NCBI GenBank assembly: GCA_038205115.1
Contig: JBBRCE010000005.1
Location: forward strand, 79,754 to 143,753
Source: Pirellulales bacterium
GTDB lineage: Bacteria > Planctomycetota > Planctomycetia > Pirellulales > JBBRCE01
Reading direction: 5' to 3'
Length of the DNA stretch: 64,000 nucleotides
Positions 1 through 64,000 of this stretch are shown here, in pieces. Numbering within the stretch: the stretch's first letter is position 1; every line of letters begins with the position of its first letter. Made by a program: the position numbers and the translations under genes. The notes under the pieces are model-generated. The model saw only the letters and a list, made by a program, of their open reading frames with translations. It made no database searches and was not told where the DNA came from.

Positions 1-1
1 T

Positions 2-142
2 ATTCCGCCCGATCGCCGTTCGCCGATTCTCAGCGAGAAAATTGCCAATCTCGATCTCTGCAAACGTGAAGCGGGCGATGTTCGCGACGGTTACAACCGC
101 GGCTGGATGACCAAGTTTTACGATAAAGTCAAACCGTTCTAA
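2..142 (+). CDS. flgH: Flagellar L-ring protein, C-terminal fragment (runs off left edge)
   Basis: Own translation of frame +2: ...ILSEKIANLDLCKREAGDVRDGYNRGWMTKFYDKVKPF*. This fits the FlgH C-terminal 'S..IA....GW...F....PF' pattern, and it lies directly upstream of flgI. Confidence 0.8.
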   Translation: MPPDRRSPILSEKIANLDLCKREAGDVRDGYNRGWMTKFYDKVKPF

Positions 143-197
143 ATCGCGTCGACAGCAACTTTCGCACACGAGTCAAATTCCAACACGAGCCGGTCGC

Positions 198-1286
198 ATG
201 AAACGTCACCTTCGCAAACTGATCACACTGCTCTCGCTGACCGGCATCATGCTGGGCAACGGACCGATCGCGTCGGCACGCAGCCTGGTCAAAAACATTT
301 GTCGCGTGAAAGGTCAGGAAGAAAACACTCTGCACGGTTTGGGGTTGGTTGTCGGACTCAAAGCCACCGGTGACGGCGGCGAATATCTGCCCACCATTCG
401 CAGTTTGGCAGCCGCATTCGGCACAATGGGCGAACAACTCGGCCCTAAGCCTTTTTTCGAACTGAAGGACACCAAAAACGTCGCGCTGGTGATGGTTACG
501 GTCACCGTACCGGCCACCGGCGCCCGACAAGGCGATCGGTTAGATTGCACCATCAGTTCCATCGGTAACGCCAAGAGCTTGGTGGGCGGGCAGTTGTTCA
601 TCACGCCGCTGGTCGGTCCGCTGGCGCCGGCTCGCAACGGCAAAGCGCAAGACCCGCGCGTCTACGCGTTGGCTCAAGGCGCCGTGCACGTGGACAACGA
701 AAAATTGCCGACCGTCGGCAAGATCAACAAGGGCTGCCGTTTGGAAGAAGACTTTTTGAACGTGTTTTCCAAGGATGGAAAAATCACTTTGGTGCTCGAT
801 AAAAATCACGCCGACTTTCAAGTCGCGCAGGATTTGGCCGAACTCATCAACAGCCAATTGAGCTTTCAGTCTCGCGACGGCAACTTGGCCAAAGCCTTGG
901 ATCCGGTCAACGTGCAAGTGACGATCCCGGCTCAATATCTGGAAAACCCGGTGGAGTTTGTATCGCAGGTGCTGAGCCTGCCGATTCTGGATCCCCGCAC
1001 CGACGCCCGCGTGGTGATTAATGAAAAAGCCGGCAGTATTGTCGTGGGCGCGGACGTTGAAATTGGACCGGTGGTGGTGACGCATCGCAACATCGTCGTC
1101 GACACCACCGACCCGGCGGCGGTCTCGAAGTTCATCCCGGTTGATCCGAACAAATCCAGCACGGCCAAACTCAAAGCACTGGTCGAAGCGTTGAACGCCG
1201 TCAAAGTTCCGCAAGCGGATCAGATCGAAATCATCAAAGGCATCGAGCGAACCGGTAATCTGCACGGCGCGCTAATTATTGAATAA
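198..1286 (+). CDS. flgI: Flagellar P-ring protein
   Basis: Signal peptide; N.L.GLGLVVGL..TGD, KNVALVMVT, GNAKSL.GG.L..TPL, ARVVINE..G.IV.G and C-terminal G.LHGAL motifs. Confidence 0.95.
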   Translation: MKRHLRKLITLLSLTGIMLGNGPIASARSLVKNICRVKGQEENTLHGLGLVVGLKATGDGGEYLPTIRSLAAAFGTMGEQLGPKPFFELKDTKNVALVMVTVTVPATGARQGDRLDCTISSIGNAKSLVGGQLFITPLVGPLAPARNGKAQDPRVYALAQGAVHVDNEKLPTVGKINKGCRLEEDFLNVFSKDGKITLVLDKNHADFQVAQDLAELINSQLSFQSRDGNLAKALDPVNVQVTIPAQYLENPVEFVSQVLSLPILDPRTDARVVINEKAGSIVVGADVEIGPVVVTHRNIVVDTTDPAAVSKFIPVDPNKSSTAKLKALVEALNAVKVPQADQIEIIKGIERTGNLHGALIIE

Positions 1287-1327
1287 GTTCGGAATACGTT
1301 GGGCACTCGCAATACGAGGTACGTCGC

Positions 1328-1645
1328 ATGAATACCATCAACGCCGTCAAACGCTACACCGACGCGCAAGCCGCCCAAGCGCCCACGCACAACGTCAAGC
1401 CGCCCATGAAAGACGATCCACAAGTTCGCGAGGCGTTTGACAGCTTCGTCGGCCAAACGTTTTACGGCCAGATGCTGGCCTCCATGCGGAAGACCCAAGG
1501 CAAAACGCCTTACTTCAATGGCGGCCGTGGCGAACAAGTTTTTCAAGGACAGTTGGATCAACAGTTGGCCGAGCAGATGAGCAAGGCCAACGCCGGACAG
1601 TTCAGCGGCCCGATGTTCGATTTATTCTCGCTGCAACGTTCGTAA
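1328..1645 (+). CDS. flgJ: Rod-binding (FlgJ N-terminal domain only) protein
   Basis: F...F..QML.SMRKT...GE.VF...LDQQLAEQMS motif, position after flgI, no muramidase domain. Confidence 0.8.
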   Translation: MNTINAVKRYTDAQAAQAPTHNVKPPMKDDPQVREAFDSFVGQTFYGQMLASMRKTQGKTPYFNGGRGEQVFQGQLDQQLAEQMSKANAGQFSGPMFDLFSLQRS

Positions 1646-1707
1646 ACGCAGATTCGACCAGCCAGCAAGCGACCACTTCTCAATTCACACCTCGCGGCGT
1701 CCCGTCC

Positions 1708-2187
1708 ATGAATCTCGAAACCAATATCGCTTCGCTGCTCGACGAACTCTCCGCGGTACAAAGCGAATTGCTGGCGATTCTGCAGCGCAAACGGCAGTGC
1801 TTGCTGGATCAGAATGCCGCCGGGCTGGCCGCCATTGCCGCCGATGAGACGCAAATTCTGGCCCGCTTGCAAGCCTGTCACGACCGTCGCGGCGAACTGC
1901 TGGCCGACGCTGCCAGCGACGGACACCCCGCGCAGAATCTTCGCTCGCTCGCTGGCACGCTGCCGCGCATGCAACGCCGTGCTGTCGAAACTCAAATTCG
2001 CGATGCCGAAAGTCGTTCGCGGCTGTTACAGCACCACAGCCTGACAAACTGGGTGGTTACGCAGAGAACTTTGCTACATCTTTCGCAATTGCTGGAGATC
2101 ATCGCGACAGGCGGCCGGATAAAGCCGACATATGGAAATGGCGAGCCATTGGCATCCGGCGGATCGGTGCTCGATCACGCAGCCTGA
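1708..2187 (+). CDS. flgN: Flagellar export chaperone FlgN family
   Basis: Helical 159-aa protein between flgJ and flgK, ending in TY...G....LD.AA. Confidence 0.75.
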   Translation: MNLETNIASLLDELSAVQSELLAILQRKRQCLLDQNAAGLAAIAADETQILARLQACHDRRGELLADAASDGHPAQNLRSLAGTLPRMQRRAVETQIRDAESRSRLLQHHSLTNWVVTQRTLLHLSQLLEIIATGGRIKPTYGNGEPLASGGSVLDHAA

Positions 2188-2318
2188 TACGACTGCGTCG
2201 AGTTTGCCGATCACGCAAGGGATCGAACGTTCGAGGCCAGCCTTCGTCGTCAAGGTCGCTGGCTCGCCTTCCGACGAAACCGCACGCCGCTAACAATCGC
2301 TCGGCAACGGAAACCGTT

Positions 2319-4016
2319 ATGTCGCTGTTCAGTTCACTTCAGCTCGGCGCCAATACGCTGCAGGTCGATCAAATCGGCTTGCAAGTGGCCGGGCAGAATA
2401 TCTCCAACGCGAATACGCCCGGCTACATTCGCGAACGATTGCTGCTGCAAACCGCCGACCCGCAAAAGTCAGGCAACCTGATTCTTGGGCTTGGCGTACG
2501 CGCGCAGTCCGTTCAACAGGTCGTCGATAAGCTGCTCGATCAACGCTTGCGGGCAGCCACGTCCGACGCCGCCAATACGCAAGCGCAAGCCGACACCTAT
2601 CAGCAAATTGAAACCTACGTTGGCGCGCTCGACAGCAACAACCTGAATGCTTCGCTCAATAGCTTCACCGCCAGCGTCAACGATGTGCTCAATCAGCCCA
2701 CCAGCGTACCTGTGCGCAACCTGGCCGTACTCAAGGGGCAATCGCTGGCTGGCGATATCAATCAGTTGGCATCTCGGGTCAGCGATTTTCGCAAGGGGCT
2801 GAACGACCAGGTCGATCAAGCGGCCACGCAGATTAATACGCTGGTCGAACAAATTCGCACACTCAACCTTAAAATCACGGAAACCGAAGGCGGCGCGGTT
2901 GGTAAAAGCGACGCCGTTGGCCTGCGAGACCAACGCAACACCGCGCTTAAGTCACTTTCGCAACTGATTGATGTCCGTACGCAAGAACAATCCGACGGCA
3001 GCGTGAATGTCTTCACCGGCGGCGAATATCTGGTTTTCGAAGGCACCTCGCGGAGCGTCAACACCGTCGCTACGCAAGACCGTGGTCAGACAGTCGACAA
3101 CTTGCAATTGGCCGATACGAAATCGGCCTTACATTTCATCTCAGGTTCCGTGGCCGGACTGATCGCCTCGCGCGATACCATTGCCGGTGGTTTTCTCGAC
3201 CAACTCAATTCGTTTGCCGGTACGCTGGCGTTCAATTTCAACAACGTCTACGCGTCGGGACAGGGTCTCAACGGTTACACCCAATTGACCAGCCAGTCCA
3301 GTGTGGCGGCCAACGAAATCGCACTGGATGCCGCCGGCTTGGCAAACCCGCCCGTAAACGGCTCGTTTCAAATTCAGGTTTTGAACACCAAGACCGGCCA
3401 GACGCAAACCACAAACATCAACGTCAATTTGCACGGCCTGGATTCAGACACGTCGCTCAACACGCTGGCCAGTCAGATCAGTTCAGTCAGCGGTTTGTCG
3501 GCCACCGCAACATCGGACGGTCGGCTGAAAATCCAAAGCAATTCGTCCGACCTGCAGTTTTCGTTTGCTGGCGATACGAGCCACGTCTTGGCTTCGCTGG
3601 GGCTGAACACGTTTTTCACAGGCAACGACGCCAGCAGTATTGGCATCAACAAAGATGTGATCGGCGATCCCTCGAAGTTTGCGGCTAGCGGCGGCGGAGT
3701 GGGCGAAGATACGCAAAATGCCTTAAAGCTGACGCAGTTTATCGATCAGCCCATCGATTCTCAGCAAGGCAACTCGATCGGCACGATTTACAACAACTTG
3801 GTCGCCAACGTCACGCAAGCTTCATCCGTGGCTAAGAGCAGCGCCGACGGTAACAGCGTCTTTCAAAAGTCGCTCGAGAGCCAGCAACTTTCGGTGCAAG
3901 GCGTCAATATCGACGAAGAAACCATCAACATCATCCAGTATCAGCGATCGTATCAGGCCACCGCCAAGTTCATTTCCACGATTTCCGATCTGCTTGACAC
4001 ACTAGTGAAATTGTAA
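2319..4016 (+). CDS. flgK: Flagellar hook-associated protein 1
   Basis: GQNISNANTPGY.R, LRDQRN and C-terminal GVNIDEE...IIQYQRSYQA.AK.I motifs. Confidence 0.95.
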   Translation: MSLFSSLQLGANTLQVDQIGLQVAGQNISNANTPGYIRERLLLQTADPQKSGNLILGLGVRAQSVQQVVDKLLDQRLRAATSDAANTQAQADTYQQIETYVGALDSNNLNASLNSFTASVNDVLNQPTSVPVRNLAVLKGQSLAGDINQLASRVSDFRKGLNDQVDQAATQINTLVEQIRTLNLKITETEGGAVGKSDAVGLRDQRNTALKSLSQLIDVRTQEQSDGSVNVFTGGEYLVFEGTSRSVNTVATQDRGQTVDNLQLADTKSALHFISGSVAGLIASRDTIAGGFLDQLNSFAGTLAFNFNNVYASGQGLNGYTQLTSQSSVAANEIALDAAGLANPPVNGSFQIQVLNTKTGQTQTTNINVNLHGLDSDTSLNTLASQISSVSGLSATATSDGRLKIQSNSSDLQFSFAGDTSHVLASLGLNTFFTGNDASSIGINKDVIGDPSKFAASGGGVGEDTQNALKLTQFIDQPIDSQQGNSIGTIYNNLVANVTQASSVAKSSADGNSVFQKSLESQQLSVQGVNIDEETINIIQYQRSYQATAKFISTISDLLDTLVKL

Positions 4017-4090
4017 ATCGCTGTCATTGCTGCCCCGCATTTTCCCAACCGACGATCGCGCCCAACGCACCTTTTTTTCAGTAGCCCGCA

Positions 4091-6400
4091 ATGTCCAGCA
4101 TCATCCCCGTATCGACCTCGCGCGTGAGTAGCTTGCTGGTTACGCAGTCGCTGCTGAGCCAAATTCAATCCAATGAATCGGACTTGCTGAAGATTCAAAA
4201 CCAGATTTCCACTGGGCAGCGAATTTCGCTTGGCAGTGAAGACGCGCCGGCGGCGCTCCGCGCCATCGGACTGCAAAATCTGCTCGATCGAAAAAGTCAG
4301 TTCAAGACGAATTTGCAGACCAATCAGGCGTACTTGGGGGCCACCGATACCGCGCTGGCGAATGCATCGTCGTTGTTGGCCAGCGCGCGCGGTGTGGCCG
4401 TTTCCGCCGCGGATGGCACGTCCGACGCCACGCAACGCGGCGCCGCCGCCGATCAAATCGGCAACGCGCTGCAACAACTCGTCAGCATCGGCAACCAACA
4501 ATTCAACGGACGCTACCTGTTTGCCGGATCCAAGCCAGGGCAACCGCCGTTCGAACTCGTCGGCAACTACGTCCGCTACAACGGCAACGATCAGCAGTTG
4601 CCCAGCATTGCCGATCTCAATAATTTGTTCAGCACGAATGTCACCGGCAATCAGGCGTTTGGCGCCATCTCTACCCCGCTTCAGGGCAGCGTCGATCTGA
4701 ATCCGATTTTGACCCGCGATACAAAACTTTCCACGCTCAACGGCGGCGCCGGAATCGCCAAAGGCAGTATCACCGTCACAGACGGCGTGAATCCTTCGGT
4801 GGTCGATCTCAGCCACGCAGATACTCTGGGTGATGTGATCGACGCCATCGAACGCAATCCTCCGGCAGGCCGTAGCGTCAAAGTCGATTTAACCGCCGGC
4901 GGATTGAATGTTTCGATCGATTCCGCCGGCGGCGGCAATCTGGCTGTGCTCGAAGTCGGCAGCGGATCGGCTGCTCGCGATTTGGGAATTGCGCGCAAGA
5001 CCAATTCCGGCGTCACGCCCATCGTAGGCAGTGACATCAACCCGCAACTCAGTTTAGCCACGCCATTGAGCGGAATTCTCGGATCGAGATCGTCGGCCAA
5101 GATCACGTCCGCAGGCGCAAACAATGATCTGCTGGTGGTGGCCAAAAAGAACGGCGCGGCCTACGACGGCCTGCAAATCAACTTTGTGGACGATGGCACC
5201 GTCACCGCCGGAAACGAGCAAGTCACTTACGACTCCAATGCGCACTCGGTTACAGTCAAGATTCAAACCGGCGCCACCAGCGCCAATCAGATTCGCACGG
5301 CGCTCAACGGTACGGCTACTTTTGCGGCCGATTACGAGACGCAAATCGACGCCCATGAAACCAGCAACTCCGGAAATGGTGCCGTGGCCATCGGGCCAAC
5401 GGTCACGACATCCGGCGGTTCAGGCAGTGATTTCGACCAGGCCCGCGGCCTGACGATCGTCAATGGAGATCAAACGTATCAAATTGATTTGAGCAATGCC
5501 AAAACCATCGAAGACGTGCTCAACACCATCAACGGCGCCGGCGCTTCGGTCTTGGCCGAAATCAATTCAACAGGCAACGGGCTGAACATCCGCTCGCGAC
5601 TCAGTGGCGCCGATTTTTCCATTGGCGAAAATGGCGGCCAAACGGCCAGTCAACTTGGGCTGCGTACTTTCAGCGCCACGACGAACCTGGATGACCTCAA
5701 TCATGGTCTAGGCGTGCACGCCTCCGGCGGTCCGGACTTCGCCATCCAACGAAAAGACAATTCGCAGTTGCAGATCAATCTGAGTTCGGCCAAGACGATT
5801 GGCGACGTTCTGAATCTGATCAATAACGACCCCAACAATCAGAACCTTTCCAACCGGGTCACGGCCAGCCTGAACGCCAGCGGCAACGGAATTTCGCTCA
5901 GCGCCAGCAGCGGCGGCGGCACGAATCCGTTGGTCGTCACCAAAATTGGCGGCAGTCAGGCGGCCGAAGACCTCGGTTTGATCCCCGTCGGAGCCAACGC
6001 GAGCGCCGCGGCCACCATCGGCGGCGGCGTCGATTCCATCAATGGTCGCGACGCCAACCCGCAAGAAGTCGCTGGGCTGTTCACCTCGCTGCTGCGGGCA
6101 AAAACGGCCGTGCTCAGCAACGATTTGCCGCAAATTCATCGTTCGCTATCCACGCTCGACACTGCCACGAACAGCTTCAACGCGGTGCAAGCGGAACTCG
6201 GCGCACGGCAGCAAAACGTCGACGCGCTGCAGACCCAACTCACCAACGATACCACCAGCCTGACCGATCAAAAGTCGCAAGCCATCGACACGGATATCGC
6301 TGCATCGATCACCGATTTGCTTTCGCGCCAATCGGCTCTGCAAGCCGCGCTCAAGCTCACCGCGCAAATCTCGCAACTCTCGATCTTGAACTACTTGTAG
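4091..6400 (+). CDS. flgL: Flagellar hook-associated protein 3 (flagellin family), enlarged
   Basis: QISTGQRI, N.QFNGRYLFAG, LGARQ and C-terminal LSILNYL motifs; follows flgK. Confidence 0.9.
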   Translation: MSSIIPVSTSRVSSLLVTQSLLSQIQSNESDLLKIQNQISTGQRISLGSEDAPAALRAIGLQNLLDRKSQFKTNLQTNQAYLGATDTALANASSLLASARGVAVSAADGTSDATQRGAAADQIGNALQQLVSIGNQQFNGRYLFAGSKPGQPPFELVGNYVRYNGNDQQLPSIADLNNLFSTNVTGNQAFGAISTPLQGSVDLNPILTRDTKLSTLNGGAGIAKGSITVTDGVNPSVVDLSHADTLGDVIDAIERNPPAGRSVKVDLTAGGLNVSIDSAGGGNLAVLEVGSGSAARDLGIARKTNSGVTPIVGSDINPQLSLATPLSGILGSRSSAKITSAGANNDLLVVAKKNGAAYDGLQINFVDDGTVTAGNEQVTYDSNAHSVTVKIQTGATSANQIRTALNGTATFAADYETQIDAHETSNSGNGAVAIGPTVTTSGGSGSDFDQARGLTIVNGDQTYQIDLSNAKTIEDVLNTINGAGASVLAEINSTGNGLNIRSRLSGADFSIGENGGQTASQLGLRTFSATTNLDDLNHGLGVHASGGPDFAIQRKDNSQLQINLSSAKTIGDVLNLINNDPNNQNLSNRVTASLNASGNGISLSASSGGGTNPLVVTKIGGSQAAEDLGLIPVGANASAAATIGGGVDSINGRDANPQEVAGLFTSLLRAKTAVLSNDLPQIHRSLSTLDTATNSFNAVQAELGARQQNVDALQTQLTNDTTSLTDQKSQAIDTDIAASITDLLSRQSALQAALKLTAQISQLSILNYL

Positions 6401-6535
6401 TCCGGCCGCGAATTGGTCGATTGCCCGCCTCTGCGCCCGAAACGCAGCGGTCCGATCCTTTCCAACCAGGGCCAAAAGCCCGCCGCCAACCATCCGTGGC
6501 GTGAAGGCTACAAGCACGTTCCGCCGCCGGAAACA

Positions 6536-7360
6536 TTACTCGCTGCCGCCCGCCCAAGGATTAATCCAATCGCCCCAGTTTTTCAAATATTCGGCATAGG
6601 CGGGCGTGTTGGCGGCGCGGACTTCAAGCCAGGCTTTGGCTTCTTCGATTCGTAATTGCTCATCTCCCAGCGAAAGCATGCCCAACATCACGCGCGTACG
6701 CAGGAATACAAAATACGTATCCAGCACGTCGCACCGACAGTAGTCGTTGATTTCGGCCAGCCGGCCAGCTTCGAACATGTCTTGCACCATGTGCCCTTGC
6801 ACTTCCATCTTGCCGGGCTTGCCCAGCAAGTTGGCGGCCAGGTTTAGCCCGCCGGTGAATCGCGAGGCGCCAAAATTGGTGAGCAGTTCGTGCAGATCCA
6901 GGTGGGCTTGCTGGTTGAAGCGATGCCGTGGCTGATCGAAGCTTTTAGCGTTCGGGGCGAACCAACCCGCCAGACTCAGACCATAGCGATACGCGGCGAG
7001 TTCCAGCAGCGGCAGATCGAAGCCGCGGCCGTTAAAGCTAACCAGCGTAGGCCGGCGATATCGCTCCCAGCCTCGCCAAAAGTTTTCCGTAATGATGTGT
7101 GGGCGGAACTGCGGCTCGTCGAGCACGGCCAGATCGAGCAAGCGGTAGTCTTTGGAAACCTTGCCGACCGCCACGCTGATGGGCAACTGAAACGTATAAG
7201 GAATGAAGTCGCTGTCGTGCTTGTTCAGCAACTCGGCCCGGTAGCGAGCCACGGCGGCATTGGGTGCGAGATTTTCGCCCGGAAAACGCAAGCGCGAGAC
7301 CAGCGTCCCGTCGGCCACGCTTTCGATATCGAACACCAGGTATTCCACGTCGTTGGTCAT
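6536..7360 (-). CDS. PolB-related 3'-5' exonuclease (DEDD family)
   Basis: ExoI VFDIES, ExoII SFNGRGFDLP, ExoIII DYCRCDV. Confidence 0.88.
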   Translation of the reverse strand: MTNDVEYLVFDIESVADGTLVSRLRFPGENLAPNAAVARYRAELLNKHDSDFIPYTFQLPISVAVGKVSKDYRLLDLAVLDEPQFRPHIITENFWRGWERYRRPTLVSFNGRGFDLPLLELAAYRYGLSLAGWFAPNAKSFDQPRHRFNQQAHLDLHELLTNFGASRFTGGLNLAANLLGKPGKMEVQGHMVQDMFEAGRLAEINDYCRCDVLDTYFVFLRTRVMLGMLSLGDEQLRIEEAKAWLEVRAANTPAYAEYLKNWGDWINPWAGGSE

Positions 7361-7643
7361 CCCTTCAAGTTAGCCGTCGGCAACCGTTTTGGACAGTGTT
7401 CCCGGTCAGCATGCAAGCGAAGTCGCCGGCCGTTTCGACTGGTCCAAATGCGGGCGGCAGCTTATATTGGACATGGCTCGGCGCGCTTGCCGGGCTTAGT
7501 CCTGAGCGACTGCTGGCCTCATTGACCGCCGCTCTTGCCCGGCTCGATGGTTTGAGCCTGTTACCGTTTGCACACAGTTGCGCCTGGCCGACGGTTCTTT
7601 ACTCGAGGTTCGTACCATAGCTAAAGCCGATCAAAAACCGACG

Positions 7644-9443
7644 ATGGATTGCCAGCACATTCGAAATTTTTCGATCATCGCCCATATCGACCACGGCAAA
7701 AGCACGCTGGCCGATCGATTGATCGAAGCCACCGGCACGGTCGAAAAGCGCGAGCTCCGCGAGCAGTTGCTGGACGATATGGAGCTCGAACGCCAGCGCG
7801 GCATCACCATCAAAGCCCGCGCCGTGCGGATGGGCTACACGCACAACGGCGAAGATTACGAATTGAATCTGGTCGATACGCCGGGACACGTGGATTTTCA
7901 ATACGAAGTTTCGCGCAGTCTGGCTTGCTGCGAAGGCGCGGTGCTATTGGTGGATGCGTTTCAGGGCGTCGAGGCTCAGACTGTGGCCAATGCCTACGCG
8001 GCCATGGAACACAACCTGACCATTGTGCCGGTGCTCAACAAAGTCGATCTGAAACATGCCCGGCCCGAGCAAGTGATGGAAGAAATGGAGCACGTGCTAG
8101 CCATCGATCCGCTGGACGTGCTGCCTTGCAGCGGCAAGACGGGCATGGGCGTCGAGGCGCTGTTGGCCGCCATCGTGCAGCGCGTTCCGCCGCCAACCGG
8201 CGATCCGACCGCGGCGCTGCAAGCGATGGTGTTCGACTCGCATTACGACGAATTCCGCGGCGCCATCACGTACGTACGGCTGATGAACGGTACGGTTAAA
8301 AAGGGCGATAAGATTCGCTTTTTGAAAGCCGGCTCGGCCTATCAGGTTTTAGAATTGGGCCAATTCATCCCCCAGCGCCGCGCTTGCGAGCAGCTCACCG
8401 CCGGGCAAGTCGGCTACTTGATCTGCAACATCAAGGCAATCAATGAAGTCCACATTGGCGATACCGTCAGCACGGCCGGCGATAATCCCGCGCCGGCGCT
8501 GCCTGGCTATCGGCCGCCGCAACGGATGGTGTATTGCGGGCTGTATCCGTCAGACGGTGAGAACTTCGAAGAACTGCGCGACGCGTTGACCAAGCTAAGC
8601 ATCAACGATCCGAGTTTTGAATTCGCTCCCGAGACCAGCGACGCGCTCGGCTTTGGTTTTCGCTGTGGATTCCTGGGCCTGCTGCACATGGAAATCATTC
8701 AGCAGCGGTTGGAAGGCGAAGCCGATTTAGACTTGGTGCAAACCGCGCCCAACGTGACGTACGAGTTGACCACCACGGCCGGCGAGGTGATGTCGATTCA
8801 CAACCCGCAAGACGTGCCGGATGCCGGTAGCATTCAAGAATTTCGCCAGCCCATCGTGCGCGTGAATTTCGTGCTGCCTACCGACGCCATCGGCCCGGTG
8901 ATGCAGCTTTGTTCCGATCGGCGCGGCGTGTACGTCAAGACGGAGTATCTGTCGCCCACGCGGGCCATCGTGACGTTCGACCTGCCGCTGGCGGAAGTGA
9001 TTTACGACATGCACGACAGACTCAAGAGTGTCACTCGCGGTTACGGCACCATGGACTACGAAATTCTCGGCTACTTTCCGGCCGATCTGGTGCGATTAGA
9101 CATTCTGGTGGGCGGCAAAAAAGTCGACGCGCTTTCGATCATTTGCGACAAGCGCGATGCCGAACGTCGCGGCAGAGCAGTGGTCAAAAAACTCCGCACC
9201 GAGATCGATCGGCACATGTTCGAGATCGCGATTCAAGCCGCGGTTGGCAGCCGCGTGATCGCCCGCGAGACCATTTCGGCCATGCGTAAGAACGTGACCG
9301 CCAAATGTTACGGGGGCGACATCACCCGCAAGCGCAAATTATGGGCCAAGCAAAAAGAAGGCAAGAAGCGAATGAAGTCGATCGGCAGCGTCGACATCCC
9401 GCAAAAGGCGTTTTTGGCCGTGCTTGATACCGGCGAAAAATAG
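7644..9443 (+). CDS. lepA: Translation elongation factor 4
   Basis: IRNFSIIAHIDHGKSTLADR, DTPGHVDF, GFRCGFLGLLHMEI, KCYGGDITRKRKL. Start moved to ATG 7644. Confidence 0.98.
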   Translation: MDCQHIRNFSIIAHIDHGKSTLADRLIEATGTVEKRELREQLLDDMELERQRGITIKARAVRMGYTHNGEDYELNLVDTPGHVDFQYEVSRSLACCEGAVLLVDAFQGVEAQTVANAYAAMEHNLTIVPVLNKVDLKHARPEQVMEEMEHVLAIDPLDVLPCSGKTGMGVEALLAAIVQRVPPPTGDPTAALQAMVFDSHYDEFRGAITYVRLMNGTVKKGDKIRFLKAGSAYQVLELGQFIPQRRACEQLTAGQVGYLICNIKAINEVHIGDTVSTAGDNPAPALPGYRPPQRMVYCGLYPSDGENFEELRDALTKLSINDPSFEFAPETSDALGFGFRCGFLGLLHMEIIQQRLEGEADLDLVQTAPNVTYELTTTAGEVMSIHNPQDVPDAGSIQEFRQPIVRVNFVLPTDAIGPVMQLCSDRRGVYVKTEYLSPTRAIVTFDLPLAEVIYDMHDRLKSVTRGYGTMDYEILGYFPADLVRLDILVGGKKVDALSIICDKRDAERRGRAVVKKLRTEIDRHMFEIAIQAAVGSRVIARETISAMRKNVTAKCYGGDITRKRKLWAKQKEGKKRMKSIGSVDIPQKAFLAVLDTGEK

Positions 9444-9511
9444 TCACCGCGCATCGATCGTTGTGACATGTTGCAATCGACCAAACAATTCCGATTGCGG
9501 CCGATCGGACG

Positions 9512-10873
9512 TTAAAACAGCTCTTCGATCGGCTTGCCGTTATCGACGATCGCCGTCGGACGCCCCGCGTGATTTTGGAAATGCAGCGTGTGGTCCACGC
9601 CCAGTGTGCGATAAATCGAAGCGTGCAAATCGCCAGGCGTGCAGGGCCGATCGGCTGGCCGCTCGCAGATGCGATCCGTGCTGCCAACCACGCGGCCGCC
9701 TTTGACACCACCGCCGGCCAACAGGCAGGTCATCGAGTTGCCCCAGTGGTCGCGCCCCGGCGTTCCGCGATTGCTGCCGTCGTTTAATCGCGGTGCACGG
9801 CCAAATTCGCTGGCCACAACCACCAAGGTTTTTTCTAATCGCCCGCGAGCAGCCAGATCGTTAATCAGCGTTGCCACCGCGGCATCGACTTTCGGAATGC
9901 TGGTTTCGTAGCCTTTCTGCAGATCCCAGTGGTGATCCCAGCCGCCAAATACGGCGGTTACAAACGTGCAACCGGCCTCGGTCAAGCGGCGCGCCAACAG
10001 CGCCGATTGGCCCCAAGTGTTGCGGCCGTAAGCATCACGGGTGGCAGCGTCTTCGCGCGACAGATCAAAAGCTTCGCGTGCTGCCGGTCCAGTCACCATT
10101 TGAAAAGCGGCTTGGCCGAAGCGATCCATCGACTTGGCCAAGCCGGAGTTATCGACATCGCGGCGCAAGGTGTCGAAGCGGTTCAAGAGTTCGCGGCGAT
10201 GATCGAGTCGATCCACCGACAAGCCCGGCGCGAGTTGCACATTATCGACCTTGAATTTTTCACTATTTGGATCGCCACCGGTTTCGAACGGGTTGAACTC
10301 AGCGCCCAAATAGTTGCCACCAAAGTAGCCCGGCCGCAAACCGATGCTCGTTGCCTGCGGCACCGCCACGTACGGCGGCATGCCCGCGTGGCGCGGACCG
10401 CAAATCTTGGCAACCACGGCACCAATGCCGGGACTTTTGCCAGCGGTGTTCGAGCCGTTGGGGCCGAAATAGCTGGTCAGCATCACGTGCCCCGCCGAAT
10501 AATGGTCGCCGTTGTCGTGATGCAACGACCGCAGCAGACAAAATTTGTCGGCGGTTTTGGCCAGCCGGGGCATCAATTCGCTGATTTGCACTCCCGCAAC
10601 GTTTGTCGAGACCGGGCTGAAGATGCTGCGGATTTCGCGCGGCGCGTTGGGCTTCATGTCGAAACTGTCGAGCTGGCTCGAACCGCCGTCGAGCCAAATC
10701 AAAATCACCGAGGAGTCTTTATCGACAGTTCCGGCGTTCATCGCGGCCTCGCGTGCACGCAGCAAATTGGGCAGCGACAACGAAGAAATCGCGGCCAGAC
10801 CGACTTGCACAAAGCTGCGTCGATTTAGGCCATCGCAATAGCGACCGGCGCGTTCCATGTCGATGCGCAACAT
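9512..10873 (-). CDS. DUF1501 domain protein
   Basis: Twin-Arg-like NRRSFVQVG, WLDGG.SQLDSFDMKP, LLARRL.EAG, WDHH, SEFGR.P, GRDHW. Start at ATG 10873. Confidence 0.92.
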   Translation of the reverse strand: MLRIDMERAGRYCDGLNRRSFVQVGLAAISSLSLPNLLRAREAAMNAGTVDKDSSVILIWLDGGSSQLDSFDMKPNAPREIRSIFSPVSTNVAGVQISELMPRLAKTADKFCLLRSLHHDNGDHYSAGHVMLTSYFGPNGSNTAGKSPGIGAVVAKICGPRHAGMPPYVAVPQATSIGLRPGYFGGNYLGAEFNPFETGGDPNSEKFKVDNVQLAPGLSVDRLDHRRELLNRFDTLRRDVDNSGLAKSMDRFGQAAFQMVTGPAAREAFDLSREDAATRDAYGRNTWGQSALLARRLTEAGCTFVTAVFGGWDHHWDLQKGYETSIPKVDAAVATLINDLAARGRLEKTLVVVASEFGRAPRLNDGSNRGTPGRDHWGNSMTCLLAGGGVKGGRVVGSTDRICERPADRPCTPGDLHASIYRTLGVDHTLHFQNHAGRPTAIVDNGKPIEELF

Positions 10874-11215
10874 ATGCAGCTCGATTGGCGAAGGTGGGAG
10901 AAAATTAGCAGGCAGCGAGCAACGTCGAGTCGCGGATAACTTCAATTTAATCCGTGCGCATGGAAATCGCAATCATTTGCAAAAAAACGTGGCGTTTACC
11001 AGGCGCAACATAACCGTCGTCGCTCAAACGGCAGGGACGGTTTTTTTGCGTCAACAGTCGTTGAATTGCGATGCCGAACTATTTCTTGCTCTCGGTTGCG
11101 CAAGCGGCATCCGCGCCAACCCGCGGGTTCGAGACGGGGCTCGGTCCAGGACCGATCGCGCCTGCAGTGCTACGAGTGTGAACTTTGCCAACGTCGATGC
11201 AGCCAAACGCGTCGA

Positions 11216-11494
11216 CTAGGAAATGACCACGTCGCGACAATGACTGAAGTCGCAAACGGCAATCAGCACCATTGTGGTCAGCGTGGTGCCCGAGGCCAGC
11301 CAATAGCTAGGGCCAAATTGCCAGGCCGTGATTGTGATCAGCCCAACGGCGCACAACAGCATGAAGAACAGCATTTGCGCAGCCACCTGTCGACGTGAGC
11401 CGCCAATGAGTCGAGCGACCCAGGCACTCACAAAACCTAACAGATTGACGCTTAAAAACGACCAAAAGAACGTGGTGGCTTCCATGGCCAGCAT
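11216..11494 (-). CDS. Small hypothetical membrane protein (about 3 TM helices)
   Basis: Three hydrophobic stretches; GGGGAGAG SD-like sequence upstream of ATG 11494. Confidence 0.65.
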   Translation of the reverse strand: MLAMEATTFFWSFLSVNLLGFVSAWVARLIGGSRRQVAAQMLFFMLLCAVGLITITAWQFGPSYWLASGTTLTTMVLIAVCDFSHCRDVVIS

Positions 11495-11830
11495 TCTTGC
11501 TCTCCCCAAATTTGCGTCGCTAGCAGAAATGGTGCTTCCGCACCCGGCCGAACATCCTTGTTCGAGCACCGCGCCTAAAAGCGAAAGGTGTGCCAACGCC
11601 CGTTGGACAACTCCATTTATCCGGCAACGTGACTGTTAATTGTTTCAGCGATTGATTTTGCGTAAACGCGTTAAATTTTAGATATGTGCAAATTGCTGCT
11701 TGCCGATTGCACCTAACAGGTAAACTTTAGCAAATCTTACAATTCTTGAAAGAATTGCGGCAGAATTCGGCGGCAAATCGCAGCATGGCAAAAGTGCTAG
11801 TAGCGAGCCACGCTGGCGGCGCCGACATCG

Positions 11831-12871
11831 CTACGGCAATTTCGCCGGCGCTGGTCGCCCTGAGAGACAACAGTCCACAGGGCAGATATCGTGGCTGGCC
11901 GGAAACTGCCCAACCGCCGGTCGATCATGACGATCTTCGACACGTTCAGCGATCAAGTCGCGGACCATGCGGACGAACTGCGGATCGTTGCCAACCGTGG
12001 CAGCGCGAATCATGTTCAACCCGAGCTCGCGGCAAAGATCCGCGGCTTCGGTATCGAGGTCGTACATCACTTCCAAGTGATCGGACAGGAACCCAATGGG
12101 TGCAATGATTACGTCCGCCGCGGGCTGCTCGGCGTGAATTTGCCGTAGATAGTCGCAAACATCCGGCTCCAGCCAAGGTTGCGTTGGCGGACCACTGCGA
12201 CTCTGATAAACGAGTTTCCAATTGGCGTAGCCCAGTTGACTGCAAACCAAACGTCCGGTTTCTAGCAACTGCCGCTCGTAGTTGCAGCCCTGGGCCATTG
12301 ATTGCGGGATGCTGTGCGCGGTGAAGACAATTCGGGCCGCCGCCCTATTTTGGCTAGGCAATTGCTCAATTGCCGATTGCACGCAGCGGGCAATGACTTG
12401 CACAAACGCGGGATGATTATAAAACACGCGCACTTTATCCACCTGCGGCGCGTCGGAGCCAACTTCTCGCTGCGCGAGTTGGATATTCTCACGGTACTGC
12501 CGACAACCGGAATACGAACTGTAAGCGGATGTAAAATAAGCAATGGCTCGTTTCACGCCGTCGGCAGCCATTTGCCGCAGGGTGTCTGGTAGCAGCGGTT
12601 GCCAATTCCGATTACCCCAATAAATGGGCAAGTTTGGACCATGCTTGTTCAGTTCCGCCTGCAACGCGACGATCAACTGTCGATTTTGTTCATTGAGCGG
12701 GCTAACGCCGTTGAAATGCTGATAGTGCTCGGCCACCTGCAGCATTCGCTCACGCGGCACATTCTTGCCACGGAGCACATTCTCAAGAAATGGCATGACT
12801 TCGTCCGGTCCCTCGGGACCACCGAAAGACACGATCAGAATCGCATCGTAAGGCGTGGTTGACGAAGCCAT
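11831..12871 (-). CDS. hemH: Ferrochelatase
   Basis: SFGGPE, VFTAHSIP, YQSRSGP..PWLEPD, PIGFLSDHLEV.YDLD. Confidence 0.95.
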   Translation of the reverse strand: MASSTTPYDAILIVSFGGPEGPDEVMPFLENVLRGKNVPRERMLQVAEHYQHFNGVSPLNEQNRQLIVALQAELNKHGPNLPIYWGNRNWQPLLPDTLRQMAADGVKRAIAYFTSAYSSYSGCRQYRENIQLAQREVGSDAPQVDKVRVFYNHPAFVQVIARCVQSAIEQLPSQNRAAARIVFTAHSIPQSMAQGCNYERQLLETGRLVCSQLGYANWKLVYQSRSGPPTQPWLEPDVCDYLRQIHAEQPAADVIIAPIGFLSDHLEVMYDLDTEAADLCRELGLNMIRAATVGNDPQFVRMVRDLIAERVEDRHDRPAVGQFPASHDICPVDCCLSGRPAPAKLP

Positions 12872-12893
12872 ATTTGGCCCAAAGCAGAAAAGA

Positions 12894-12968
12894 TGACCCC
12901 GACGGGATTTGAACCCGTGTTATCGGCGTGAAAGGCCGGTGTCCTAGACCAGGCTAGACGACGGGGCC
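12894..12968 (-). tRNA. tRNA-Glu (anticodon UUC); CCA not encoded
   Basis: Minus strand reads GGCCCCGTCGTCTAGCCTGGTCTAGGACACCGGCCTTTCACGCCGATAACACGGGTTCAAATCCCGTCGGGGTCA: acceptor stem, D-loop GG, CT-TTC-AC anticodon loop, GGTTCAAATCC T-arm. Confidence 0.97.
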
Positions 12969-12984
12969 GCTAACCAAAGCGGTG

Positions 12985-13014
12985 TGTATAACGGCTCGCT
13001 GGCCGGTTCGTCAA
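12985..13014 (-). promoter_or_regulatory. Putative sigma70-type promoter for tRNA-Glu/hemH
   Basis: Minus strand TTGACG-N18-TATACA ending 16 nt before the tRNA 5' end. Confidence 0.5.
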
Positions 13015-13192
13015 GTGGTGATGCCGCCGACGGCGCGCAAGAATCCGTCGCCACCAATAAAAAATGCCGCCCAACGCCAACTCGTCTGGTGCAGACGAAT
13101 CGACCTGGCGGCAACAATAAATCAATCAGCCAACCGGCGCAGTCGTGTCTTGCCGCTTGGCAAAACTGCGAGAGGCGACCGTTACGCGCCTG

Positions 13193-13414
13193 CTACTCAG
13201 CAGCCGTCGCGCCGTCGTTTTCGGTGGACAGCTTTTCGCCCGCAGTCAGGTCGTTGCGACGAATCGCATCGTAGACTTCGCGACGGTGGACCGGCACTTC
13301 CTTGGGCGCTTCGACGCCCAGGCGCACTTTGTCGCCACGAATCTCCACGACCACGATCGTAATGTCATTGTTGATGACAATGCTTTCGTTTTTCTTTCGC
13401 GAGAGAACAAGCAT
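13193..13414 (-). CDS. csrA: Carbon storage regulator
   Basis: MLVLSRKKNESIVI...GDKVRLGVEAPKEVPVHRREVY. Confidence 0.97.
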   Translation of the reverse strand: MLVLSRKKNESIVINNDITIVVVEIRGDKVRLGVEAPKEVPVHRREVYDAIRRNDLTAGEKLSTENDGATAAE

Positions 13415-13574
13415 GTTCCAAATTCCTTCCGCTTAGAACAGTAGATCAGCGACTTTTAGCTCACAGCGATCAGCCAGCCTGTAGCGTCTGGCCCAAAATT
13501 CGCCCGAGTGCGTGGGCTAATTGCCCCCCTTGACACTCGTTAAAAAGGCGTTCTACCGTTGATTCCTTCATTTC

Positions 13575-13602
13575 ACTCTACGTGCTGTATTTGCTTAGTC
13601 AA
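13575..13602 (-). promoter_or_regulatory. Putative sigma70-type promoter for csrA
   Basis: Minus strand TTGACT-N16-TAGAGT about 160 nt upstream of the csrA start. Confidence 0.45.
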
Positions 13603-13974
13603 GTAAACCCATCTCGCAATAAGTCGCGAAATTGCCACTTGGGAGCCGGACTTCAAACGTTTAAGCGGCTACACCACTTGACACGCGGTCGCAACCCTCA
13701 CCAGCGGTCGCTAGCTTGCACTAGTCGCAAGTCCAAATTTTGCAATGGTTTACAAAACTAATGCACTCTTTGGCGAGTAACGGTTCTCGCGACGCATCGC
13801 CCGAAAATGAACAGTCCGGTCGAGGCGTTGCAATTTGGGAAATTATTGCGAAAAATATCAGGCAGCGCGTCGGACTATTTCTTGAAATTGTGACTGATAG
13901 GTTCTTTTATCACCAATTGGCCCAATGTCTGCATAGCTGGGCGCGAACGACCGCATAACTGCGATTTCCGACGC

Positions 13975-14002
13975 TTGCGTTCGCAGGGGGTTGCCTTATA
14001 AT
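13975..14002 (+). promoter_or_regulatory. Putative sigma70-type promoter for the nuoI-like gene
   Basis: TTGCGT-N16-TATAAT, about 80 nt upstream of ATG 14082. Confidence 0.5.
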
Positions 14003-14081
14003 CCGGCATGTTGTCCGCTTTGCGGGCATTTGCGAAACGATTCAGACGAGTTTGTCCCTTGCAGGGAAGGCGGGTGCGGCT

Positions 14082-14609
14082 ATGCGGCAGTGGTTCGCGG
14101 ACATTTGGGATGCGGTGTCGACCGTGCTCGGTGGTCTTTGGGTCACGTTGCGTTATTGGTTCAAAACCTACGATCCGAATCGAAAGACGTTTACCGAGCA
14201 CTTCGAGTATCCCGAGTTGCCAGTGCCGGTTGCCGCCCGCTATCGCGGGTTTCATCGCTACGACCTGACGACCTGCATTTCGTGCGATCAATGTGCCAAG
14301 GCTTGCCCTGTCGATTGCATCTATATCGGTAAAGAACGGGTGACCGACGGCAAGGGATTCAAAATCACCGGCTTCACCATCGATTATTCGAAGTGCATGT
14401 TTTGTGCTTTGTGCGTGGAACCCTGCCCCGTGGATTGCATCTTCATGGGCGCGACTCACGACTTAAGTTGTTACAGCCGCGATGGATGCATTGTCGATTT
14501 CTCGCGACTGCCGGTCGACATTGCCTGGGGGCGTGCCACCCTGAATCCCACGGCGGTTGCCGGCAGTAAAGTTATCACCGAGCCGGTTCACGGCGGTCCG
14601 AATCAGTAA
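14082..14609 (+). CDS. nuoI: NADH-quinone oxidoreductase subunit I-like 2x[4Fe-4S] protein
   Basis: GL.VT, EYPE, RYRGFH, CISCDQCAKACP, IDYSKCMFCALCVEPCP. Confidence 0.82.
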   Translation: MRQWFADIWDAVSTVLGGLWVTLRYWFKTYDPNRKTFTEHFEYPELPVPVAARYRGFHRYDLTTCISCDQCAKACPVDCIYIGKERVTDGKGFKITGFTIDYSKCMFCALCVEPCPVDCIFMGATHDLSCYSRDGCIVDFSRLPVDIAWGRATLNPTAVAGSKVITEPVHGGPNQ

Positions 14610-14620
14610 AGGCGCTGCAT

Positions 14621-15082
14621 TTGAACGCGGATCAAAGTCACGACCGTAAATTATTCACGGTGGCGCAAGCCAACGCCACATTGCCGCTGGTCAGCGCCAT
14701 TGCCAAGGATCTTTCAGAGCTAGCGCGAGAGGTGGTCGATCGTCGCGAGCGTTTATCGCTGTTGATGTCCGACCATCGCGACCAAAACGATCTTTACGGC
14801 CAAGAATTGGATCAAATTCGCGACGAGCTCGAAAAAGATGGCAGTCGCTTGCAAGACTTCGTGCAAGAACTGATCGAACTTGGCACCGAGCCCAAAGATC
14901 CCATTCAAGGACTCGTGGATTTTCCCTGCTTGTTGGACGGGAGAGTCATCTATCTGTGCTGGCGGCTTGGCGAACCCGAACTGCTTTACTGGCATGAGCT
15001 CGATTCCGGTTTCAGTGGGCGCAAACCGCTTAATTCGCACGAAATTGTGGACGGAAAGCCGGCGGAGCACACGCTCAATTAG
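14621..15082 (+). CDS. DUF2203 domain protein
   Basis: FTVAQANATLP, KDP..GLVDFP, YLCWRLGEPEL.YWH....GF.GRKP. Confidence 0.88.
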   Translation: MNADQSHDRKLFTVAQANATLPLVSAIAKDLSELAREVVDRRERLSLLMSDHRDQNDLYGQELDQIRDELEKDGSRLQDFVQELIELGTEPKDPIQGLVDFPCLLDGRVIYLCWRLGEPELLYWHELDSGFSGRKPLNSHEIVDGKPAEHTLN

Positions 15083-15324
15083 TTCCGCGAGCCGCCTCTG
15101 CTGGTCGTTTTTTGATTTGTGGACTTAACGCCGGGCAACACGACTACCCAAAAGTTTGGCGCAGTAGCGGCAGCCGTCGCTCCGGAGCTGCCGATTGACG
15201 GCGCGTGGTTTGCTTAAAGCGCTCACACCTCGCTAAGTTAGTGATTTACGTGAATTGAATGCCCGATACTTACGCAAGGGTGTGGAAAAATTAAGCAAAT
15301 CGCACGTCAATGTTGGAGTTTGCC

Positions 15325-16830
15325 ATGCCTCCGGTGGTGCAAGAACCGATGACGGCCGCCCCAGTCTTTTCGACGTACAACACTGACGGTTTCTACGACG
15401 AAATCTACGATCAGGCAGGTCAGCCGCGCCCCGAGGCTGCGCTGATGGCGTCGCGGTTGAACGCGCTTTCGCCCGGCGAGTTGCAGCTTCGGCAACGCAC
15501 CGCCGATCACGAGTTGTTGAACATGGGCATCACGTTCAACGTTTATGGCCATGAAGCGGGCACCGAAAAAGTCTGGCCCTTCGATCTGATTCCACGGATC
15601 ATCAACGAGCCGGAATGGCGTTATATCGAAGACGGTTTGAAGCAGCGAATCACCGCGCTCAACCTGTTTATTGACGATATCTACAACGAGCAAAAGATCG
15701 TTCGCGACGGCGTTTTTCCGGAGTACATGGTCAAGTCGAGTAAAGGTTTTTTGCCGCAGTGCATCGGGCTTAAACCGCCTCGCAACATTTGGTGCCACAT
15801 CACCGGCACTGACCTGGTCCGCGATAATGATGGCCAAATTTATGTTTTGGAAGACAACCTGCGATGTCCTTCGGGCGTTTCCTACGTGCTGGAAAATCGC
15901 GAGGTCATGAAGCGGACCTTTCCGCGGCTGTTCGATGGGCAATCGATTTTGCCGGTCGAAGGTTATCCCGAACAATTATTGAAGATGCTGCAGTACATTG
16001 CGCCCAGCCATTTGCGCGAACCGACCGTGGTGGTGCTGACTCCTGGAATTTACAATTCGGCCTATTTCGAGCACTGCTTTCTAGCGCAGCAGATGGGTGT
16101 TGAACTCGTTCAAGGCAGTGACTTGGTCGTCATCGACAAAGTGGTTTTCATGCGTACCACCAGCGGCATGAAGCGCGTGGACGTGATCTATCGCCGCATC
16201 GACGACGACTTCATCGACCCGAAAACTTTCCGGCCCGATTCCACGTTGGGCGTGCCAGGCATCATGGACGCGTACCGCGCCGGAAATGTCGGATTAGTCA
16301 ATGCACCTGGCACTGGCGTGGCCGACGACAAAGCCGTTTACGCGTTTGTGCCGCAGATGGTCAAATACTACCTGGGCGAAGACATCAAGTTGCCCAACGT
16401 GCCAACCTACTTATGCAGCGACGATCAGCAGCGCCAGCATGTGTTGGCGAATCTCGACAAATTGGTGATTAAGCCGGCAAATGAGTCGGGCGGTTACGGC
16501 ATTTTGCTCGGTCCGCGGGCCTCGGCGGATCAATTGGAAAAGTATCGAGAATTAATCGGCGCCAACCCGCGCAATTACGTTGCCCAACCGATGTTGGCGT
16601 TGTCGCGTGTGCCGACCATCGTGGGCGATCATCTCGAAGGCCGTCATGTTGATTTGCGGCCCTATATTCTATATGGCGAAGAGATTTACATCCTTCCAGG
16701 CGGGTTAACGCGAGTCGCCCTTGTCAAAGGCTCGCTGGTGGTCAACTCCTCGCAAGGCGGCGGGAGCAAAGATACTTGGGTGCTCAAAAACGGCAACTCA
16801 CGCAATCATGCTCCACTGGCGTCGGGTTAA
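15325..16830 (+). CDS. Circularly permuted ATP-grasp type 2 protein
   Basis: [72 protein letters not shown]. Confidence 0.95.
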
Positions 16831-16839
16831 ACGGATATT

Positions 16840-17895
16840 ATGCTCAGTCGTGTCGCTGAATCGGTCTACTGGATGAGTCGGTATGTCGAGCGTGCGGAGA
16901 ATATCGCCCGCCTGATCGACGTCAATCTGACGATGTCGCTCGACTTGGGGCCAGAAATGGCGCACCAGTGGGCGCCGCTGATTGCCACGACCGGCGATCA
17001 AGAAGATTTCAACGCCCGTTACGGGCCGCCGACGCAAGAAAAAGTCTTGCAATTTCTGGCCTTCGATGACGAGAACCCCAATTCCGTACTGAGTTGCCTG
17101 CGGCGGGCACGCGAGAACGCCCGCACCGTTCGTGAGATGGTCAGTTCGCAGTTATGGGAAGAGCTGAATAAGTTCTACCTGCTGGTTCGCGATGCGAGCA
17201 CCGATTCGCGCGTGCTGGAATCGCCCTACGATCTGTTCGCGCGGATCAAGCAGTTCAGTTATCTGATCGAAGGCGTGATGGTTGGCACCATGTCGCACGG
17301 CGAAGCCTGGCATTTTGCCCGCATCGGCAAGTTGCTGGAACGCGCCGACAAAACGTCTCGCATTCTGGACGTGAAATATTTTCTGCTGCTGCCACACTTG
17401 GCGGACGTAGGCACACCGCTCGACACCGTGCAGTGGGGTGCGCTGCTGAAGTCTGTCAGTGGGCTGGAAATGTATCGCAAAAAACATGGCCGGATCACGC
17501 CCCGCAACGTCGCCGAGTTTATGGTCCTTGACCGCGACTTTCCCCGCACGATGCACTTTTGCCTGTTACGAGGCGAACAATCGCTACTAGCCATCACCGG
17601 AAGTTCGGCCGGAACTTTTCGGACCAAGGCGGAACAAAGATTGGGCCGACTACGTGCCGAATTAGATTACGCGCACATTGACGAAATCATCTCCGGCGGC
17701 CTGCACGAATTCATCGACGAATTCCAAACGCAGCTCAACGCCGTCGGTGAAGCCGTCTTCGAAACGTTTTTTGCGCTCAAAGCGGTCAGTGAGCAGTCGG
17801 GACGTGCGATGGACGGACACTCGGCAACATCGAAAAAATCGGACGTATCGCAGCAGTCGCAATCGCAATCGCAGTCGCAAATTGCCTCGGCTTAG
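16840..17895 (+). CDS. Alpha-E domain protein
   Basis: MLSRVAES.YWM.RY.ERAEN.AR, ARENAR..RE, ERADKTSRILDVKY; SQ-repeat tail. Confidence 0.95.
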   Translation: MLSRVAESVYWMSRYVERAENIARLIDVNLTMSLDLGPEMAHQWAPLIATTGDQEDFNARYGPPTQEKVLQFLAFDDENPNSVLSCLRRARENARTVREMVSSQLWEELNKFYLLVRDASTDSRVLESPYDLFARIKQFSYLIEGVMVGTMSHGEAWHFARIGKLLERADKTSRILDVKYFLLLPHLADVGTPLDTVQWGALLKSVSGLEMYRKKHGRITPRNVAEFMVLDRDFPRTMHFCLLRGEQSLLAITGSSAGTFRTKAEQRLGRLRAELDYAHIDEIISGGLHEFIDEFQTQLNAVGEAVFETFFALKAVSEQSGRAMDGHSATSKKSDVSQQSQSQSQSQIASA

Positions 17896-18137
17896 TCTGC
17901 GCCCGCTTGCAAACTGGCGACGTCCCAATCACGATGCCCCGGTGGCGACGCACAACCGCTGCAGAGGTGAGGTCGAAATGGTCTGCGGCGGTTCTCAGGG
18001 ACCGAGCGAGATCTTGCCTTTTGCCGCGACCGGCAAAAGGGGCATGATGCCTGCATGTTTTTCGGTTTCACGACACTTTGGCAAGAGCAAGGCGCGCCAG
18101 GCGGCCGCTGCGAACTCGCCTTTCGGATTTCTGATTT

Positions 18138-21100
18138 ATGGCCATTCGTGTCTCGCTGGTTCATCGCACGGCATATCATTACGACCGCCTGGTCACATTG
18201 TCGCCGCAAGTCATTCGGCTCCGCCCCGCCCCGCATTGCCGAACTCCCATCAATAGCTATTCGTTGCGGATCGAACCCGAGCAGCACTTTTTGAATTGGC
18301 AGCAGGATCCGCACGGCAACTTCCTGGCGCGCGCGGTATTTCCCAACCTGACCAACGTGTTTTCGCTGGAAGTCGCGCTCACCGCCGAGTTGACGGTGAT
18401 CAACCCCTTCGACTTTTTCCTTGAGCCCGAAGCCTGCGACTTTCCGTTTCAATATGCACCGTGGCTGGATTCTGAACTTGCCGCCTACCGCAAGCTCGAC
18501 CAAACCGGTCCCAAATTCGCCGAACTGCTGACCAAGATCCCCCGCGAAAAAACCCCGACAATCGATTTTCTCGTCGCGCTCAACTCACTGCTCAACGGAC
18601 TCACCGGCTACGTCATTCGCTTGGAGCCGGGCGTGCAGGGCTGTGAAGAAACGCTGGAAAAGGGCACTGGCTCATGCCGCGACTCCGCCTGGCTGATGGT
18701 GCAGATTTTGCGTCATCTGGGCTTGGCCGCGCGGTTCGTCTCCGGATATTTGATCCAGATCAAGCCCGACGTCAAGTCGCTGGATGGTCCGTCCGGAACC
18801 GATCATGACTTTTGCGATCTGCACGCTTGGACGGAAGTCTATCTGCCTGGTGCCGGCTGGGTTGGTCTCGACCCCACCTCCGGCCTGTTCGCTGGCGAAG
18901 GCCATTTGCCGCTGGCGGCTACGCCCGATCCCACGTCGGCTGCGCCCATCACCGGCGGTGTGGACGAGTGCAAAACGGAATTCACGTTTGCGATGACCGT
19001 CGAGCGCATCCACGAAGACCCGCGCGTCACCAAGCCCTACACCGACGAGCAATGGGCAAAAATCGCATCGCTGGGTCAATCCGTCGACCAGCGCCTCAAC
19101 GCGCAAGATATGCGTTTGACGATGGGCGGCGAGCCGACGTTCGTTTCCATCGATAACATGGACGGCCCTGAATGGAACACGGCCGCCATGGGCCCGCATA
19201 AGCGTAAGCTGGCAGACGAATTATTCCAGCGTTTGGCGGGACGGTTTGCCAATCGACCGTTGCTGCATTATGGGCAGGGCAAATGGTACCCTGGCGAGCC
19301 ACTACCGCGTTGGGCGATGGGCTGCTACTGGCGAAACGATGGCCTGCCCATCTGGCCAAATGAAAAACTGATCGCCAGCGATAGCGATAACAAGCATTTT
19401 GGCCCCGACAATGCCGCACTGTTCATTCGCACGTTGAGCAAGCACCTGAATGTCGGTGTCGAAAACATTACGCCCGCCTACGAAGACGCCTTATATTACG
19501 TCTGGCGCGAGCGACGTTTGCCGTCCAACGTCGATCCGCTCAAATGCCCGCTGGGCGAACCGGAAGAGCGCGCGCGGTTGGCCAAAGTTTTTGAGCAGGG
19601 CCTGCAAAAGATTGTCGGCTACGCGCTCCCGCTGCGACCGATTGGCCGCAATGCCATGCGGACGCAGTGGCAAACGCAACTCTGGAGTTTCCGCACTGAC
19701 CATCTTTACCTGATCCCTGGCGATTCGCCGATGGGCCTGCGGCTGCCGCTCGATTCGTTAGTTTGGGAAGCGCCCGAAAAACGTTATCAAGATTTCGCGC
19801 GCGATCCGTTTGCGTTCGTCGAGAGATCACAGGATGCGGTCACGCCGTTTGCCGATTTTGCCAGTCTGCGCGCGCTGCAAACCTCGCCTGCCAGCCTTCC
19901 GCTTGCCACCAGTTACCAGCGCGTGCCGGTCATGCAGACCGTCGGCGCTGTGCAGGCTGATGCGCAACTGGCCTACGCCCATGACGCATATGCCGGCGCG
20001 AACGGCAATGGCGAAAACGGCCGATCACACGACGAACTGCCGTTTGCGTCCGATCACCACACCAATGGACACGCGCACGACGGCGCTGCTTCAATAGGCG
20101 ATGTCGGCTCAACAGCCGACGCCGCGCTTCATCAACCGCTGCCGGCCGAAGTGGTTCGAACCGCCATCTGCGTGGAAGCCCGCAAAGGCATCCTGCACAT
20201 TTTCATGCCGCCGCTCAATGACGCGGAAGATTATTTGGATCTGCTTGCCGCCGTGCATGCCACGGCCGCCGAACTCAGCTATCCGGTACGGATCGAGGGG
20301 TACACGCCGCCCTACGATCCGCGTTTGGAAAACTTCAAAGTCACACCTGATCCGGGCGTGATCGAAGTCAACCTCCAGCCCGCCAGCAATTGGGAAGACT
20401 TGGTCGATAACACAACGGTCTTGTACGAGGAAGCGCGATTGGCTCGGCTCGGCACCGAGAAATTCATGCTCGATGGCCGTCATACCGGCACCGGCGGCGG
20501 CAACCATTTGGTGCTCGGCGGCGCCACGCCGGCCGATAGTCCGTTTTTGCGCCGGCCCGATCTGCTGCAAAGCCTGATTACCTATTGGAACAATCGGCCG
20601 TCATTGTCCTACGTGTTTTCCGGGCTGTTCGTCGGACCAACGAGTCAGGCGCCGCGTGTGGACGAAGCGCGCCATGAGAGTTTGTACGAACTGGAAACCG
20701 CGTTCACGCAGCTTCCGCCGCGTGAAGCCAATTTCCCCTGGGTGATCGATCGCGCCTTGCGAAATTTGCTGATCGATGTTTCTGGCAACACCCACCGCGC
20801 GGAGTTTTGTATTGACAAATTGTTCTCGCCAGAAACGTCGACCGGTCGGCTCGGTCTGGTTGAATTCAGGGCCTTTGAAATGCCGCCGCATGCGCAAATG
20901 AGTTTAACCCAGCAATTACTGGTGCGCGCGCTTGTTGCCCGGTTTAGCGAAACGCCGTATCGCGAGCCGCTGGTTCGCTGGAGCACGTCGCTGCACGATC
21001 GATTCTTGCTGCCGCACTTCTTGGCGCACGATCTGGCGGAAATTGTCGAGGAACTGAACGAAGTCGGTTTTGGCTTCGAGCACGATTGGTTTGCCACGCA

Positions 21101-21677
21101 CTTCGAATTCCGCTGCCCCAAGGTCGGCTCGTTTACTCAGCGCGGCATTGAAGTCGAACTGCGGCAAGCGATCGAGCCCTGGCATGTACTGGGCGAAGAA
21201 GGCGCGCAAGGCGGTGCCGCGCGATACGTCGACTCCTCGTTGGAACGTCTGCAGGTCAAGGTTTCCAACATGACGGATCCGCGTCACGTTTTGGTTTGCA
21301 ACGGCCGGCGCGTCCCGCTGCAGCCCACCGGAACGCCCGGCGAATTCGTGGCTGGCATTCGTTTCCGCGCTTGGCAACCGCCATCCTGTTTGCATCCCAC
21401 GATTGCCGCTCACACGCCGCTGTTGATTGAACTGCTCGATTCTTGGAACGACGTTTCCATCGGCGGCTGCACCTGGCACGTGGCGCATCCCGGCGGACGC
21501 AACTACGAGGACTTCCCGGTCAACGCCTACGCGGCCGAGACCCGTCGTCACAGCCGCTTTTTCGCCTTTGGCGGGCGCGGCGGAAAATGCCGAATTCCAT
21601 CACGCGAACAAAACGCAGATTACCCCTGCACGCTGGACTTGCGCCGGCCGATGGAACTGACAACCCTCGATTGTTAA
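18138..21677 (+). CDS. Transglutaminase family protein fused to DUF2126 putative amidoligase
   Basis: Triad GSCRDSAW / DLHAWTEVY / GLDPTSG, then LTMGGEPTFVS, TPDPGVIEVN, GTGGGNH, NTHRAEFCIDK, EFRAFEMPPH. Confidence 0.93.
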   Translation: MAIRVSLVHRTAYHYDRLVTLSPQVIRLRPAPHCRTPINSYSLRIEPEQHFLNWQQDPHGNFLARAVFPNLTNVFSLEVALTAELTVINPFDFFLEPEACDFPFQYAPWLDSELAAYRKLDQTGPKFAELLTKIPREKTPTIDFLVALNSLLNGLTGYVIRLEPGVQGCEETLEKGTGSCRDSAWLMVQILRHLGLAARFVSGYLIQIKPDVKSLDGPSGTDHDFCDLHAWTEVYLPGAGWVGLDPTSGLFAGEGHLPLAATPDPTSAAPITGGVDECKTEFTFAMTVERIHEDPRVTKPYTDEQWAKIASLGQSVDQRLNAQDMRLTMGGEPTFVSIDNMDGPEWNTAAMGPHKRKLADELFQRLAGRFANRPLLHYGQGKWYPGEPLPRWAMGCYWRNDGLPIWPNEKLIASDSDNKHFGPDNAALFIRTLSKHLNVGVENITPAYEDALYYVWRERRLPSNVDPLKCPLGEPEERARLAKVFEQGLQKIVGYALPLRPIGRNAMRTQWQTQLWSFRTDHLYLIPGDSPMGLRLPLDSLVWEAPEKRYQDFARDPFAFVERSQDAVTPFADFASLRALQTSPASLPLATSYQRVPVMQTVGAVQADAQLAYAHDAYAGANGNGENGRSHDELPFASDHHTNGHAHDGAASIGDVGSTADAALHQPLPAEVVRTAICVEARKGILHIFMPPLNDAEDYLDLLAAVHATAAELSYPVRIEGYTPPYDPRLENFKVTPDPGVIEVNLQPASNWEDLVDNTTVLYEEARLARLGTEKFMLDGRHTGTGGGNHLVLGGATPADSPFLRRPDLLQSLITYWNNRPSLSYVFSGLFVGPTSQAPRVDEARHESLYELETAFTQLPPREANFPWVIDRALRNLLIDVSGNTHRAEFCIDKLFSPETSTGRLGLVEFRAFEMPPHAQMSLTQQLLVRALVARFSETPYREPLVRWSTSLHDRFLLPHFLAHDLAEIVEELNEVGFGFEHDWFATHFEFRCPKVGSFTQRGIEVELRQAIEPWHVLGEEGAQGGAARYVDSSLERLQVKVSNMTDPRHVLVCNGRRVPLQPTGTPGEFVAGIRFRAWQPPSCLHPTIAAHTPLLIELLDSWNDVSIGGCTWHVAHPGGRNYEDFPVNAYAAETRRHSRFFAFGGRGGKCRIPSREQNADYPCTLDLRRPMELTTLDC

Positions 21678-21717
21678 GCGGCCTGACGACGGCCGTTCGG
21701 AAAATCCGCGCAACAAG

Positions 21718-22469
21718 TTACCGCTCTGGCAGCGTGCGTTGCGCCAGAAAATGCCGGGCCATCACGCCCAGAATCAGCGTGACCAGCAATCCGCCGAGCA
21801 GCCCATCCCATTCCTGCCGCATGAGGCAGATAATGATTGTCACAACGAAGAGACCGCAGAAACAACAGAGCGCCAATCCCAGCGATGTGTGAAAGGCCGA
21901 CCGGCGCTGTTGCGGTTCGATCAACTCCGCCCGCGGCGAAGCATAGGGATTCTCGCGAAGTTCATCTTCGCTTGTCAGGTCATTCACCGGTGGCTCGCGC
22001 ATCGAAAATGAATCGTTGCCGCGAACTTCCCAAGCGTTGGCGGCGGCGTCTGCCGCGGCCTGCACTTGACGGGTGATCGAGCGACGCTGGCCAATGTAGT
22101 TGCCGATCGCCAGCAGCACCACGAACAGCGCGCCGGCGCTGGTCAGTCCCCACGTTAAGTTATAACGCAGCAGCCGACCGAGCAGTTTTCTCGCGTCGTC
22201 CGCGGGTAAGATCGCCACATGCTCTGTCTGGGTGAACCACGCCAGCAGGCCGTGGTAGGGTGATACCGCAACACCACATCGCCCGGTCGTCGCTCTTCGT
22301 AAACTTGCACGTCGCGGTAGAGTCGTTGCATCGCCGCGCCCGCCAACCACTGGTACAACGCATACAACGCGTACCCCACCGCGATGATCACATAAATGAA
22401 CGCAATCCCCATTGCGATGCGGAGCGGTTGCCCCAATTCTCCGACGATCACGCTGTTTGCGATCAGCAT
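21718..22469 (-). pseudogene. Hypothetical membrane protein split by a 1-nt frameshift near 22259
   Basis: ORF 22469 (MLIANS...GDVVLRYH) continues in another frame as YHGLLAWFTQTEH...NPYASP...TM-TM. The minus strand reads CAC CC TAC CAC, so one added base restores a 250-aa ORF. Confidence 0.65.
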
Positions 22470-22470
22470 C

Positions 22471-23904
22471 TTAGACGCTCATTCGTTTCCAGCCGCCATG
22501 TAAGAATCGGGCGGTAATCAATGTACAGCGGACGAACAAATCGGTCACCATCGCATACCAGGCTCCGCGCACGCCCAAGTTATAACCGTGTACGGTCAGA
22601 CCGCCGGGCAACACAATCTCCGGCAGGCACAGCAAGTACGCCAGCGGCAAACGTACGCCTAATAAGCCCACGAAGGTCACGCCCAGCGGCCAACGGGTGT
22701 CGCCCGCGCCGCGCAGCGCGCCAGTCAAGATCATCAGCAGCGAGAGCGCCGGCGTGCCGATAGCAACAATTTGCAAAAGTTCCGCGCTTTGTTTGACGGT
22801 TGCGGCATCGGTTACGTACAGACCCGTGATCCAGGGAGCATTGAAGTAAAAAGCCAGCGCCGCCGCGATCATTGGAACTTCGCCGAGCACGCAAGCCATG
22901 GCCACCGCTCGGCCCGCACGTCGGCTATCGCCAGCGCCCAGATATTGCCCCGCCATGGTCGCCGCAGCCATTTGAAATGCCGCGCCTGGCACGTACGAAA
23001 TGGCTTCGATCTTGACCGCCACGCCATGCGCCGCCGAAGACGCAGTGCCCAGTCGGTTGACGATCGAAACGAACCACATGTGGCAGCCAATCACCGACAG
23101 CACGTCAATTCCGCCTGGCAGGCCAATTCGCAGTAGCCGCCGCAATAACTGCCAGTCGGGCCACAAACCGCGAAATCGAAGCTGCAAACCCATCCGGCCG
23201 CGCACCAATCGCGCAATCACAATTGCCGCGCCGACGAAGTAGCCGGTCGACGTGCCGATCGCCAGGCCCGTCCATCCCAGCCGCGGCAGCGGCCCGTTGC
23301 CGGTGACCAACCAATAACTGATTAACGCGTTACTGAGCACGACGGCCGCCATCGCCAGCATGCCCGTCATCGTATCGCCCACCGCGCGCAGACAGGCGTT
23401 ACCCACTTGCTCCAGCATCACAAACGGAATCAGCGGCAAAATGATCCACAGATTCTGCCGGGCGAGCGCCGCGGCGTCGGCCTCCAAACCCATCGCCTTC
23501 ACGTACCAGTCGATGCCGCACATGGCCACCCCCACGGTCACGGCCGCGGCGATGGCACCGGCCACAAACGCCTGATTCATCACGCGCTGCGCCAGCCCGC
23601 GTTGCCCTGCGCCAATGAACCGCGCTGCCAGCGCCGTCGCTCCGATGGTCACCACCTGAAACAGCGCGCCCAACAGCCAAATGGCGTAGGCCATCAAATT
23701 CATCGCGGCCAGATACTTGGGCTCCTCCAGGCACCGGCCGGTCAGCACGGTGTCGGTCTGGCTGACGCCCAAATTCAAAAATTGCTCCACCAGTACCGGC
23801 AGCGCCAAAGATAGCAGCGGCCGCAGCGTGCCGGGCTGATTCAACAAGCCTCGATCACTCAGCAGCAGCGGATACTCTTCGATTAACTCGTTGGGCTCTT
23901 CCAC
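22471..23904 (-). CDS. MATE family efflux transporter
   Basis: LSLALPVLVEQ, LRAVGDT, LLRIGLP, GQYLGAG, LRGAGDTRWP; about 12 TM helices. Confidence 0.93.
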   Translation of the reverse strand: MEEPNELIEEYPLLLSDRGLLNQPGTLRPLLSLALPVLVEQFLNLGVSQTDTVLTGRCLEEPKYLAAMNLMAYAIWLLGALFQVVTIGATALAARFIGAGQRGLAQRVMNQAFVAGAIAAAVTVGVAMCGIDWYVKAMGLEADAAALARQNLWIILPLIPFVMLEQVGNACLRAVGDTMTGMLAMAAVVLSNALISYWLVTGNGPLPRLGWTGLAIGTSTGYFVGAAIVIARLVRGRMGLQLRFRGLWPDWQLLRRLLRIGLPGGIDVLSVIGCHMWFVSIVNRLGTASSAAHGVAVKIEAISYVPGAAFQMAAATMAGQYLGAGDSRRAGRAVAMACVLGEVPMIAAALAFYFNAPWITGLYVTDAATVKQSAELLQIVAIGTPALSLLMILTGALRGAGDTRWPLGVTFVGLLGVRLPLAYLLCLPEIVLPGGLTVHGYNLGVRGAWYAMVTDLFVRCTLITARFLHGGWKRMSV

Positions 23905-23910
23905 AAAATC

Positions 23911-25941
23911 TCACCGACCAATTGATGCGCCATTGGCGGCGGCCTGTCGAAGCGCCTGTTCGCCGGCGGCCAGCACTTCCAAAATCTTGTCCACATCGTA
24001 CACGCTGCCGCCCCATGCGCCGCCGCCAATCCGTTGCAGCGCCGCCCACAAGCGAGAATCGTCGGGCAAGCCAGGATCGGCCGTGATGGTTGTGGGCGGG
24101 CGCGCGGTCAGAATCGCAATTCCCTGCTCGGCAGAAAACTCAATCGGCGAACCTGTCTGCTCATCGATCTCGCCAACCAAGTCAACGCTGCCAACCAGAT
24201 TGATTCGATCGACGACGATCCGCACGCGATCGCCGTCACGCAATTTGCCAATCGGTCCGCCGGCCAGCGCCTCGGGGCCAACATGCCCAATGCAGGCACC
24301 GGTGCTGACGCCCGAAAAGCGCGCGTCGGTCACCACCGCCACGTCGCGCCCCCAGGGTAAATGCTTGAGCGCTGAAGTAATTTGATACGTTTCTTCCATG
24401 CCGCTACCCAGCGGACCGCGGCCGGCCAGCACCAGCACGTCGCCCGGACGTATCGGCTGGGCAGATTGTCCTTTGATGGCCGCAATGGCGTCACGTTCGC
24501 GCGAAAAAATTCGCGCGGGACCGGTCTTGCGATATACGCCGTCGGCATCCACAACAGCCGGATCGATGGCCGTGCTCTTAATTACCGCGCCTTCCGGCGC
24601 CAGATTGCCGCGAGGAAAACAAACCGTGCTCGTCAGACCGCGCTCGGCCGCACACGCCGCAGAAAGGATCACGTCGTCGGCTTCGACGCCATCGGCCGCC
24701 AGCAACAACGCACGCAGCCGGCGGCGACGGTCGGACGTTTCCCACTGCTGCAAGATTTCGCCCAATCTCAAGCCGCTGACGGTTAGCACGTCTAATTCCA
24801 GCAATCCCATTTCGCGCAACTTGAGCATCACTTCTGGCACGCCGCCAGCTAAAAACACTTGCACCGTGGGATGACCGATCGGTCCGTTGGGCAAGGCGTC
24901 GACCAATCGCGGTACGCGACGATTGATGTTCTGCCAGTCGTCGACCACCGGCCGCCGCAATTTTGCCGCGTGAGCGATGGCCGTGATGTGCAGCAGCAGG
25001 TTGGTGGAGCCACCGATGGCGGCATGCACCACCATCGCGTTGCGAATCGATGCGTCCGTGAGAATGTCGCGCGTGCGAATGCCGCGCTCGTGCATCGCCC
25101 GCAACGCCCTGGCGCTACGCGTGGCAATATCCAGCCAAATCGGTTGGCCGCTGGGCGCTAAGGCCGAGTGCGGCAGCGCCAGGCCCAGCGCTTCGGCAGT
25201 CACCTGCGCGCTGGCCGCCGTGCCCAAGAACTGGCAGCCGCCGCCAGGTGAAGCGCAGGCGCGGCAGCCCAATTCGGCCGCTTCTTGCAACGTCAGTGAA
25301 CCATGCACATATCGGGCGGCAATGGATTGAATCTTGCCGGCGTCTTCGCCGATGGCCGGCGGCAGTGTCACGCCGCCGGGCACGATGATCGTCGGCAAGT
25401 CGTGCATCGCCGCCAGTGCGAGCATCATCGCCGGCAAGCCTTTGTCGCAAGTCGCGGCGCCCAACACGCCGCGACGCTGGGGCAGCGAGCGAATCAGTCG
25501 GCGAAAGACGATCGCCGCGTCGTTTCTGTAGGCCAGGCTATCGAACATGCCCGGCGTGCCTTGCGTGCGGCCATCGCACGGATCGGAAACCGCGGCGGCA
25601 AACGGCACGCCGCCCGCAGCCTTAATTTCGCGCGCTGCGGCCTGCACCAGCAAACCAACTTCCCAGTGCCCTGTGTGAAAGCCGAGCGCCACCGGCTGAC
25701 CATCGTCGCGCCGCACGCCGCCGGCGGTGCTGAGCAGCAGAAATTGCGGGCCGAGCATTTCGGCCGGTGGCCAGCCCATGCCGGCATTTTGCGTTAGGCC
25801 AAACAAATCGCCGCTGGACCATTGCCGCAACATCTCGTCCGACAGCGGCAATTGCCCCGTCGGTCCGGCCGCCTTGGTCTGCACGTCAAACAGTTGTGGG
25901 CTCGACGCATCGAACAGCGGCACATCGGCAGACGGGGGCAT
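23911..25941 (-). CDS. IlvD/Edd-family sugar-acid dehydratase, YjhG/YagF (D-xylonate dehydratase) type
   Basis: [58 protein letters not shown]. Start uncertain (25941 or 26016). Confidence 0.88.
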
Positions 25942-26115
25942 GGCGATTCGTTGCGCGTGGAAGTACTGCGCCAGCGAATTTTGCCGGTGCAAAGCAGTGA
26001 GCGAGCGGTCTGCCATTATCTCACCGCTCCGTAATTGCCGCAAATGCTGCCGGCGGCTTAATGCGTCGCCGCGGTGCTCCAAACGTCCGCGTCCAGACGA
26101 GCGAATCGGCAGCGA

Positions 26116-26607
26116 TTATTTTGCTTTCTTGACCGCTGACGCTGCCTTGCCGGCCAGTTTCAACACCGTCTCCCACTGCGGTTTGGTGACCGGTTGCACG
26201 GAAAGCCGCGAGCCTTTACGCAGCAGTTCCATGCCATCCAAGGCGGCCACTTTGCGGAGCGAGTCCAGGCCCAGCGGTTCGGCAAAGATTTGATCCAGCT
26301 TAATATCCACCATCATCCAAATGGGCTCTTCGGGAGTGGATTTTGGGTCGTAGTGGTTTTCCGAGGCAATCAGCGCCGTGTGGTCGGCGTAGCCCGCCTT
26401 CGCGATTTTGGCCGTGCCGACGATGGCTGGCGGATTAGCGCCAGAGTGATAAAACAGCACTCCGTCTCCCACTTGCATCTGGTCGCGCATAAAATTACGT
26501 GCCTGGTAGTTTCGCACGCCATCCCAGTACGTCGTTTTCTTGGGGCACTTGGCCAGATCGTGGATCGAAAAACAATCCGGCTCGGATTTCAGCAGCCAAT
26601 AACGCAT
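26116..26607 (-). CDS. EVE domain protein
   Basis: YWLLKSEP, WDGVRNYQARNFMRD, FYHS, YDPKS, SRLSVQPV. Confidence 0.95.
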   Translation of the reverse strand: MRYWLLKSEPDCFSIHDLAKCPKKTTYWDGVRNYQARNFMRDQMQVGDGVLFYHSGANPPAIVGTAKIAKAGYADHTALIASENHYDPKSTPEEPIWMMVDIKLDQIFAEPLGLDSLRKVAALDGMELLRKGSRLSVQPVTKPQWETVLKLAGKAASAVKKAK

Positions 26608-26620
26608 GGAGGGAGAATAG

Positions 26621-26782
26621 GGGTCAGAGGGAGACAAAGGGGGCAGGGATCAGGGTTCAGAGGTCAGGGAAGAACATTTCTCGCCATTGCCTCAATTTTA
26701 TGGTCTACCAGCGCATTCGATAAGGTGCAGAATGTGCCAAAACTTTTCAATTTGCAATCCTCTGACCCCTGACCCCTGACCT
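26621..26782. repeat. Two inverted arrays of a heptamer (GGGTCAG-like / CTGACCC-like)
   Basis: GGGTCAG at 26621; GGGGCAG-GGATCAG-GGTTCAG-AGGTCAG at 26640-26667; CTGACCC-CTGACCC-CTGACCT at 26762-26782. Confidence 0.8.
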
Positions 26783-26838
26783 CTCTTTTTCCCGCAAGAT
26801 ATTCCGCCCAGCGGCAACTATTCAACCAGATAGCAGTC

Positions 26839-27405
26839 ATGACGCAACCACAGACCGAAATTGCCGCGGCAGACGCTGCCAAAATCGATTGGCCGGCTGT
26901 CTTTGCGCAAAATCAGGGCTGGATGCGTGCGGTGATTCTGGCTCGGCTAGGCGAGCCGCAAGCGGTGGACGAAGTGCTGCAAGAGGTCTCGCTGGCAGCC
27001 GTTCGGCAGACTCAACCGCTGCGCGATCCCAGCAAGCTGGCACCGTGGCTCTATCGATTGGCCGTTACCCAAACGCTGCTTTACCGGCGTAAGCGGGGCC
27101 GGCGGCGGAAAATGATGGCACGTTACGCGGAAAAATTTCAGCCCACCGAGGCTGACGTCGGCGCGGTCGATCCGCTGGGCTGGCTGCTGGCCGACGAGCG
27201 CCAGCAACGGATTCGCACCGCCATGCAGCGGCTCGCGCCCAAGGATGCAGAAATTCTGATGCTTAAATACACGCAGAACTGGAGTTACCACCAACTGGCC
27301 GTACATGTTGGAGTTAGCGAAAGCGCACTGGAAGCGCGGTTGCATCGCGCCCGAGCGCGGTTGCGACAGGAATTGGCCGAACTTGAGGTGATTGAAAAAA
27401 TTTAA
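26839..27405 (+). CDS. ECF sigma-70 factor
   Basis: Region 2 DEVLQEV...PWLYRLA and region 4 L...DAEIL.LKY..NWSY..LA..VGVSE....RLHRAR. Confidence 0.92.
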   Translation: MTQPQTEIAAADAAKIDWPAVFAQNQGWMRAVILARLGEPQAVDEVLQEVSLAAVRQTQPLRDPSKLAPWLYRLAVTQTLLYRRKRGRRRKMMARYAEKFQPTEADVGAVDPLGWLLADERQQRIRTAMQRLAPKDAEILMLKYTQNWSYHQLAVHVGVSESALEARLHRARARLRQELAELEVIEKI

Positions 27406-27461
27406 TTGATGGTCGGCCGCCGACGCGGCCGCGGTTTTTAGTTGACAGGGTGGTGTTTACA

Positions 27462-28265
27462 ATGAATGGCATAAACTTGAAACCCGAAGACGCCGAATTC
27501 GCGCTGCTCGACCGCCTTGTCGACGGCGAACTCTCCGAGTTCCAGCGCCGGCAACTGCTGGCCAGCATGGACCAGCGGCCCGAAGGCTGGCGTCGTTGCG
27601 CGCTGGCGTTTTTAGAAGCGCAATCCTGGGGCAGCGAATTCAAGCTGCTGTCAGCCAATTCCGTCCGCACTGCCGCTGCGGAAAAAACCGCCGAATTCAT
27701 TCAAATTCCACCAGCGAATCTTTCCGCAGCGAATCTTCTAGCGGTGCCTGCACAAACGTCCGAACAGCAACTCACGCCGGCGGTCAGTTCCGCGCCGACC
27801 GAACGAGCAACCCGGCCGGTCGGTTTCCGCTGGAGCACGTTTTGGGCGACGGCCGCCAGCATTTTGTTGGCGTTTGTCGGCATGCTTTATTTGCACGGCG
27901 ATCTGCAATTCAAGTCGTCGGGCGGGGGCAATTCGCTCGTTTCGCACCCGCAGCCAGGATTGAATTCCGGTCGCGGGCGCACCGTGGCGGGCGGTCCGCA
28001 GACGATTACCGTCGCTTTTCCGAATCAAAACGGCATGTTGCAAACCATGCAGTTGCCCGTGGTCGAAGGCAAATCGCTCGACGAGCTGATGGCAGGCGAG
28101 CAGGAAACCGGCATTCCGCCGCAAGTGCTGGAATACTTCCGCCGCTCGGGCCAAGAAGTCAAGCAAGACCGGCAGATTGTTCCCCTCCAGTTGCAAGACG
28201 GCCGCCGCGCGTTTATGCCGGTGAATCGCGTCCGCGTCGTGCCGGCCGATCGACCGTTTCAGTGA
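27462..28265 (+). CDS. Putative anti-sigma factor (single TM)
   Basis: N-terminal LDRLVDGEL...WRRCALAFLE anti-sigma-like domain; TM TAASILLAFVGMLY; immediately downstream of the ECF gene. Confidence 0.75.
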   Translation: MNGINLKPEDAEFALLDRLVDGELSEFQRRQLLASMDQRPEGWRRCALAFLEAQSWGSEFKLLSANSVRTAAAEKTAEFIQIPPANLSAANLLAVPAQTSEQQLTPAVSSAPTERATRPVGFRWSTFWATAASILLAFVGMLYLHGDLQFKSSGGGNSLVSHPQPGLNSGRGRTVAGGPQTITVAFPNQNGMLQTMQLPVVEGKSLDELMAGEQETGIPPQVLEYFRRSGQEVKQDRQIVPLQLQDGRRAFMPVNRVRVVPADRPFQ

Positions 28266-28376
28266 AAACCGTAAATCGAGCGTGGAGATTTTCCCTTGGC
28301 CACGCGGGCACGGGTGGTTGCATTACGAAGAATGGGCAGTTTAGAATTGGCCTCGAACTTTACTAATTCGTAAACG

Positions 28377-29783
28377 ATGGGTACCAACATGATCGGTAGC
28401 GAGTGGATCAATCGCGCATTGTTGAGCGGCTTGCTGGCGGCTGGACCATTGGCCGTTGGCGGTTTCGCACAGTCCGATACCCCGCAGCGCGCGCCCGGTG
28501 CGCCGCATCGGATTCAAGCGATCGTTCCGGTCGTCACAACTCCAGCTGCGCCGTCGGCCGGTTCGAATTCGCAACCCGGCACGCCTGCGCCAGATGATCC
28601 GCGCGGCCCGGTCGAGGTGCGCGTGGAGGTCAACACCGCCGAATTGCCAGTGCCCGGCAAGCCGGCAATCGTTCAGCCCTGGACGCGAATTCTGCCCGCA
28701 CAAACGATCTCCGAGGTGGGCGAAGGCCGAGTGATCACAATTCAAAACGCCGTGGAAGCCACCAAACCGCTGGGGCAAACGGTCGAGGGCTTTGGCACGA
28801 TCACCTTGATCGACCAGAGCAAAGACGCGCCAGCGGCCTCGTACTGGATTGGCGTGCAGGCCGATCCCTCGCCCGATGTGTTGCGGCGCCATCTGGGTCT
28901 ATCGAACGATCAAGGTTTATCGATTTTGCAGGTTGTTGCCGACAGCCCTGCCGCCAAAGCCGGCTTGCAGCCAATGGACGTCATTACAACCGTCGAAGGC
29001 AAACCGGTGGGTGAAGTTTCACAGTTGATCGTGGCCATTGAAGCAGCGAGAGAAAACGCGATCAAAGGAACATTGCTGCGGGCCGGAAAGAATGTCGATT
29101 TCGCGGTCATCCCAACCAAGCGGACCGATGCGGCCAAGCCCACGGTTTCCGCCACCGCCACGACGGATGTCGAGTCGGGCAACGTCCTGTATATCAACCC
29201 GGGTGCAGGTCAACCAACGGCTCCAGCCAAAGATGTTTTGGTTCCCCGCGATGATGCACCGCCCGAAGTGAAAAAATGGATTGCCGGGCACACCGCCGCG
29301 TCGGGCCAAATCATGGCCACACCGCAAGTCATCGCCTTTTCGGCGGCCATGGTGGCGCTGCCGGACGACGTGACCGTGGTTGTCACTCGCCAGGGTAAAC
29401 AGCCAACCAAAATCGCCGTCACCAAAGGCGATAAGCATTGGGAAGTGACCGACACGCAACTGGACCAATTGCCGGAGTCGGTGCGAAATCTGGTCATGAT
29501 TGCCATGGGTCCGGGACCTGTGCCGATGACAATGGCCATGTCGCCGCCGGGCGGAACGCTGCCGTCCAACGGAACGTTCACCTTGCGGATCGCGCCGCCA
29601 GCGGAATTGGAAGCAAAACAACAGCCGGGCGGCGAGAGCAAAGCCGATGAGCGGAAATTGCGATCCTCGGCCGTGACGCCCGCCAATAGCGAAACGCGCG
29701 ATGAAATGATCTTGCGTCGGCTGGACAAGATCCAGCGCGACGTTGAAGCCTTGTCGCGCGAACAAAAAGGCGATCGCCGCTAG
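28377..29783 (+). CDS. Secreted PDZ domain protein
   Basis: Signal peptide; YWIGV...GLSILQVVADSPAAKAGLQPMDVI PDZ; Pro-rich linkers; C-terminal coiled coil. Confidence 0.85.
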   Translation: MGTNMIGSEWINRALLSGLLAAGPLAVGGFAQSDTPQRAPGAPHRIQAIVPVVTTPAAPSAGSNSQPGTPAPDDPRGPVEVRVEVNTAELPVPGKPAIVQPWTRILPAQTISEVGEGRVITIQNAVEATKPLGQTVEGFGTITLIDQSKDAPAASYWIGVQADPSPDVLRRHLGLSNDQGLSILQVVADSPAAKAGLQPMDVITTVEGKPVGEVSQLIVAIEAARENAIKGTLLRAGKNVDFAVIPTKRTDAAKPTVSATATTDVESGNVLYINPGAGQPTAPAKDVLVPRDDAPPEVKKWIAGHTAASGQIMATPQVIAFSAAMVALPDDVTVVVTRQGKQPTKIAVTKGDKHWEVTDTQLDQLPESVRNLVMIAMGPGPVPMTMAMSPPGGTLPSNGTFTLRIAPPAELEAKQQPGGESKADERKLRSSAVTPANSETRDEMILRRLDKIQRDVEALSREQKGDRR

Positions 29784-29854
29784 TACACTTCGCCACCATC
29801 AGGGCAGCCATCGGCGCGGAGTGGCAGTGGCTGAGCCTGTTTTTCACGCCATTT

Positions 29855-29896
29855 CAAACGCCGCTCGACAAAATGTGTTTTGTCGAGCGGCGTTTG
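29855..29896. terminator. Perfect 19-bp inverted repeat with 4-nt loop (hairpin, possible terminator)
   Basis: CAAACGCCGCTCGACAAAA-TGTG-TTTTGTCGAGCGGCGTTTG between the PDZ gene and the sucC promoter. Confidence 0.6.
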
Positions 29897-29937
29897 CGCG
29901 CGCCAGTGCTGTCTGCCGGAAAGCATCGGGCCACGCG

Positions 29938-29967
29938 TTGACCAGTCATCGTCGCGGCCCGTATAAT
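29938..29967 (+). promoter_or_regulatory. Putative sigma70-type promoter for sucCD
   Basis: TTGACC-N18-TATAAT. Confidence 0.55.
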
Positions 29968-30041
29968 CCGCCACATCGGTTGGCGCACTTTTACAGCAGC
30001 CACCTACCGCCGTATGAGCCGTCAACGAGTCAGGGCAAGCG

Positions 30042-31229
30042 ATGAAAATCCACGAATTTCAGGCCAAGCAAATCCTTCGCGCCGCCGGCGTGGCCGTGCC
30101 GCGCGGAATCGTGGCAAAAACGCCGGACGAGGCGGCCGCCGCGTACAAAGAACTGGGCGGAAAAATTGCCGTGGTCAAGGCGCAAATTCATGCCGGCGGA
30201 CGCGGTAAAGGCAACATCAAAGCCATCCCCACGCAGCGCGGCGTGCAGTTGGTCAAATCGGCCGACGAAGCGGCGCAAGCCGCCAAAAACCTACTCGGCG
30301 GCGAACTGGTCACCATTCAAACCGGCGCGGCGGGTCAAACCGTGCGGCAAGTGCTCGTCGAAGAAGGCTGCGATATCGCCCGCGAACTTTACCTGGCCGT
30401 GTTGGTGGATCGCGCGGCGGCCGGCCCAGTGCTGATTGCCTCGGCCGAAGGTGGCATGAACATCGAAGACGTGGCGGAAAAAACGCCTGAGCGAATCTTT
30501 CACGAGCCGTTTCATCCCGACGTTGGGCTGCAGAGCTACCAGGTTCGCAAGTTGGCCGGCAAGCTGGGCCTGACCGGAGCAGCGGCCCGATCGGCCGAAA
30601 AATTTATGAAGTCGCTGTGCAAAGTGTTCGTCCAGCAAGATTGCAGCCTGCTGGAAATCAACCCGCTGGTTGTCACCGGCGCGGGCGAACTGCTGGCGCT
30701 CGATGCCAAAATGACCTTTGACGATAACGCCATGTTCCGGCATAAAGATTTGGAACCGCTCCGCGACCTGGGCGAAGAAGAACCGGCCGAAGTTCGGGCA
30801 GGCAAGTCGGGACTCAGCTACGTCAAGCTCGAAGGCAATATCGGCTGTCTGGTCAACGGCGCGGGACTGGCCATGAGCACGATGGACTTGATCAAGTATC
30901 ACGGCGGACAACCGGCCAACTTCCTGGATGTGGGCGGCGGCGCCAACGTGGAACAAGTGACCGAAGCCTTCCGTATTTTGCTCGACGACAAAAACGTCAG
31001 AGGCGTGCTGGTCAATATCTTTGGCGGCATCATGCGTTGCACCACCATCGCCACGGCCATTCTGGAAGCTTACCAAAGCGTGGGTTTTAACGTGCCGCTG
31101 GTCGTGCGACTCGAAGGCACCGAAGTGGAAGAGGGCCGCAAGATTCTGGCCGGTAGCGGTTTGAAGATCATCGCCGCCGAAGGCTTGACCGACGCCGCCC
31201 AAAAAATCGTCGCGGCTGTCGCGGCTTAA
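30042..31229 (+). CDS. sucC: Succinyl-CoA synthetase beta subunit
   Basis: [49 protein letters not shown]. Confidence 0.97.
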
Positions 31230-31289
31230 GCATCACCCCAGCATCATCATCGCCAGCAAAATCGCAACTTCAACGTAGTCGGCCAATCC

Positions 31290-32168
31290 ATGAGCATCCT
31301 GATCGATAAAAACACCCGCGTCATTTGCCAAGGTATTACCGGCAAGGTGGGGCAGTTTCATACCCGCGGCTGTCTGGCCTACGGCACGCAAATGGTCGGC
31401 GGCGTGACACCCGGCAAACGTGGCGAAAAGATCGAAGGCCTGCCAGTCTTTGACACCGTGGGCGAAGCGGTCGAACAAACCGGCGCAAACGCCACGATGA
31501 TTTTCGTGCCGCCGGCATTTACGGCCGACGCCATTCTCGAAGCCATCGATGCCGGTATTCCGGTGGTCATCGCCATTACCGAGGGCGTGCCGGTCATCGA
31601 CATGGTTCGCGTGTACGACGTTGTCAAACGCAGCAAGTCCGTGCTGATTGGTCCCAATTGCCCCGGTGTGATTACGCCGGAAGAATGCAAAATTGGCATC
31701 ATGCCAGGCTACATTCATAAGAGTGGGCCGGTGGGCGTGATGAGCCGCAGCGGAACGCTCACCTACGAAGCCGTGTGGCAATTGACGTCACTCGGACTCG
31801 GCCAATCCACCTGCGTGGGCCTTGGTGGCGATCCGATCGTCGGCATGTCGTTCATCGATTTGCTCACCCTGTTCCAAGCCGATCCCAAGACCGAAGCGAT
31901 CATGATGATGGGCGAGATCGGCGGCAATGCTGAAGAGCAAGCCGCGGAATTCATCCGCGACCACGTCACCAAGCCGGTGGCGGCATTCATTGCCGGTCGC
32001 ACCGCGCCGCCCGGCAAACGCATGGGACACGCCGGCGCCATCATCTCGGGCGGCAAAGGCACCGCGGCCGACAAAGTGGCCGCGCTGGAAGCCGCCGGAA
32101 TCGAAGTGGCCGCCAGCCCGGCCGATATGGGCGCGGCCATGCAACGTGCCATCGCCAAGAAACGCTAG
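31290..32168 (+). CDS. sucD: Succinyl-CoA synthetase alpha subunit
   Basis: [27 protein letters not shown] (phospho-His). Confidence 0.97.
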
Positions 32169-32185
32169 AGCCCTTGACCATCGGG

Positions 32186-32662
32186 ATGAGCAACATGGAT
32201 CGCGATCTGATCGAACAATATGCCGCCGGCGGACCGAAACTGAGCACGGCCATCGCCGGATTGACCGAGCGAGATCTGCACACGCCGCCTTCGACCGGTG
32301 GCTGGACGATTGGGCAAATCGTGATGCACCTGATGGATTGCGATCTGATTGCCGCGGATCGCATGAAACGCGTGATCGCCGAGCCGTACGTGCCAACACT
32401 CGTGGGCTTCGATGAATCGGCATTTTCCGCCAATTTGTTTTACGATCAACTCGACGCCCACATTGCGGCGGATATTTTCGAAAAGAACCGCCAGTTGACC
32501 GCGCACATTCTCCGCAGTCTGCCGGACACTTCGTTCGAGCGCGTTGGCAACCACACCGAACGCGGCACGCTCACGTTGGAATCGCTGGTGCAAATCATGG
32601 TTGGTCACTTGGATCACCATCTCAAATACCTGCACGAAAAGCGCCGCGGTCTTGGTAAGTAA
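32186..32662 (+). CDS. DinB/YfiT family protein
   Basis: WTIGQIVMHL.D, RMKRVIAE, H..HH metal motif (HLDHHL). Confidence 0.85.
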   Translation: MSNMDRDLIEQYAAGGPKLSTAIAGLTERDLHTPPSTGGWTIGQIVMHLMDCDLIAADRMKRVIAEPYVPTLVGFDESAFSANLFYDQLDAHIAADIFEKNRQLTAHILRSLPDTSFERVGNHTERGTLTLESLVQIMVGHLDHHLKYLHEKRRGLGK

Positions 32663-32816
32663 CTCATCGATTCGGTTGGGCATTTCTGTTTGGCGACAGT
32701 CCAGTACCGTTATCGAACCTGCGCAGCCGCACTGTGGAAATCGCGCGCCGGCAGCAGTATGCTAATTCGAACGTCGCGAGTTGAATTTCTTTCATTGCCC
32801 CAGCTGTGCGTAATTC

Positions 32817-34091
32817 ATGTTTGCTCATTTTGCCTGGCCTGCGGTTCGTAAAACGTTGCGTGTCGCAATTGCCCTTCTGACCGCAGTCGTGTTGTCGGCC
32901 GCGCTGCTGCCTCCGCAACATCTGGCAGGCGCTGAACCGGCGAAGTCCGAAAACGCTTCGACCGTCGTGCTTGAGCCACGGCTGACCGACGAAGAGCTCT
33001 CCGCCGGTTGGATTTCACTGTTCGACGGCGTCACCGACTACGGTTGGCGTGCCGCCAGCAAGGCGGATTGGAAGGTTGCCGACGGCGTCATCTCAGTGAC
33101 CTCCGGCGAGCAAGGCCTACTGCACACCACCAGCCAGTGGGCGGACTACGTCCTGAAAGTCGATTTTCGCAGCACCAACAACACCAACAGCGGCATCTTC
33201 CTCCGCACGCCGGCCGTGCCAACCGATCCGACCAAAGATTGCTACGAATTGAACATTGCCGACGCGACGATCAGCAAATTTCCCACCGGCAGTCTTGTCG
33301 GTCGCACGCGCGCAGACGATGTACCGTTCAACGCGGATTGGCAAACGTATGAAGTCACGGTCGAGGGCGGCCACTTTCAAGTGCTGCTCAACGGCAAACC
33401 GGTTTGCGATTACACCGACGAGCATCCGCTAACGCGCGGTTTCATCGGCCTGCAGTACAACGCCGGCAAATGCGAATTCCGCAACATTCGGATCAAGCCG
33501 CTGGGAATGAGGCCGCTGTTCAATAAAAAAGATCTCAGCGGCTGGAAAGAGTTTCCGAATTTGCCAAGCAAATTTACCGTCACCGACCACGGCGAAATCA
33601 GCCTCAAAAACGGCAAGGGACAATTGGAAACCGAAGCCCGCTTTGCGGACTTCGTGTTTCAGATGGAAGTCATCAGCCGGGGCAAACATCTCAACTCGGG
33701 CGTGTTTTTTCGCAGCATCCCCGGCGAATATCAAAACGGCTACGAATGTCAGATTCAAAATGGCTTTAAAAACGAAGATCGCAACCAGCCGGAAGATTGC
33801 GGCACCGGCGGAATTTATCGCCGGCAAAATGCCCGCCGCGTGATGTCGGATGATTTCGCCTGGTTTGGCATGACCATCAACGCCACTGGCAACCATATGG
33901 CCGCTTGGGTTCGCGGCGTGCAAGTCAGCGACTTTACCGATACGCGCGCGCCGCACGATAATCCGCGCAGCGGTTTGCGAACTGCGGCCGGCACGATCAT
34001 TTTGCAAGGGCATGACCCCACCACCGATTTTTTGTTTCGGAATCTTCGCGCCGGCGAATTTCCGGCGGCAATCGCGCCGCGAAAAGAGTAA
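32817..34091 (+). CDS. Secreted protein with two DUF1080 (3-keto-disaccharide hydrolase-like) domains
   Basis: GWISLFDG, NSGIFLR, YELNI, GFIGLQ; second copy LFN.KDLSGW, NSGVFFR, YECQI, IILQGHD. Confidence 0.9.
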   Translation: MFAHFAWPAVRKTLRVAIALLTAVVLSAALLPPQHLAGAEPAKSENASTVVLEPRLTDEELSAGWISLFDGVTDYGWRAASKADWKVADGVISVTSGEQGLLHTTSQWADYVLKVDFRSTNNTNSGIFLRTPAVPTDPTKDCYELNIADATISKFPTGSLVGRTRADDVPFNADWQTYEVTVEGGHFQVLLNGKPVCDYTDEHPLTRGFIGLQYNAGKCEFRNIRIKPLGMRPLFNKKDLSGWKEFPNLPSKFTVTDHGEISLKNGKGQLETEARFADFVFQMEVISRGKHLNSGVFFRSIPGEYQNGYECQIQNGFKNEDRNQPEDCGTGGIYRRQNARRVMSDDFAWFGMTINATGNHMAAWVRGVQVSDFTDTRAPHDNPRSGLRTAAGTIILQGHDPTTDFLFRNLRAGEFPAAIAPRKE

Positions 34092-34118
34092 AATGCAGGC
34101 GTCGGATACGGCGCGTCA

Positions 34119-34649
34119 ATGCTGCTCGAAAAATCGGAGGCGACTCGGATGATCCATCAAACGCCGCTGTTTGCCGCTCGCGATGGTGAGCACTGTCTGC
34201 TACGGGTCGAAGGCCGCGGAACCATGCGCGAGAGTCCCACGTTTTTGGCGTTCATGCTACAAGAACTGTCGGCGCCCGCGGCGCAGGCGCTGGTTGATCT
34301 AACAGCCTGTCAGTATCTCGACAGTACGTTTCTCGGTTGCCTGGTGGCGCTACACAAACGTTGCGGGCATCCACCGAACGCGCGATTCTCGATTGTTGCC
34401 GATCAACCGACGCGGGAGCGGTTGTTGACGTGTACCGGATTGCATCGCATTTTGAACATCACGGATCGCTTGCCGGTCGGCACGATTTGCTGGACGCCGA
34501 TCCCGGTTTGTTCGCCGGACGCCCGCGAATTCAAGCAGCACGTCATGCAATGCCACCAAAATTTGGCCCAGTGCAATGGTCCCCAGTCGGCCACGTTCCA
34601 GCGAATCACCGAGCAACTGCAGCGCGAACTGGAACCACGGCAATCATGA
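34119..34649 (+). CDS. STAS domain (anti-anti-sigma-like) protein
   Basis: VDLTACQYLDSTFLGCL with the conserved phospho-Ser; stop overlaps the ribD start (ATGA). Start may be 34149. Confidence 0.82.
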   Translation: MLLEKSEATRMIHQTPLFAARDGEHCLLRVEGRGTMRESPTFLAFMLQELSAPAAQALVDLTACQYLDSTFLGCLVALHKRCGHPPNARFSIVADQPTRERLLTCTGLHRILNITDRLPVGTICWTPIPVCSPDAREFKQHVMQCHQNLAQCNGPQSATFQRITEQLQRELEPRQS

Positions 34650-35776
34650 ACTTCGAGGGAGTAGCGGCCAGCGCGGCCTATACGGAATTCGATCGCTCCT
34701 GCATGCGCCGCGCGCTAGAAATTGCTGAGCTTGGCCGCGGCGCGGTCGAACCGAATCCGCTGGTCGGTTGCGTGATTGCCCGCGACGAAAACATTCTAGG
34801 CGAAGGTCGCCATCAAAAATTCGGGCAAGCCCACGCCGAAGTCAACGCGCTGGCGTCTTGCGACCAAATTCCCCGCGGCGCCACCGTGTACGTAACGCTG
34901 GAACCCTGCTGCCATCACGGCAAAACGCCGCCTTGTACCGACGCGTTGCTGGCCGCTGGCGTTGGCCGCGTGGTGGTGGCGCAAACCGATCCGTTTCCGG
35001 CGGTCAGCGGCGGCGGGTTGCAACAATTGCGCGCCGCTGGCGTCAATGTGAGCGTCGGACTGCTGGAAGATCAGGCCCGGCGACTGAACGCCCCTTACTT
35101 GAAATTGCTGTCCGCGCAGCGACCGTGGGTCATCGCCAAATGGGCCATGTCGCTCGATGGCCGCATTGCCACCTACACCGGCGACAGCCGCTGGATATCC
35201 GGCGAAGAATCTCGCCATGTGGTGCACCAACTGCGTGGCCAGGTCGATGCCGTGATTGTCGGTCGCGGCACCGCAACGGCTGACGATCCACTGCTCACCG
35301 CGCGGCCGCCTGGTCCCCGGATTGCCACTCGCATCGTGCTGGATTCGAAGGCGGCCACGTCAATCGATAGCCAACTCGTGCGGACCGTCGATCAAGCGCC
35401 CGTGGTGATCGTCTGCGGGCCAAATGCCGATGACTCGCGTTGCCGCCAGCTTCGTGCCGCGGGCTGCGAAGTACTGCAACTGACGGGCGGAGATCAGGCG
35501 ACGCGGCTGCTGCAACTGCTGCAAGAACTCGGTCGGCGGCGGATGACCAACGTGCTGGTCGAGGGCGGCAGCCACCTGCTCGGCGTGTTGGCGGATGGTC
35601 AGTGGATTGACGAGGCGTGGCTGTTCGTGGCTCCGAAACTCATTGGCGGCCAATTTGCGCCGGGGCCGATTTCCGGCCAAGGAATCGCCAAGATTTCCGC
35701 AGCGCTGCAACTGACGGATATGCAGCATCAGCAGCTTGGTCCAGACATCTGGCTTCGCGGAATTGTTGTCCGCTGA
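34646..35776 (+). CDS. ribD: Riboflavin biosynthesis deaminase/reductase
   Basis: PNPLVGCV, HAEV, TLEPCCHHGKTPPC, SLDG.IA, S.WISG, D.P.LT.R, VEGG. Confidence 0.96.
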   Translation: MNFEGVAASAAYTEFDRSCMRRALEIAELGRGAVEPNPLVGCVIARDENILGEGRHQKFGQAHAEVNALASCDQIPRGATVYVTLEPCCHHGKTPPCTDALLAAGVGRVVVAQTDPFPAVSGGGLQQLRAAGVNVSVGLLEDQARRLNAPYLKLLSAQRPWVIAKWAMSLDGRIATYTGDSRWISGEESRHVVHQLRGQVDAVIVGRGTATADDPLLTARPPGPRIATRIVLDSKAATSIDSQLVRTVDQAPVVIVCGPNADDSRCRQLRAAGCEVLQLTGGDQATRLLQLLQELGRRRMTNVLVEGGSHLLGVLADGQWIDEAWLFVAPKLIGGQFAPGPISGQGIAKISAALQLTDMQHQQLGPDIWLRGIVVR

Positions 35777-35806
35777 CGATCGCCGCGGTTCGCGCGGGGT
35801 GTTAAA

Positions 35807-36781
35807 TCATTTCAGCAGATTCGCGCGACTCCATTTCCCAAATGTGGCCTCAACCGTAACGGTTTTGATCGGCGTTCCACGTTGCAACACCAGGACTGCT
35901 TTTTCACCGGGCGCCTTTTGCACCATTTGCTTGAGAAACCCCTGGAAATCCTTGACTTCTTGTCCACCAAACTCAATCAGCACATCGCCCGCGCGGATGT
36001 CGCATTTTTCGGCTGGCGATCCGGCTTGAACGGTGGTGATCGGCGCGCGCTCTTGCGCCACGTTTCCCGATTGCAGGCCCAGAAACGCGCCGCGCCGCCA
36101 ATCGACATGCGCACCCGTGGCCGCGGCGACTTTTTCCGCGGTTTTTTCGTCCAGCCCCGTATCGTACAGTCGAATTTCCCCAACGCTACGCACTTGCATC
36201 AGGGCAGCGAGGCCCTCGGCGTCAATCGGCACCGACCAGATGCACAGTAATTCGAGCCGATTGAGCCTCGACAAATGTTTAAGATCCTTCGCGTGGCCAC
36301 GCCAGGCTTCGTCGAGAATGACGTATTGCGGCTGATTTTGCCCGGGCTCAATTGCGACCTCGGCGTTGAGACGTTTGAGCTCCGCAACCGCGCGTGCCAT
36401 TTTCGCTAGCGGCTGATTGTTCAGCGCGGCGCGCGCAATCCGCGCCGCCGACGAATCCGCCTGTTGCGAGAGCGCGGTCAACGCGGCATGCGCGTCAGAA
36501 TCCGTTTGCTCGTCGTCCGACGCGGCATACAAATCCGCCATCGCCTGGCTCGCACGCCAGCGAACTTCGGGGTCGTCGTCAACGGCCGCCTGCCGCAGCA
36601 ATGCGATTGCATCGCTACCACCGCCTGCCAGCGCGCGCATCGCATTGTCGCGCGCTGAAAAATCGTCGGAACGAAGATCGGCAATCCAGCGTTGCAACGT
36701 CGCCGGAGTTGCGCGCTGCTCAGCGCACAGCGCGGCGTGACCCGCGCACGACAGCACGATGAACAGGCAGCAGTTGCGCAT
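35807..36781 (-). CDS. Secreted HEAT-like/LRR-like/PDZ protein (paralog 1)
   Basis: Signal peptide; DDPEVRWRA HEAT-like segment; GAFLG...VQAGSPAEK..I..GDV PDZ. Confidence 0.8.
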   Translation of the reverse strand: MRNCCLFIVLSCAGHAALCAEQRATPATLQRWIADLRSDDFSARDNAMRALAGGGSDAIALLRQAAVDDDPEVRWRASQAMADLYAASDDEQTDSDAHAALTALSQQADSSAARIARAALNNQPLAKMARAVAELKRLNAEVAIEPGQNQPQYVILDEAWRGHAKDLKHLSRLNRLELLCIWSVPIDAEGLAALMQVRSVGEIRLYDTGLDEKTAEKVAAATGAHVDWRRGAFLGLQSGNVAQERAPITTVQAGSPAEKCDIRAGDVLIEFGGQEVKDFQGFLKQMVQKAPGEKAVLVLQRGTPIKTVTVEATFGKWSRANLLK

Positions 36782-36820
36782 TGTGCGATCCTACAGCAAG
36801 AATGTCGACGGGCGAATTCC

Positions 36821-37807
36821 CTAGGGCGTCGATTTCAGTTGCCAGCGCCCGAGCGTGGCCTTTAACGTCAACGTCTCGACGGGGTCGTTACGCTGCACGA
36901 CGATGGTGGCCGTTTCTTTGGGCTCTTTTTTGGCGATTTCTTTGGTCAGCGAATCGAAGTCGGTCACTTCGGCGCCGTCGAACTTAACGATCAGATCGCC
37001 CGTGACGATGCCGGCCTTTTCGGCGGCCGAGCCGGGTTGAACGGTGCTGACGCGACAGCCCGGCACGCCGGGCATGGGGCCGATTCCAAGCAGCGCGCCC
37101 TTCCGCCAATCGACCGTGGCGCCGGTTGCCGCGGCGATTTTCTGCGCGGTTTTTTCGTCCAGCCCGCTGCCATAAAGCTGAATTTTATTGACGCCGCGCA
37201 GCTTCATCAGCATGGCCACCGCTTCGTCATCCAACCGCAGCGACCAAATGCAAAGCAGTTCGAAGTCGCCCAGCCGCGTCAATTGTTGAAGGCCGGCATT
37301 TCCGCCACGCCACTCGTCGTCGAGAATCACCTGCACTTGTTCTTGCATTTCCACGTTCAGACGCGATAAGCGGACATCTCCACCTAGGCGTTGGATCTCG
37401 GCCTTGGCTTGCTGCTGACGCACAACGGCGTGATGCCGCAGAATATCGCGCGCGGTAGATGCCGCCAGCCCTGCGGCCTGGTCGCGGATAGCGAACAATG
37501 CAGTCTCGGCGGCGGTACTCAACGTTGCGTCGTCAACCGAATCCGCCATTTCACCCAGCGCTTGCAGCGAGCGCCAACTAGCTTCCGGACTCTTGCCCAC
37601 CGCGGCCTGCTGCAAGGGGTTGACGGCGGCAGCTCCCGCCGCCGCCAGGCATTTGGTGGCTTGCTCGCGCACCGAGTAATCGTCGGCGTCGATCTCGGTG
37701 ATCCAGCGTTTTACGCTGCCAGCCGACGCTGGAGTGTCACCGCGCGTGGAATCGTTGCCGAGTACCACGCCGAGCACAACGGCAATCCCTCCTAGCCACC
37801 TGAGCAT
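36821..37807 (-). CDS. Secreted HEAT-like/LRR-like/PDZ protein (paralog 2)
   Basis: Same architecture; GALLG...VQPGSAAEKAGI..GDLI. Confidence 0.8.
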   Translation of the reverse strand: MLRWLGGIAVVLGVVLGNDSTRGDTPASAGSVKRWITEIDADDYSVREQATKCLAAAGAAAVNPLQQAAVGKSPEASWRSLQALGEMADSVDDATLSTAAETALFAIRDQAAGLAASTARDILRHHAVVRQQQAKAEIQRLGGDVRLSRLNVEMQEQVQVILDDEWRGGNAGLQQLTRLGDFELLCIWSLRLDDEAVAMLMKLRGVNKIQLYGSGLDEKTAQKIAAATGATVDWRKGALLGIGPMPGVPGCRVSTVQPGSAAEKAGIVTGDLIVKFDGAEVTDFDSLTKEIAKKEPKETATIVVQRNDPVETLTLKATLGRWQLKSTP

Positions 37808-38058
37808 ATTTGGCCCTTGGGTTGAGTCGCGGCTTACAGTCGTTCCGTCCCCAGCCCATTATATCATACAACCCATCGTCTGAGGCTAGCGGAGAATCGC
37901 TGCATGCATAACAAATTGCTCACATGATGCATTTTTGCAACGTATAGTTTCAGGAAGGCGATTCTCCGCGCCTGATATGGTCCGCCGCAACTGCTGGCGA
38001 TGGCCGCCGCGCCGGGAGTGATCCAGCGCTTGTTCGAAAACCGTGCTAGGTTCCCTGG

Positions 38059-39114
38059 ATGAATTTGACGCGAATATTCGCCGCCGGAGCTGTTGCCGTC
38101 GCTGCCCTTGCGTCGCCGCGACCAACGATTGCTAGCGACCTGCCCAACGCCGCTGCCTGGCAAGCGTGGGACAGCGAGCCGCTGCTGCCGCAGGAGTATC
38201 CGCTGTTCGCCGACGCGCAAGCTCATCGTCCCATTCAGCAAGGCCTGCTGTCCGCGGCGCTCGTGGCTGGCGGCACCAGCGACTCTGCCTCAATTGCCCG
38301 CTATCAGGGCGTGCTGGAACACTATTGCCGCCAATTTCGCCCACAGCTTGACGATTCGCAACCGCCTGCGCGCCGCGCGGCCAGGCTGTTCGAACTCATG
38401 CACGCTCAGATTTTGACTGCCGGCTATCAAGAAGACATGACCGATCTGGCGGCCACGTTCGATTCTGGTCGCTACAACTGCGTCAGTTCGTGCGTACTGT
38501 TCAACTGTTTGGCGCAGCGTTGCGGCCTGCAGGTCGGGGCCGTGGAATATCCAAGCCACGTCTGTAGCCTGTTACAAATCGGCCAGCAGCGGCTCGCCAT
38601 CGAAAACACCTGCCCGACGTGGTTTCGATCGGCTGAATTGAAAAATACGACGTTGACGGACGGCGCACTTTCCGCCGGCCGCCAAGTCGATACGCAACAA
38701 TTGGCAGCCATCGTCTATTACAATCGCGGCATCGACCTGCTCGGTCGGCAGCAATTTTCGGCGGCCATTTCGGCCAACCTCAGAGCGCTACGTCTGGATC
38801 CGGCAAGCCCCACGGCCGCCAGCAATTTACTGGCCGCGGTCAACAATTGGTCGCTTGCGCTGTGCGACGCCGGACAATTTGCCGAAGCCAGCCAGTTGCT
38901 GCGGCGGGCGCGCGGACTCGCTCCCGATCATGAGCCGTTTCGGGCCAACAGTTTGCACGTGGCCGGCATGTGGTGCCATGCGTTGGCCCAGCAAGGCCGC
39001 TTCGAAGATGCCTCGGCCGTCATTGCCGCCGCGCGTGACGCGCTTGGCAACGACGCGCGGCTCGACCGCTTACAAGCGGACTTGCGACGCCGGCAACTTG
39101 GACACGGCACATAG
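38059..39114 (+). CDS. Secreted transglutaminase-like + TPR protein
   Basis: Signal peptide; G.YNCVSS (Cys), PSHV (His), IENT; YYNRG and ALRLDP TPR-like repeats. Confidence 0.7.
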   Translation: MNLTRIFAAGAVAVAALASPRPTIASDLPNAAAWQAWDSEPLLPQEYPLFADAQAHRPIQQGLLSAALVAGGTSDSASIARYQGVLEHYCRQFRPQLDDSQPPARRAARLFELMHAQILTAGYQEDMTDLAATFDSGRYNCVSSCVLFNCLAQRCGLQVGAVEYPSHVCSLLQIGQQRLAIENTCPTWFRSAELKNTTLTDGALSAGRQVDTQQLAAIVYYNRGIDLLGRQQFSAAISANLRALRLDPASPTAASNLLAAVNNWSLALCDAGQFAEASQLLRRARGLAPDHEPFRANSLHVAGMWCHALAQQGRFEDASAVIAAARDALGNDARLDRLQADLRRRQLGHGT

Positions 39115-39282
39115 TCGCCACATTCGGCCGCGCGCAACCGTCACTCCGGCGTGTCTTACGCGGCACTTGTTGGTCTGTCCGCGCAGCCCTAGAATCAAAG
39201 TTCGATTCTCCGTTCGCGGTTTCAGTTCGCGCTGGCCGGATCGGCACTTCTCATCTCGCGTCCATCAGCGGAAAGCTCGCGC

Positions 39283-40275
39283 ATGCCTCGGCGTTACGTC
39301 AATCAATTGGGTCACCAGGAAGCGGTCGATCAAGTCTTCATGGCGTCGCAAAAACAATTGCGTCCCAACAAAAACGGCAACTTGTATTTGCAATTAGAAT
39401 TGAGCGACCGCAGTGGCGCGCTCAGCGCGCGGCTTTGGAACGCGTCCGAACAAGACTACCGCAGCTTCGAAGATGGCGACTTCGTCCGTGTCGAAGGCAC
39501 CACGCAGTTGTTTCAAGGTGCCATGCAGATGATCGCCACCAGCGTCTGCAAAGCCCGCGGCGAAGAGATCGATCCGGCCGACTTCATGTCGCTCACGCCG
39601 GTTGAAATCGACAAAATGGCCGTTCGCCTGGCACAACTCTTGCGCTCCGTCAGCGATCCGCATCTGCGTAATCTGGCCGAATGTTTTTTGACCGACGTGG
39701 AATTCATGGGCAAGTTTGCCCGCGCGCCGGCCGGCGTCAAAAATCATCACGCCTACCAAGGCGGTCTGCTGGAGCATGTGCTCAACCTAATGGAAGTCGC
39801 CAAACTGATTGCGCCGCGCTATGCCATGCTGGATGCCGATCTGCTGCTGATGGGCGCGTTTTTACACGATATCGGCAAGGTCGATGAACTGACGTACGAG
39901 CGCGGTTTGGCCTACAGCGATGAAGGCCAACTGCTCGGCCATATGGTGATGGGCGTCGGCATGTTCGATCGCAAACGGCAAGAGTCCGAGCAACTCTCCG
40001 GCGAAGAAATGCCGGCCGAACTCGCGCTGCGTTTGAAGCATTTGATCATCAGCCATCACGGCCAATACGAATACGGCTCGCCGAAATTGCCGATGACGCT
40101 CGAAGCGGTGGCGTTGCACTGCCTCGATAATCTCGACGCCAAGTTGCACAACTTTCATCAGTTGATTCGCGACGACGCCAACGTGGAAACACCGTGGACC
40201 ATGTACAATCCGCAACTCGGTCGCAAGCTGTTCAAAGGCCAGGCGGCTGTCGCGGCGCGCGGCAACCGGTTGTGA
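39283..40275 (+). CDS. OB-fold/HD-domain 3'-5' exoribonuclease, YhaM family
   Basis: N-terminal OB fold (L.DRSG...ARLW), HHAYQGGLLEH, LHDIGK, SHHG. Confidence 0.9.
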   Translation: MPRRYVNQLGHQEAVDQVFMASQKQLRPNKNGNLYLQLELSDRSGALSARLWNASEQDYRSFEDGDFVRVEGTTQLFQGAMQMIATSVCKARGEEIDPADFMSLTPVEIDKMAVRLAQLLRSVSDPHLRNLAECFLTDVEFMGKFARAPAGVKNHHAYQGGLLEHVLNLMEVAKLIAPRYAMLDADLLLMGAFLHDIGKVDELTYERGLAYSDEGQLLGHMVMGVGMFDRKRQESEQLSGEEMPAELALRLKHLIISHHGQYEYGSPKLPMTLEAVALHCLDNLDAKLHNFHQLIRDDANVETPWTMYNPQLGRKLFKGQAAVAARGNRL

Positions 40276-40319
40276 TCACCGCCGGTAACGCCACCGGAAA
40301 AACGTCGTCAATAATTTGC

Positions 40320-40349
40320 TTGACAAAGCGCGCGCCGTTGTTGAATACT
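40320..40349 (+). promoter_or_regulatory. Putative sigma70-type promoter for the small protein/phosphoesterase pair
   Basis: TTGACA-N18-AATACT. Confidence 0.45.
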
Positions 40350-40393
40350 CATGAGTACGTGTCTGGTTCAGCTTTCAGGGGAGCACATGCATC

Positions 40394-40639
40394 ATGGCCA
40401 GTTCGGTGTTGGAAGCAATCAAGCAAGGCATTTGGAATTACGAACCAGGGCAACCCGCGCGGACGTCGTACGCCTCGACTGACGCCGTACCGGGCAGCGG
40501 CGAAAAACTTGCCATCTTGGCCGAACGCGTCCGACTCGGCTTGCCGCTGTGGCATCCCAGCGATCGGATCGATTGCGAGAACATGAACTCGTGCGAATAC
40601 GTCCGGCGGCTGGCTCGTCGCGCCGTCGAGCACGTGTGA
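40394..40639 (+). CDS. Small hypothetical protein
   Basis: GGGAG SD; T.A.PGS.EKL.ILAERV..GLPLWHP.D; stop overlaps the next start (GTGA). Confidence 0.75.
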   Translation: MASSVLEAIKQGIWNYEPGQPARTSYASTDAVPGSGEKLAILAERVRLGLPLWHPSDRIDCENMNSCEYVRRLARRAVEHV

Positions 40640-41340
40640 TCGCGCACGATACTTCTCCGCGCGCTCGGACGATTGCCATTGGCGACATCCACGGCTGTCT
40701 TCGCGCGCTCGACACTTTACTAACGGCCATCGATCCGCAACCGCACGACACGATCGTGGCGCTCGGCGACTTTGTCGATCGCGGTCCGGACGCGTGCGGT
40801 GTGCTCGATCGGCTGCTGCAATTGGAACAGCAGTGTCAGTTGGTTGCCATCCTCGGCAATCACGATGAAATGTTTCTCAATGCCCTTGCAGGCCTGGGCA
40901 GCGCCGCCGATTGGCTGGAGGTTGGAGGGCGACAAACGTTGCAGTCGTACGGATTGCGTGCCTGCGCCTTGCCGTCGGAAATTGCCGCGGTCGTGCCAAG
41001 CCACCACGTCGATTTCCTCGGCCGCTGCTTGCCGTGGTTCGAAACCGAAACGCATTTTTTTGTTCATGCCAATTACTTGGCCGATCACTCGCTGAACGAG
41101 ATCGAGGCCTATTGGCTGCGCTGGCTTTCGTTGCGCGAATACCTGCCACCGGCCCACGAAAACGGCAAGACCGCGGTCGTGGGGCATACCAAGCAGCGGA
41201 CGGGCGAAATCTTTGATTGTGGCTACCTGAAATGCATCGACACCGGTTGCCATGCCGGCCTCTGGCTAACGGCGTTGGACGTTAACACGGGCCAACTTTG
41301 GCAAGCCAATCAGCGTGGCGAAGTACGGACGCCAAGCTGA
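40636..41340 (+). CDS. Calcineurin-like metallophosphoesterase (PPP type)
   Basis: GDIHG, GDFVDRGP, GNHD, FVHA, GHT, IDTG. Confidence 0.92.
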   Translation: MIAHDTSPRARTIAIGDIHGCLRALDTLLTAIDPQPHDTIVALGDFVDRGPDACGVLDRLLQLEQQCQLVAILGNHDEMFLNALAGLGSAADWLEVGGRQTLQSYGLRACALPSEIAAVVPSHHVDFLGRCLPWFETETHFFVHANYLADHSLNEIEAYWLRWLSLREYLPPAHENGKTAVVGHTKQRTGEIFDCGYLKCIDTGCHAGLWLTALDVNTGQLWQANQRGEVRTPS

Positions 41341-41474
41341 TTGGCGAACGTCGTTTGAGACGGCACCTTGGTATATTAGGCCAAACTCTTCCCGCCGGGC
41401 TTGCTATCGGCGCGCCGCTGGTAAAAAATGTCTTCTGTGGCCACGTTGCCGGGTCTGCTCGGAAGGATCATTTC

Positions 41475-42665
41475 ATGCCGCTGCGTTCGACGCGATATTC
41501 TGTCGCCCTGTTTGTTTCTCTGCTACTTGCTGCACTCGCGGACAACGCGCGGGCCGCCGACGATAACAAGCCCAAAGCGCCCGTCCCGCCGCCTAGGGTG
41601 CAAGGTCCGCCGTCGGTCACGCCGCCGCAAGTTCGTTTTCCGCGGGCGCACCGTCGGCAGTTTGATGTCGGACCCGAGGGATTCAAGAACGCCACGCAAG
41701 TCACCAGCGCATGGAAAGAAGCCATCACGCCCGCCGGCGACGCCACCGTGCGCGTGCTCTGCGGCGACAAGCAAGTGGGTTACGGCACCGTCGTCGAATC
41801 GGAAGGTTGGATCGTCACCAAGGCGAGTCTGCTCAGCGGCGATGTCGTTTGCCAGTTTGCCGACCGGCAAAAGTTCGATGCCCGCGTTGCTGGCTCCGAC
41901 GAGCGCAGCGATTTGGCGCTGCTCAAGATCGACGCCCACAAACTGAAATCGGTTGCCTGGCGCAGCGGCGAGTTGCCCACCATTGGCACCATTGTGGCGG
42001 CCAGCGCGCCCGGCGATAAGTTGCTGGCGATGGGCGTGGTCAGCGATATCCCGCTCAAGATTCCTGGACCGACCAAGACCGAAGCACCCCGCGGCTACCT
42101 GGGAATTCGTCTCGGCGGCGACGGCGGCGATACGGAAATTCAAACGGTCACGCCCGATAGCGCCGCAGCGCAAGCCGGCTTGCTGGCTGGCGACAAAGTG
42201 CAGGCCATCGACGGCGTGGACATGAAAACCACGCAGCAAATTGTCGAACTGATTGGCAGTTTGCCGCCCGGCAAAAAAATCAAAATCGCCGTCAAGCGTG
42301 GCGATGACGATGTGGCCGTGTATGCCGTGCTCGGTAATCAACAGGCCAACAGCGCCGGCGAGGCGGTCAAGCTCTCGCAAGATAATTGGGGCGGCGGACC
42401 GTTCAGCGAACGTCGTCGTGGTTTTCCACTGGTCATCTCCGACGACCTGACCATAGCGCCCAACGAATGTGGCGGCCCGCTGGTCGATACCGACGGCAAA
42501 GCGGTGGGCGTCAATATTGCCCGCGCGCTACGCGTCACCAGTTACGCGTTGCCGGCCAAACTGGTGCAAGAAACAGTGACAAAACTCAAGCAGCAGGACG
42601 ATGCCGCCCACGGCGCACCGGCTGTTCCCGCTGGCCAGAAGGCGCCGGCCGCTTCCAAAAAATAG
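41475..42665 (+). CDS. Secreted S1C/trypsin-like protein with internal PDZ and degenerate catalytic motifs
   Basis: Signal peptide; IVTKAS, SDLALLKI, GYLGI PDZ, NECGGPLVD.DG..VGVN. Confidence 0.8.
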   Translation: MPLRSTRYSVALFVSLLLAALADNARAADDNKPKAPVPPPRVQGPPSVTPPQVRFPRAHRRQFDVGPEGFKNATQVTSAWKEAITPAGDATVRVLCGDKQVGYGTVVESEGWIVTKASLLSGDVVCQFADRQKFDARVAGSDERSDLALLKIDAHKLKSVAWRSGELPTIGTIVAASAPGDKLLAMGVVSDIPLKIPGPTKTEAPRGYLGIRLGGDGGDTEIQTVTPDSAAAQAGLLAGDKVQAIDGVDMKTTQQIVELIGSLPPGKKIKIAVKRGDDDVAVYAVLGNQQANSAGEAVKLSQDNWGGGPFSERRRGFPLVISDDLTIAPNECGGPLVDTDGKAVGVNIARALRVTSYALPAKLVQETVTKLKQQDDAAHGAPAVPAGQKAPAASKK

Positions 42666-42733
42666 CGACCACGGCCGGACAATAAACACGCAGACCTACG
42701 CACACTTGCGGAACGTCGATGAGGATCGGCAGC

Positions 42734-45043
42734 ATGGCTTGGCCCACGAATCGAATTGTTGCGGCAGCGCTCGCTTTGACCGGCCTGCTGATCGCGGTTG
42801 CTCCGCTCCGCGCGGCGTCCGTGCTCGTCGAGGCAGAAAGTTTCGATCGGCCCGGCGGTTGGAGTTTGGATACCCAGTCCATCGTCGGTATGGGCTCGCC
42901 CTATTTGCTCGCGCACGGTCTTGGTAAGCCGGTGGACGATGCATCGACCACCGTCAAATTTGCCAAGCCGGGCACATATCACATTTACGTGCGAACCAAG
43001 GATTGGGTTGCGCGTTGGCAAGCGCCTGGCCAGCCTGGCAAGTTCCAACTACTGGTCGATGGCGTCGCGCTCAAACCCATCTTTGGCACCGCAGGTGCCG
43101 ACTGGTTTTGGCAAGCCGGCGGCGAGGTGGATGTCAAATCCACCGCCACCCTAACTCTGCACGACCTGACCGGCTTCGAAGGCCGCTGCGATGCCGTCTG
43201 GTTCACGCAGGGCGATGAGCGGCCCCCCAACGATCGCAAAACACTCGACGCCTGGCGCCGCAAACAGCTCGCGCTGCCAGAGCAATTGGCCGTAAAAAAA
43301 GGTTACGACCTGGTGGTTGTCGGCGGTGGCTACTCGGGCTTGGGGGCGGCGATTTCCGCCGCGCGCATGGGCTGCAAGGTGGCCTTGATTCAAGATCGCA
43401 GCGTGCTCGGCGGCAATGGCTCCAGCGAAGTCCGCGTTTGGGCGATGGGCGAAATCAAACGCGGCAAGTATCCGCACATTGGCGAAATCGTCGAGGAATT
43501 CGCCGATCACGCCACCAAGTCGCCCGGCACGGCCGAAATGTTTGGCGACGAAAAAAAATCCAACGTCGTCGTCGCCGAAAAAAATATCGATCTGTTTCTC
43601 AATTATCACGTCTTTCGGCTCGAAACAAACAACAAGCAGATTCAATCTGTCGACGCGCTCGACACCCGCACTTCCGAGCAAACCCGCTTCGTCGGCCGCT
43701 TCTTCTGCGACGCCACAGGGCATGGCGCCGTGGGCGCGATGGCCGATGCGGACTTCGAAATGAAGGCCGATGGCCGCATGGGCATGAGCAACATGTGGAC
43801 CTGGGCCGAAGAAAAACAGCCGACCAAGTTTCCCGAAACGCCGTGGGCCCTCGATCTGAACATGAAGGATTTTCCCTATCCCAAGGATTTTCACGCCGAG
43901 TGGTTCTGGGAAGGCGGTTTCAATAAAGACGCCATCAACGACGCCGAAGGCATTCGCGATTGGAACCTGCGAGCAATTTACGGCGCGTTCAATGCCATGA
44001 AGAATCGCGATGGCGCCGACAAACATCGCAACGCCGCGCTCACCTGGGTGGCCTACATCGGCGGACCGCGCGAATCGCGCCGGCTACTGGGCGATGTGCT
44101 GCTCACCCAGCAAGACGTCGTCGGCAAACGCGACTTTCCCGACGGCTGCGTGCCCAGCACTTGGTCGATCGATCTCCATGTGCCCAAAAAACAGTACGCC
44201 GAAAAATTTCCCGACAACCCATTCATCTCCATCGCGCAGTTCGACAGCCGCGTCGATCGCACCTATGGATATCCCATTCCTTACCGCTGCTTTTACTCCC
44301 GCAACGTCGACAACCTGTTCATGGCCGGCCGCTGCATCAGCGTCTCGCACGAAGCGCTCGGCACGATCCGCGTCATGAAAACCTGCGGCATGATGGGCGA
44401 AGTGGTCGGCAAAGCGACGTCGGTTTGCATCGTGCATGGCTGCGATTCTCGCGACGTCTACGAGAAATATTGGAACGACTTGGACGAACTGCTGCGATTG
44501 CCCGGCAAAGCCCGCCGCGCCACCACTGCTGATCCGCTCTCGGAGCAGCCCAGCCCGCCAAACAAAGAACCGGTGGCCGGCGCAAATGCAAAAAAAGAAA
44601 CCGCGCAGACTGGGATCGATCCCCAGACATTGCCCGGGCTCGTAATTGATGACGTTGCCGCCCAGCACACCGGCAAATGGACGGCAGGTGTCGGCCTGCC
44701 CGGCTACGTCGGCCAGGGCTATGTTTACGCGCCCGCGGATAGCGATGCCAGCATTCGTTACGAATTCCAGTCGCCCGGTGCCGGCAAGTTTGAGATTCGC
44801 ATGTCGTACGGTCAGCACGAAAATCGCGGACGCACCGTGCCGGTGGTTGTGCAAACCGCCGCCAAAAAAGCGATTCTTGCCATCAACATGCGCGAAAAAC
44901 CACCGCTCGACAACGGCTTTATTTCGCTGGGCGTGTTTGACTTAACCCAAGGCGAAACCGTGGCCGTCACCATCGCGACCAAGGGCGCCGGCGGCAACGT
45001 TCATGCAGACGCCATCCAAATTTTGCCGGCTGAGAAAAAGTAG
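42734..45043 (+). CDS. Exported FAD-dependent oxidoreductase with N- and C-terminal beta-sandwich domains
   Basis: GAGGA SD; signal peptide; VVGGGYSG, LGGN.SSE, DATG.G, RESRRLLG, IPYRC.YSRN..NL.MAGRCIS. Confidence 0.88.
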   Translation: MAWPTNRIVAAALALTGLLIAVAPLRAASVLVEAESFDRPGGWSLDTQSIVGMGSPYLLAHGLGKPVDDASTTVKFAKPGTYHIYVRTKDWVARWQAPGQPGKFQLLVDGVALKPIFGTAGADWFWQAGGEVDVKSTATLTLHDLTGFEGRCDAVWFTQGDERPPNDRKTLDAWRRKQLALPEQLAVKKGYDLVVVGGGYSGLGAAISAARMGCKVALIQDRSVLGGNGSSEVRVWAMGEIKRGKYPHIGEIVEEFADHATKSPGTAEMFGDEKKSNVVVAEKNIDLFLNYHVFRLETNNKQIQSVDALDTRTSEQTRFVGRFFCDATGHGAVGAMADADFEMKADGRMGMSNMWTWAEEKQPTKFPETPWALDLNMKDFPYPKDFHAEWFWEGGFNKDAINDAEGIRDWNLRAIYGAFNAMKNRDGADKHRNAALTWVAYIGGPRESRRLLGDVLLTQQDVVGKRDFPDGCVPSTWSIDLHVPKKQYAEKFPDNPFISIAQFDSRVDRTYGYPIPYRCFYSRNVDNLFMAGRCISVSHEALGTIRVMKTCGMMGEVVGKATSVCIVHGCDSRDVYEKYWNDLDELLRLPGKARRATTADPLSEQPSPPNKEPVAGANAKKETAQTGIDPQTLPGLVIDDVAAQHTGKWTAGVGLPGYVGQGYVYAPADSDASIRYEFQSPGAGKFEIRMSYGQHENRGRTVPVVVQTAAKKAILAINMREKPPLDNGFISLGVFDLTQGETVAVTIATKGAGGNVHADAIQILPAEKK

Positions 45044-46801
45044 GTGACTGCCCTCCCCCGGCAACGCGGCGCTCCGCGGCGACTCGCCCTGCACGCTCTG
45101 CGGGTGGCCATGTTTGTTGCCATCGTCACGCTCATTCACCTTGGGCAGCGAAAATACAACGACCGCGAATCACGTAACTGCGGCGATTGGCAACCCGTGC
45201 CGCTGGCCACCGTGCAAACATTGTGGCCCGAAGCGGCCGAACTGCTGCCCGTCGAACTGGCAACCGACCGCCGTGACGTGGTCGATGCCGCCGGCGCTCG
45301 TCTGGGCTTTGTGTTGCAAACTTCGCCGCAGGGTGACGCGGCCATCGGCTTTTCTGGCCCCACGAATTTGCTAATTGGCTGCGACGACACGCAGCACATT
45401 CGCGGAGTGGTCGTGCTGAGTAGCCGCGACACCCAAGAACACGTCAGCCGCATTCGAACCGATCCCAAGTTTTTGCAGCAGTTCAATGGGCGCACGCTTT
45501 CGGACGTCGCCGCACAGTCGCGAGTGGATGCGGTGTCTGGCGCCACGCTCACTTGCGACGCCATGGCCGAAGCGCTCGCCCGCCGCGCCGGCGGCGCGCC
45601 GACATCGCTCAAGTTTGCTGAAGCTGTTAGCGTCACCGACGTCCGTGTCCTTTTTCCGAACGCGGCCGAAGTCTTGCCCGATCGCGGCGAGCCATCGATG
45701 ACTCGCGTCCACGATGCGGCCGGCATGCCGCTGGGCTGGACGCTGCGAACCGCGCCCGCGGCAGATAATATCGTCGGCTACCAGGGTCCGACTGATACGC
45801 TGATCGGTTTCGATCCGGCCGGCAAGATCGTGGGCATCGCCATCCGCGGCAGTTTCGACAATCAGCCATATGTCGGCTACGTGCGCGACGACCGAGAATT
45901 TCGGGCGTTGCTCAACGGAAAATCGCTGGAAGAAATCTTGGGAATGGATCTGTCCGAGGTCGAAGGCGTCTCCGCGGCCACGATGACAAGCCAGGCGGTA
46001 GCCCGTGGCATCGCCGCCGCGATCGACCGTCACCTGGCAAATCACAAGGACGAAAACAAACCGGCCAACGCGCCGGCCAACGCGCCGGCTAGCGTGCGAC
46101 AGCCGGCGTCGTCGAACATTTCGGCCAACATTTCGGCCAGCGACTACGGCGCGGCGATGCTGATCTTACTGGGCTTGCTGATCGGTTTTACCAACCTCCG
46201 CGGCCAGCCCTGGGCGCGAATCATCTTTCCGCTGGTCGTGCTGATTGACCTGGGCCTATATTCCGGCACGCTGTTGTCACAAGCACAGTTGGTCGGTTGG
46301 GCGCAAGCCGGCCTGCCGCGCGGAGCCGCCGGATTGCTGCTGCTCACGCTGGCTGCTTTCATCGCGCCCATCGTCAGCAAACGCAATATCTATTGCTCGC
46401 ATCTCTGCCCGCATGGCGCGGCGCAACACGTAATCCATCGCCTGATCCGGCCGCGATTTCACCTGTCGGGCAACGTAAAAAAACTGGCCAAACTCATCGC
46501 TCCGATCTTACTGGTGGTCAGTGTGACGGTCGCCATCACGCATTGGCGGTTGAGCCTGGTGGACATCGAACCGTTTGACGCCTATGTGTTTCGCGTGGCC
46601 GGTTGGTCGACCATCGCCATCGCCGTGCTGGGCCTGCTGACTTCTGGCTTTGTGCCGCTGGCTTACTGCCGTTACGGTTGCCCAACCGGCGCCATGCTGG
46701 AATATCTGCGTCGCAATGCCCGTAGCGATCGCTGGACGCGTCGCGATTGGTTTGCCGCAGCGCTGTTGGCGTTGGCTGCGGCACTCTATGTCGCCGCGTA
46801 A
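45044..46801 (+). CDS. Membrane protein with two FMN-binding (flavinylation) domains and NosR/NapH-like CxxxCP membrane domain
   Basis: VDAVSGATLT and VEGVSAATMTS flavinylation motifs; YCSHLCPHG and YCRYGCPTG; several TM helices; starts right after the upstream stop. Confidence 0.88.
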   Translation: MTALPRQRGAPRRLALHALRVAMFVAIVTLIHLGQRKYNDRESRNCGDWQPVPLATVQTLWPEAAELLPVELATDRRDVVDAAGARLGFVLQTSPQGDAAIGFSGPTNLLIGCDDTQHIRGVVVLSSRDTQEHVSRIRTDPKFLQQFNGRTLSDVAAQSRVDAVSGATLTCDAMAEALARRAGGAPTSLKFAEAVSVTDVRVLFPNAAEVLPDRGEPSMTRVHDAAGMPLGWTLRTAPAADNIVGYQGPTDTLIGFDPAGKIVGIAIRGSFDNQPYVGYVRDDREFRALLNGKSLEEILGMDLSEVEGVSAATMTSQAVARGIAAAIDRHLANHKDENKPANAPANAPASVRQPASSNISANISASDYGAAMLILLGLLIGFTNLRGQPWARIIFPLVVLIDLGLYSGTLLSQAQLVGWAQAGLPRGAAGLLLLTLAAFIAPIVSKRNIYCSHLCPHGAAQHVIHRLIRPRFHLSGNVKKLAKLIAPILLVVSVTVAITHWRLSLVDIEPFDAYVFRVAGWSTIAIAVLGLLTSGFVPLAYCRYGCPTGAMLEYLRRNARSDRWTRRDWFAAALLALAAALYVAA

Positions 46802-46831
46802 CCGCCAAACCGTCGCTGGCGAGCTTGTGGT

Positions 46832-46860
46832 TTGACAGCCTGCGGTTCGCTGGTGATACT
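46832..46860 (+). promoter_or_regulatory. Putative internal sigma70-type promoter for cld
   Basis: TTGACA-N17-GATACT, 50 nt upstream of ATG 46910. Confidence 0.55.
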
Positions 46861-46909
46861 GCCCTGGGGAAATGAGGGCGGCGTTGATTTCAACAGAACC
46901 AGGTGATCG

Positions 46910-47488
46910 ATGTCGTCTGCCACAATGCCCGCCAATCGGTTGTTCACATTTGCCGGTGTCGCTGCCGGCACATGGCGCGTCGATGCCGTTCGGCCGATCG
47001 TCGGTGAGTCGCTGCCGCAGGTCAATTTCGTGAATATGCTGGGCGAAACCGTGCCCACGCCAACCACGGCGGTATGGTTGCTCCGCGGCATTGTCAGTAA
47101 TGAGCGCTACGTGACCCGCGCGGAAAAAACAGAACTCGTCAACAAACAGCAGGGCCTCGGCCGCGCGGATTCCACCCGCGCCGCGCTGATTCCCATCCGC
47201 AAATCGCCCGCCTGGTGGGGCCTAACCCAAGACGAGCGTCGCGCGGTACTGGAAGAACAATCGCAGCACATTAAGATCGGCCTGAAATATCTGCCGGCTA
47301 TTGCTCGGCGGCTGCATCACTGTCGCGACCTCGGACCAGGCGAGCCGTTCGACTTTTTAACGTGGTTCGAGTTCGCGCCGCAAGACGCGCCGGCGTTCGA
47401 TGAATTGGCCGCCGCTTTGCGCGAATCACCGGAATGGAAATTCATCGATCGCGAAGTCGATATCCGCCTCTCGCGTGATGCGGCGTAG
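46910..47488 (+). CDS. cld: Chlorite dismutase, short (clade-2/dimeric) type
   Basis: W.LRG..S..RYV.RAEK, AALIPIRKS.AWW.LTQDERR, HI...LKYLPAIAR.L.HCRD, EPFDFLTWFE, EW....REVDIRL with the distal catalytic Arg. By recall it closely resembles Nitrobacter-type short Cld. Confidence 0.9.
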   Translation: MSSATMPANRLFTFAGVAAGTWRVDAVRPIVGESLPQVNFVNMLGETVPTPTTAVWLLRGIVSNERYVTRAEKTELVNKQQGLGRADSTRAALIPIRKSPAWWGLTQDERRAVLEEQSQHIKIGLKYLPAIARRLHHCRDLGPGEPFDFLTWFEFAPQDAPAFDELAAALRESPEWKFIDREVDIRLSRDAA

Positions 47489-47534
47489 CCGTCTGGAATT
47501 GCCGTTTCCACGTTCAACCGAATCGATACGCCCC

Positions 47535-48830
47535 ATGCTCCTGATGAGTTGCCCGCCGCGACACATATTGCGTGCCCTGCCGATCATGATCGTGGCGCTG
47601 GCCGGCGTCTCTGCTGCGCGCGGCCAAGAGAACATCGCGCTCTCGGGGCCGACGATGGGTGCCACCTATCACATCAAGTTGGCTCGGTTGCCCGCCGGAC
47701 TCACTGCCGGCGCTCTGCAGGCAAAAGTCGAAACGCTGCTGGCGAATCTGGATGCTCAACTTTCGACTTATCGCCCCGACTCGGAATTGTCGCGGTTTAA
47801 TCGCAGCCCCAGCACCGATTGGTTTGCAGTCTCGCCCGCGCTGGCGGACGTCGTACAGCTTTCGCTCGATATTTCCGCGCGCTCCGGTGGCGCGTTCGAT
47901 GTCACCGTCGCGCCGCTGGTCCAACTCTGGGGTTTCGGCCGCCAGAACGGTCTGCCGCGAATTCCCAGCGACGCGGAGATCGCCACGGCCAAGCAATCCG
48001 TCGGCTGGCAAATGCTCGATGTGCGTCGGCATCCGCCGGCGCTGAAAAAATCGCGGCCGGAGCTACGTGTCGATCTGAATGGCATTGCCGGCTTTGCGGT
48101 GGATCGGTTGCAAGCCTTGTTCGATTCGCAAGGGATTCACGACGATCTGATTGAACTCGGCGGCGAAATGTTCGTCTCCGGCCATAGCGCCAGCGGTCAG
48201 GCGTGGCGAGTTGGCATCGAACAACCGGACGAGCGCCAAGTGGCGCTGCAAATGACGATTGGTTTCGATGCCGGTGGTTTTTCCGTCAGCGGCGACTACC
48301 GGCACTTTTATGAGCGCGATGGCCGCCGCTATTCGCACATCATCGATCCGGCCCGTGGTTGGCCCATTCGTTATCGCGGCGTGGCCTTGGCGGTTGCCGC
48401 CGAAAGTTGCGCCCAGGCAGACGCGTGGACCAAGCCGCTGCTGATTCTTGGCCCCGAGCAAGGCCTGAAACGGGCAGACGAACTGGGGCTGGCAGCTTGC
48501 TTTGTGCTGCGTGATGACGACGACGCCCGCCCCGGCGCGGAATCTCCGCAACCGTCATCCGCGCCATACCACTTCCTCGTCCGCGCTTCGAAAAACTTTC
48601 AGCGACGATTTCTGGCCGGCGACGCGCCTGCAGCCTCGCCCGTGTCATCGCCGGCGGAATCATCATTGCCGCCGGCTCGAAACCTCGCAATCACGAATCC
48701 ACCCGCCGGTCCGTTACTGGCGCAACAGCCGCCCGAAAACAAACCGCTACTGTGGGCGGCCGTTGGGCTGTGCATCGCTGCCTACGTCGGCATGCGTCTC
48801 TGGCGCCGCCGCGAACCGCCGCCCGACTAG
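47535..48830 (+). CDS. apbE: FAD:protein FMN transferase, atypical
   Basis: G.TMG.TY.I, STYRPDSELSRFN, GAFDVTV.PLV.LWG, ELGGE, WRVGIE.P, SGDY, SHIIDP; C-terminal TM. Confidence 0.88.
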   Translation: MLLMSCPPRHILRALPIMIVALAGVSAARGQENIALSGPTMGATYHIKLARLPAGLTAGALQAKVETLLANLDAQLSTYRPDSELSRFNRSPSTDWFAVSPALADVVQLSLDISARSGGAFDVTVAPLVQLWGFGRQNGLPRIPSDAEIATAKQSVGWQMLDVRRHPPALKKSRPELRVDLNGIAGFAVDRLQALFDSQGIHDDLIELGGEMFVSGHSASGQAWRVGIEQPDERQVALQMTIGFDAGGFSVSGDYRHFYERDGRRYSHIIDPARGWPIRYRGVALAVAAESCAQADAWTKPLLILGPEQGLKRADELGLAACFVLRDDDDARPGAESPQPSSAPYHFLVRASKNFQRRFLAGDAPAASPVSSPAESSLPPARNLAITNPPAGPLLAQQPPENKPLLWAAVGLCIAAYVGMRLWRRREPPPD

Positions 48831-49204
48831 AGCCGATAGCGCACCGGTCTGACAATCCTCTGCAGCCATCCAGCATATTCCTTGATGGACGCATGATGTC
48901 GCGGCGAATTTTGTGAGCGACCTTACCGCGAAACCTGACGATCCCAAGTACGCGCTTATTCCATTCTCGATGCTCTTTCGCCTCTTGCGCTGGCGACGTG
49001 GATCTTCCAGGGCCCACCGCACTCCGAGGTCCGCGCCCCGTTTCAGTAGCGCGTTGCTACTGGCGCAATTCAGCGGCAATTGACCTTAAGAGAGCGCTGG
49101 GCGCAAATTCAGGCGCTACAGTCTCACATCGGCATGGCTGCTGAAACGGACGATTCGCGACCGTTGTGGCGAGTCGGCAAGTCTTTCCGGAGCAATTCGC
49201 GCCG

Positions 49205-49240
49205 TTGACTTTCGCGCCAAATATGGTATACTAAAGTACA
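49205..49240 (+). promoter_or_regulatory. Near-consensus sigma70 promoter with overlapping palindromic operator
   Basis: TTGACT-N16-TATACT with extended -10 TG; TATAC-TAAA-GTACA (49227-49240) overlaps -10 and the predicted start site. Confidence 0.65.
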
Positions 49241-49390
49241 CATATCTCGCGGGCGGAAGGTCCGCCCAATGCGGGACAACGGATTTGAGGCCAACCCAGG
49301 GCTCTGACAACTCAGCGTGCAAAGGCAGGCACAGCACCCGACGGAAAACCGAGTTCGCAGCATTCAGGCGTACGGCTCTTCACTCCGCGT
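49240..49390 (+). ncRNA. Candidate structured small RNA (family not recognised)
   Basis: Follows the strong promoter between convergent genes. Stems: TCTCGC/GCGGGA enclosing GGGCGG-AAGGT-CCGCCC; GTGC/GCAC; AACTC/GAGTT. No ORF longer than 12 codons near the start. Confidence 0.45.
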
Positions 49391-49437
49391 CTCCCTTCGC
49401 CCCGGTACTCCGGGGAGAAGGGCCGGGGATGAGAGGC
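49391..49437. repeat. REP-like palindromic element
   Basis: CCCTTCGCCCCGG-TACT-CCGGGGAGAAGGG hairpin (one mismatch) followed by CCGGGGATGAGAGG, resembling the common GGGAGAGGG..GGG.TGAGGG intergenic repeats. Confidence 0.7.
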
Positions 49438-50022
49438 TGAGTTGACGATCTGTCAACGCGAGTGCGTTGTTGAGCAATCAACGCTGCGAACGAGATTGTT
49501 CCGCGCGGCAATTCGCCGGCATTTGCATGAGACTGGTGGCAGGAGATGTCGCGTGGATGGTTTGCTAGACAAAAGTAGGTTCGCCGGTGCGCTGGCGAGT
49601 CGAAATCGAACCGACACGCGGCCGCAGTAAATAGCCGAATCCCCGTTGCAGCTCTTTGACAACTTAACCGGCGGTCGCTTGCGCCCAAGCAGCCTGGCGA
49701 CCGCTCACACACTCCGATTTGCGAAAGTGCGATTCGGCGCGTAGCGCTTTGCGCTTGCGCGCCGGGGCAGGAAAATTGCCCCTTCGCAGCGAAGCAAATC
49801 GGAGTGGCCAGCCTGCGGTCCGCGCCGAAGCGGTAGAAAAAGTGCATCTCCGGCGCGTTCTGTCCTCACTGTCCACTACGATTTTCGAGGTCAAAACCGT
49901 TGCCAAGTTGTTACGCTCAGCAACGTTACAAGTGAGCACCGCACGCGCCGGCAGGAATTTCTTTTCCGTCAGCTAAGCGCCGTTTCTTCGCCTTGGCCGC
50001 TCTCGATTGTTTTGGCTCGTCG

Positions 50023-52614
50023 TTAATCGCGCAGCGTGCCGCGCGTTACGCCCAACTGGTTGAGCACGTTAAGCTGCCGCCAAACGCTTTTGCCGACCTC
50101 TTGCCCGGCCAGCAACCGGGCGTAGCGATCCAACAGCGATGCGGTTTCGGTGGGAGTTTCGCGCAGCAGTTCCACGCGAAAATGTCGCACGCCCAGCTTT
50201 TGCATGCGACTGATGTATTCGGCCGCCGATTGAGCCACGGCGTTGAAGACCGTGTTGCGGCAGCCAGTATCGGCCAAGAGCGGAAATGCCGAACCGGTGG
50301 CGCGATCGCGCAGTTCCACCCGGTGATGATCGCAGGGGCGGCCGCAATCGCGATGATCTTTGCCGTCGGACAAGACAGCCGCAAACACACAGTGCTCCAT
50401 ATGGAACATCGGCATGTGTTGATGAACCACGGCTTCGAACCAGCCGGCATCAAACTGCCCGAGCATGGCCGACATCTGCTCCCAACTCAGATCGTAGCTG
50501 GGCGTGAGCCGCGACAAACCCTGGCTGGCAAAGAAATCGGCCGTTAGTTCGTTGGCAATGTTTAACGAATAATCGCCAATCCGTTTGATGTGCGACGCCT
50601 GCTCGCGGAAAAACGCCAGACCCGCCAGGTTGCGAATCAACACGGCGTCGGCGCCGGCTTGAGCGATTTTTGTCAGCAAACCATCTTCGCCGGGCTTGAT
50701 GATTCGCAGCGTCGCCAGTGCAATGGGCAGCTCGGCCGCGCGCGCTCGCTCGACGGCCTCGCGATACCGGCGCACGTCTTCGAAGTCGCAGTAAACCATC
50801 GTCGGCCGCACAATGCCCGCTTCGCCGCGCCAAGCCAGCACCGCATCCAGTTGTTCGAGCGAACGCACCAGCACGTAAAGTTGTGCGCTGCCGGGCAACT
50901 CCGCCGCGGCAACGCAATTGTCTGTCGCCGGCAAACACTGTTTGGCACCGCGCCGTAATTCGTCCAAAGCCAGCGGATGAATGTTGCGTTGACGCAACTC
51001 GCGGGCCTGCAGTTCGACCAGCGCGGTTGCCGCGCGACGACGCAAATCGTTGAGCACGCTTTTTGGAGTCATGGCCGTGGACGGCAAGTCGAGTTGCAAG
51101 CCAGCCAGCTCGAACGGCGTATCGCCCAGCCGGCCAAGTTGTTCGCCAATTGCCTCGGGCGAAAGCGGCTGCGAACGCGCCGCTTCCAGCGGTCCCGGCC
51201 AACTGACCGAAACCACGCGTCCCAACGCATCGCTTAACTGCAATGTCAGCGGCTCGCCCAACTGCCCTGCAAGCCGCGCGTGAACGGGTTGGCGAACAGT
51301 TGGCAGATCGCGGGCATAGCTCGACTCCAAGCGCTTACGCAACGCCGGATCATCAGTTTTCCAAACAAGGCTGCCAACGCTCACGCGCGAAAGATCGAAT
51401 GTCTCATGGTCGAATTGCAATTCCACATTCAGGCCGCCGGGTTCGCTGCCTGGCCGCATTGGCCCGATGGGTCGATTTCGGCCAGCCACCGCGGTTGGCA
51501 AAAAGTCGGCGGCAAACACGCGCCCGCCAAGCTCTTGCTGCTCGGGCCGACCTTCGTCAAAGCACACGCCATCGCCGGGCTTGACCGCCTCTTGATCTTG
51601 CCCGGCAAGCAGCGAAACCAGCACGCCGCGTCGCGTGCGATCGATCACCTGGCCCAATTGCACGCCGCGACTTTTCGGGAAACGGGCCGGCACGAGAGTC
51701 TGATGATTGATGCCGTCGAGGAATCCGTGCGAAAATCCGCGCGAGAAGGTTTGCGCCAAATCGCGCGCGGCAGCCGGCGCAATTGCGAACTTTTGCTGGT
51801 GCTCGGCGGCTGTGATGGCCGCGCGATAGGTCTGCGTGGTAGCGGCCACGTAATGCGAAGTCTTCAAACGGCCTTCGATTTTCAAACTGCAAACGCCGAG
51901 CTTGACCAGATCGTCGATCAGATCGTGCGCCGCCAAATCCAGCGGACTCAGCAGATAGGCGCGATCGCCCAAGTCGCGCGGCACGCCGTCGACAATCATA
52001 TCATACGGCATGCGGCAGGCTTGTGCGCATTGCCCGCGATTGGCACTGCGGCCGCCGAGCGATTCGCTGGTCAAACACTGCCCGCTGTAGGCCACGCACA
52101 GTGCGCCATGCACGAAAACTTCCAGCGGCATGTCAGTTTGTCCGCGAATCGTGCCGATCTCCAGCAGCGACAGTTCGCGGGCCAGGATCACTCGCTCGAC
52201 GCCCAAGCCGCGAACCAGTTCAATCCCGCGTGCCTCGGTGAGCGTCATTTGCGTCGAACCATGAATGGGCAGGTCCGGCGCCAAGTGGCGAATCAAACGG
52301 GCCAGTCCCAAATCTTGCACGATGATGGCGTCGATACCTGCGGCCACGGCTTGCGAAATAGCCTGCACCGCGTCGGGCAATTCATCCGAAAAAATCAGCG
52401 TGTTGAACGCCACGTAACCGCGGACGTTGCGGTCGTGCAAAAACGCCATCACCTCGGGCAATTCTTCGGCCGTAAAGTTGGTGGCGCGATAGCGTGCCGA
52501 ATAGTTGGGCAGGCCAAAGTAAACGGCGTCGGCACCGTTGGCTGCCGCGGCGCGCAGGCAGTCCCAGTCGCCAGCCGGGGCGAGGAGTTCGGGAGTCGAA
52601 GCAGAGCGATTCAA
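50023..52614 (-). CDS. Peptidase U32 family Fe-S hydroxylase, long RlhA-like form
   Basis: ELLAPAG, GADAVY.G, H.STQ, HGALCVAYSGQC, NRGQCAQACR, LKIEGR; C-terminal U32-like half. Start uncertain (TTG 52614 or ATG 52683). Confidence 0.88.
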   Translation of the reverse strand: MNRSASTPELLAPAGDWDCLRAAAANGADAVYFGLPNYSARYRATNFTAEELPEVMAFLHDRNVRGYVAFNTLIFSDELPDAVQAISQAVAAGIDAIIVQDLGLARLIRHLAPDLPIHGSTQMTLTEARGIELVRGLGVERVILARELSLLEIGTIRGQTDMPLEVFVHGALCVAYSGQCLTSESLGGRSANRGQCAQACRMPYDMIVDGVPRDLGDRAYLLSPLDLAAHDLIDDLVKLGVCSLKIEGRLKTSHYVAATTQTYRAAITAAEHQQKFAIAPAAARDLAQTFSRGFSHGFLDGINHQTLVPARFPKSRGVQLGQVIDRTRRGVLVSLLAGQDQEAVKPGDGVCFDEGRPEQQELGGRVFAADFLPTAVAGRNRPIGPMRPGSEPGGLNVELQFDHETFDLSRVSVGSLVWKTDDPALRKRLESSYARDLPTVRQPVHARLAGQLGEPLTLQLSDALGRVVSVSWPGPLEAARSQPLSPEAIGEQLGRLGDTPFELAGLQLDLPSTAMTPKSVLNDLRRRAATALVELQARELRQRNIHPLALDELRRGAKQCLPATDNCVAAAELPGSAQLYVLVRSLEQLDAVLAWRGEAGIVRPTMVYCDFEDVRRYREAVERARAAELPIALATLRIIKPGEDGLLTKIAQAGADAVLIRNLAGLAFFREQASHIKRIGDYSLNIANELTADFFASQGLSRLTPSYDLSWEQMSAMLGQFDAGWFEAVVHQHMPMFHMEHCVFAAVLSDGKDHRDCGRPCDHHRVELRDRATGSAFPLLADTGCRNTVFNAVAQSAAEYISRMQKLGVRHFRVELLRETPTETASLLDRYARLLAGQEVGKSVWRQLNVLNQLGVTRGTLRD

Positions 52615-52733
52615 TGCAATATAACCGTAATAAGCCGAGCGGTGCGCCAAGCCTTTATCGTATCGCAAAACAAGGTATTTCATAAGGGTTCGAGCCTGCC
52701 GACGCCCGGAAACGCTGGGAAAGCAGGCAAAAG

Positions 52734-52811
52734 TTGGCGGATGCGGGCCATTACGCACACGCTCGCTTGGCGGATGCGGGCCATTATGCACGCGCTCGCT
52801 TGGCGAAATGC
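52734..52811. repeat. 33-bp tandem repeat, two full copies plus a partial third
   Basis: TTGGCGGATGCGGGCCATTACGCACACGCTCGC / TTGGCGGATGCGGGCCATTATGCACGCGCTCGC / TTGGCGAAATGC. Confidence 0.9.
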
Positions 52812-52932
52812 CGCCAACCGTCGGCTTGCGCGGTGGAACGCCGCCCGCCTGCCCGCCGATTGCGCAACTGTGTACTAAGTTTGACCAGCACGTTTACGAT
52901 TATTCCGAAGACTCCGTTTGCTGTTCGCCTGC

Positions 52933-54798
52933 ATGTCTCAAGAACCTTTATCTGCCGATCCGATTTTGACTCGCTTGGCCGACTGCCATCCTGCAGTGCC
53001 GGAGCAACCGCGACTGCTTTGCCCAGGCAATTTGCAAAGCCAACTCGACGCGCAAACCGCCGAATTGTCCGCAACCCGCAACGCGCTGAAAATCGTCATC
53101 GAGCAGCGGCAAGCGATCGAAGCCGAGCGGCTGCAGTATGTCGCACAATATGAATTGGCGGCAAAACGCATCCAAGAACAATCGCTGGCGCTGCAACATG
53201 CCAAAGAACTCGCCGAGGCCGCCAATCAAACCAAGAGCGATTTCTTAGCCAACATGAGCCACGAGATTCGCACGCCGCTAACCGCCATTCTCGGCTACTG
53301 CGACATCTTGCGAATCGAGGGCTTGCGCGATCAACTTTCGCCTTCGCAGATGAACATCGTCGATACCATCCGCCATGCCGGCGATCATTTGATGACCGTC
53401 ATCAGCGATATTCTCGATCTTTCGAAGATCGAAGCCGGACGCTTGGAGACCGAGCAAATCGAAACCGATTTGCCGCGCATCCTGGTCGAGGTCGACAGCT
53501 TGATGCGACCACGGGTCACCAGTAAAAAAGTCGGGCTGCGGACGGTGCTAGAAACGCCGGTGCCGGTGACAATCATCAGCGACCCCACGCGGTTGCGCCA
53601 GATCTTGATGAATCTGATTGGCAACGCGGCGAAGTTCACCTCACAGGGTGAAGTTTTGGTGCGCGTAAGTGTCAACGCCGAGCAGCAAACGCTGCAAATT
53701 GCCGTCGAAGATACCGGTGCCGGCATGACGGCCCAGCAAGCCGAAAAGTTGTTCGCCCCGTTCACACAGGCCGACACTTCGGTCACACGCAAACATGGCG
53801 GCACCGGCCTTGGCTTGACCATCAGCCGCCGGCTGGCGCGAATGATGGGCGGCGAAGTCCGCTTGCTGCGCACGGCTCCGCAGCAGGGTTCTTGCTTCGC
53901 GCTTGAGTTGCCGCTGAAGTACACTGCCAATTGTGAATTGGTCGGCGACCTCAATGCGTTGACGTCCGATTCCCGCGATCGCAGCGCCGCGGCCACAGTT
54001 ACATTGAGCGGCCGAATTTTGCTGGCTGAAGACAGCCTCGATAATCAGCAGCTCATCGCCTTCCATCTTCGCAAAGCCGATGCCACGGTCGACATTGCCG
54101 ACAACGGGCGAATCGCTCTGGAAAAAATCGAAGCGGCGGCTCGCGCGGGTCAACCGTTCGACCTGCTACTCACCGACATGCAAATGCCGGAGATGGACGG
54201 TTACACGCTTGCCCGCACGTTGCGCATCCGAGGCGTGTCGATGCCGATCGTGGCGCTCACCGCGCATGCCATGGCTGAAGATCGACAAAAGTGCCTGGAT
54301 GCTGGCTGCGACGACTACGCAGTCAAGCCGCTCGACAAACGCAGACTTCTGACGACCTGTAAGAAATGGCTGGAACGCGCCGCAGCGCAGTCGGCATTGC
54401 CGGTGACGCCATCGGCGAGTCCAGTTCCCGCTTCAGAAAGTAGCACCATGTCCACAGACACCCTGACTTCTGACTTGCTGGACGATCCGGATCTGGCCGA
54501 AATTGTCGTGCTCTTTCTCGACAACCTCGGCGAGAAGCTGGACGGCATGACCACCTGCCTGGCCGCCGGGCAACTGACCGATGTCGCCCGCACCGCGCAT
54601 CAACTGAAAGGTGCCGGCGGCGGTTATGGATACCCGTCCATCAGCGTTGCCGCCCGCGAACTCGAACTTCAAGCCAAGCAGGCTGGCGACTTGGATGCCA
54701 TTCACGCGGCTTTGCAAGACTTGACGCAAATTTGCCAACGCGCCATCGCTGGACGCGAGATTGCCATGGCACACACCAGCAACGCCGGCGGACTGTAG
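52933..54798 (+). CDS. Cytoplasmic hybrid histidine kinase (HisKA-HATPase-REC-Hpt)
   Basis: [60 protein letters not shown]. Confidence 0.93.
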
Positions 54799-54834
54799 GC
54801 CGGTGCAACGACGCGCAAACCAGACAGCGGCACG

Positions 54835-55359
54835 TCAATCGTGCACGGCGACGGATGCGCTTGCACGCTCGGCAAAAAACTGCGCCACTTGGCGGTCGAT
54901 CATGGCAATTGCCGGTTCGATCGCGCCGGCAACGGCCGTGCTTAAGCCAATGCGGCCGTCTTCGCCCCCAAGATCGGCCGGCTCGCAGCCAACGATCAAC
55001 AAATTTCGCACTTGGCCGCCCAGGGAACTGACCATCCGCAGCACGTTGAGCGGATCCAGGCTGTGCCCGTCCAAGGCCACTGCGCCGCCGCTCGAAAGAT
55101 CGTAGTCGTTGGGATCCGGCTGCAGCAGGTAAACGCTGCCCGGCACGCCGTGTTGCGACATGGCGTCGATCAGGATGTTGAGGCCATAGCCATCCATCAG
55201 CGCAAAGGCGACATCCATTGCGCGAATTCCCAGCTCGGCAACTCGTACGCCTTCGATGGCGCCGCGCCTTATCAATCGCTGCGCAACTTCGCAGCCGAAG
55301 GCGTCATCGCCCATGAAGATGTTGCCGACGCCAATGATCTGCACGCGGTCGGCGTTCAT
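54835..55359 (-). CDS. Hydrogenase maturation endopeptidase (HybD/HupD family)
   Basis: GVGNIFMGDDAFG, IDA, PGSVY, DGHSL, VGCEP, GLS..V. Confidence 0.9.
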   Translation of the reverse strand: MNADRVQIIGVGNIFMGDDAFGCEVAQRLIRRGAIEGVRVAELGIRAMDVAFALMDGYGLNILIDAMSQHGVPGSVYLLQPDPNDYDLSSGGAVALDGHSLDPLNVLRMVSSLGGQVRNLLIVGCEPADLGGEDGRIGLSTAVAGAIEPAIAMIDRQVAQFFAERASASVAVHD

Positions 55360-55688
55360 GGCCGATGCTCATGGGCTTGATCGCTGGCGGCAACCGCGGG
55401 TTCAACTTCGTCCAGCGAAAAGAAAAAGCGATGCGCGATTTGTCGCAGCAGACCCATATCGCGCCCTGGGTCATCATCGACGACCACCGCCAAATGGATC
55501 TGATCTTCGAAGTCCTGTTCGATGGCTTCGATGACAGCTAGCTTGCCCTTGAGCGCGATGTCCATGATATCGGCCTTGCGGCGTGGCCAGAGCCGCACGC
55601 GATCGCCGACGCTGAATTCCATGCCAGCGTGTTGCACGCTCTGCAGTGGCGCGCGATTCTCATGCTCGTTCCAATGAAATGGTGTCAC
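55356..55688 (-). CDS. Hypothetical hydrogenase-cluster protein (SH3/KOW-like)
   Basis: GDRVRL.P...ADI.D..L.G..A.I..I..D....HLAV..DDDPG.D.G....HRFFF..DEVEP; overlaps both neighbours by 4 nt. Confidence 0.8.
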   Translation of the reverse strand: MTPFHWNEHENRAPLQSVQHAGMEFSVGDRVRLWPRRKADIMDIALKGKLAVIEAIEQDFEDQIHLAVVVDDDPGRDMGLLRQIAHRFFFSLDEVEPAVAASDQAHEHRP

Positions 55689-56773
55689 CCGTTGGTCTCC
55701 AGTACCTGTTTGAGCCCACGAATGGCGCCATGCAATCGCGCCAATTGCTCCGGCGGCAGCGACTCCGTGCGCTCAAGCAATTGCCGCGCACGCGAATCGA
55801 GCCCACGCATTTGATTTTTTTCGACATCCGTGAGCGACATAATACTGAGCGTCAGCAATTCGTCGTTCTCCGTGCCGTCGAATAAATCGCCCGGACTTTC
55901 CGGCGCGATCTGTGGATAATCGTACAAAATGATCGGCGAAGAAAGTAACAGATCGCAATCTCCCGGCTCGCCCACCAGCACCGGCCAAGTGCCCACATTC
56001 TGGCAGTCCGCCGCGTGATGGCGAAATTCCTCAGGCGTTTCCAGCAACGAAACGAACTGGCCATTGCAAACGCCCAGCACGGTATGCGTCGAGATCATTG
56101 AATGCAGCAGCGCCGCGTCGCGCTCAACGCAATTGCCCGCATGCTGAGCGTCTGACGAAACCGTTTGATTGATGATATCCACGCGAATTTTGAACATGTC
56201 ATCGCCAAGCGCCCAGCTCGAAATTTCGATGGTGCCGTGCAGCGCGTGCTGCGTGCGAATGACTTGCGCGACGACCTGCCCCGCGCGGTTGGCCAGCGGT
56301 TCGCGGCTTGTTCCGCCCGGCCAAACGAATTCGCAGCGTTGCGGTTGCGTGGATCGTTGCTGCAACCGCAGCGAATCGACCACAAACTCGCGTTCTTCGG
56401 CCTCTTGCCAGGTAGAAAAGTGCTGACCATCAATCTCGATCGATTCTTGCGTCTGGTAGAATTCACCGAGCGGTGAGCCGACTTCATCATCGGTCGTCGC
56501 AAACGGCGGTTTGGCAACTGCAATTTCTCGCAAACGAAGTTGCAAACAACGCACGCGAATTTCCAGCCGCGTCTCGGCATGGCCTTGCACCAGACACTCG
56601 GTTCGCATGCGGTTGACGCCGTCGCCAATGCGCTGCGGCACTCCGCCCTGCGGATAGAGCACGCCAAAATTAAATCGCTGCTGATTTTTCAAGGCCGAGG
56701 CGCAATACGGATACAGCACGTAGCCCTCGTACAGCACGGTGCTTGCAATTTTTTGTACGGCGGCGAGATTCAT
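55685..56773 (-). CDS. Conserved hypothetical protein of group 1h-type [NiFe]-hydrogenase clusters (HhaC-like, by recall)
   Basis: VLYEGY.LYPY...ALKNQ.RF.FGVLYP, WQEA.ER, LLSSPIILYDYPQIAPESPGDLFDGTE.DELLTL. Confidence 0.72.
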   Translation of the reverse strand: MNLAAVQKIASTVLYEGYVLYPYCASALKNQQRFNFGVLYPQGGVPQRIGDGVNRMRTECLVQGHAETRLEIRVRCLQLRLREIAVAKPPFATTDDEVGSPLGEFYQTQESIEIDGQHFSTWQEAEEREFVVDSLRLQQRSTQPQRCEFVWPGGTSREPLANRAGQVVAQVIRTQHALHGTIEISSWALGDDMFKIRVDIINQTVSSDAQHAGNCVERDAALLHSMISTHTVLGVCNGQFVSLLETPEEFRHHAADCQNVGTWPVLVGEPGDCDLLLSSPIILYDYPQIAPESPGDLFDGTENDELLTLSIMSLTDVEKNQMRGLDSRARQLLERTESLPPEQLARLHGAIRGLKQVLETNG

Positions 56774-56806
56774 GAAATCACCTGCGATGTGAAATCCATT
56801 GTGCTT

Positions 56807-57508
56807 TCAAACGGGGCTAGCCGCGGGCGAGGTTTGCGGCAGCAAGCCGATAAACTCCGCGCGGCGCAGCGCCAAATAAGCCAGCCACTCGGTCAGGCCT
56901 TCGCCCGTTTTTGCCGACAACGTCATGACATCCACGCCCGGCCGAACTTGCTGAATGTTTTTCAGCGCCAGCGGCAGGTCGAATTCTACGGCCGCGGCTA
57001 GATCGATTTTGCTGATCACCACGGCGTCGACGGTATTGATTAGCGACGGATATTTGAGCGGTTTGTCTTCGCCTTCGGTGACGGACATGAGCATCACGCG
57101 AAACGCCTCGCCGAGATCCCAACTCGTGGGGCAGACGAGGTTGCCGACATTTTCGATGAACAAAAAATCGTAGTCGGACAGCGTCCACTCGGCCAGCGCG
57201 CCGCGAACCATTTCGGCTTCCAGATGACACATCGCTCCGGTGAGAATCTGTCTGGCCGGAGCGCCGCTGGCCGCCAGTCGCCGCGCGTCGTTGTCGGTGG
57301 CCAGGTCTCCAACCACGGCCGCCACGCGATGCGTTTTGCGTAGCGCCGCCAGTGTTTTAGTAAGCAGTTCCGTCTTGCCAGATCCGGGACTCGAGACGAC
57401 ATTCGTCGCAAACAGGCCGGCACCGACAAAATCCGCGCGCATCGCCCGCGCGAGCTCATCATTCTTTTTGAGAATCTTGGTTCTCAATTCAACAATCCGC
57501 GGCGGCAT
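56807..57508 (-). CDS. hypB: Hydrogenase nickel incorporation GTPase
   Basis: SSPGSGKT, D.AT..DA.RL, CHL, ENVGNLVCP, EGEDKPLKYP, K.DL. Confidence 0.96.
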   Translation of the reverse strand: MPPRIVELRTKILKKNDELARAMRADFVGAGLFATNVVSSPGSGKTELLTKTLAALRKTHRVAAVVGDLATDNDARRLAASGAPARQILTGAMCHLEAEMVRGALAEWTLSDYDFLFIENVGNLVCPTSWDLGEAFRVMLMSVTEGEDKPLKYPSLINTVDAVVISKIDLAAAVEFDLPLALKNIQQVRPGVDVMTLSAKTGEGLTEWLAYLALRRAEFIGLLPQTSPAASPV

Positions 57509-57869
57509 ATTCGTCGATCTCCCTATCGTCAATTTCCATACTGACCAGGTCAAGTTCCTGGCCACTGACAATTTCCGAGCACGGCGCATAGCAGGCCGGA
57601 CAAGCAAAATTCAGCACGTCCGTTAATGTTTGGTCCGCGTCACACGCCGTACAGCGAACCACCAGCGGCAGTTCGATGATTTCCAGTTCCGCACCGGCGC
57701 ACAGCGTGCCTTCGGCAACTAACTCAAACGAGAATTGTAAAGACTCTTTGACGATTGCGGCTAGAGCCCCAATCTTAACCGTCAACTTGCAAACGCGCGC
57801 CGCTTGCTCTCTCTCCGCCGCTTCACAGGCAAGTTCGATCAAATGCTGCGCGACGGAAAGTTCGTGCAT
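57489..57869 (-). CDS. hypA: Hydrogenase nickel chaperone
   Basis: MHELS, CTAC, CPAC, G.EL. Confidence 0.95.
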   Translation of the reverse strand: MHELSVAQHLIELACEAAEREQAARVCKLTVKIGALAAIVKESLQFSFELVAEGTLCAGAELEIIELPLVVRCTACDADQTLTDVLNFACPACYAPCSEIVSGQELDLVSMEIDDREIDEYAAADC

Positions 57870-58011
57870 GCCAGCCGCGCTGCTCCGCCAAACGATTGAA
57901 AACACCGCACCGCGAGATGACGAACCTCGCGGGAATCGCTACCATGACGGCGACCGTCCGTAGCGCTGCCGTGACAACCTACATCATCCATCACTTCGAG
58001 CATTGTATCAC

Positions 58012-58356
58012 ATGTGCCTTGCGATTCCTGCCCAGATCATTGAAGTGGCCAACGACGATTCGCTGGCCACGGTCGACATCTTGGGCGTGCGCCGCAAAGT
58101 GAATGTCGATCTGCTCTCGGACGATCCACCGCAGCTTGGCGAGTGGGTCTTGGTGCATGTTGGATTTGCCATGAACAAGATCAGCGCCGAGCGCGCGGCC
58201 GAGCAGATCGAATTGCTATCGATGCTGGGCGAGGCCACCGCCGCGTTGGAAGAGGCGGACGGCTACGACTTTGCCGCGCCGCATGTCTCCCCCTTTGCGG
58301 AAACTGAAGAACAACCGCTCGCTGCCGACGATTCTCGTCCGAGGTCCGACCGATGA
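58012..58356 (+). CDS. hypC: Hydrogenase assembly chaperone
   Basis: MCLAIP, GEWVLVHVGFA. Confidence 0.96.
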   Translation: MCLAIPAQIIEVANDDSLATVDILGVRRKVNVDLLSDDPPQLGEWVLVHVGFAMNKISAERAAEQIELLSMLGEATAALEEADGYDFAAPHVSPFAETEEQPLAADDSRPRSDR

Positions 58357-59498
58357 AATACGTTGATGAATTTCGCGACCCGGTGATGATTCGCAAGACG
58401 CTGGCGGAGATTCACGCCGTGGCCGATCCGCGGCAGTATTATCGCATCATGGAAGTCTGCGGCGGCCATACGCATGCCATCTTCCGGTTTGGCTTGAAAG
58501 AACTATTGCCGGACAACGTCGAACTGGTGCACGGTCCTGGATGCCCTGTTTGCGTATTGCCGATGGGCCGCATGGACGACGGCTTAGACCTGGCAGCCGA
58601 TCCGAATGTGATTTTTACGGCGTTTGGCGACATGATGCGCGTGCCTGGCTCGCAAGGTAGTCCGCTGGAGAGCAAAGCCCGCGGCGCCGATGTGCGGGTG
58701 GTTTATTCGCCGCTGGACGCGCTAAAAATTGCGCGGCAAAATCCCGATCGTCGCGTGGTGTTTTTTGCCATCGGTTTCGAAACCACCGCGCCTTCAACGG
58801 CCGTCACGTTGATGCAGGCCAAGAAGCTGGGCGTAATGAATTTTTCGGTGTTCTGCAATCACGTCACCATCATACCGGCCATCCGCGCGATCCTCGACTC
58901 GCCGGATATGCGCCTCAACGGCTTCATTGGCCCAGGGCATGTTTCTACCGTGATCGGTTGTCGGCCATACGAGTTCATTGCTCGCGATTATCGCTGCCCG
59001 ATTGCTGTTTCCGGTTTCGAGCCGGCGGATATACTGCAATCGCTACTCATGGTTTTGCGCCAATTGCGTAGCGGGGCCGCCAAGGTCGAAAATCAGTACG
59101 ACCGCGTCGTGCCCTGGGAAGGAAATCTAGTCGCGCTGAAAACGCTGGCCGAGGTGTTCGAAGTTCGACCGCACTTCGAGTGGCGTGGCCTGGGCTTCAT
59201 CTCGCACTCCGCGCTGCGAATCAACGATCGCTACGCTGCTTGGGATGCCGAAAAAACCATGAATATCCGCGGCATTTCCGTGGCCGATCCCAAAGCAGCG
59301 CAATGTGGCGAGGTGCTTAAAGGCGTGCTCAAACCGCATCAATGCAAATTGTTCGGCAAGGAATGCACGCCCGAGCGGCCGATTGGTGCCCTGATGGTCT
59401 CGGCCGAAGGCGCGTGCGCCGCGCACTTCAAATACGGCGTCACGCCTCAGCAACGGCCAACCGGCGAGTTGACCGAACTGCCCGTCATCTCTCTCTAG
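58353..59498 (+). CDS. hypD: Hydrogenase formation protein
   Basis: MEVCGGHTH, GPGCPVC, GFETT, GPGHVS, C-terminal Cys cluster. Confidence 0.97.
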   Translation: MKYVDEFRDPVMIRKTLAEIHAVADPRQYYRIMEVCGGHTHAIFRFGLKELLPDNVELVHGPGCPVCVLPMGRMDDGLDLAADPNVIFTAFGDMMRVPGSQGSPLESKARGADVRVVYSPLDALKIARQNPDRRVVFFAIGFETTAPSTAVTLMQAKKLGVMNFSVFCNHVTIIPAIRAILDSPDMRLNGFIGPGHVSTVIGCRPYEFIARDYRCPIAVSGFEPADILQSLLMVLRQLRSGAAKVENQYDRVVPWEGNLVALKTLAEVFEVRPHFEWRGLGFISHSALRINDRYAAWDAEKTMNIRGISVADPKAAQCGEVLKGVLKPHQCKLFGKECTPERPIGALMVSAEGACAAHFKYGVTPQQRPTGELTELPVISL

Positions 59499-59523
59499 CG
59501 TAGTCGCCGAGGCGAACAGCAGC

Positions 59524-60564
59524 ATGTCAGACGCCCAGCGGCCAGTTGAGTTTCACGATAAGCAAATCGCCATGGCGCACGGCGCCGGCGGCGAAGCCAC
59601 GCGTCGCTTGATCGAAGGCCTGATTAAACCTGCGTTTTCCAACGTCTGGCTGAACAGCCTAGCCGACGCCGCGGTGCTGGACAAACCGGCCGCACGGATC
59701 GCAATGACCAGCGATAGTTTCGTCGTCCAACCACTGCAATTTCCCGGCGGATCGATTGGCGAGTTGGCCATCAATGGTACTGTCAACGATCTGGCGGTTT
59801 CCGGCGCTCGTCCGCTGGCGCTATCCGTAGCTCTGATCCTCGAAGCCGGCTTACCGAGCGAGGTTTTGCGGCGCGAAGTGCAGGCGATGGCCGCCGCCGC
59901 TCGCAGGGCAGGCGTGCCGATCGTCACGGGCGATACCAAAGTGGTCGAGCACGGCAAGGCCGATGGTTTGTACATCACCACCACCGGCGTTGGTGCGCTC
60001 GATCCGCGTGCCGACCTTGGCGCGCAGCGAGTGCAACCGGGCGATCGGGTGTTGCTTTCCGGTCCGATCGGCAATCACGGCATGGCCATCATGCTGGCCC
60101 GCGCGGAATTGGATATCCAGGCCGACATTCGTTCCGACACGCGGCCACTGACGGTACTGGTCGCCGCGCTTTTCGAGTCGGTCGGCGTAGGCGTCAAATG
60201 GATGCGTGATGCCACGCGTGGCGGTGTTTCCAGCGCGCTCAACGAACTGGCGCGCGACGCCGACCTGCTAATCAACATCAGCGAAGAAGCGGTGCCCATC
60301 GATGACGTCGTCCGTGGCGCCTGCGAAATGCTGGGGCTCGACCCACTGCAAGTCGCCAACGAGGGGCAATTTGTGGCGATTGTGGCCGCCAACTTGGCTG
60401 AAACCGCGCTGGCTGCGCTCAAACGAACGCCGGGCGGCGAGCGCGCGTGCCTGCTCGGCGAAATCAGCCGCGGCCCATACGCCCGCGTGGTTGCCAAGAG
60501 CGCATACGGCGGCTCGCGAATTGTCGATATGTTGATCGGCGACCCACTGCCGCGCATCTGCTGA
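59524..60564 (+). CDS. hypE: Hydrogenase carbamoyl dehydratase
   Basis: HGAGG, FPGG.IG.LA.NGTVNDLA, GDTKVV, RDATRGG, ANEG, C-terminal PRIC. Confidence 0.97.
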   Translation: MSDAQRPVEFHDKQIAMAHGAGGEATRRLIEGLIKPAFSNVWLNSLADAAVLDKPAARIAMTSDSFVVQPLQFPGGSIGELAINGTVNDLAVSGARPLALSVALILEAGLPSEVLRREVQAMAAAARRAGVPIVTGDTKVVEHGKADGLYITTTGVGALDPRADLGAQRVQPGDRVLLSGPIGNHGMAIMLARAELDIQADIRSDTRPLTVLVAALFESVGVGVKWMRDATRGGVSSALNELARDADLLINISEEAVPIDDVVRGACEMLGLDPLQVANEGQFVAIVAANLAETALAALKRTPGGERACLLGEISRGPYARVVAKSAYGGSRIVDMLIGDPLPRIC

Positions 60565-60632
60565 ACGCGCGCGAATTCACGCCGACTTCTCATTTCCCCG
60601 CTGCTCTCAGCCTCGCCAGAACAACATGGCGA

Positions 60633-61931
60633 CTAACTGATGCCGATCATCCGTTTGACGATCTGCAGCAAGCCCAGCAACACGCCCAATCCGCCCATGC
60701 AAATCACCACCGCAATTGGCACTAGCCAGCCCGCGGCAAACATCGGTTCCATGTGGTCCCAGAGCGAATTCCAAAACACGATCACCACTGCAGCACCCAG
60801 GCAGAGATATGGACCGTACGGAATTTCGTTGTCGCGACGCAGCAGCCACTGCGCTCCGCCCACGAACAAGCCGGCGAACGGCGCGATGAAAAACACGGCC
60901 AGACAAGCTTGCCAGCCAAGAAATGTGCCGATCATGGCCATCAGCGTGACGTCGCCAAAACCCATTGCCTCGCGCCCCAGCACAAATCCGGCAATCAAAC
61001 GCACAGCCCAAATCATACCGCCGGACGCCGCCAGGCCAATCAACGCCGAATAGAGCGACGTCCAACGCGGTCCGTTGTGCCAATAGGTTAGCGTCACGCC
61101 CACGCACGCCAGCACGCCCACCACGGCAATCAGCTTGGAGATCGGCTCCTTGGCGATGCGAGCCAAAAGGATCTGCCGCGCGCGTCGCAGTCCGTGACGC
61201 GTGCGCCAATGTCGCGGCAGCAGCGCCAAACACCAGCCCACCACCACCGCCAAGCCTACCCACAAGCTGGCCACGGTCTGCGTGAACTCCAGCGGCTGCC
61301 GCGGTTTCGGATAATTGGCGTACAACGGAATCACCGGTTCCACCAGCGGCCAAAAGCCAAAGTTCAGTCGTGCCCAGGCAACCAAATCCGGAACTGGCAG
61401 CAAGGCGTGCGGCAAGCAGACCATCAAAATCATGCCCAGCAGCGTGCCGGGCAACGTGATTTCATCGGGAATGATTTTGCCGTCGATATCGATCAGCGAG
61501 GCGACAATCATCAAACACAACAGCACAGCATGCGCGAGATACTCGCTGTGCAACAGCGATTGAATCGCCACGTCGTGGTGAGAAATATTCGCTGGCAGCG
61601 GCAGCGGAATCAATCCGCCCACATCCACTTCCCAGGCGTACAGCGCGGCCAACGACAAGCCGGTGAGTAGTTCGACCAGCAGCGGTCGAATCCAAAAGCC
61701 GCGGCCAAATTTGTGGGCGCGATCGCGAGCAATCAGCCAGCCGAAAATCGGCACGCACTCCGACCAGCGGCGTGCCGGCAGGCCACGCGGCGCGGCCGAC
61801 CAGGGGCTGATGGGCGATGGGTCGAGCGCCCAGCCGTAAACCGCGCGATTCAATTGCCCGGCCACAATGCTGCCAATGACAAACAGTGCCGAAAGCCGCA
61901 CTTCGAATGGGATGGCCAGCAGAGTGTTCAC
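60633..61931 (-). CDS. Prepilin peptidase (A24 family)
   Basis: IDIDGKIIPD, MGFGDVTLM, IPYGPYL; multi-TM. GTG start inferred. Confidence 0.85.
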   Translation of the reverse strand: MNTLLAIPFEVRLSALFVIGSIVAGQLNRAVYGWALDPSPISPWSAAPRGLPARRWSECVPIFGWLIARDRAHKFGRGFWIRPLLVELLTGLSLAALYAWEVDVGGLIPLPLPANISHHDVAIQSLLHSEYLAHAVLLCLMIVASLIDIDGKIIPDEITLPGTLLGMILMVCLPHALLPVPDLVAWARLNFGFWPLVEPVIPLYANYPKPRQPLEFTQTVASLWVGLAVVVGWCLALLPRHWRTRHGLRRARQILLARIAKEPISKLIAVVGVLACVGVTLTYWHNGPRWTSLYSALIGLAASGGMIWAVRLIAGFVLGREAMGFGDVTLMAMIGTFLGWQACLAVFFIAPFAGLFVGGAQWLLRRDNEIPYGPYLCLGAAVVIVFWNSLWDHMEPMFAAGWLVPIAVVICMGGLGVLLGLLQIVKRMIGIS

Positions 61932-62002
61932 GCGGAATTTCGCAGGATGATGTCGGTGGTCCGCCTGCCGAACGCTTCGGCAGGCGAGTTCAAGGATCGA
62001 GT

Positions 62003-62518
62003 TCAGCGCGACTGGCAATGGTCGATAATTTCCGCCGCGATCTGCGAGGGCGACTTTCCTTCGGTATCGACTTGCACATCAGCACACTGGCGATAAAGTT
62101 CGTGACGCGCGGCCAAGACCGCCGCAATTTCGTCGCGACCGCCCTGAACCGTTAAATTCGGACGGCGCGCCGCGGTCAGCGGGTCGTCGGCAATGCGGTT
62201 GGCGAGCGTGTCGACGCTGGCGGTCAGCCAAACGACTTGGCCGCACGCCTGCAGGAGTGTGCGATTTTCTGGCCGTAAAATCACGCCGCCGCCGAGCGCC
62301 AGCACGCCCGTCTGCCGCGCGATCAGTTGCCGCAGCATCTGCGTTTCCAGGTCGCGGAACGCATTTTCGCCTTGCTCGGAAAAAATCGCGGCGATGGATT
62401 TGCCAGCCTGCAACTCAATTTCGACATCCGCGTCGACCCAATCGCAACCCAGCCGCAGCGCCAATTGTTGGGCGACGGTTGTCTTGCCTGTACCGCGATA
62501 TCCGATCAGAGCGAGCAT
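62003..62518 (-). CDS. aroK: Shikimate kinase
   Basis: LIGYRGTGKTT, D.D, GE..FRDLE, LGGG, RP.L, R..LY. Confidence 0.95.
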   Translation of the reverse strand: MLALIGYRGTGKTTVAQQLALRLGCDWVDADVEIELQAGKSIAAIFSEQGENAFRDLETQMLRQLIARQTGVLALGGGVILRPENRTLLQACGQVVWLTASVDTLANRIADDPLTAARRPNLTVQGGRDEIAAVLAARHELYRQCADVQVDTEGKSPSQIAAEIIDHCQSR

Positions 62519-62921
62519 GAATGAGGTTTGCCGTAAACTATTGGGAAAGACTTGCCGGTGGTTGCGACCAAATTGTAGCGAATTGCCAACCGCACGACCG
62601 CTTGCCTGGCCACAATACCGCCAGATTTTGTGGCGGCACAATCATTGACGGCCGGTCATAGTCAGCGACGAGCATCGCGCCTGGCGAAGCGTCGCCCGAA
62701 ACTGGCACGACAGCAAATCAGCAGGTTTCGGTTTCACCAATCTTGGCGTGGAATACTCTGGAAATGCCCGCATGGTGGATTGCGGCATCAAAGTTGCTCG
62801 GCGTAAATTCGAGCGATCTCGGGCTCAGCTTTGAATTTGAAAGGCAGGGCCCCGGACTGAACTTCGCTCAATAAAATTCGCGTGCGATGGGGCAGGTCTA
62901 ATTACAAGTTGGGTTTACTTG

Positions 62922-63560
62922 ATGAAATATTTTTCCGTTGTCGACGTAAACGAGTATTGTTTTACGCCTGCGGTTGAACAGGGTGAGCTTGTTCTCACTC
63001 CGGGCGGATGCACGGAATGCTCGACGCTGCCCCACGGCGCTCGGCCACCTGAGACGCTGCGCGTGCTGAATCATCGCAGCAACGCGATCCTGGCTTACAC
63101 TTGCTGGGGTTTTGGCATCATCTCCGATCAACTGCTACAGTTGCTGTCCGGTCATTGGCAAAACGATCTGTTCGTCGGTACGCTTTGCGATGGCCACGGT
63201 CGTGTTATTGATGGATTGCACACGTACCTGGCCCGAGAGCGCGTCATCTTGCGTGGCGGCGAGCAGTCGCAGCATCATCTCTGCGGTGTTTGCGGCGCGT
63301 TGATCTACACATACTTGCCTCGCAACTCGTCGCCGTACGTAGCACCGGAACAAGTGGCTACGGCACGCGGCATCTACGAAGGCAATCATAGTGAACTGGT
63401 TATTAGCCAATCGCTACGCGAACAAATTGGCGACCGCTGGTCAAACCAAATTCGCTTTTGTGAAGTGCGCGTTTCTGAACCTTGCGATGGACTGCCAGCC
63501 ACCATCGGCGACTGGCTCTCGCCTGAAGTTCGCGCGAGCTACCATTCCAACGAAGCCTAA
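62922..63560 (+). CDS. Hypothetical double-CxxC protein (immunity-protein-like)
   Basis: CTEC and CGVCG, each followed about 35 aa later by a similar hydrophobic-IS..L...hydrophobic segment; AT-richer 5' region. Confidence 0.65.
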   Translation: MKYFSVVDVNEYCFTPAVEQGELVLTPGGCTECSTLPHGARPPETLRVLNHRSNAILAYTCWGFGIISDQLLQLLSGHWQNDLFVGTLCDGHGRVIDGLHTYLARERVILRGGEQSQHHLCGVCGALIYTYLPRNSSPYVAPEQVATARGIYEGNHSELVISQSLREQIGDRWSNQIRFCEVRVSEPCDGLPATIGDWLSPEVRASYHSNEA

Positions 63561-63576
63561 CGGCCAGTCGAAGGCA

Positions 63577-64000
63577 TTAGCCTTCGGCCAATTCCATATA
63601 GACTTTCAAAGCCTTTTGATTGCCTGTCAGCAGGGCGATCATGTCGGGATAGCGTTCGATGCCGCGAATGGGATGCGTGAGAATTCGCTGGACGACGCCG
63701 GGATACATGACTTCGGCCAACGCGAAATCGGCAATGCCCTGCTCGAAGTGCCCGCGGTTGGCGTTGACTGATCCGATCAACATTTTGTTGCCCAGCACCC
63801 ACTGCAGGTTGATTTTGTCCGACGGCACTTGGGTGGTTTTGTCGCCGCCGGTCACGCCCGTCCAAACCAGCACGCCGTTGAGTCCCAGCACTTCCATCGC
63901 GCCAAACGCCACGGCACTGCTGCCCGTGGCATCGACAATCAAATCTGGCTTGCCGGTCTTCGCGGCCAAGTCCTGGATTGATGTTTCGCTGGTGCTGACG
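63577..64000 (-). CDS. Zn-dependent (MDR) glucose 1-dehydrogenase-like protein, C-terminal part (runs off right edge)
   Basis: DLIVDATG, L..NGVLV.TGV.G, VLGNK..IGSVNAN..HF, ITH-like and LKV motifs. Confidence 0.78.
   Translation of the reverse strand, partial: VSTSETSIQDLAAKTGKPDLIVDATGSSAVAFGAMEVLGLNGVLVWTGVTGGDKTTQVPSDKINLQWVLGNKMLIGSVNANRGHFEQGIADFALAEVMYPGVVQRILTHPIRGIERYPDMIALLTGNQKALKVYMELAEG

Follow-up and report, generated by a model that had tools for sequence, protein, structure and literature searches.

Why does a chlorite dismutase (Cld) gene lie within a cluster of flavinylation and electron-transfer genes in a bacterium of the order Pirellulales? The window analysed here is a stretch of 64,000 nucleotides from a metagenome-assembled genome (G000; 119 contigs, 99.99% complete) that derives from a sediment metagenome. 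The locus is composed of four co-oriented genes on the + strand, which encode an exported PF12831 FAD enzyme (FADox), a membrane protein, Cld, and ApbE (Table 1). The initial annotation proposed two readings: an undescribed oxychlorine module, in which a flavinylated wire couples the membrane to a periplasmic flavoenzyme, or a recent insertion of cld into an ordinary flavinylation operon. Our analysis indicates that a stand-alone clade-2 cld probably landed in the spacer between the membrane-protein gene and apbE of a conserved three-gene operon, in this lineage only, and would serve ordinary chlorite detoxification with no physical link to the flavin wire.

Table 1. Features of the cld locus, in window coordinates.
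Feature	Coordinates	Strand	Size and remarks	Evidence
Exported FAD-dependent oxidoreductase (FADox)	42719..45043	+	774 aa; alternative start 42734	Pfam, hydropathy, AF2 model, Foldseek, phmmer
NapH-like membrane electron-transfer protein	45044..46801	+	585 aa	Pfam, NCBIfam, TM scan
Spacer ahead of cld	46802..46909	+	108 nt	One sigma-70-like site
Clade-2 chlorite dismutase (Cld; short, dimeric-type)	46910..47488	+	192 aa	Matches to solved clade-2 Clds
ApbE flavin transferase	47478..48830 (or from 47535)	+		Pfam, NCBIfam, TM scan

The open reading frames and Pfam matches confirm the four-gene arrangement of the initial annotation, whose start for FADox, 42734, is the second Met. Its identification of the first product as an exported FAD oxidoreductase, the third as a short Cld retaining the distal Arg, and the fourth as ApbE also holds, given the matches described below. 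The GTG start of the membrane-protein gene directly abuts the stop codon of the FADox gene. The apbE start at 47478 gives an 11-nt overlap with cld, and the start at 47535 leaves a 46-nt gap after it. No terminator-like site was found on the + strand between the genes. The tight packing (the 108-nt gap ahead of cld, then the short overlap or gap) suggests co-transcription, and co-expression could reflect selection rather than accident. The spacer contains a sigma-70-like site at 46832-46860 (TTGACA-17-GATACT, 10/12). The two promoter-like sites in the region equal the chance expectation (1.8 +/- 1.5), and the spacer site is thus a lead only.

Cld strongly matches solved clade-2 Clds, namely 9gtj (1.9e-74 over query residues 9-190), 3qpi (1.4e-61), and 5k8z (2.6e-51). 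Its match to the Pfam family Chlor_dismutase (PF06778) is weak, with 29 bits against a cut-off of 25, and its best database relative shares 71% identity. The residues named for PaCld in PMC12525007 (His115, Arg128, Glu170, Lys93, Tyr62, Arg105, and Arg106) were transferred to the window's Cld via the alignment with solved Clds. The proximal His120 and the distal Arg133 are separated by 13 residues and align with the His and Arg of 9gtj and 5k8z; the row of a variant, 7oua, is unlike 5k8z at the position aligned with R133. The haem-stabilising network of E175, K98, Y67, R110, and R111 is complete. These catalytic and network residues are invariant in 18 homologues except R111, which is present in at least 90% of the rows. 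Judged by its residues, Cld is a textbook clade-2 enzyme with every catalytic residue. PaCld (9GTJ), NwCld (3QPI), and Cyanothece Cld (5K8Z) share its length class, the His/Arg pair, the Glu/Lys/Tyr/Arg-Arg network, and the lack of a signal peptide. The protein itself is no different from them, and its genomic position alone is unusual.

Hydropathy and TM scans found no signal peptide, TM segment, or other hydrophobic segment in Cld. No in-frame start lies farther upstream, since the start codon of the ORF is the first to follow a stop codon. Cld is predicted to be cytoplasmic, whereas the FMN domains, FADox, and ApbE are predicted to be extracytoplasmic. Lineage-2 Clds are described as small, cytoplasmic, extensively transferred, and located in very diverse neighbourhoods (PMC9751292).

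The membrane protein contains two stretches of FMN_bind (1.5e-19) and two of Fer4_5 (PF12801; 5.4e-15). A TM scan reveals six hydrophobic segments, consistent with one TM helix at the N-terminus, a pair of extracytoplasmic FMN_bind domains, and about five further TM segments. The protein carries the flavinylation motifs DAVSGAT (163-169) and EGVSAAT (307-313) and the CxxxCP motifs CSHLCP (451-456) and CRYGCP (542-547). Thr168, Thr313, C451, C455, C542, and C546 are invariant among 16 orthologues. The second flavinylation motif ends in SAAT here and in SGAT in the orthologues, with G311 conserved in at least 90%. The initial annotation had described an abutting gene whose product bears two motifs of each type and no ferredoxin domain. 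This description stands, in that Pfam detects no canonical Fer4-type ferredoxin domain, C-terminus included, yet the CxxxCP motifs are what Pfam names Fer4_5, a '4Fe-4S binding domain'.

NCBIfam gives partial matches of the membrane protein to NosR, NapH, and RnfG. NosR or NapH proper was rejected as its identity, since the protein has no Fer4-type domain and its scores are far under the cut-offs (NosR, 56.2 bits against 1000; NapH, 22.6 against 213). NosR, PceC, and NapH proper likewise join FMN_bind domain(s) to downstream TM helices that bear CxxxCP, but they end in a cytoplasmic ferredoxin domain (2x[4Fe-4S]) that the membrane protein lacks. The locus has no nos, nap, or pce genes in its vicinity. 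By domain content, the protein is NapH-like, as it combines a multi-TM PF12801 region with FMN_bind, a Thr-ending motif, and an ApbE in the cluster.

ApbE matches Pfam PF02424 with 8.6e-76, and its NCBIfam score of 256 bits is under the equivalog cut-off of 498. A signal-like segment precedes the ApbE domain, which is followed by a Pro-rich tail and, at the C-terminus, by a TM segment located by TM scan. It shares 50.6, 42.0, and 40.7% identity with the operon ApbEs of same-order relatives and 36.9 and 31.0% with the genome's own two paralogues (contigs C54 and C10), neither of which has an FMN_bind neighbour. Because ApbE is closer to the relatives' operon ApbEs than to its own paralogues, it is an orthologous operon member and did not arrive together with cld.

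Orthologous loci were found in 20 Planctomycetota genomes, with FADox adjacent in 10/20, ApbE adjacent in 8/20, and Cld in 0/20. Metagenomes gave a further 80 loci: 35 of the 40 with at least 2.4 kb upstream include FADox, and 44 of the 66 with at least 1 kb downstream include ApbE. Cld is absent from all 100 of these operon loci. The gap between the FMNbind and ApbE HSPs in the metagenome loci is 29-233 nt (median 110, n=49), which leaves no room for a 579-nt cld. G011, of the same order, has the operon on one contig, where ApbE abuts the membrane gene, and a Cld on a separate contig, flanked by genes for an ABC ATPase and a DUF1501 protein. The planctomycetal genome G434 likewise has both genes, the membrane-protein gene and cld, on different contigs. 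Cld occurs in 4/401 genomes of the phylum sample and in 2/41 of the order, both counts including G000, which is the sole genome of its family in the sample and has no close relative there to display an empty site.

By gene content, the genes for FADox, the membrane protein, and ApbE make up an operon that is conserved in planctomycetes and is a case of the NapH-like flavinylation systems, for which 2,465 clusters with modular partner enzymes have been described (Méheust et al., eLife 2021, PMC8238504). The operon shares with these systems the PF12801 CxxxCP region, an N-terminal extracytosolic FMN-binding domain, ApbE in the cluster, and a modular extracytosolic oxidoreductase. It differs from them in three features: two FMN_bind domains instead of one, a partner that is a CBM-flanked PF12831 FAD enzyme, and the inserted cld. 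The main text of PMC8238504 has 0 occurrences each of PF12831, FAD_oxidored, and Planctomycet, and the cluster may be in its Supplementary file 1.

The surroundings of cld in other bacteria do not resemble this locus. A tblastn search of 80 clade-2 cld loci, with single queries that very divergent ApbE or FMN_bind genes could escape, found ApbE nearby in 0/80 and FMN_bind/NapH-like genes in 0/80. ApbE, FMN_bind, Fer4_5, and FAD_oxidored were matched by 0/128 immediate cld neighbours in a Pfam check that covered the nearest ORF on either side. Other genomes studied here do have cld beside cupin and integrase genes or nitrate-assimilation-type genes, kinds of neighbour catalogued in PMC9751292. 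ApbE, FMN_bind, and NapH-like families are absent from the linked subfamilies in Table 1 of that survey of 8,751 cld neighbourhoods (Barnum & Coates, PMC9751292), and the words ApbE, flavin, and FMN are absent from its main text. Like the non-respiratory contexts that it describes, the present cld is stand-alone, horizontally mobile, and set in one of many diverse, often unrelated neighbourhoods; the ApbE/FMN_bind/NapH-like surroundings are particular to the window's locus when compared with that Table 1. A literature search found no work on chlorite dismutase paired with ApbE.

The initial annotation had made its oxychlorine module depend on recurrence of cld with FMN_bind and ApbE genes. The linkage did not recur at the operon loci, at the cld loci, or among the immediate cld neighbours. 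It is absent from the Barnum & Coates table, and the predicted compartments of Cld and the flavin proteins differ. The reading of the locus as an undescribed oxychlorine module therefore fails the annotation's own test.

The annotation noted no perchlorate or chlorate reductase in the window, and a molybdopterin-enzyme search extends this to the whole genome, in which no perchlorate, chlorate, or Nar-type reductase was found. The genome has three PF00384 hits, all on contigs other than the window's: an Fdh/NasA-like enzyme whose scores reach no cut-off, a YdeP-family enzyme, and NuoG. The C12 molybdoenzyme was considered as an assimilatory nitrate reductase and hence as a chlorite source. This was rejected as unproven, because every score falls short of its cut-off and the adjacent genes include none for nitrate or nitrite. 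A (per)chlorate reduction island or chlorate transposon combines cld with a Pcr/Clr-type enzyme of the DMSO-reductase family; on the predicted gene content, the locus is neither.

The second reading, a recent insertion into an ordinary operon, is retained in part. The insertion itself is upheld. 'Recent' is not, in view of native composition and the lack of repeats, and 'ordinary' is only partly apt, as the operon belongs to a known NapH-like class and has an uncharacterised partner enzyme. The GC3 of cld is 0.694 (genome, 0.695 +/- 0.037) and its CAI 0.698 (genome, 0.708 +/- 0.050). Its GC likewise equals that of the genome, and composition is uniform across the genes of the locus. A compositional test for a foreign origin of cld thus showed no anomaly. 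Direct and inverted repeats around cld (46600-47800) are short pairs only, none of them placed as a target-site duplication. Given the native-like composition and the lack of an insertion scar, the insertion offers no date and no direct sign of transfer. In the free Cld tree, the window's Cld groups with a Vicinamibacterales sequence among mostly proteobacterial Clds (97% SH-aLRT), suggesting inter-phylum transfer. This origin was not adopted, because the AU test does not reject a tree that keeps all nine planctomycetal Clds together (p-AU 0.493). Thus, no donor is claimed.

Two alternatives to an insertion concern the history of the locus. Deletion of an ancestral operon cld from all other lineages would fit the native-like composition and the AU test, which does not reject a single planctomycetal Cld clade. 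Such a history is nonetheless very unlikely, as it needs loss at all 100 sampled loci with the FMNbind-ApbE spacing held at 29-233 nt, and G011 and G434 carry their Clds at other loci. Cld-bearing operon loci occur at one tip only in present data. An assembly chimera, in which a foreign cld fragment was stitched into the contig, is conceivable for a metagenome-assembled genome in 119 contigs, but extremely unlikely. A Logan contig of run X1 (4,834 nt) matches 44800-48236 with 0 differences and an even depth of 10.3. This contig is not independent data, X1 being the probable source sample, but it spans both cld junctions and shows that the arrangement does not depend on a single assembler. The second sample of the study, X2, yielded short exact matches to cld (47097-47363), to the membrane gene, and to apbE, and no contig across the cld junctions. 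The uniform composition across the genes also speaks against a chimera.

The remaining alternatives accept the insertion and give it a function. Cld may have become fixed here as a useful co-expression partner of the flavin wire. For instance, chlorate might be reduced to chlorite in a side reaction of the FAD enzyme, the FMN domains, or the NapH-like module, or one of these might encounter reactive chlorine. Alternatively, O2 derived from Cld might feed the flavoenzyme in anoxic sediment. The operon-like packing without intervening terminator-like sites, the intact Cld with all its catalytic residues, the sediment origin of the genome, and the uncharacterised oxidoreductases included among Cld-linked genes (Barnum & Coates, PMC9751292) are consistent with such an add-on. 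We consider it unlikely, because the linkage does not recur (0/100 operon loci, 0/80 cld loci), Cld and the flavin wire are in different compartments, the operon is kept across the phylum without cld, and no chlorate-reducing enzyme was identified in the genome. Slightly more doubtful still is a recruitment in which cld, transcribed together with the operon, would protect an extracytoplasmic flavin-wired FAD system that produces or meets chlorine oxyanions, or supply it with O2. If true, such a recruitment would connect ApbE-type flavinylation with chlorine redox biology for the first time. As a lead in chlorine biology the locus matters little, the linkage being a one-off and Cld a textbook clade-2 enzyme.

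Under the preferred reading of a lineage-specific insertion, Cld would act in the cytoplasm as a haem enzyme, turning chlorite into chloride and O2. Its gene would probably be co-transcribed with apbE, through operon read-through or by a promoter within the 108-nt spacer. The role of Cld would be ordinary chlorite detoxification, with no physical tie to the flavin wire. The locus illustrates clearly how easily cld settles in unrelated operons, and it cautions against inferring function from one neighbourhood alone.

Of more interest than cld is the host operon. Conserved across Planctomycetota, it encodes an exported FAD enzyme with flanking carbohydrate-binding-like modules, the NapH-like protein with two flavinylation motifs whose gene abuts that of the enzyme, and often ApbE. 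FADox matches FAD_oxidored (PF12831; 1.2e-68) and Golvesin_C (2.3e-18), and a hydrophobic signal-like segment spans residues 12-30 at its N-terminus. It comprises a conserved beta-sandwich N-domain (~34-165), the PF12831 flavoprotein core, and a C-terminal Golvesin_C/CBM-like domain (~630-770). In Foldseek searches, its AF2 model (pLDDT 78.4) resembles the FrdA/SdhA/flavocytochrome c3 class and the module at the C terminus of xanthan lyase 6f2p, the latter with an rmsd of 2.1 over 136 columns. The phmmer search also matched residues 900-1037 of 6f2p. FADox shares 58-66% identity with its orthologues, except for one row at 50%.

Family knowledge and the conserved adjacency of the genes suggest how the operon may work. 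ApbE would load the two periplasmic FMN_bind domains with FMN, at Thr168 and Thr313. Electrons would cross the membrane through the CxxxCP/TM module, in either direction, between a quinone or cytoplasmic pool and the FMNs. The FMNs would in turn exchange electrons with the FAD enzyme, whose substrate is probably glycan-associated. A predicted complex of FADox 34-620 with the FMN_bind region 50-335 of the membrane protein scored 0.07 against a mark of 0.32, a value that counts neither for nor against binding. With no assigned substrate, the operon is a tractable target for the study of extracytoplasmic oxidation or reduction in these bacteria. A metagenome scan found at least 507 related stretches, and a protein search with FADox found relatives in at least 7,991 protein clusters at E <= 1e-50.

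Four genes in the same orientation fill positions 42719–48830 of the plus strand, encoding an exported FAD enzyme (FADox), a NapH-like membrane protein, a chlorite dismutase (Cld), and the flavin transferase ApbE. Gene 2 starts at the base directly after the stop codon of gene 1. The four co-oriented genes reported in the initial annotation are all present with their domains recognized by Pfam, as are the quoted DAVSGAT, EGVSAAT, and two CxxxCP motifs of gene 2. The flanks are unrelated, with a trypsin-like/PDZ protease gene upstream and, downstream on the opposite strand, an unassigned ORF and a U32 peptidase gene.

Features of the cluster and of other loci discussed
Feature	Coordinates	Strand	Description
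Gene 1, FADox	starts 42719	+	774 aa; signal-like hydrophobic N-terminus (residues 12–30); PF12831 FAD_oxidored core (1.2e-68); C-terminal Golvesin_C (Pfam)
Gene 2, membrane protein		+	585 aa; FMN_bind x2, Fer4_5 (PF12801) x2 (Pfam); six hydrophobic segments
Second flavinylation motif of gene 2	45962–45982		residues 307–313
Gene 3, cld		+	192 aa; Pfam Chlor_dismutase marginal (29 vs cut-off 25 bits)
Gene 4, ApbE	ends 48830	+	Pfam 8.6e-76; signal-like segment and C-terminal TM segment
ApbE tail	48300–48830		Pro/Ala-rich, ~100 residues, TM segment at its end
HEAT-repeat + PDZ paralogs	35807–37807	-	two in tandem, 324 and 328 aa
Hydrogenase maturation genes	54835–57607	-	HycI-type protease, HypB/CobW-type GTPase
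Fused gene, genome G434	L137:5810–8533		907 aa; FMN_bind + Fer4_5 + ApbE
Fused gene, genome G196	L138:5141–7831		896 aa; FMN_bind + Fer4_5 + ApbE
Second Chlor_dismutase-family gene, contig C16 of this genome	L232:3983–4978	-	331 aa; 160 bits

The arrangement is reproduced in Logan, a second assembly of the sequencing runs, where a contig of run X1 matches 44800–48236 with zero differences. An assembler-specific chimera is therefore excluded, although the match is not independent biological replication, because the genome probably derives from X1. Pieces of each of the three downstream genes also occur, with exact identity, in X2, a second sample of the same study.

Judged by sequence, genes 1, 2, and 4 constitute a conserved operon that lacks cld. 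Full-length gene 2 orthologs occur in 6 of 40 genomes of the same order (three weak partial matches lie outside this count), and matches at E ≤ 1e-30 in 27 other genomes of a 400-genome phylum sample. The six same-order loci and the 14 best new loci of full-length type were surveyed; 12 lower ones, covering the query from about residue 192 onward only, were omitted. FADox lies directly upstream of gene 2 at 10 of the 20 loci and ApbE directly downstream at eight (9/18 and 8/20, respectively, counting only loci with sufficient flank), and Cld is found at none of the 20. Where FADox is missing, the neighbors are unrelated, PEGA, GDPD, and sulfatase genes among them. A metagenome scan with a 16-sequence gene 2 alignment returned 80 further loci. 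Of the 40 loci with 2.4 kb or more of upstream sequence, 35 contain FADox; of the 66 with 1 kb or more of downstream sequence, 44 contain ApbE; and none of the 80 contains Cld. FADox orthologs with named hosts belong to Blastopirellula, Pirellula, Planctomicrobium, Maioricimonas, Fuerstiella, and Candidatus Anammoximicrobium, which assigns the genome to Planctomycetota.

The interval between the membrane-gene match and the ApbE match is 29–233 nt (median 110) in 49 metagenome loci; in the window it exceeds 700 nt and is occupied by cld. The ApbE of the window shares 50.6, 42.0, and 40.7% identity with operon ApbEs of same-order relatives, and less (36.9 and 31.0%) with the two other ApbE paralogs of its own genome. 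Thus, apbE is an original operon member, and cld was placed ahead of it.

Other arrangements of the NapH-like gene were also observed. In four loci of one planctomycetal family (L129, L131, L133, and L134), it lacks an adjacent FADox, and the genes after it encode a small PEGA-domain protein and a GDPD phosphodiesterase, suggesting an alternative conserved context. The next ORF was scanned at two of these loci, L129 and L131, and is a sulfatase gene at both. In two of the eight ApbE-containing genome loci, FMN_bind, Fer4_5, and ApbE are fused in one ORF, so that the flavin transferase is tethered to its own substrate.

The reverse survey covered 80 clade-2 cld loci from across bacteria (857 kb in total, median 12.4 kb). 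By tblastn, neither ApbE nor an FMN_bind/NapH-like gene is found in any of them, and the sole FADox-like match, in L074, is weak (1.8e-4). The nearest ORF on either side of cld was scanned with Pfam for 128 of 138 ORFs, the other ten belonging to five loci (L034, L036, L038, L042, and L094) whose layouts duplicate other listed loci. None of the 128 contains ApbE, FMN_bind, Fer4_5, or FAD_oxidored. These neighbors are very heterogeneous, with a few cupin and integrase pairs and a few nitrate/nitrite-assimilation-type genes. Two planctomycetal genomes possess both systems, and in each, cld and the operon are on different contigs; in G011, of the same order, Cld is flanked by genes for an ABC ATPase and a DUF1501 protein, and the other is G434. 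The recurrence of cld with FMN_bind and ApbE genes that the initial annotation proposed to look for was found in neither survey. Barnum & Coates clustered 8,751 Cld neighborhoods; no flavin transferase, FMN-binding, or NapH-like subfamily is listed as linked to Cld in their Table 1, and 'ApbE', 'flavin', and 'FMN' are absent from their main text (PMC9751292). Our literature search found no publication pairing chlorite dismutase with ApbE.

Two groups of identical Clds were seen among these loci, one in Stutzerimonas, Pseudidiomarina, and Atopomonas (L033, L034, L036, and L038) and the other common to Alcanivorax and Marinobacter (L039 and L042). A cupin gene lies upstream in both, and an integrase-family gene downstream in L033, which was the locus scanned for the first group. 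Both represent the published mobile cupin–cld pair (PMC9751292).

Two readings had been offered for the cluster, an undescribed oxychlorine module and a recent cld insertion into an ordinary flavinylation operon. The module reading is not supported, as the linkage recurs in neither survey. Insertion is supported by the conservation of the operon without cld, and the position of cld is shown to be lineage-specific. Cld is rare among the genomes sampled from the phylum (4/401 genomes; 2/41 in the order; both counts include this genome), and extensive horizontal transfer of Cld has been described (PMC9751292). The word 'recent', however, is not borne out. The composition of cld is that of the genome (GC 0.608; GC3 0.694 vs 0.695 ± 0.037; CAI 0.698 vs 0.708 ± 0.050 over 918 long ORFs), and no flanking repeats were found around it. 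In an unconstrained tree, Cld pairs with a Vicinamibacterales sequence within a mostly proteobacterial set (97% SH-aLRT), but a tree uniting all nine planctomycetal Clds is equally good (p-AU 0.493). For these reasons, we name no donor and do not call the insertion recent.

By sequence, the inserted gene encodes an ordinary, intact clade-2 Cld. It aligns over its full length with the solved PaCld (9gtj, 1.9e-74), NwCld (3qpi, 1.4e-61), and Cyanothece Cld (5k8z, 2.6e-51). The PaCld study lists residues conserved among functional Clds (His115, Arg128, Glu170, Lys93, Tyr62, and Arg105/106 in PaCld numbering; PMC12525007), and these align with H120, R133, E175, K98, Y67, R110, and R111, all present. 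Among 18 homologs, R111 is at least 90% conserved and the others are invariant, including R133, the distal arginine that the short protein was said to retain. Homologs are very numerous; scoring 8,000 candidates gave at least 7,699 clusters with E ≤ 1e-20, the best at 71% identity. The protein is predicted to be cytoplasmic, because no hydrophobic segment was found and the ORF already opens at the first start codon following a stop; lineage-2 Clds in general are reported as cytoplasmic (PMC9751292). The longer family member on contig C16 is probably a ChdC/HemQ-type protein rather than a chlorite dismutase.

The genome is 99.99% complete and contains three molybdopterin enzymes, Fdh/NasA-like (below all cut-offs), YdeP-like, and NuoG. 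The lack of perchlorate and chlorate reductases noted for the window extends to the whole genome, where the search recovered no enzyme of the Pcr, Clr, or Nar type. A part for Cld in respiratory (per)chlorate reduction is thereby ruled out, and chlorite detoxification is the default reading of its role. Cld is likely co-transcribed with apbE, given the tight spacing and no terminator-like site seen on the plus strand between the genes. The spacer ahead of cld contains one sigma-70-like site, a number within chance expectation.

The base operon fits the NapH-like flavinylation class (2,465 clusters), in which ApbE and a modular partner oxidoreductase accompany a PF12801 membrane protein whose N-terminus carries an extracytosolic FMN-binding domain (PMC8238504). 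Across 16 gene 2 orthologs, neither flavinylation-motif threonine varies, nor does any of the four CxxxCP cysteines. Gene 2 is not NosR or NapH proper, because both models score far below their cut-offs and no Fer4-type ferredoxin domain is detected by Pfam, in agreement with the absence claimed initially. At its second flavinylation motif, the window has SAAT where the aligned orthologs have SGAT, with Gly311 at least 90% conserved.

No solved structure is closely related to FADox outside the dinucleotide-binding motif. Foldseek places the flavoprotein core of the FADox AF2 model (pLDDT 78.4) alongside the FrdA/SdhA/flavocytochrome c3 class, with low whole-chain TM scores. The C-terminal module of the model superposes on that of Paenibacillus xanthan lyase (6f2p) with an rmsd of 2.1 Å over 136 columns, and the model also resembles a CBM35-containing mannanase. 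In the proposed mechanism, ApbE would flavinylate Thr168 and Thr313, the membrane module would shuttle electrons between these FMNs and a pool in the membrane or cytoplasm, and the FMNs would exchange electrons with a probably glycan-associated FAD enzyme.

Unlike E. coli-type ApbE, the ApbE of the window carries a Pro/Ala-rich tail; the NCBIfam ApbE profile (351 positions) stops near residue 384. Elsewhere in the window, two HEAT-repeat and PDZ genes form a tandem pair, and the hydrogenase maturation genes, located downstream of a hybrid histidine kinase, hint at a nearby hydrogenase locus.

What the first reader, a model, noticed from the sequence alone, without database searches (positions are those of the whole stretch)
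49205..49437. Orphan strong promoter plus operator driving a candidate structured ncRNA between convergent genes
Seen: apbE (+) and the U32 gene (-) both end at a 1.2-kb gap with no credible ORF, so no flanking gene needs a promoter here. The gap still contains one of the closest-to-consensus promoters in the window (TTGACT-N16-TATACT, extended -10 TG). About 150 nt of foldable sequence follows: TCTCGC/GCGGGA closing GGGCGG-AAGGT-CCGCCC; GAG(G)CC/GGCTC; AACTC/GAGTT enclosing GTGC/GCAC. An alternative pairing of AATGC/TGCGGG with TTCGCA/GCATT is also possible. A REP-like hairpin follows that could define the 3' end. A 12-codon ORF (ATG 49269, MRDNGFEANPGL) has its start buried in the first stem. 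The hallmark motifs of tmRNA, SRP, RNase P and the common riboswitches are not visible. Inference: a stand-alone, possibly undescribed planctomycete sRNA or leader-peptide RNA.
Basis: partly seen in the sequence, partly recalled or inferred. Interest (0 to 1): 0.75.

Follow-up and report, generated by a model that had tools for sequence, protein, structure and literature searches.

The report
Multi-copy promoter-driven large structured RNA element
The "orphan promoter plus small RNA" is really the front end of one copy of a roughly 0.8-kb gene-less unit, present about 40 or more times in this genome, in which a near-perfect promoter drives a large folded RNA that matches no known RNA family.

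Summary
The promoter (TTGACT-N16-TATACT, 49205-49232) and the first hairpin (49245-49276) are real. The locus is not a stand-alone 150-nt sRNA. It is the 5' end of one copy (about 49196-49966) of a dispersed, ORF-less repeat of 0.5-0.96 kb. The assembly holds 51 chained loci, 42 central-domain hits and 37 5' blocks, and metagenome depth suggests 40-100 copies. All 37 of 37 5' blocks keep a -35/-10 pair, while the promoter spacer is only about 52% identical between copies. Copies are a median 77% identical over their whole length (maximum 93.7%), yet the core RNA blocks are 87-95% identical. A 115-pair structure is 97% paired, against 30-39% in slid controls, and 14 pairs change on both sides. 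The 5' region pairs with sequence 200-350 nt downstream. The 12-codon ORF has ATG in only 12 of 25 copies. The "REP-like" hairpin occurs only inside copies of this element. I found no Rfam match, no inverted ends or target duplications, no recurrent neighbouring protein, and no RT, TnpB or IS110 gene in the genome. I also found no homologue in about 300 genomes of the same order or phylum, or in the genome, metagenome, plasmid and phage collections. My best reading is an undescribed family of transcription units for a large structured RNA, probably mobile or once mobile. Neither the RNA's function nor the copying mechanism is shown.

The parts
49196..49204 (+). Left border of the repeat unit. 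A GCGCCG block lies just upstream of the -35; many copies also carry GCCG-TTTTT before it (an UP-like T-tract, absent in this copy).
   Evidence: Similarity between copies begins here. CCG directly precedes TTGAC in most of the 35 left ends listed.
49205..49210 (+). -35 hexamer TTGACT
   Evidence: Among 37 copies: TTGACT x32, TTGACA x2, and one each of TTGATT, TTGACC and TTGCCA. Mean pairwise identity is 0.94.
49211..49226 (+). Promoter spacer (16 nt here; 17 nt in 25 copies and 16 nt in 12). Its sequence is free to vary.
   Evidence: Mean pairwise identity is 0.52 and does not track identity of the RNA body.
49227..49232 (+). -10 hexamer TATACT, always preceded by G
   Evidence: TATACT occurs in 36 of 37 copies and TATAAT in 1. 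Pairwise identity is 0.99.
49239..49240 (+). Inferred transcription start, 7-8 nt after the -10. Not measured.
   Evidence: Inferred from promoter geometry. High conservation of the transcribed block starts around here. No RNA data were available.
49245..49276 (+). 5' hairpin: 6-bp lower stem, 3-nt 3' bulge, 6-7-bp upper stem, variable loop
   Evidence: Helices 1-2 are 100% paired in 25 of 25 copies, with one pair showing GC to AU in 3 copies. An outlying copy carries a C-G to U-A change in the lower stem.
49269..49307 (+).
   Evidence: ATG in 12 of 25 aligned copies, ACG in 13. T>C at 49270 accounts for 624 of 979 summed contig depth in run X1.
49277..49330 (+). 5' strand that pairs long-range: 49277-49287 with 49636-49648, 49290-49303 with 49530-49540, and 49316-49330 with 49515-49529. 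It also holds the local hairpin 49304-49315.
   Evidence: RNAalifold consensus of 28 copies. Helices 3-7 are 95-100% paired. Register-shifted compensation is seen in outlying copies.
49338..49508 (+). Variable arm (helix 49338-49361 / 49483-49508). It is dispensable: the whole arm is deleted in 4 short-form copies.
   Evidence: 19 bp, of which 13 pairs show double changes and 27 further pair types appear. The arm is deleted in L021, L029, L041 and L053.
49370..49462 (+).
   Evidence: Present in about 10 of 24 aligned copies. The hairpin motif is found 11 times in the genome, all 11 inside this element.
49522..49714 (+). Central core, the most conserved block. It contains helix 49548-49564 / 49607-49622, hairpin 49578-49601 and hairpin 49673-49702.
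   Evidence: Alignment A1 of 34 copies has mean column identity 86%. nhmmer finds 42 hits in the genome. Helices 14, 16 and 18 show 3, 4 and 0 double changes.
49703..49830 (+). 3' domain. A 13-bp helix 49710-49722 / 49794-49806 encloses hairpin 49735-49764. A second optional insertion of about 200 nt sits at 49775/49786 in other copies.
   Evidence: I3, 100% complementary; 2 and 4 double changes; insertion present in about 10 copies.
49860..49876 (+). Conserved 17-nt motif CTGTCCTCACTGTCCAC, preceded by a hypervariable stretch of about 35 nt and followed by the first T-tract (49881-49886)
   Evidence: 27 copies. Identity of the preceding segment is 0.55.
49887..49966 (+). Variable tail with a covarying small hairpin, then the terminal A/T-tract (AATTTCTTTT at 49956-49965; AAAAACTTTTTT in most copies). 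This is the right border and the presumed 3' end.
   Evidence: The simple scan calls no canonical hairpin-plus-T terminator here or in 3 other copies.

Best explanation
Window 49196-49966 is one copy of a lineage-restricted, dispersed family of self-contained, ORF-less transcription units. The assembly holds about 40-50 copies, and depth suggests possibly up to about 100. In each unit a near-consensus sigma-70 promoter (TTGACT-N16/17-TATACT) is predicted to start transcription at about 49239. The predicted product is an RNA of about 0.5-0.75 kb that folds into a multi-domain structure. That structure has a 5' hairpin, long-range pairing of the 5' strand with the central core, peripheral arms that tolerate deletions and insertions, a conserved 17-nt motif, and T-tracts at the end. 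The functional product is the RNA, not a peptide. Shown here: the repeat family, promoter conservation against a free spacer, core conservation against diverged variable segments, base-pair covariation, and the absence of coding signal. Inferred: the start and end of transcription. Also inferred is that the unit, promoter included, was copied as DNA by a mechanism supplied in trans and not yet identified, followed by patchy recombination between copies. My odds are about 55:45 that the family is or was a selfish mobile 'RNA gene' whose RNA serves its own maintenance, rather than a host-serving structural or regulatory RNA.
For: Copy number: 42 matches to 49190-49450, 51 chained loci, 42 nhmmer hits to the central core and 37 5' blocks. 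Summed contig depth inside the element is 390-1076 against about 10 in the flanks. This is the dominant repeat in a genome with only 66.7 kb of repeated DNA. Copies share no flanks and no recurrent neighbouring protein.

Selection on the promoter: 37 of 37 units keep TTGNNN-N16/17-TANNNT. Hexamer identity is 0.94 and 0.99 against 0.52 for the spacer. Three outlying copies, 75-85% identical, still keep the hexamers. All 32 of the genome's TTGACT-N16-17-TATACT sites, and 34 of 43 looser near-consensus sites, lie in this family. G000 has 21 hits to TTGACT-N16-17-GTATACT, against at most 5 in each of 400 same-order genomes.

Selection on the RNA: whole-length pairwise identity has a median of 0.77 and a maximum of 0.937. 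The 5' block is 0.90-0.95 identical and the central core 0.87-0.88.

Structure: 115 pairs are 97.0% paired, against 29.6-38.7% when partners are slid. 14 pairs change on both sides, against 6.4 +/- 1.7 in shuffles (0 of 500). In the variable arm, 13 of 19 pairs show double changes.

Non-coding: 34 of 35 copies carry frameshifting indels, variable columns fall 12/14/11 by codon position, and the 155-aa in-element ORF has no Pfam hit.

Placement: by crude ORF calls all 24 near-full copies are intergenic, and the downstream ORF converges on the element in 19 of 24.
Against: There is no transcript evidence at all, because no RNA run is listed for this organism. No canonical intrinsic terminator is called at either T-tract, so the 3' end is a guess. 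All the sequences come from a single metagenome-assembled genome. Covariation among paralogues that recombine (mosaic segments) is weaker evidence than covariation across species, and the tested structure was derived from the same sequences. Near-identical copies would collapse in a short-read assembly, so 'no recent copies' may be an assembly artefact. No homologue was found elsewhere, so long-term conservation cannot be checked. No mobilising enzyme and no insertion polymorphism were found. Gene conversion limited to the core blocks could mimic purifying selection.
Confidence: 0.6

Rival explanations
1. A passive, non-autonomous DNA transposon (MITE-like or a rolling-circle/ssDNA-type derivative). 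On this reading the promoter and folds are relics of a parent element or DNA-level recognition structures, and the RNA has no role.
For: The copy number is high, the locations are dispersed and intergenic, and many copies sit at contig ends. The family is restricted to one lineage. Its orientation bias is the kind expected when a promoter-carrying insertion is tolerated only where it does not read into a gene. By the convention described in PMC11109978 (passage read), multi-copy motifs are classed as mobile/repeat candidates.
Against: There are no terminal inverted repeats and no target-site duplication: own-flank longest common substring is 3.75, against 3.92 for other flanks. No longer element shares the ends. 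The few DDE or Y1 transposase genes are not adjacent, and the Y1 gene has its own unrelated hairpins. A relic promoter should decay, yet 37 of 37 are intact while the spacer has diverged. Covariation extends over 115 pairs and is not confined to the ends.
Confidence: 0.2
2. A guide-type RNA of an RNA-guided mobile-element enzyme acting in trans, such as an IscB/TnpB omega-RNA (HEARO-like) or an IS110 bridge RNA.
For: It is a large structured RNA in many copies without an adjacent ORF, as is known for ORF-less HEARO copies (recalled). Conserved blocks alternate with hypervariable segments.
Against: The genome has no TnpB zinc-ribbon domain (PF07282) and no IS110 DEDD domain (PF01548). No Rfam hit, including the HEARO and IS605-type models, appears at E<=10. 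Variable segments are no more similar or complementary to their own flanks than to other copies' flanks. The RNA has its own promoter with a conserved first nucleotide block, which leaves no room for a 5' guide. IscB was not searched for specifically.
Confidence: 0.07
3. An ORF-less or circularly permuted group II-like ribozyme.
For: The size, the multi-domain fold with long-range pairings, the peripheral insertions and a 32-nt 5' hairpin with a 3' bulge loosely recall domain 5. CP group II ('T-large') RNAs are ORF-less large RNAs of about 900 nt (PMC8637638, passages read).
Against: No match to Intron_gpII or the group-II-D1D4 models at E<=10 in the window copy, or at E<=5 in 12 other copies. 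The genome has no RVT_1 reverse transcriptase. The hairpin lacks the AGC/CGC triad position and the 2-nt bulge geometry (my reading of the sequence against the recalled consensus). The reported CP group II hosts are Thermus, Firmicutes and Proteobacteria. Introns do not carry their own promoter.
Confidence: 0.05
4. One reading: a single stand-alone sRNA of about 150-200 nt, or a leader-peptide RNA, specific to this intergenic gap.
For: The promoter and first hairpin are real, and there is no Rfam hit.
Against: There are about 40 or more copies. Conservation and pairing extend about 700 nt. The ATG is present in only 12 of 25 copies. The proposed 3' hairpin is an optional internal segment.
Confidence: 0.02

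Closest known systems
HEARO / IscB omega-RNA and other ORF-less copies of RNA-bearing IS200/IS605 elements (properties recalled; only search listings seen)
   Same: A large (hundreds of nt), highly structured non-coding RNA encoded in a repeat that can reach dozens of copies per genome, many without an adjacent ORF.
   Different: There is no Rfam HEARO or IS605 hit and no TnpB in the genome. No guide-like relation to the flanks was found. Each copy has its own conserved sigma-70 promoter, and there are no subterminal-hairpin ends.
Circularly permuted group II ribozymes ('T-large', PMC8637638; abstract and passages read) and ORF-less group II introns
   Same: An ORF-less, multi-domain RNA of about 0.6-0.9 kb with long-range helices and optional peripheral domains, and with unknown biological role.
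   Different: No group II covariance-model hit and no reverse transcriptase. The element has its own promoter, reaches about 40 or more copies, and comes from a different host lineage.
Promoter-carrying small dispersed repeats (Correia elements and other MITEs; REP/REPIN-RAYT systems), recalled
   Same: Dispersed intergenic repeats that can carry promoter hexamers and fold into hairpins, mobilised in trans.
   Different: Those elements are 20-160 nt (MITEs are typically under 0.6 kb) and have inverted ends and often target duplications. This unit is 0.5-0.96 kb, has no TIR or TSD, and has a complex fold with 115 or more pairs. The genome's single RAYT-like gene has unrelated hairpins.
Large 'ornate' bacterial ncRNAs (OLE, GOLLD, ROOL, raiA); abstracts or listings seen
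   Same: RNAs of about 600 nt with intricate conserved secondary structure, highly conserved single-stranded blocks and unknown biochemical function.
   Different: Those are single-copy (or phage/plasmid-borne) and widespread across species, and they have Rfam models, none of which matches here. This RNA is multi-copy and was found in a single genome.
Multi-copy sRNA gene families with individual promoters (for example cyanobacterial NsiR1 or Yfr2 and rhizobial 'cuckoo' RNAs), recalled
   Same: Several paralogous non-coding transcription units per genome, each with its own promoter and terminator.
   Different: Those RNAs are 60-150 nt and reach 2-12 copies. Here the RNA is about 600 nt and reaches about 40-100 copies.

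Membership tests
Any Rfam 15 family (4227 models) | Covariance-model score at or above the gathering threshold | tested here: not met
   At gathering thresholds the whole window gives only a tRNA. In the gap at E<=10 there are only 3 chance-level hits of 10-17 bits. In 12 other copies at E<=5 there is only a spurious miRNA hit on a microsatellite.
Sigma-70 promoter | -35 TTGACA-like and -10 TATAAT-like hexamers 16-18 nt apart, conserved across homologues | tested here: met
   10 of 12 matches at 49205-49232. Present in 37 of 37 copies with a spacer of 16 or 17 nt. Activity is not testable with these tools.
Intrinsic terminator | GC-rich hairpin immediately followed by a T-run | tested here: inconclusive
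   T-tracts are conserved at two places. The simple scan finds no plus-strand hairpin-plus-T site there in the window or in 3 other copies.
MITE / non-autonomous DDE transposon | Terminal inverted repeats | tested here: not met
   No inverted repeat joins the two ends.
MITE / non-autonomous DDE transposon | Target-site duplication flanking each copy | tested here: not met
   Own-flank longest common substring is 3.75, against 3.92 +/- 1.85 for mismatched flanks, in 16 copies.
MITE / non-autonomous DDE transposon | An autonomous relative with the same ends in the genome | tested here: not met
   No shared sequence extends beyond the unit in 36 loci. The genome self-comparison shows no such longer repeat. 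The assembly is a MAG, so this does not prove absence.
REP/REPIN-RAYT | Short palindromic units matching those that flank the RAYT gene | tested here: not met
   The single Y1_Tnp gene (C71) is flanked by unrelated hairpins, and no match longer than 15 nt to the element was found.
TnpB/IscB omega-RNA (HEARO, IS605 motifs) | Partner nuclease gene in the genome, with guide sequence derived from the flank | tested here: not met
   PF07282 is absent. Variable segments are not related to their own flanks. IscB-specific domains were not searched.
IS110 bridge RNA | DEDD recombinase encoded next to or elsewhere in the genome | tested here: not met
   PF01548 is absent from the genome, and the control genomes ring.
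Group II intron (canonical, ORF-less or circularly permuted) | Domain 5/6 and D1-D4 covariance-model matches, with a reverse transcriptase for mobility | tested here: not met
   No RF00029 or group-II-D1D4 hit. RVT_1 is absent. The CP group II alignment itself was not available to test.
Retron | Adjacent reverse transcriptase | tested here: not met
   No RVT_1 anywhere in the genome. No recurrent neighbouring protein.
Protein-coding gene / leader peptide | Conserved reading frame and start codon; 3-periodic substitution | tested here: not met
   34 of 35 copies have frameshifting indels, variable columns fall 12/14/11 by codon position, ATG is present in 12 of 25 copies, and there is no Pfam hit.

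The most novel reading that the evidence does not exclude
This is a previously unknown class of large (about 0.6 kb) structured RNA that the cell, or the element itself, keeps in about 40-100 individually promoted gene copies. These copies hold about 80% of the near-consensus sigma-70 promoters in the genome. The RNA would then be among the most abundant in the cell. It would act as a ribozyme or RNA/RNP scaffold, or as a polymerase or sigma-factor sink, and would spread by a copying mechanism that uses none of the known transposase, reverse-transcriptase or RNA-guided systems.
Probability: 0.3. Interest if true: 0.9.

Novelty: new variant of a known kind. Interest (0 to 1): 0.72.

Why it matters
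Only a handful of large, highly structured bacterial RNA classes are known, and each has opened new biology. This family combines two things not usually seen together. It has the copy number and dispersal of a mobile element. It also shows gene-like selection on every copy's promoter and on a fold of more than 100 base pairs. If the RNA is made as predicted, the family offers two things: a new large RNA fold for structural and ribozyme work, and a test case for how a promoter-to-terminator 'RNA gene' multiplies without any recognisable mobility enzyme. There is a practical consequence too. The family causes many of the contig breaks in this MAG and would be mis-annotated as about 40 separate 'orphan promoters' or sRNAs by anyone reading window by window.

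Tried and rejected
- **Transcript evidence.** No RNA holder is listed for this sequence. Only two DNA sediment-metagenome runs of one study hold it. Laying their contigs gave depth, but no joint skips the whole element, so there is no evidence of an empty site.
- **Homologue searches, all empty or chance.**
  - BLAST in 40 same-order genomes found nothing.
  - Model R1 found nothing in 150 same-order or 150 same-phylum genomes. These runs used strict filters, scored only 17 candidates per genome, and the model has an effective sequence number of 1.02.
  - Exact-pattern scans of genome contigs gave 0 and then 2 hits, of metagenome contigs 0 and then 1, and of viral contigs 0. The three hits failed R1.
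  - Plasmids and phages by blastn gave none.
- **Mobility and guide hypotheses.**
  - Guide-like complementarity of variable segments to their own flanks: none.
  - TIR: none. TSD: none.
  - Recurrent flanking proteins: none.
  - RT, TnpB and IS110: absent.
  - Y2_Tnp (IS91): no hit, but the control rang nowhere, so this is uninformative.
  - The single Y1 transposase and the six DDE_Tnp_1 hits are not associated with the element.
- **Coding potential.** Rejected.
- **Replacement of a housekeeping RNA.** RNase P RNA is present once elsewhere. 6S was not detected, but that model rings in only 5 of 14 controls.
- **Analogous promoter-bearing repeats in relatives.** One genome (G004) has 4-5 near-identical TTGACT...GTATACT sites. 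The downstream sequence is unrelated and is interrupted by another repeat.
- **Terminal direct repeat.** A repeat of the form GCGCCG..ACTTTT at both borders was noticed by eye but is not supported as a target duplication.
- **Literature.** Five full-text searches found no description of such an element. PMC6042979 is not held.
Full report
**1. The observation**

The gap is real. An ApbE-family gene (+, 47400-48830) and a Peptidase_U32 gene (-, 50023-52791) converge on 1,192 bp. The consensus scan finds exactly one sigma-70-like site in the gap, TTGACT-16-TATACT with TG before the -10, at 49205-49232. Shuffled sequence gives a mean of 0.3 such sites. Rfam gives nothing. At E<=10 the gap yields only three chance-level hits of 10-17 bits. 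At gathering thresholds the whole window yields only a tRNA.

**2. It is a dispersed repeat, not an orphan locus**

Searching the window's own genome with 49190-49450 returned 42 matches. The genome, G000, is 5.44 Mb in 119 contigs. BLAST of the whole gap shows that similarity starts at about 49195 and ends at about 49930-49966.

- Chaining gives 51 loci, 38 of them 300 bp or longer besides the window's own.
- nhmmer with the central block finds 42 hits.
- BLAST with 49242-49300 finds 37 5' blocks.
- About two dozen contig ends fall inside copies.

The genome is a MAG. Only two DNA runs of one sediment-metagenome study hold the sequence. In their contigs the unique flanks have a depth of about 10, while the element interior sums to 390-1,076. 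That is compatible with about 40-100 copies, although summed contig depth is a rough measure.

A self-comparison of the genome finds only 66.7 kb of repeated DNA, and this family is the dominant component. The other repeats I looked at are paralogous large surface proteins.

Copies share nothing beyond the unit, and no protein family recurs in the 3-kb flanks. Crude ORF calls place all 24 near-full copies between ORFs. The downstream ORF converges on the element in 19 of 24 copies, and the upstream ORF is co-directional in 11 of 21.

**3. Anatomy**

Alignments show a unit with these parts:

- a GC-rich left border, often with an upstream T-tract;
- the promoter;
- an almost invariant 5' block (49242-49330);
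- a variable arm (49338-49508), which is wholly deleted in 4 short-form copies and carries an optional expansion of about 90 nt (49370-49462) in about 10 of 24;
- the central core (49522-49714);
- a 3' domain with a second optional insertion site of about 200 nt (49775/49786);
- a hypervariable stretch of about 35 nt;
- a conserved 17-nt motif, CTGTCCTCACTGTCCAC (49860-49876), followed by a T-tract;
- a variable tail and a terminal A/T-tract (AAAAACTTTTTT in most copies; AATTTCTTTT at 49956-49965 here).

Its motif occurs 11 times in the genome, all 11 inside this element.

**4. The promoter is under selection in every copy**

All 37 of 37 5' blocks with upstream sequence have TTGNNN-N16/17-TANNNT in register. 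The -35 is TTGACT in 32, and the -10 is TATACT in 36 and TATAAT in 1. Mean pairwise identity is 0.94 for the -35 and 0.99 for the -10, but 0.52 for the spacer. Spacer identity stays near 0.5 even between copies whose central cores are at least 97% identical. Three outlying copies, 75-85% identical to the window copy, still keep the hexamers.

Genome-wide, TTGACT-N16-17-TATACT occurs 32 times, and all 32 are in this family. A looser near-consensus pattern occurs 43 times, 34 of them in this family. With TTGACT-N16-17-GTATACT, G000 has 21 hits. None of 400 same-order genomes has more than 5, and 33 of the 400 have any. The extended -10 TG of the window copy is not shared by the 3 other copies scanned. 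No operator-like inverted repeat is present.

**5. The RNA body is conserved and folds**

Over their whole aligned length the copies are a median 77% identical, and the closest pair is 93.7%. The 5' block is 0.90-0.95 identical and the central core 0.87-0.88, while variable segments sit at 0.41-0.55. Segment-by-segment identities correlate only between neighbouring segments, so the copies are mosaics.

An RNAalifold consensus of 28 copies gives a multi-domain fold. The 115 pairs that lie in the well-aligned part were counted on alignment A2, which has 25 copies:

| Measure | Observed | Control |
|---|---|---|
| Cells forming a standard pair | 97.0% | 29.6-38.7% with partners slid by 1-3 columns |
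| Pairs with a change on both sides | 14 | 6.4 +/- 1.7 in shuffles (0 of 500 reach 14) |
| Covariation score | 0.083 | 0.067 in shuffles (0 of 500) |

The variable arm alone has 13 of 19 pairs with double changes. The hairpins 49578-49601 and 49735-49764 have 4 each.

Two caveats apply. The structure was derived from these same sequences, and paralogues in one genome are not independent.

**6. It is not coding**

Relative to the window copy, 34 of 35 copies carry indels that are not multiples of three within 49463-49775. Variable columns fall 12/14/11 by codon position. The longest in-element ORF (155 aa, minus strand) has no Pfam match. The 12-codon ORF has ATG in 12 of 25 copies and ACG in 13. 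In run X1 the C variant at 49270 accounts for 624 of 979 summed depth.

**7. What it is not**

- **MITE-like transposon.** There are no terminal inverted repeats and no target-site duplications.
- **Retron, group II intron, omega-RNA or bridge RNA.** The assembled genome has no RVT_1, no TnpB zinc-ribbon domain and no IS110 DEDD domain, and the control genomes ring for each.
- **REP/RAYT system.** The one Y1 transposase gene has its own unrelated flanking hairpins, a RAYT-like arrangement. Six DDE_Tnp_1 hits lie elsewhere.
- **Guide RNA.** Variable segments are no more similar or complementary to their own flanks than to those of other copies.
- **Group II-like ribozyme.** I considered this because of the size, the domain-like fold and a loosely domain-5-like first hairpin, and because circularly permuted group II RNAs are ORF-less (PMC8637638, passages read). 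No group II model hits the window copy or 12 other copies.
- **Housekeeping RNA.** RNase P RNA is present once elsewhere.

**8. Distribution**

Nothing related was found in any of these searches:

- 40 same-order genomes by BLAST;
- 150 same-order and 150 same-phylum genomes by covariance model R1;
- exact-pattern scans of the genome, metagenome and viral contig collections, whose three hits failed the model;
- plasmids and phages.

G000 is the only representative of its GTDB family in the set, so closer relatives could not be examined. The pattern scans need exact matches, and R1 is close to a single-sequence model. The correct statement is therefore 'not found in those searched'.

**9. Interpretation**

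Shown: a family of about 40 or more promoter-to-T-tract units, selection or homogenisation that preserves promoter hexamers and an RNA-type base-pairing scheme while spacers and loops drift, and no coding capacity.

Inferred: transcription from about 49239, termination at a T-tract (no canonical terminator is called), and a function carried by the RNA.

The copy number and the restriction to one lineage argue for a mobile origin. Three things set the family apart from an ordinary MITE, IS or REP family: the intact promoter in every copy, the age of the copies (none closer than 94%, with the assembly caveat), and the lack of any known mobility signature or enzyme. I rate the 'multi-copy large structured-RNA transcription unit' reading at 0.6. 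The passive MITE-like DNA element is the main rival at 0.2.

**10. Literature**

Five full-text searches turned up no description of such an element. The Breaker-lab convention classes multi-copy motifs as 'mobile/repeat sequence candidates' (PMC11109978, passage read). For OLE, GOLLD, ROOL and raiA I saw only listings or abstracts. The properties of HEARO, Correia, REPIN, NsiR1 and Yfr2 elements that I cite are recalled, not checked.

Noticed in passing
G000 contig C71:15400-16100 (outside the window): The genome's single Y1_Tnp (IS200-like) gene is flanked on both sides by inverted copies of a CAGCCTGGGAC-GAAG-TCCCAGG hairpin and a GGGCTGAAAGCCC hairpin. This is a RAYT/REP-like arrangement unrelated to the element studied.
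   Followed up: partly
G000 C11:57080-57235, C14:16985-17148, C2:99938-100119, C6:59150-59365 and others (outside the window): A second small repeat made of GAACGCAGATG-type units in inverted arrangement lies directly upstream of about 7 copies of the element. It also occurs on its own at C6:59150-59365.
   Followed up: partly
G000 C41:9046-9161 (locus L036): One copy carries a compound microsatellite, (GCAATCT)n followed by (GCAGTGT)n, inside the optional expansion segment. Another copy (C8, L053) has a separate 100-nt hairpin insertion in the central core.
   Followed up: no
window 37022-37116 (-): ARAGORN calls a 95-nt tRNA-Gly(GCC) here. The Rfam tRNA model at gathering threshold reports only the tRNA-Glu at 12894-12968. 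The Gly call may be a false positive or an unusual or interrupted tRNA.
   Followed up: no
G000 C50:32382-34838, C40:1-2298, C49, C86 (outside the window): The other sizeable repeats of the genome are paralogous genes for very large Thr/Gly/Ser/Asn-rich surface-type proteins. In the copy read (C50) the protein ends in a PEP-CTERM-like VPEPS...RRR anchor.
   Followed up: partly
related genome G004 (loci L084, L093-L102): G004 has 4-5 near-identical TTGACT-N-GTATACT promoter-like sites. They are followed by an unrelated sequence of about 100 nt containing a 30-nt unit that is tandemly repeated elsewhere with a period of about 49 nt, and then by a 100%-identical multi-copy element at contig ends.
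   Followed up: partly
G000 whole genome: The Rfam 6S RNA model finds nothing in this genome. Because the multi-copy element holds most of the near-consensus sigma-70 promoters, a link to polymerase or sigma economy is conceivable but untested.
   Followed up: no
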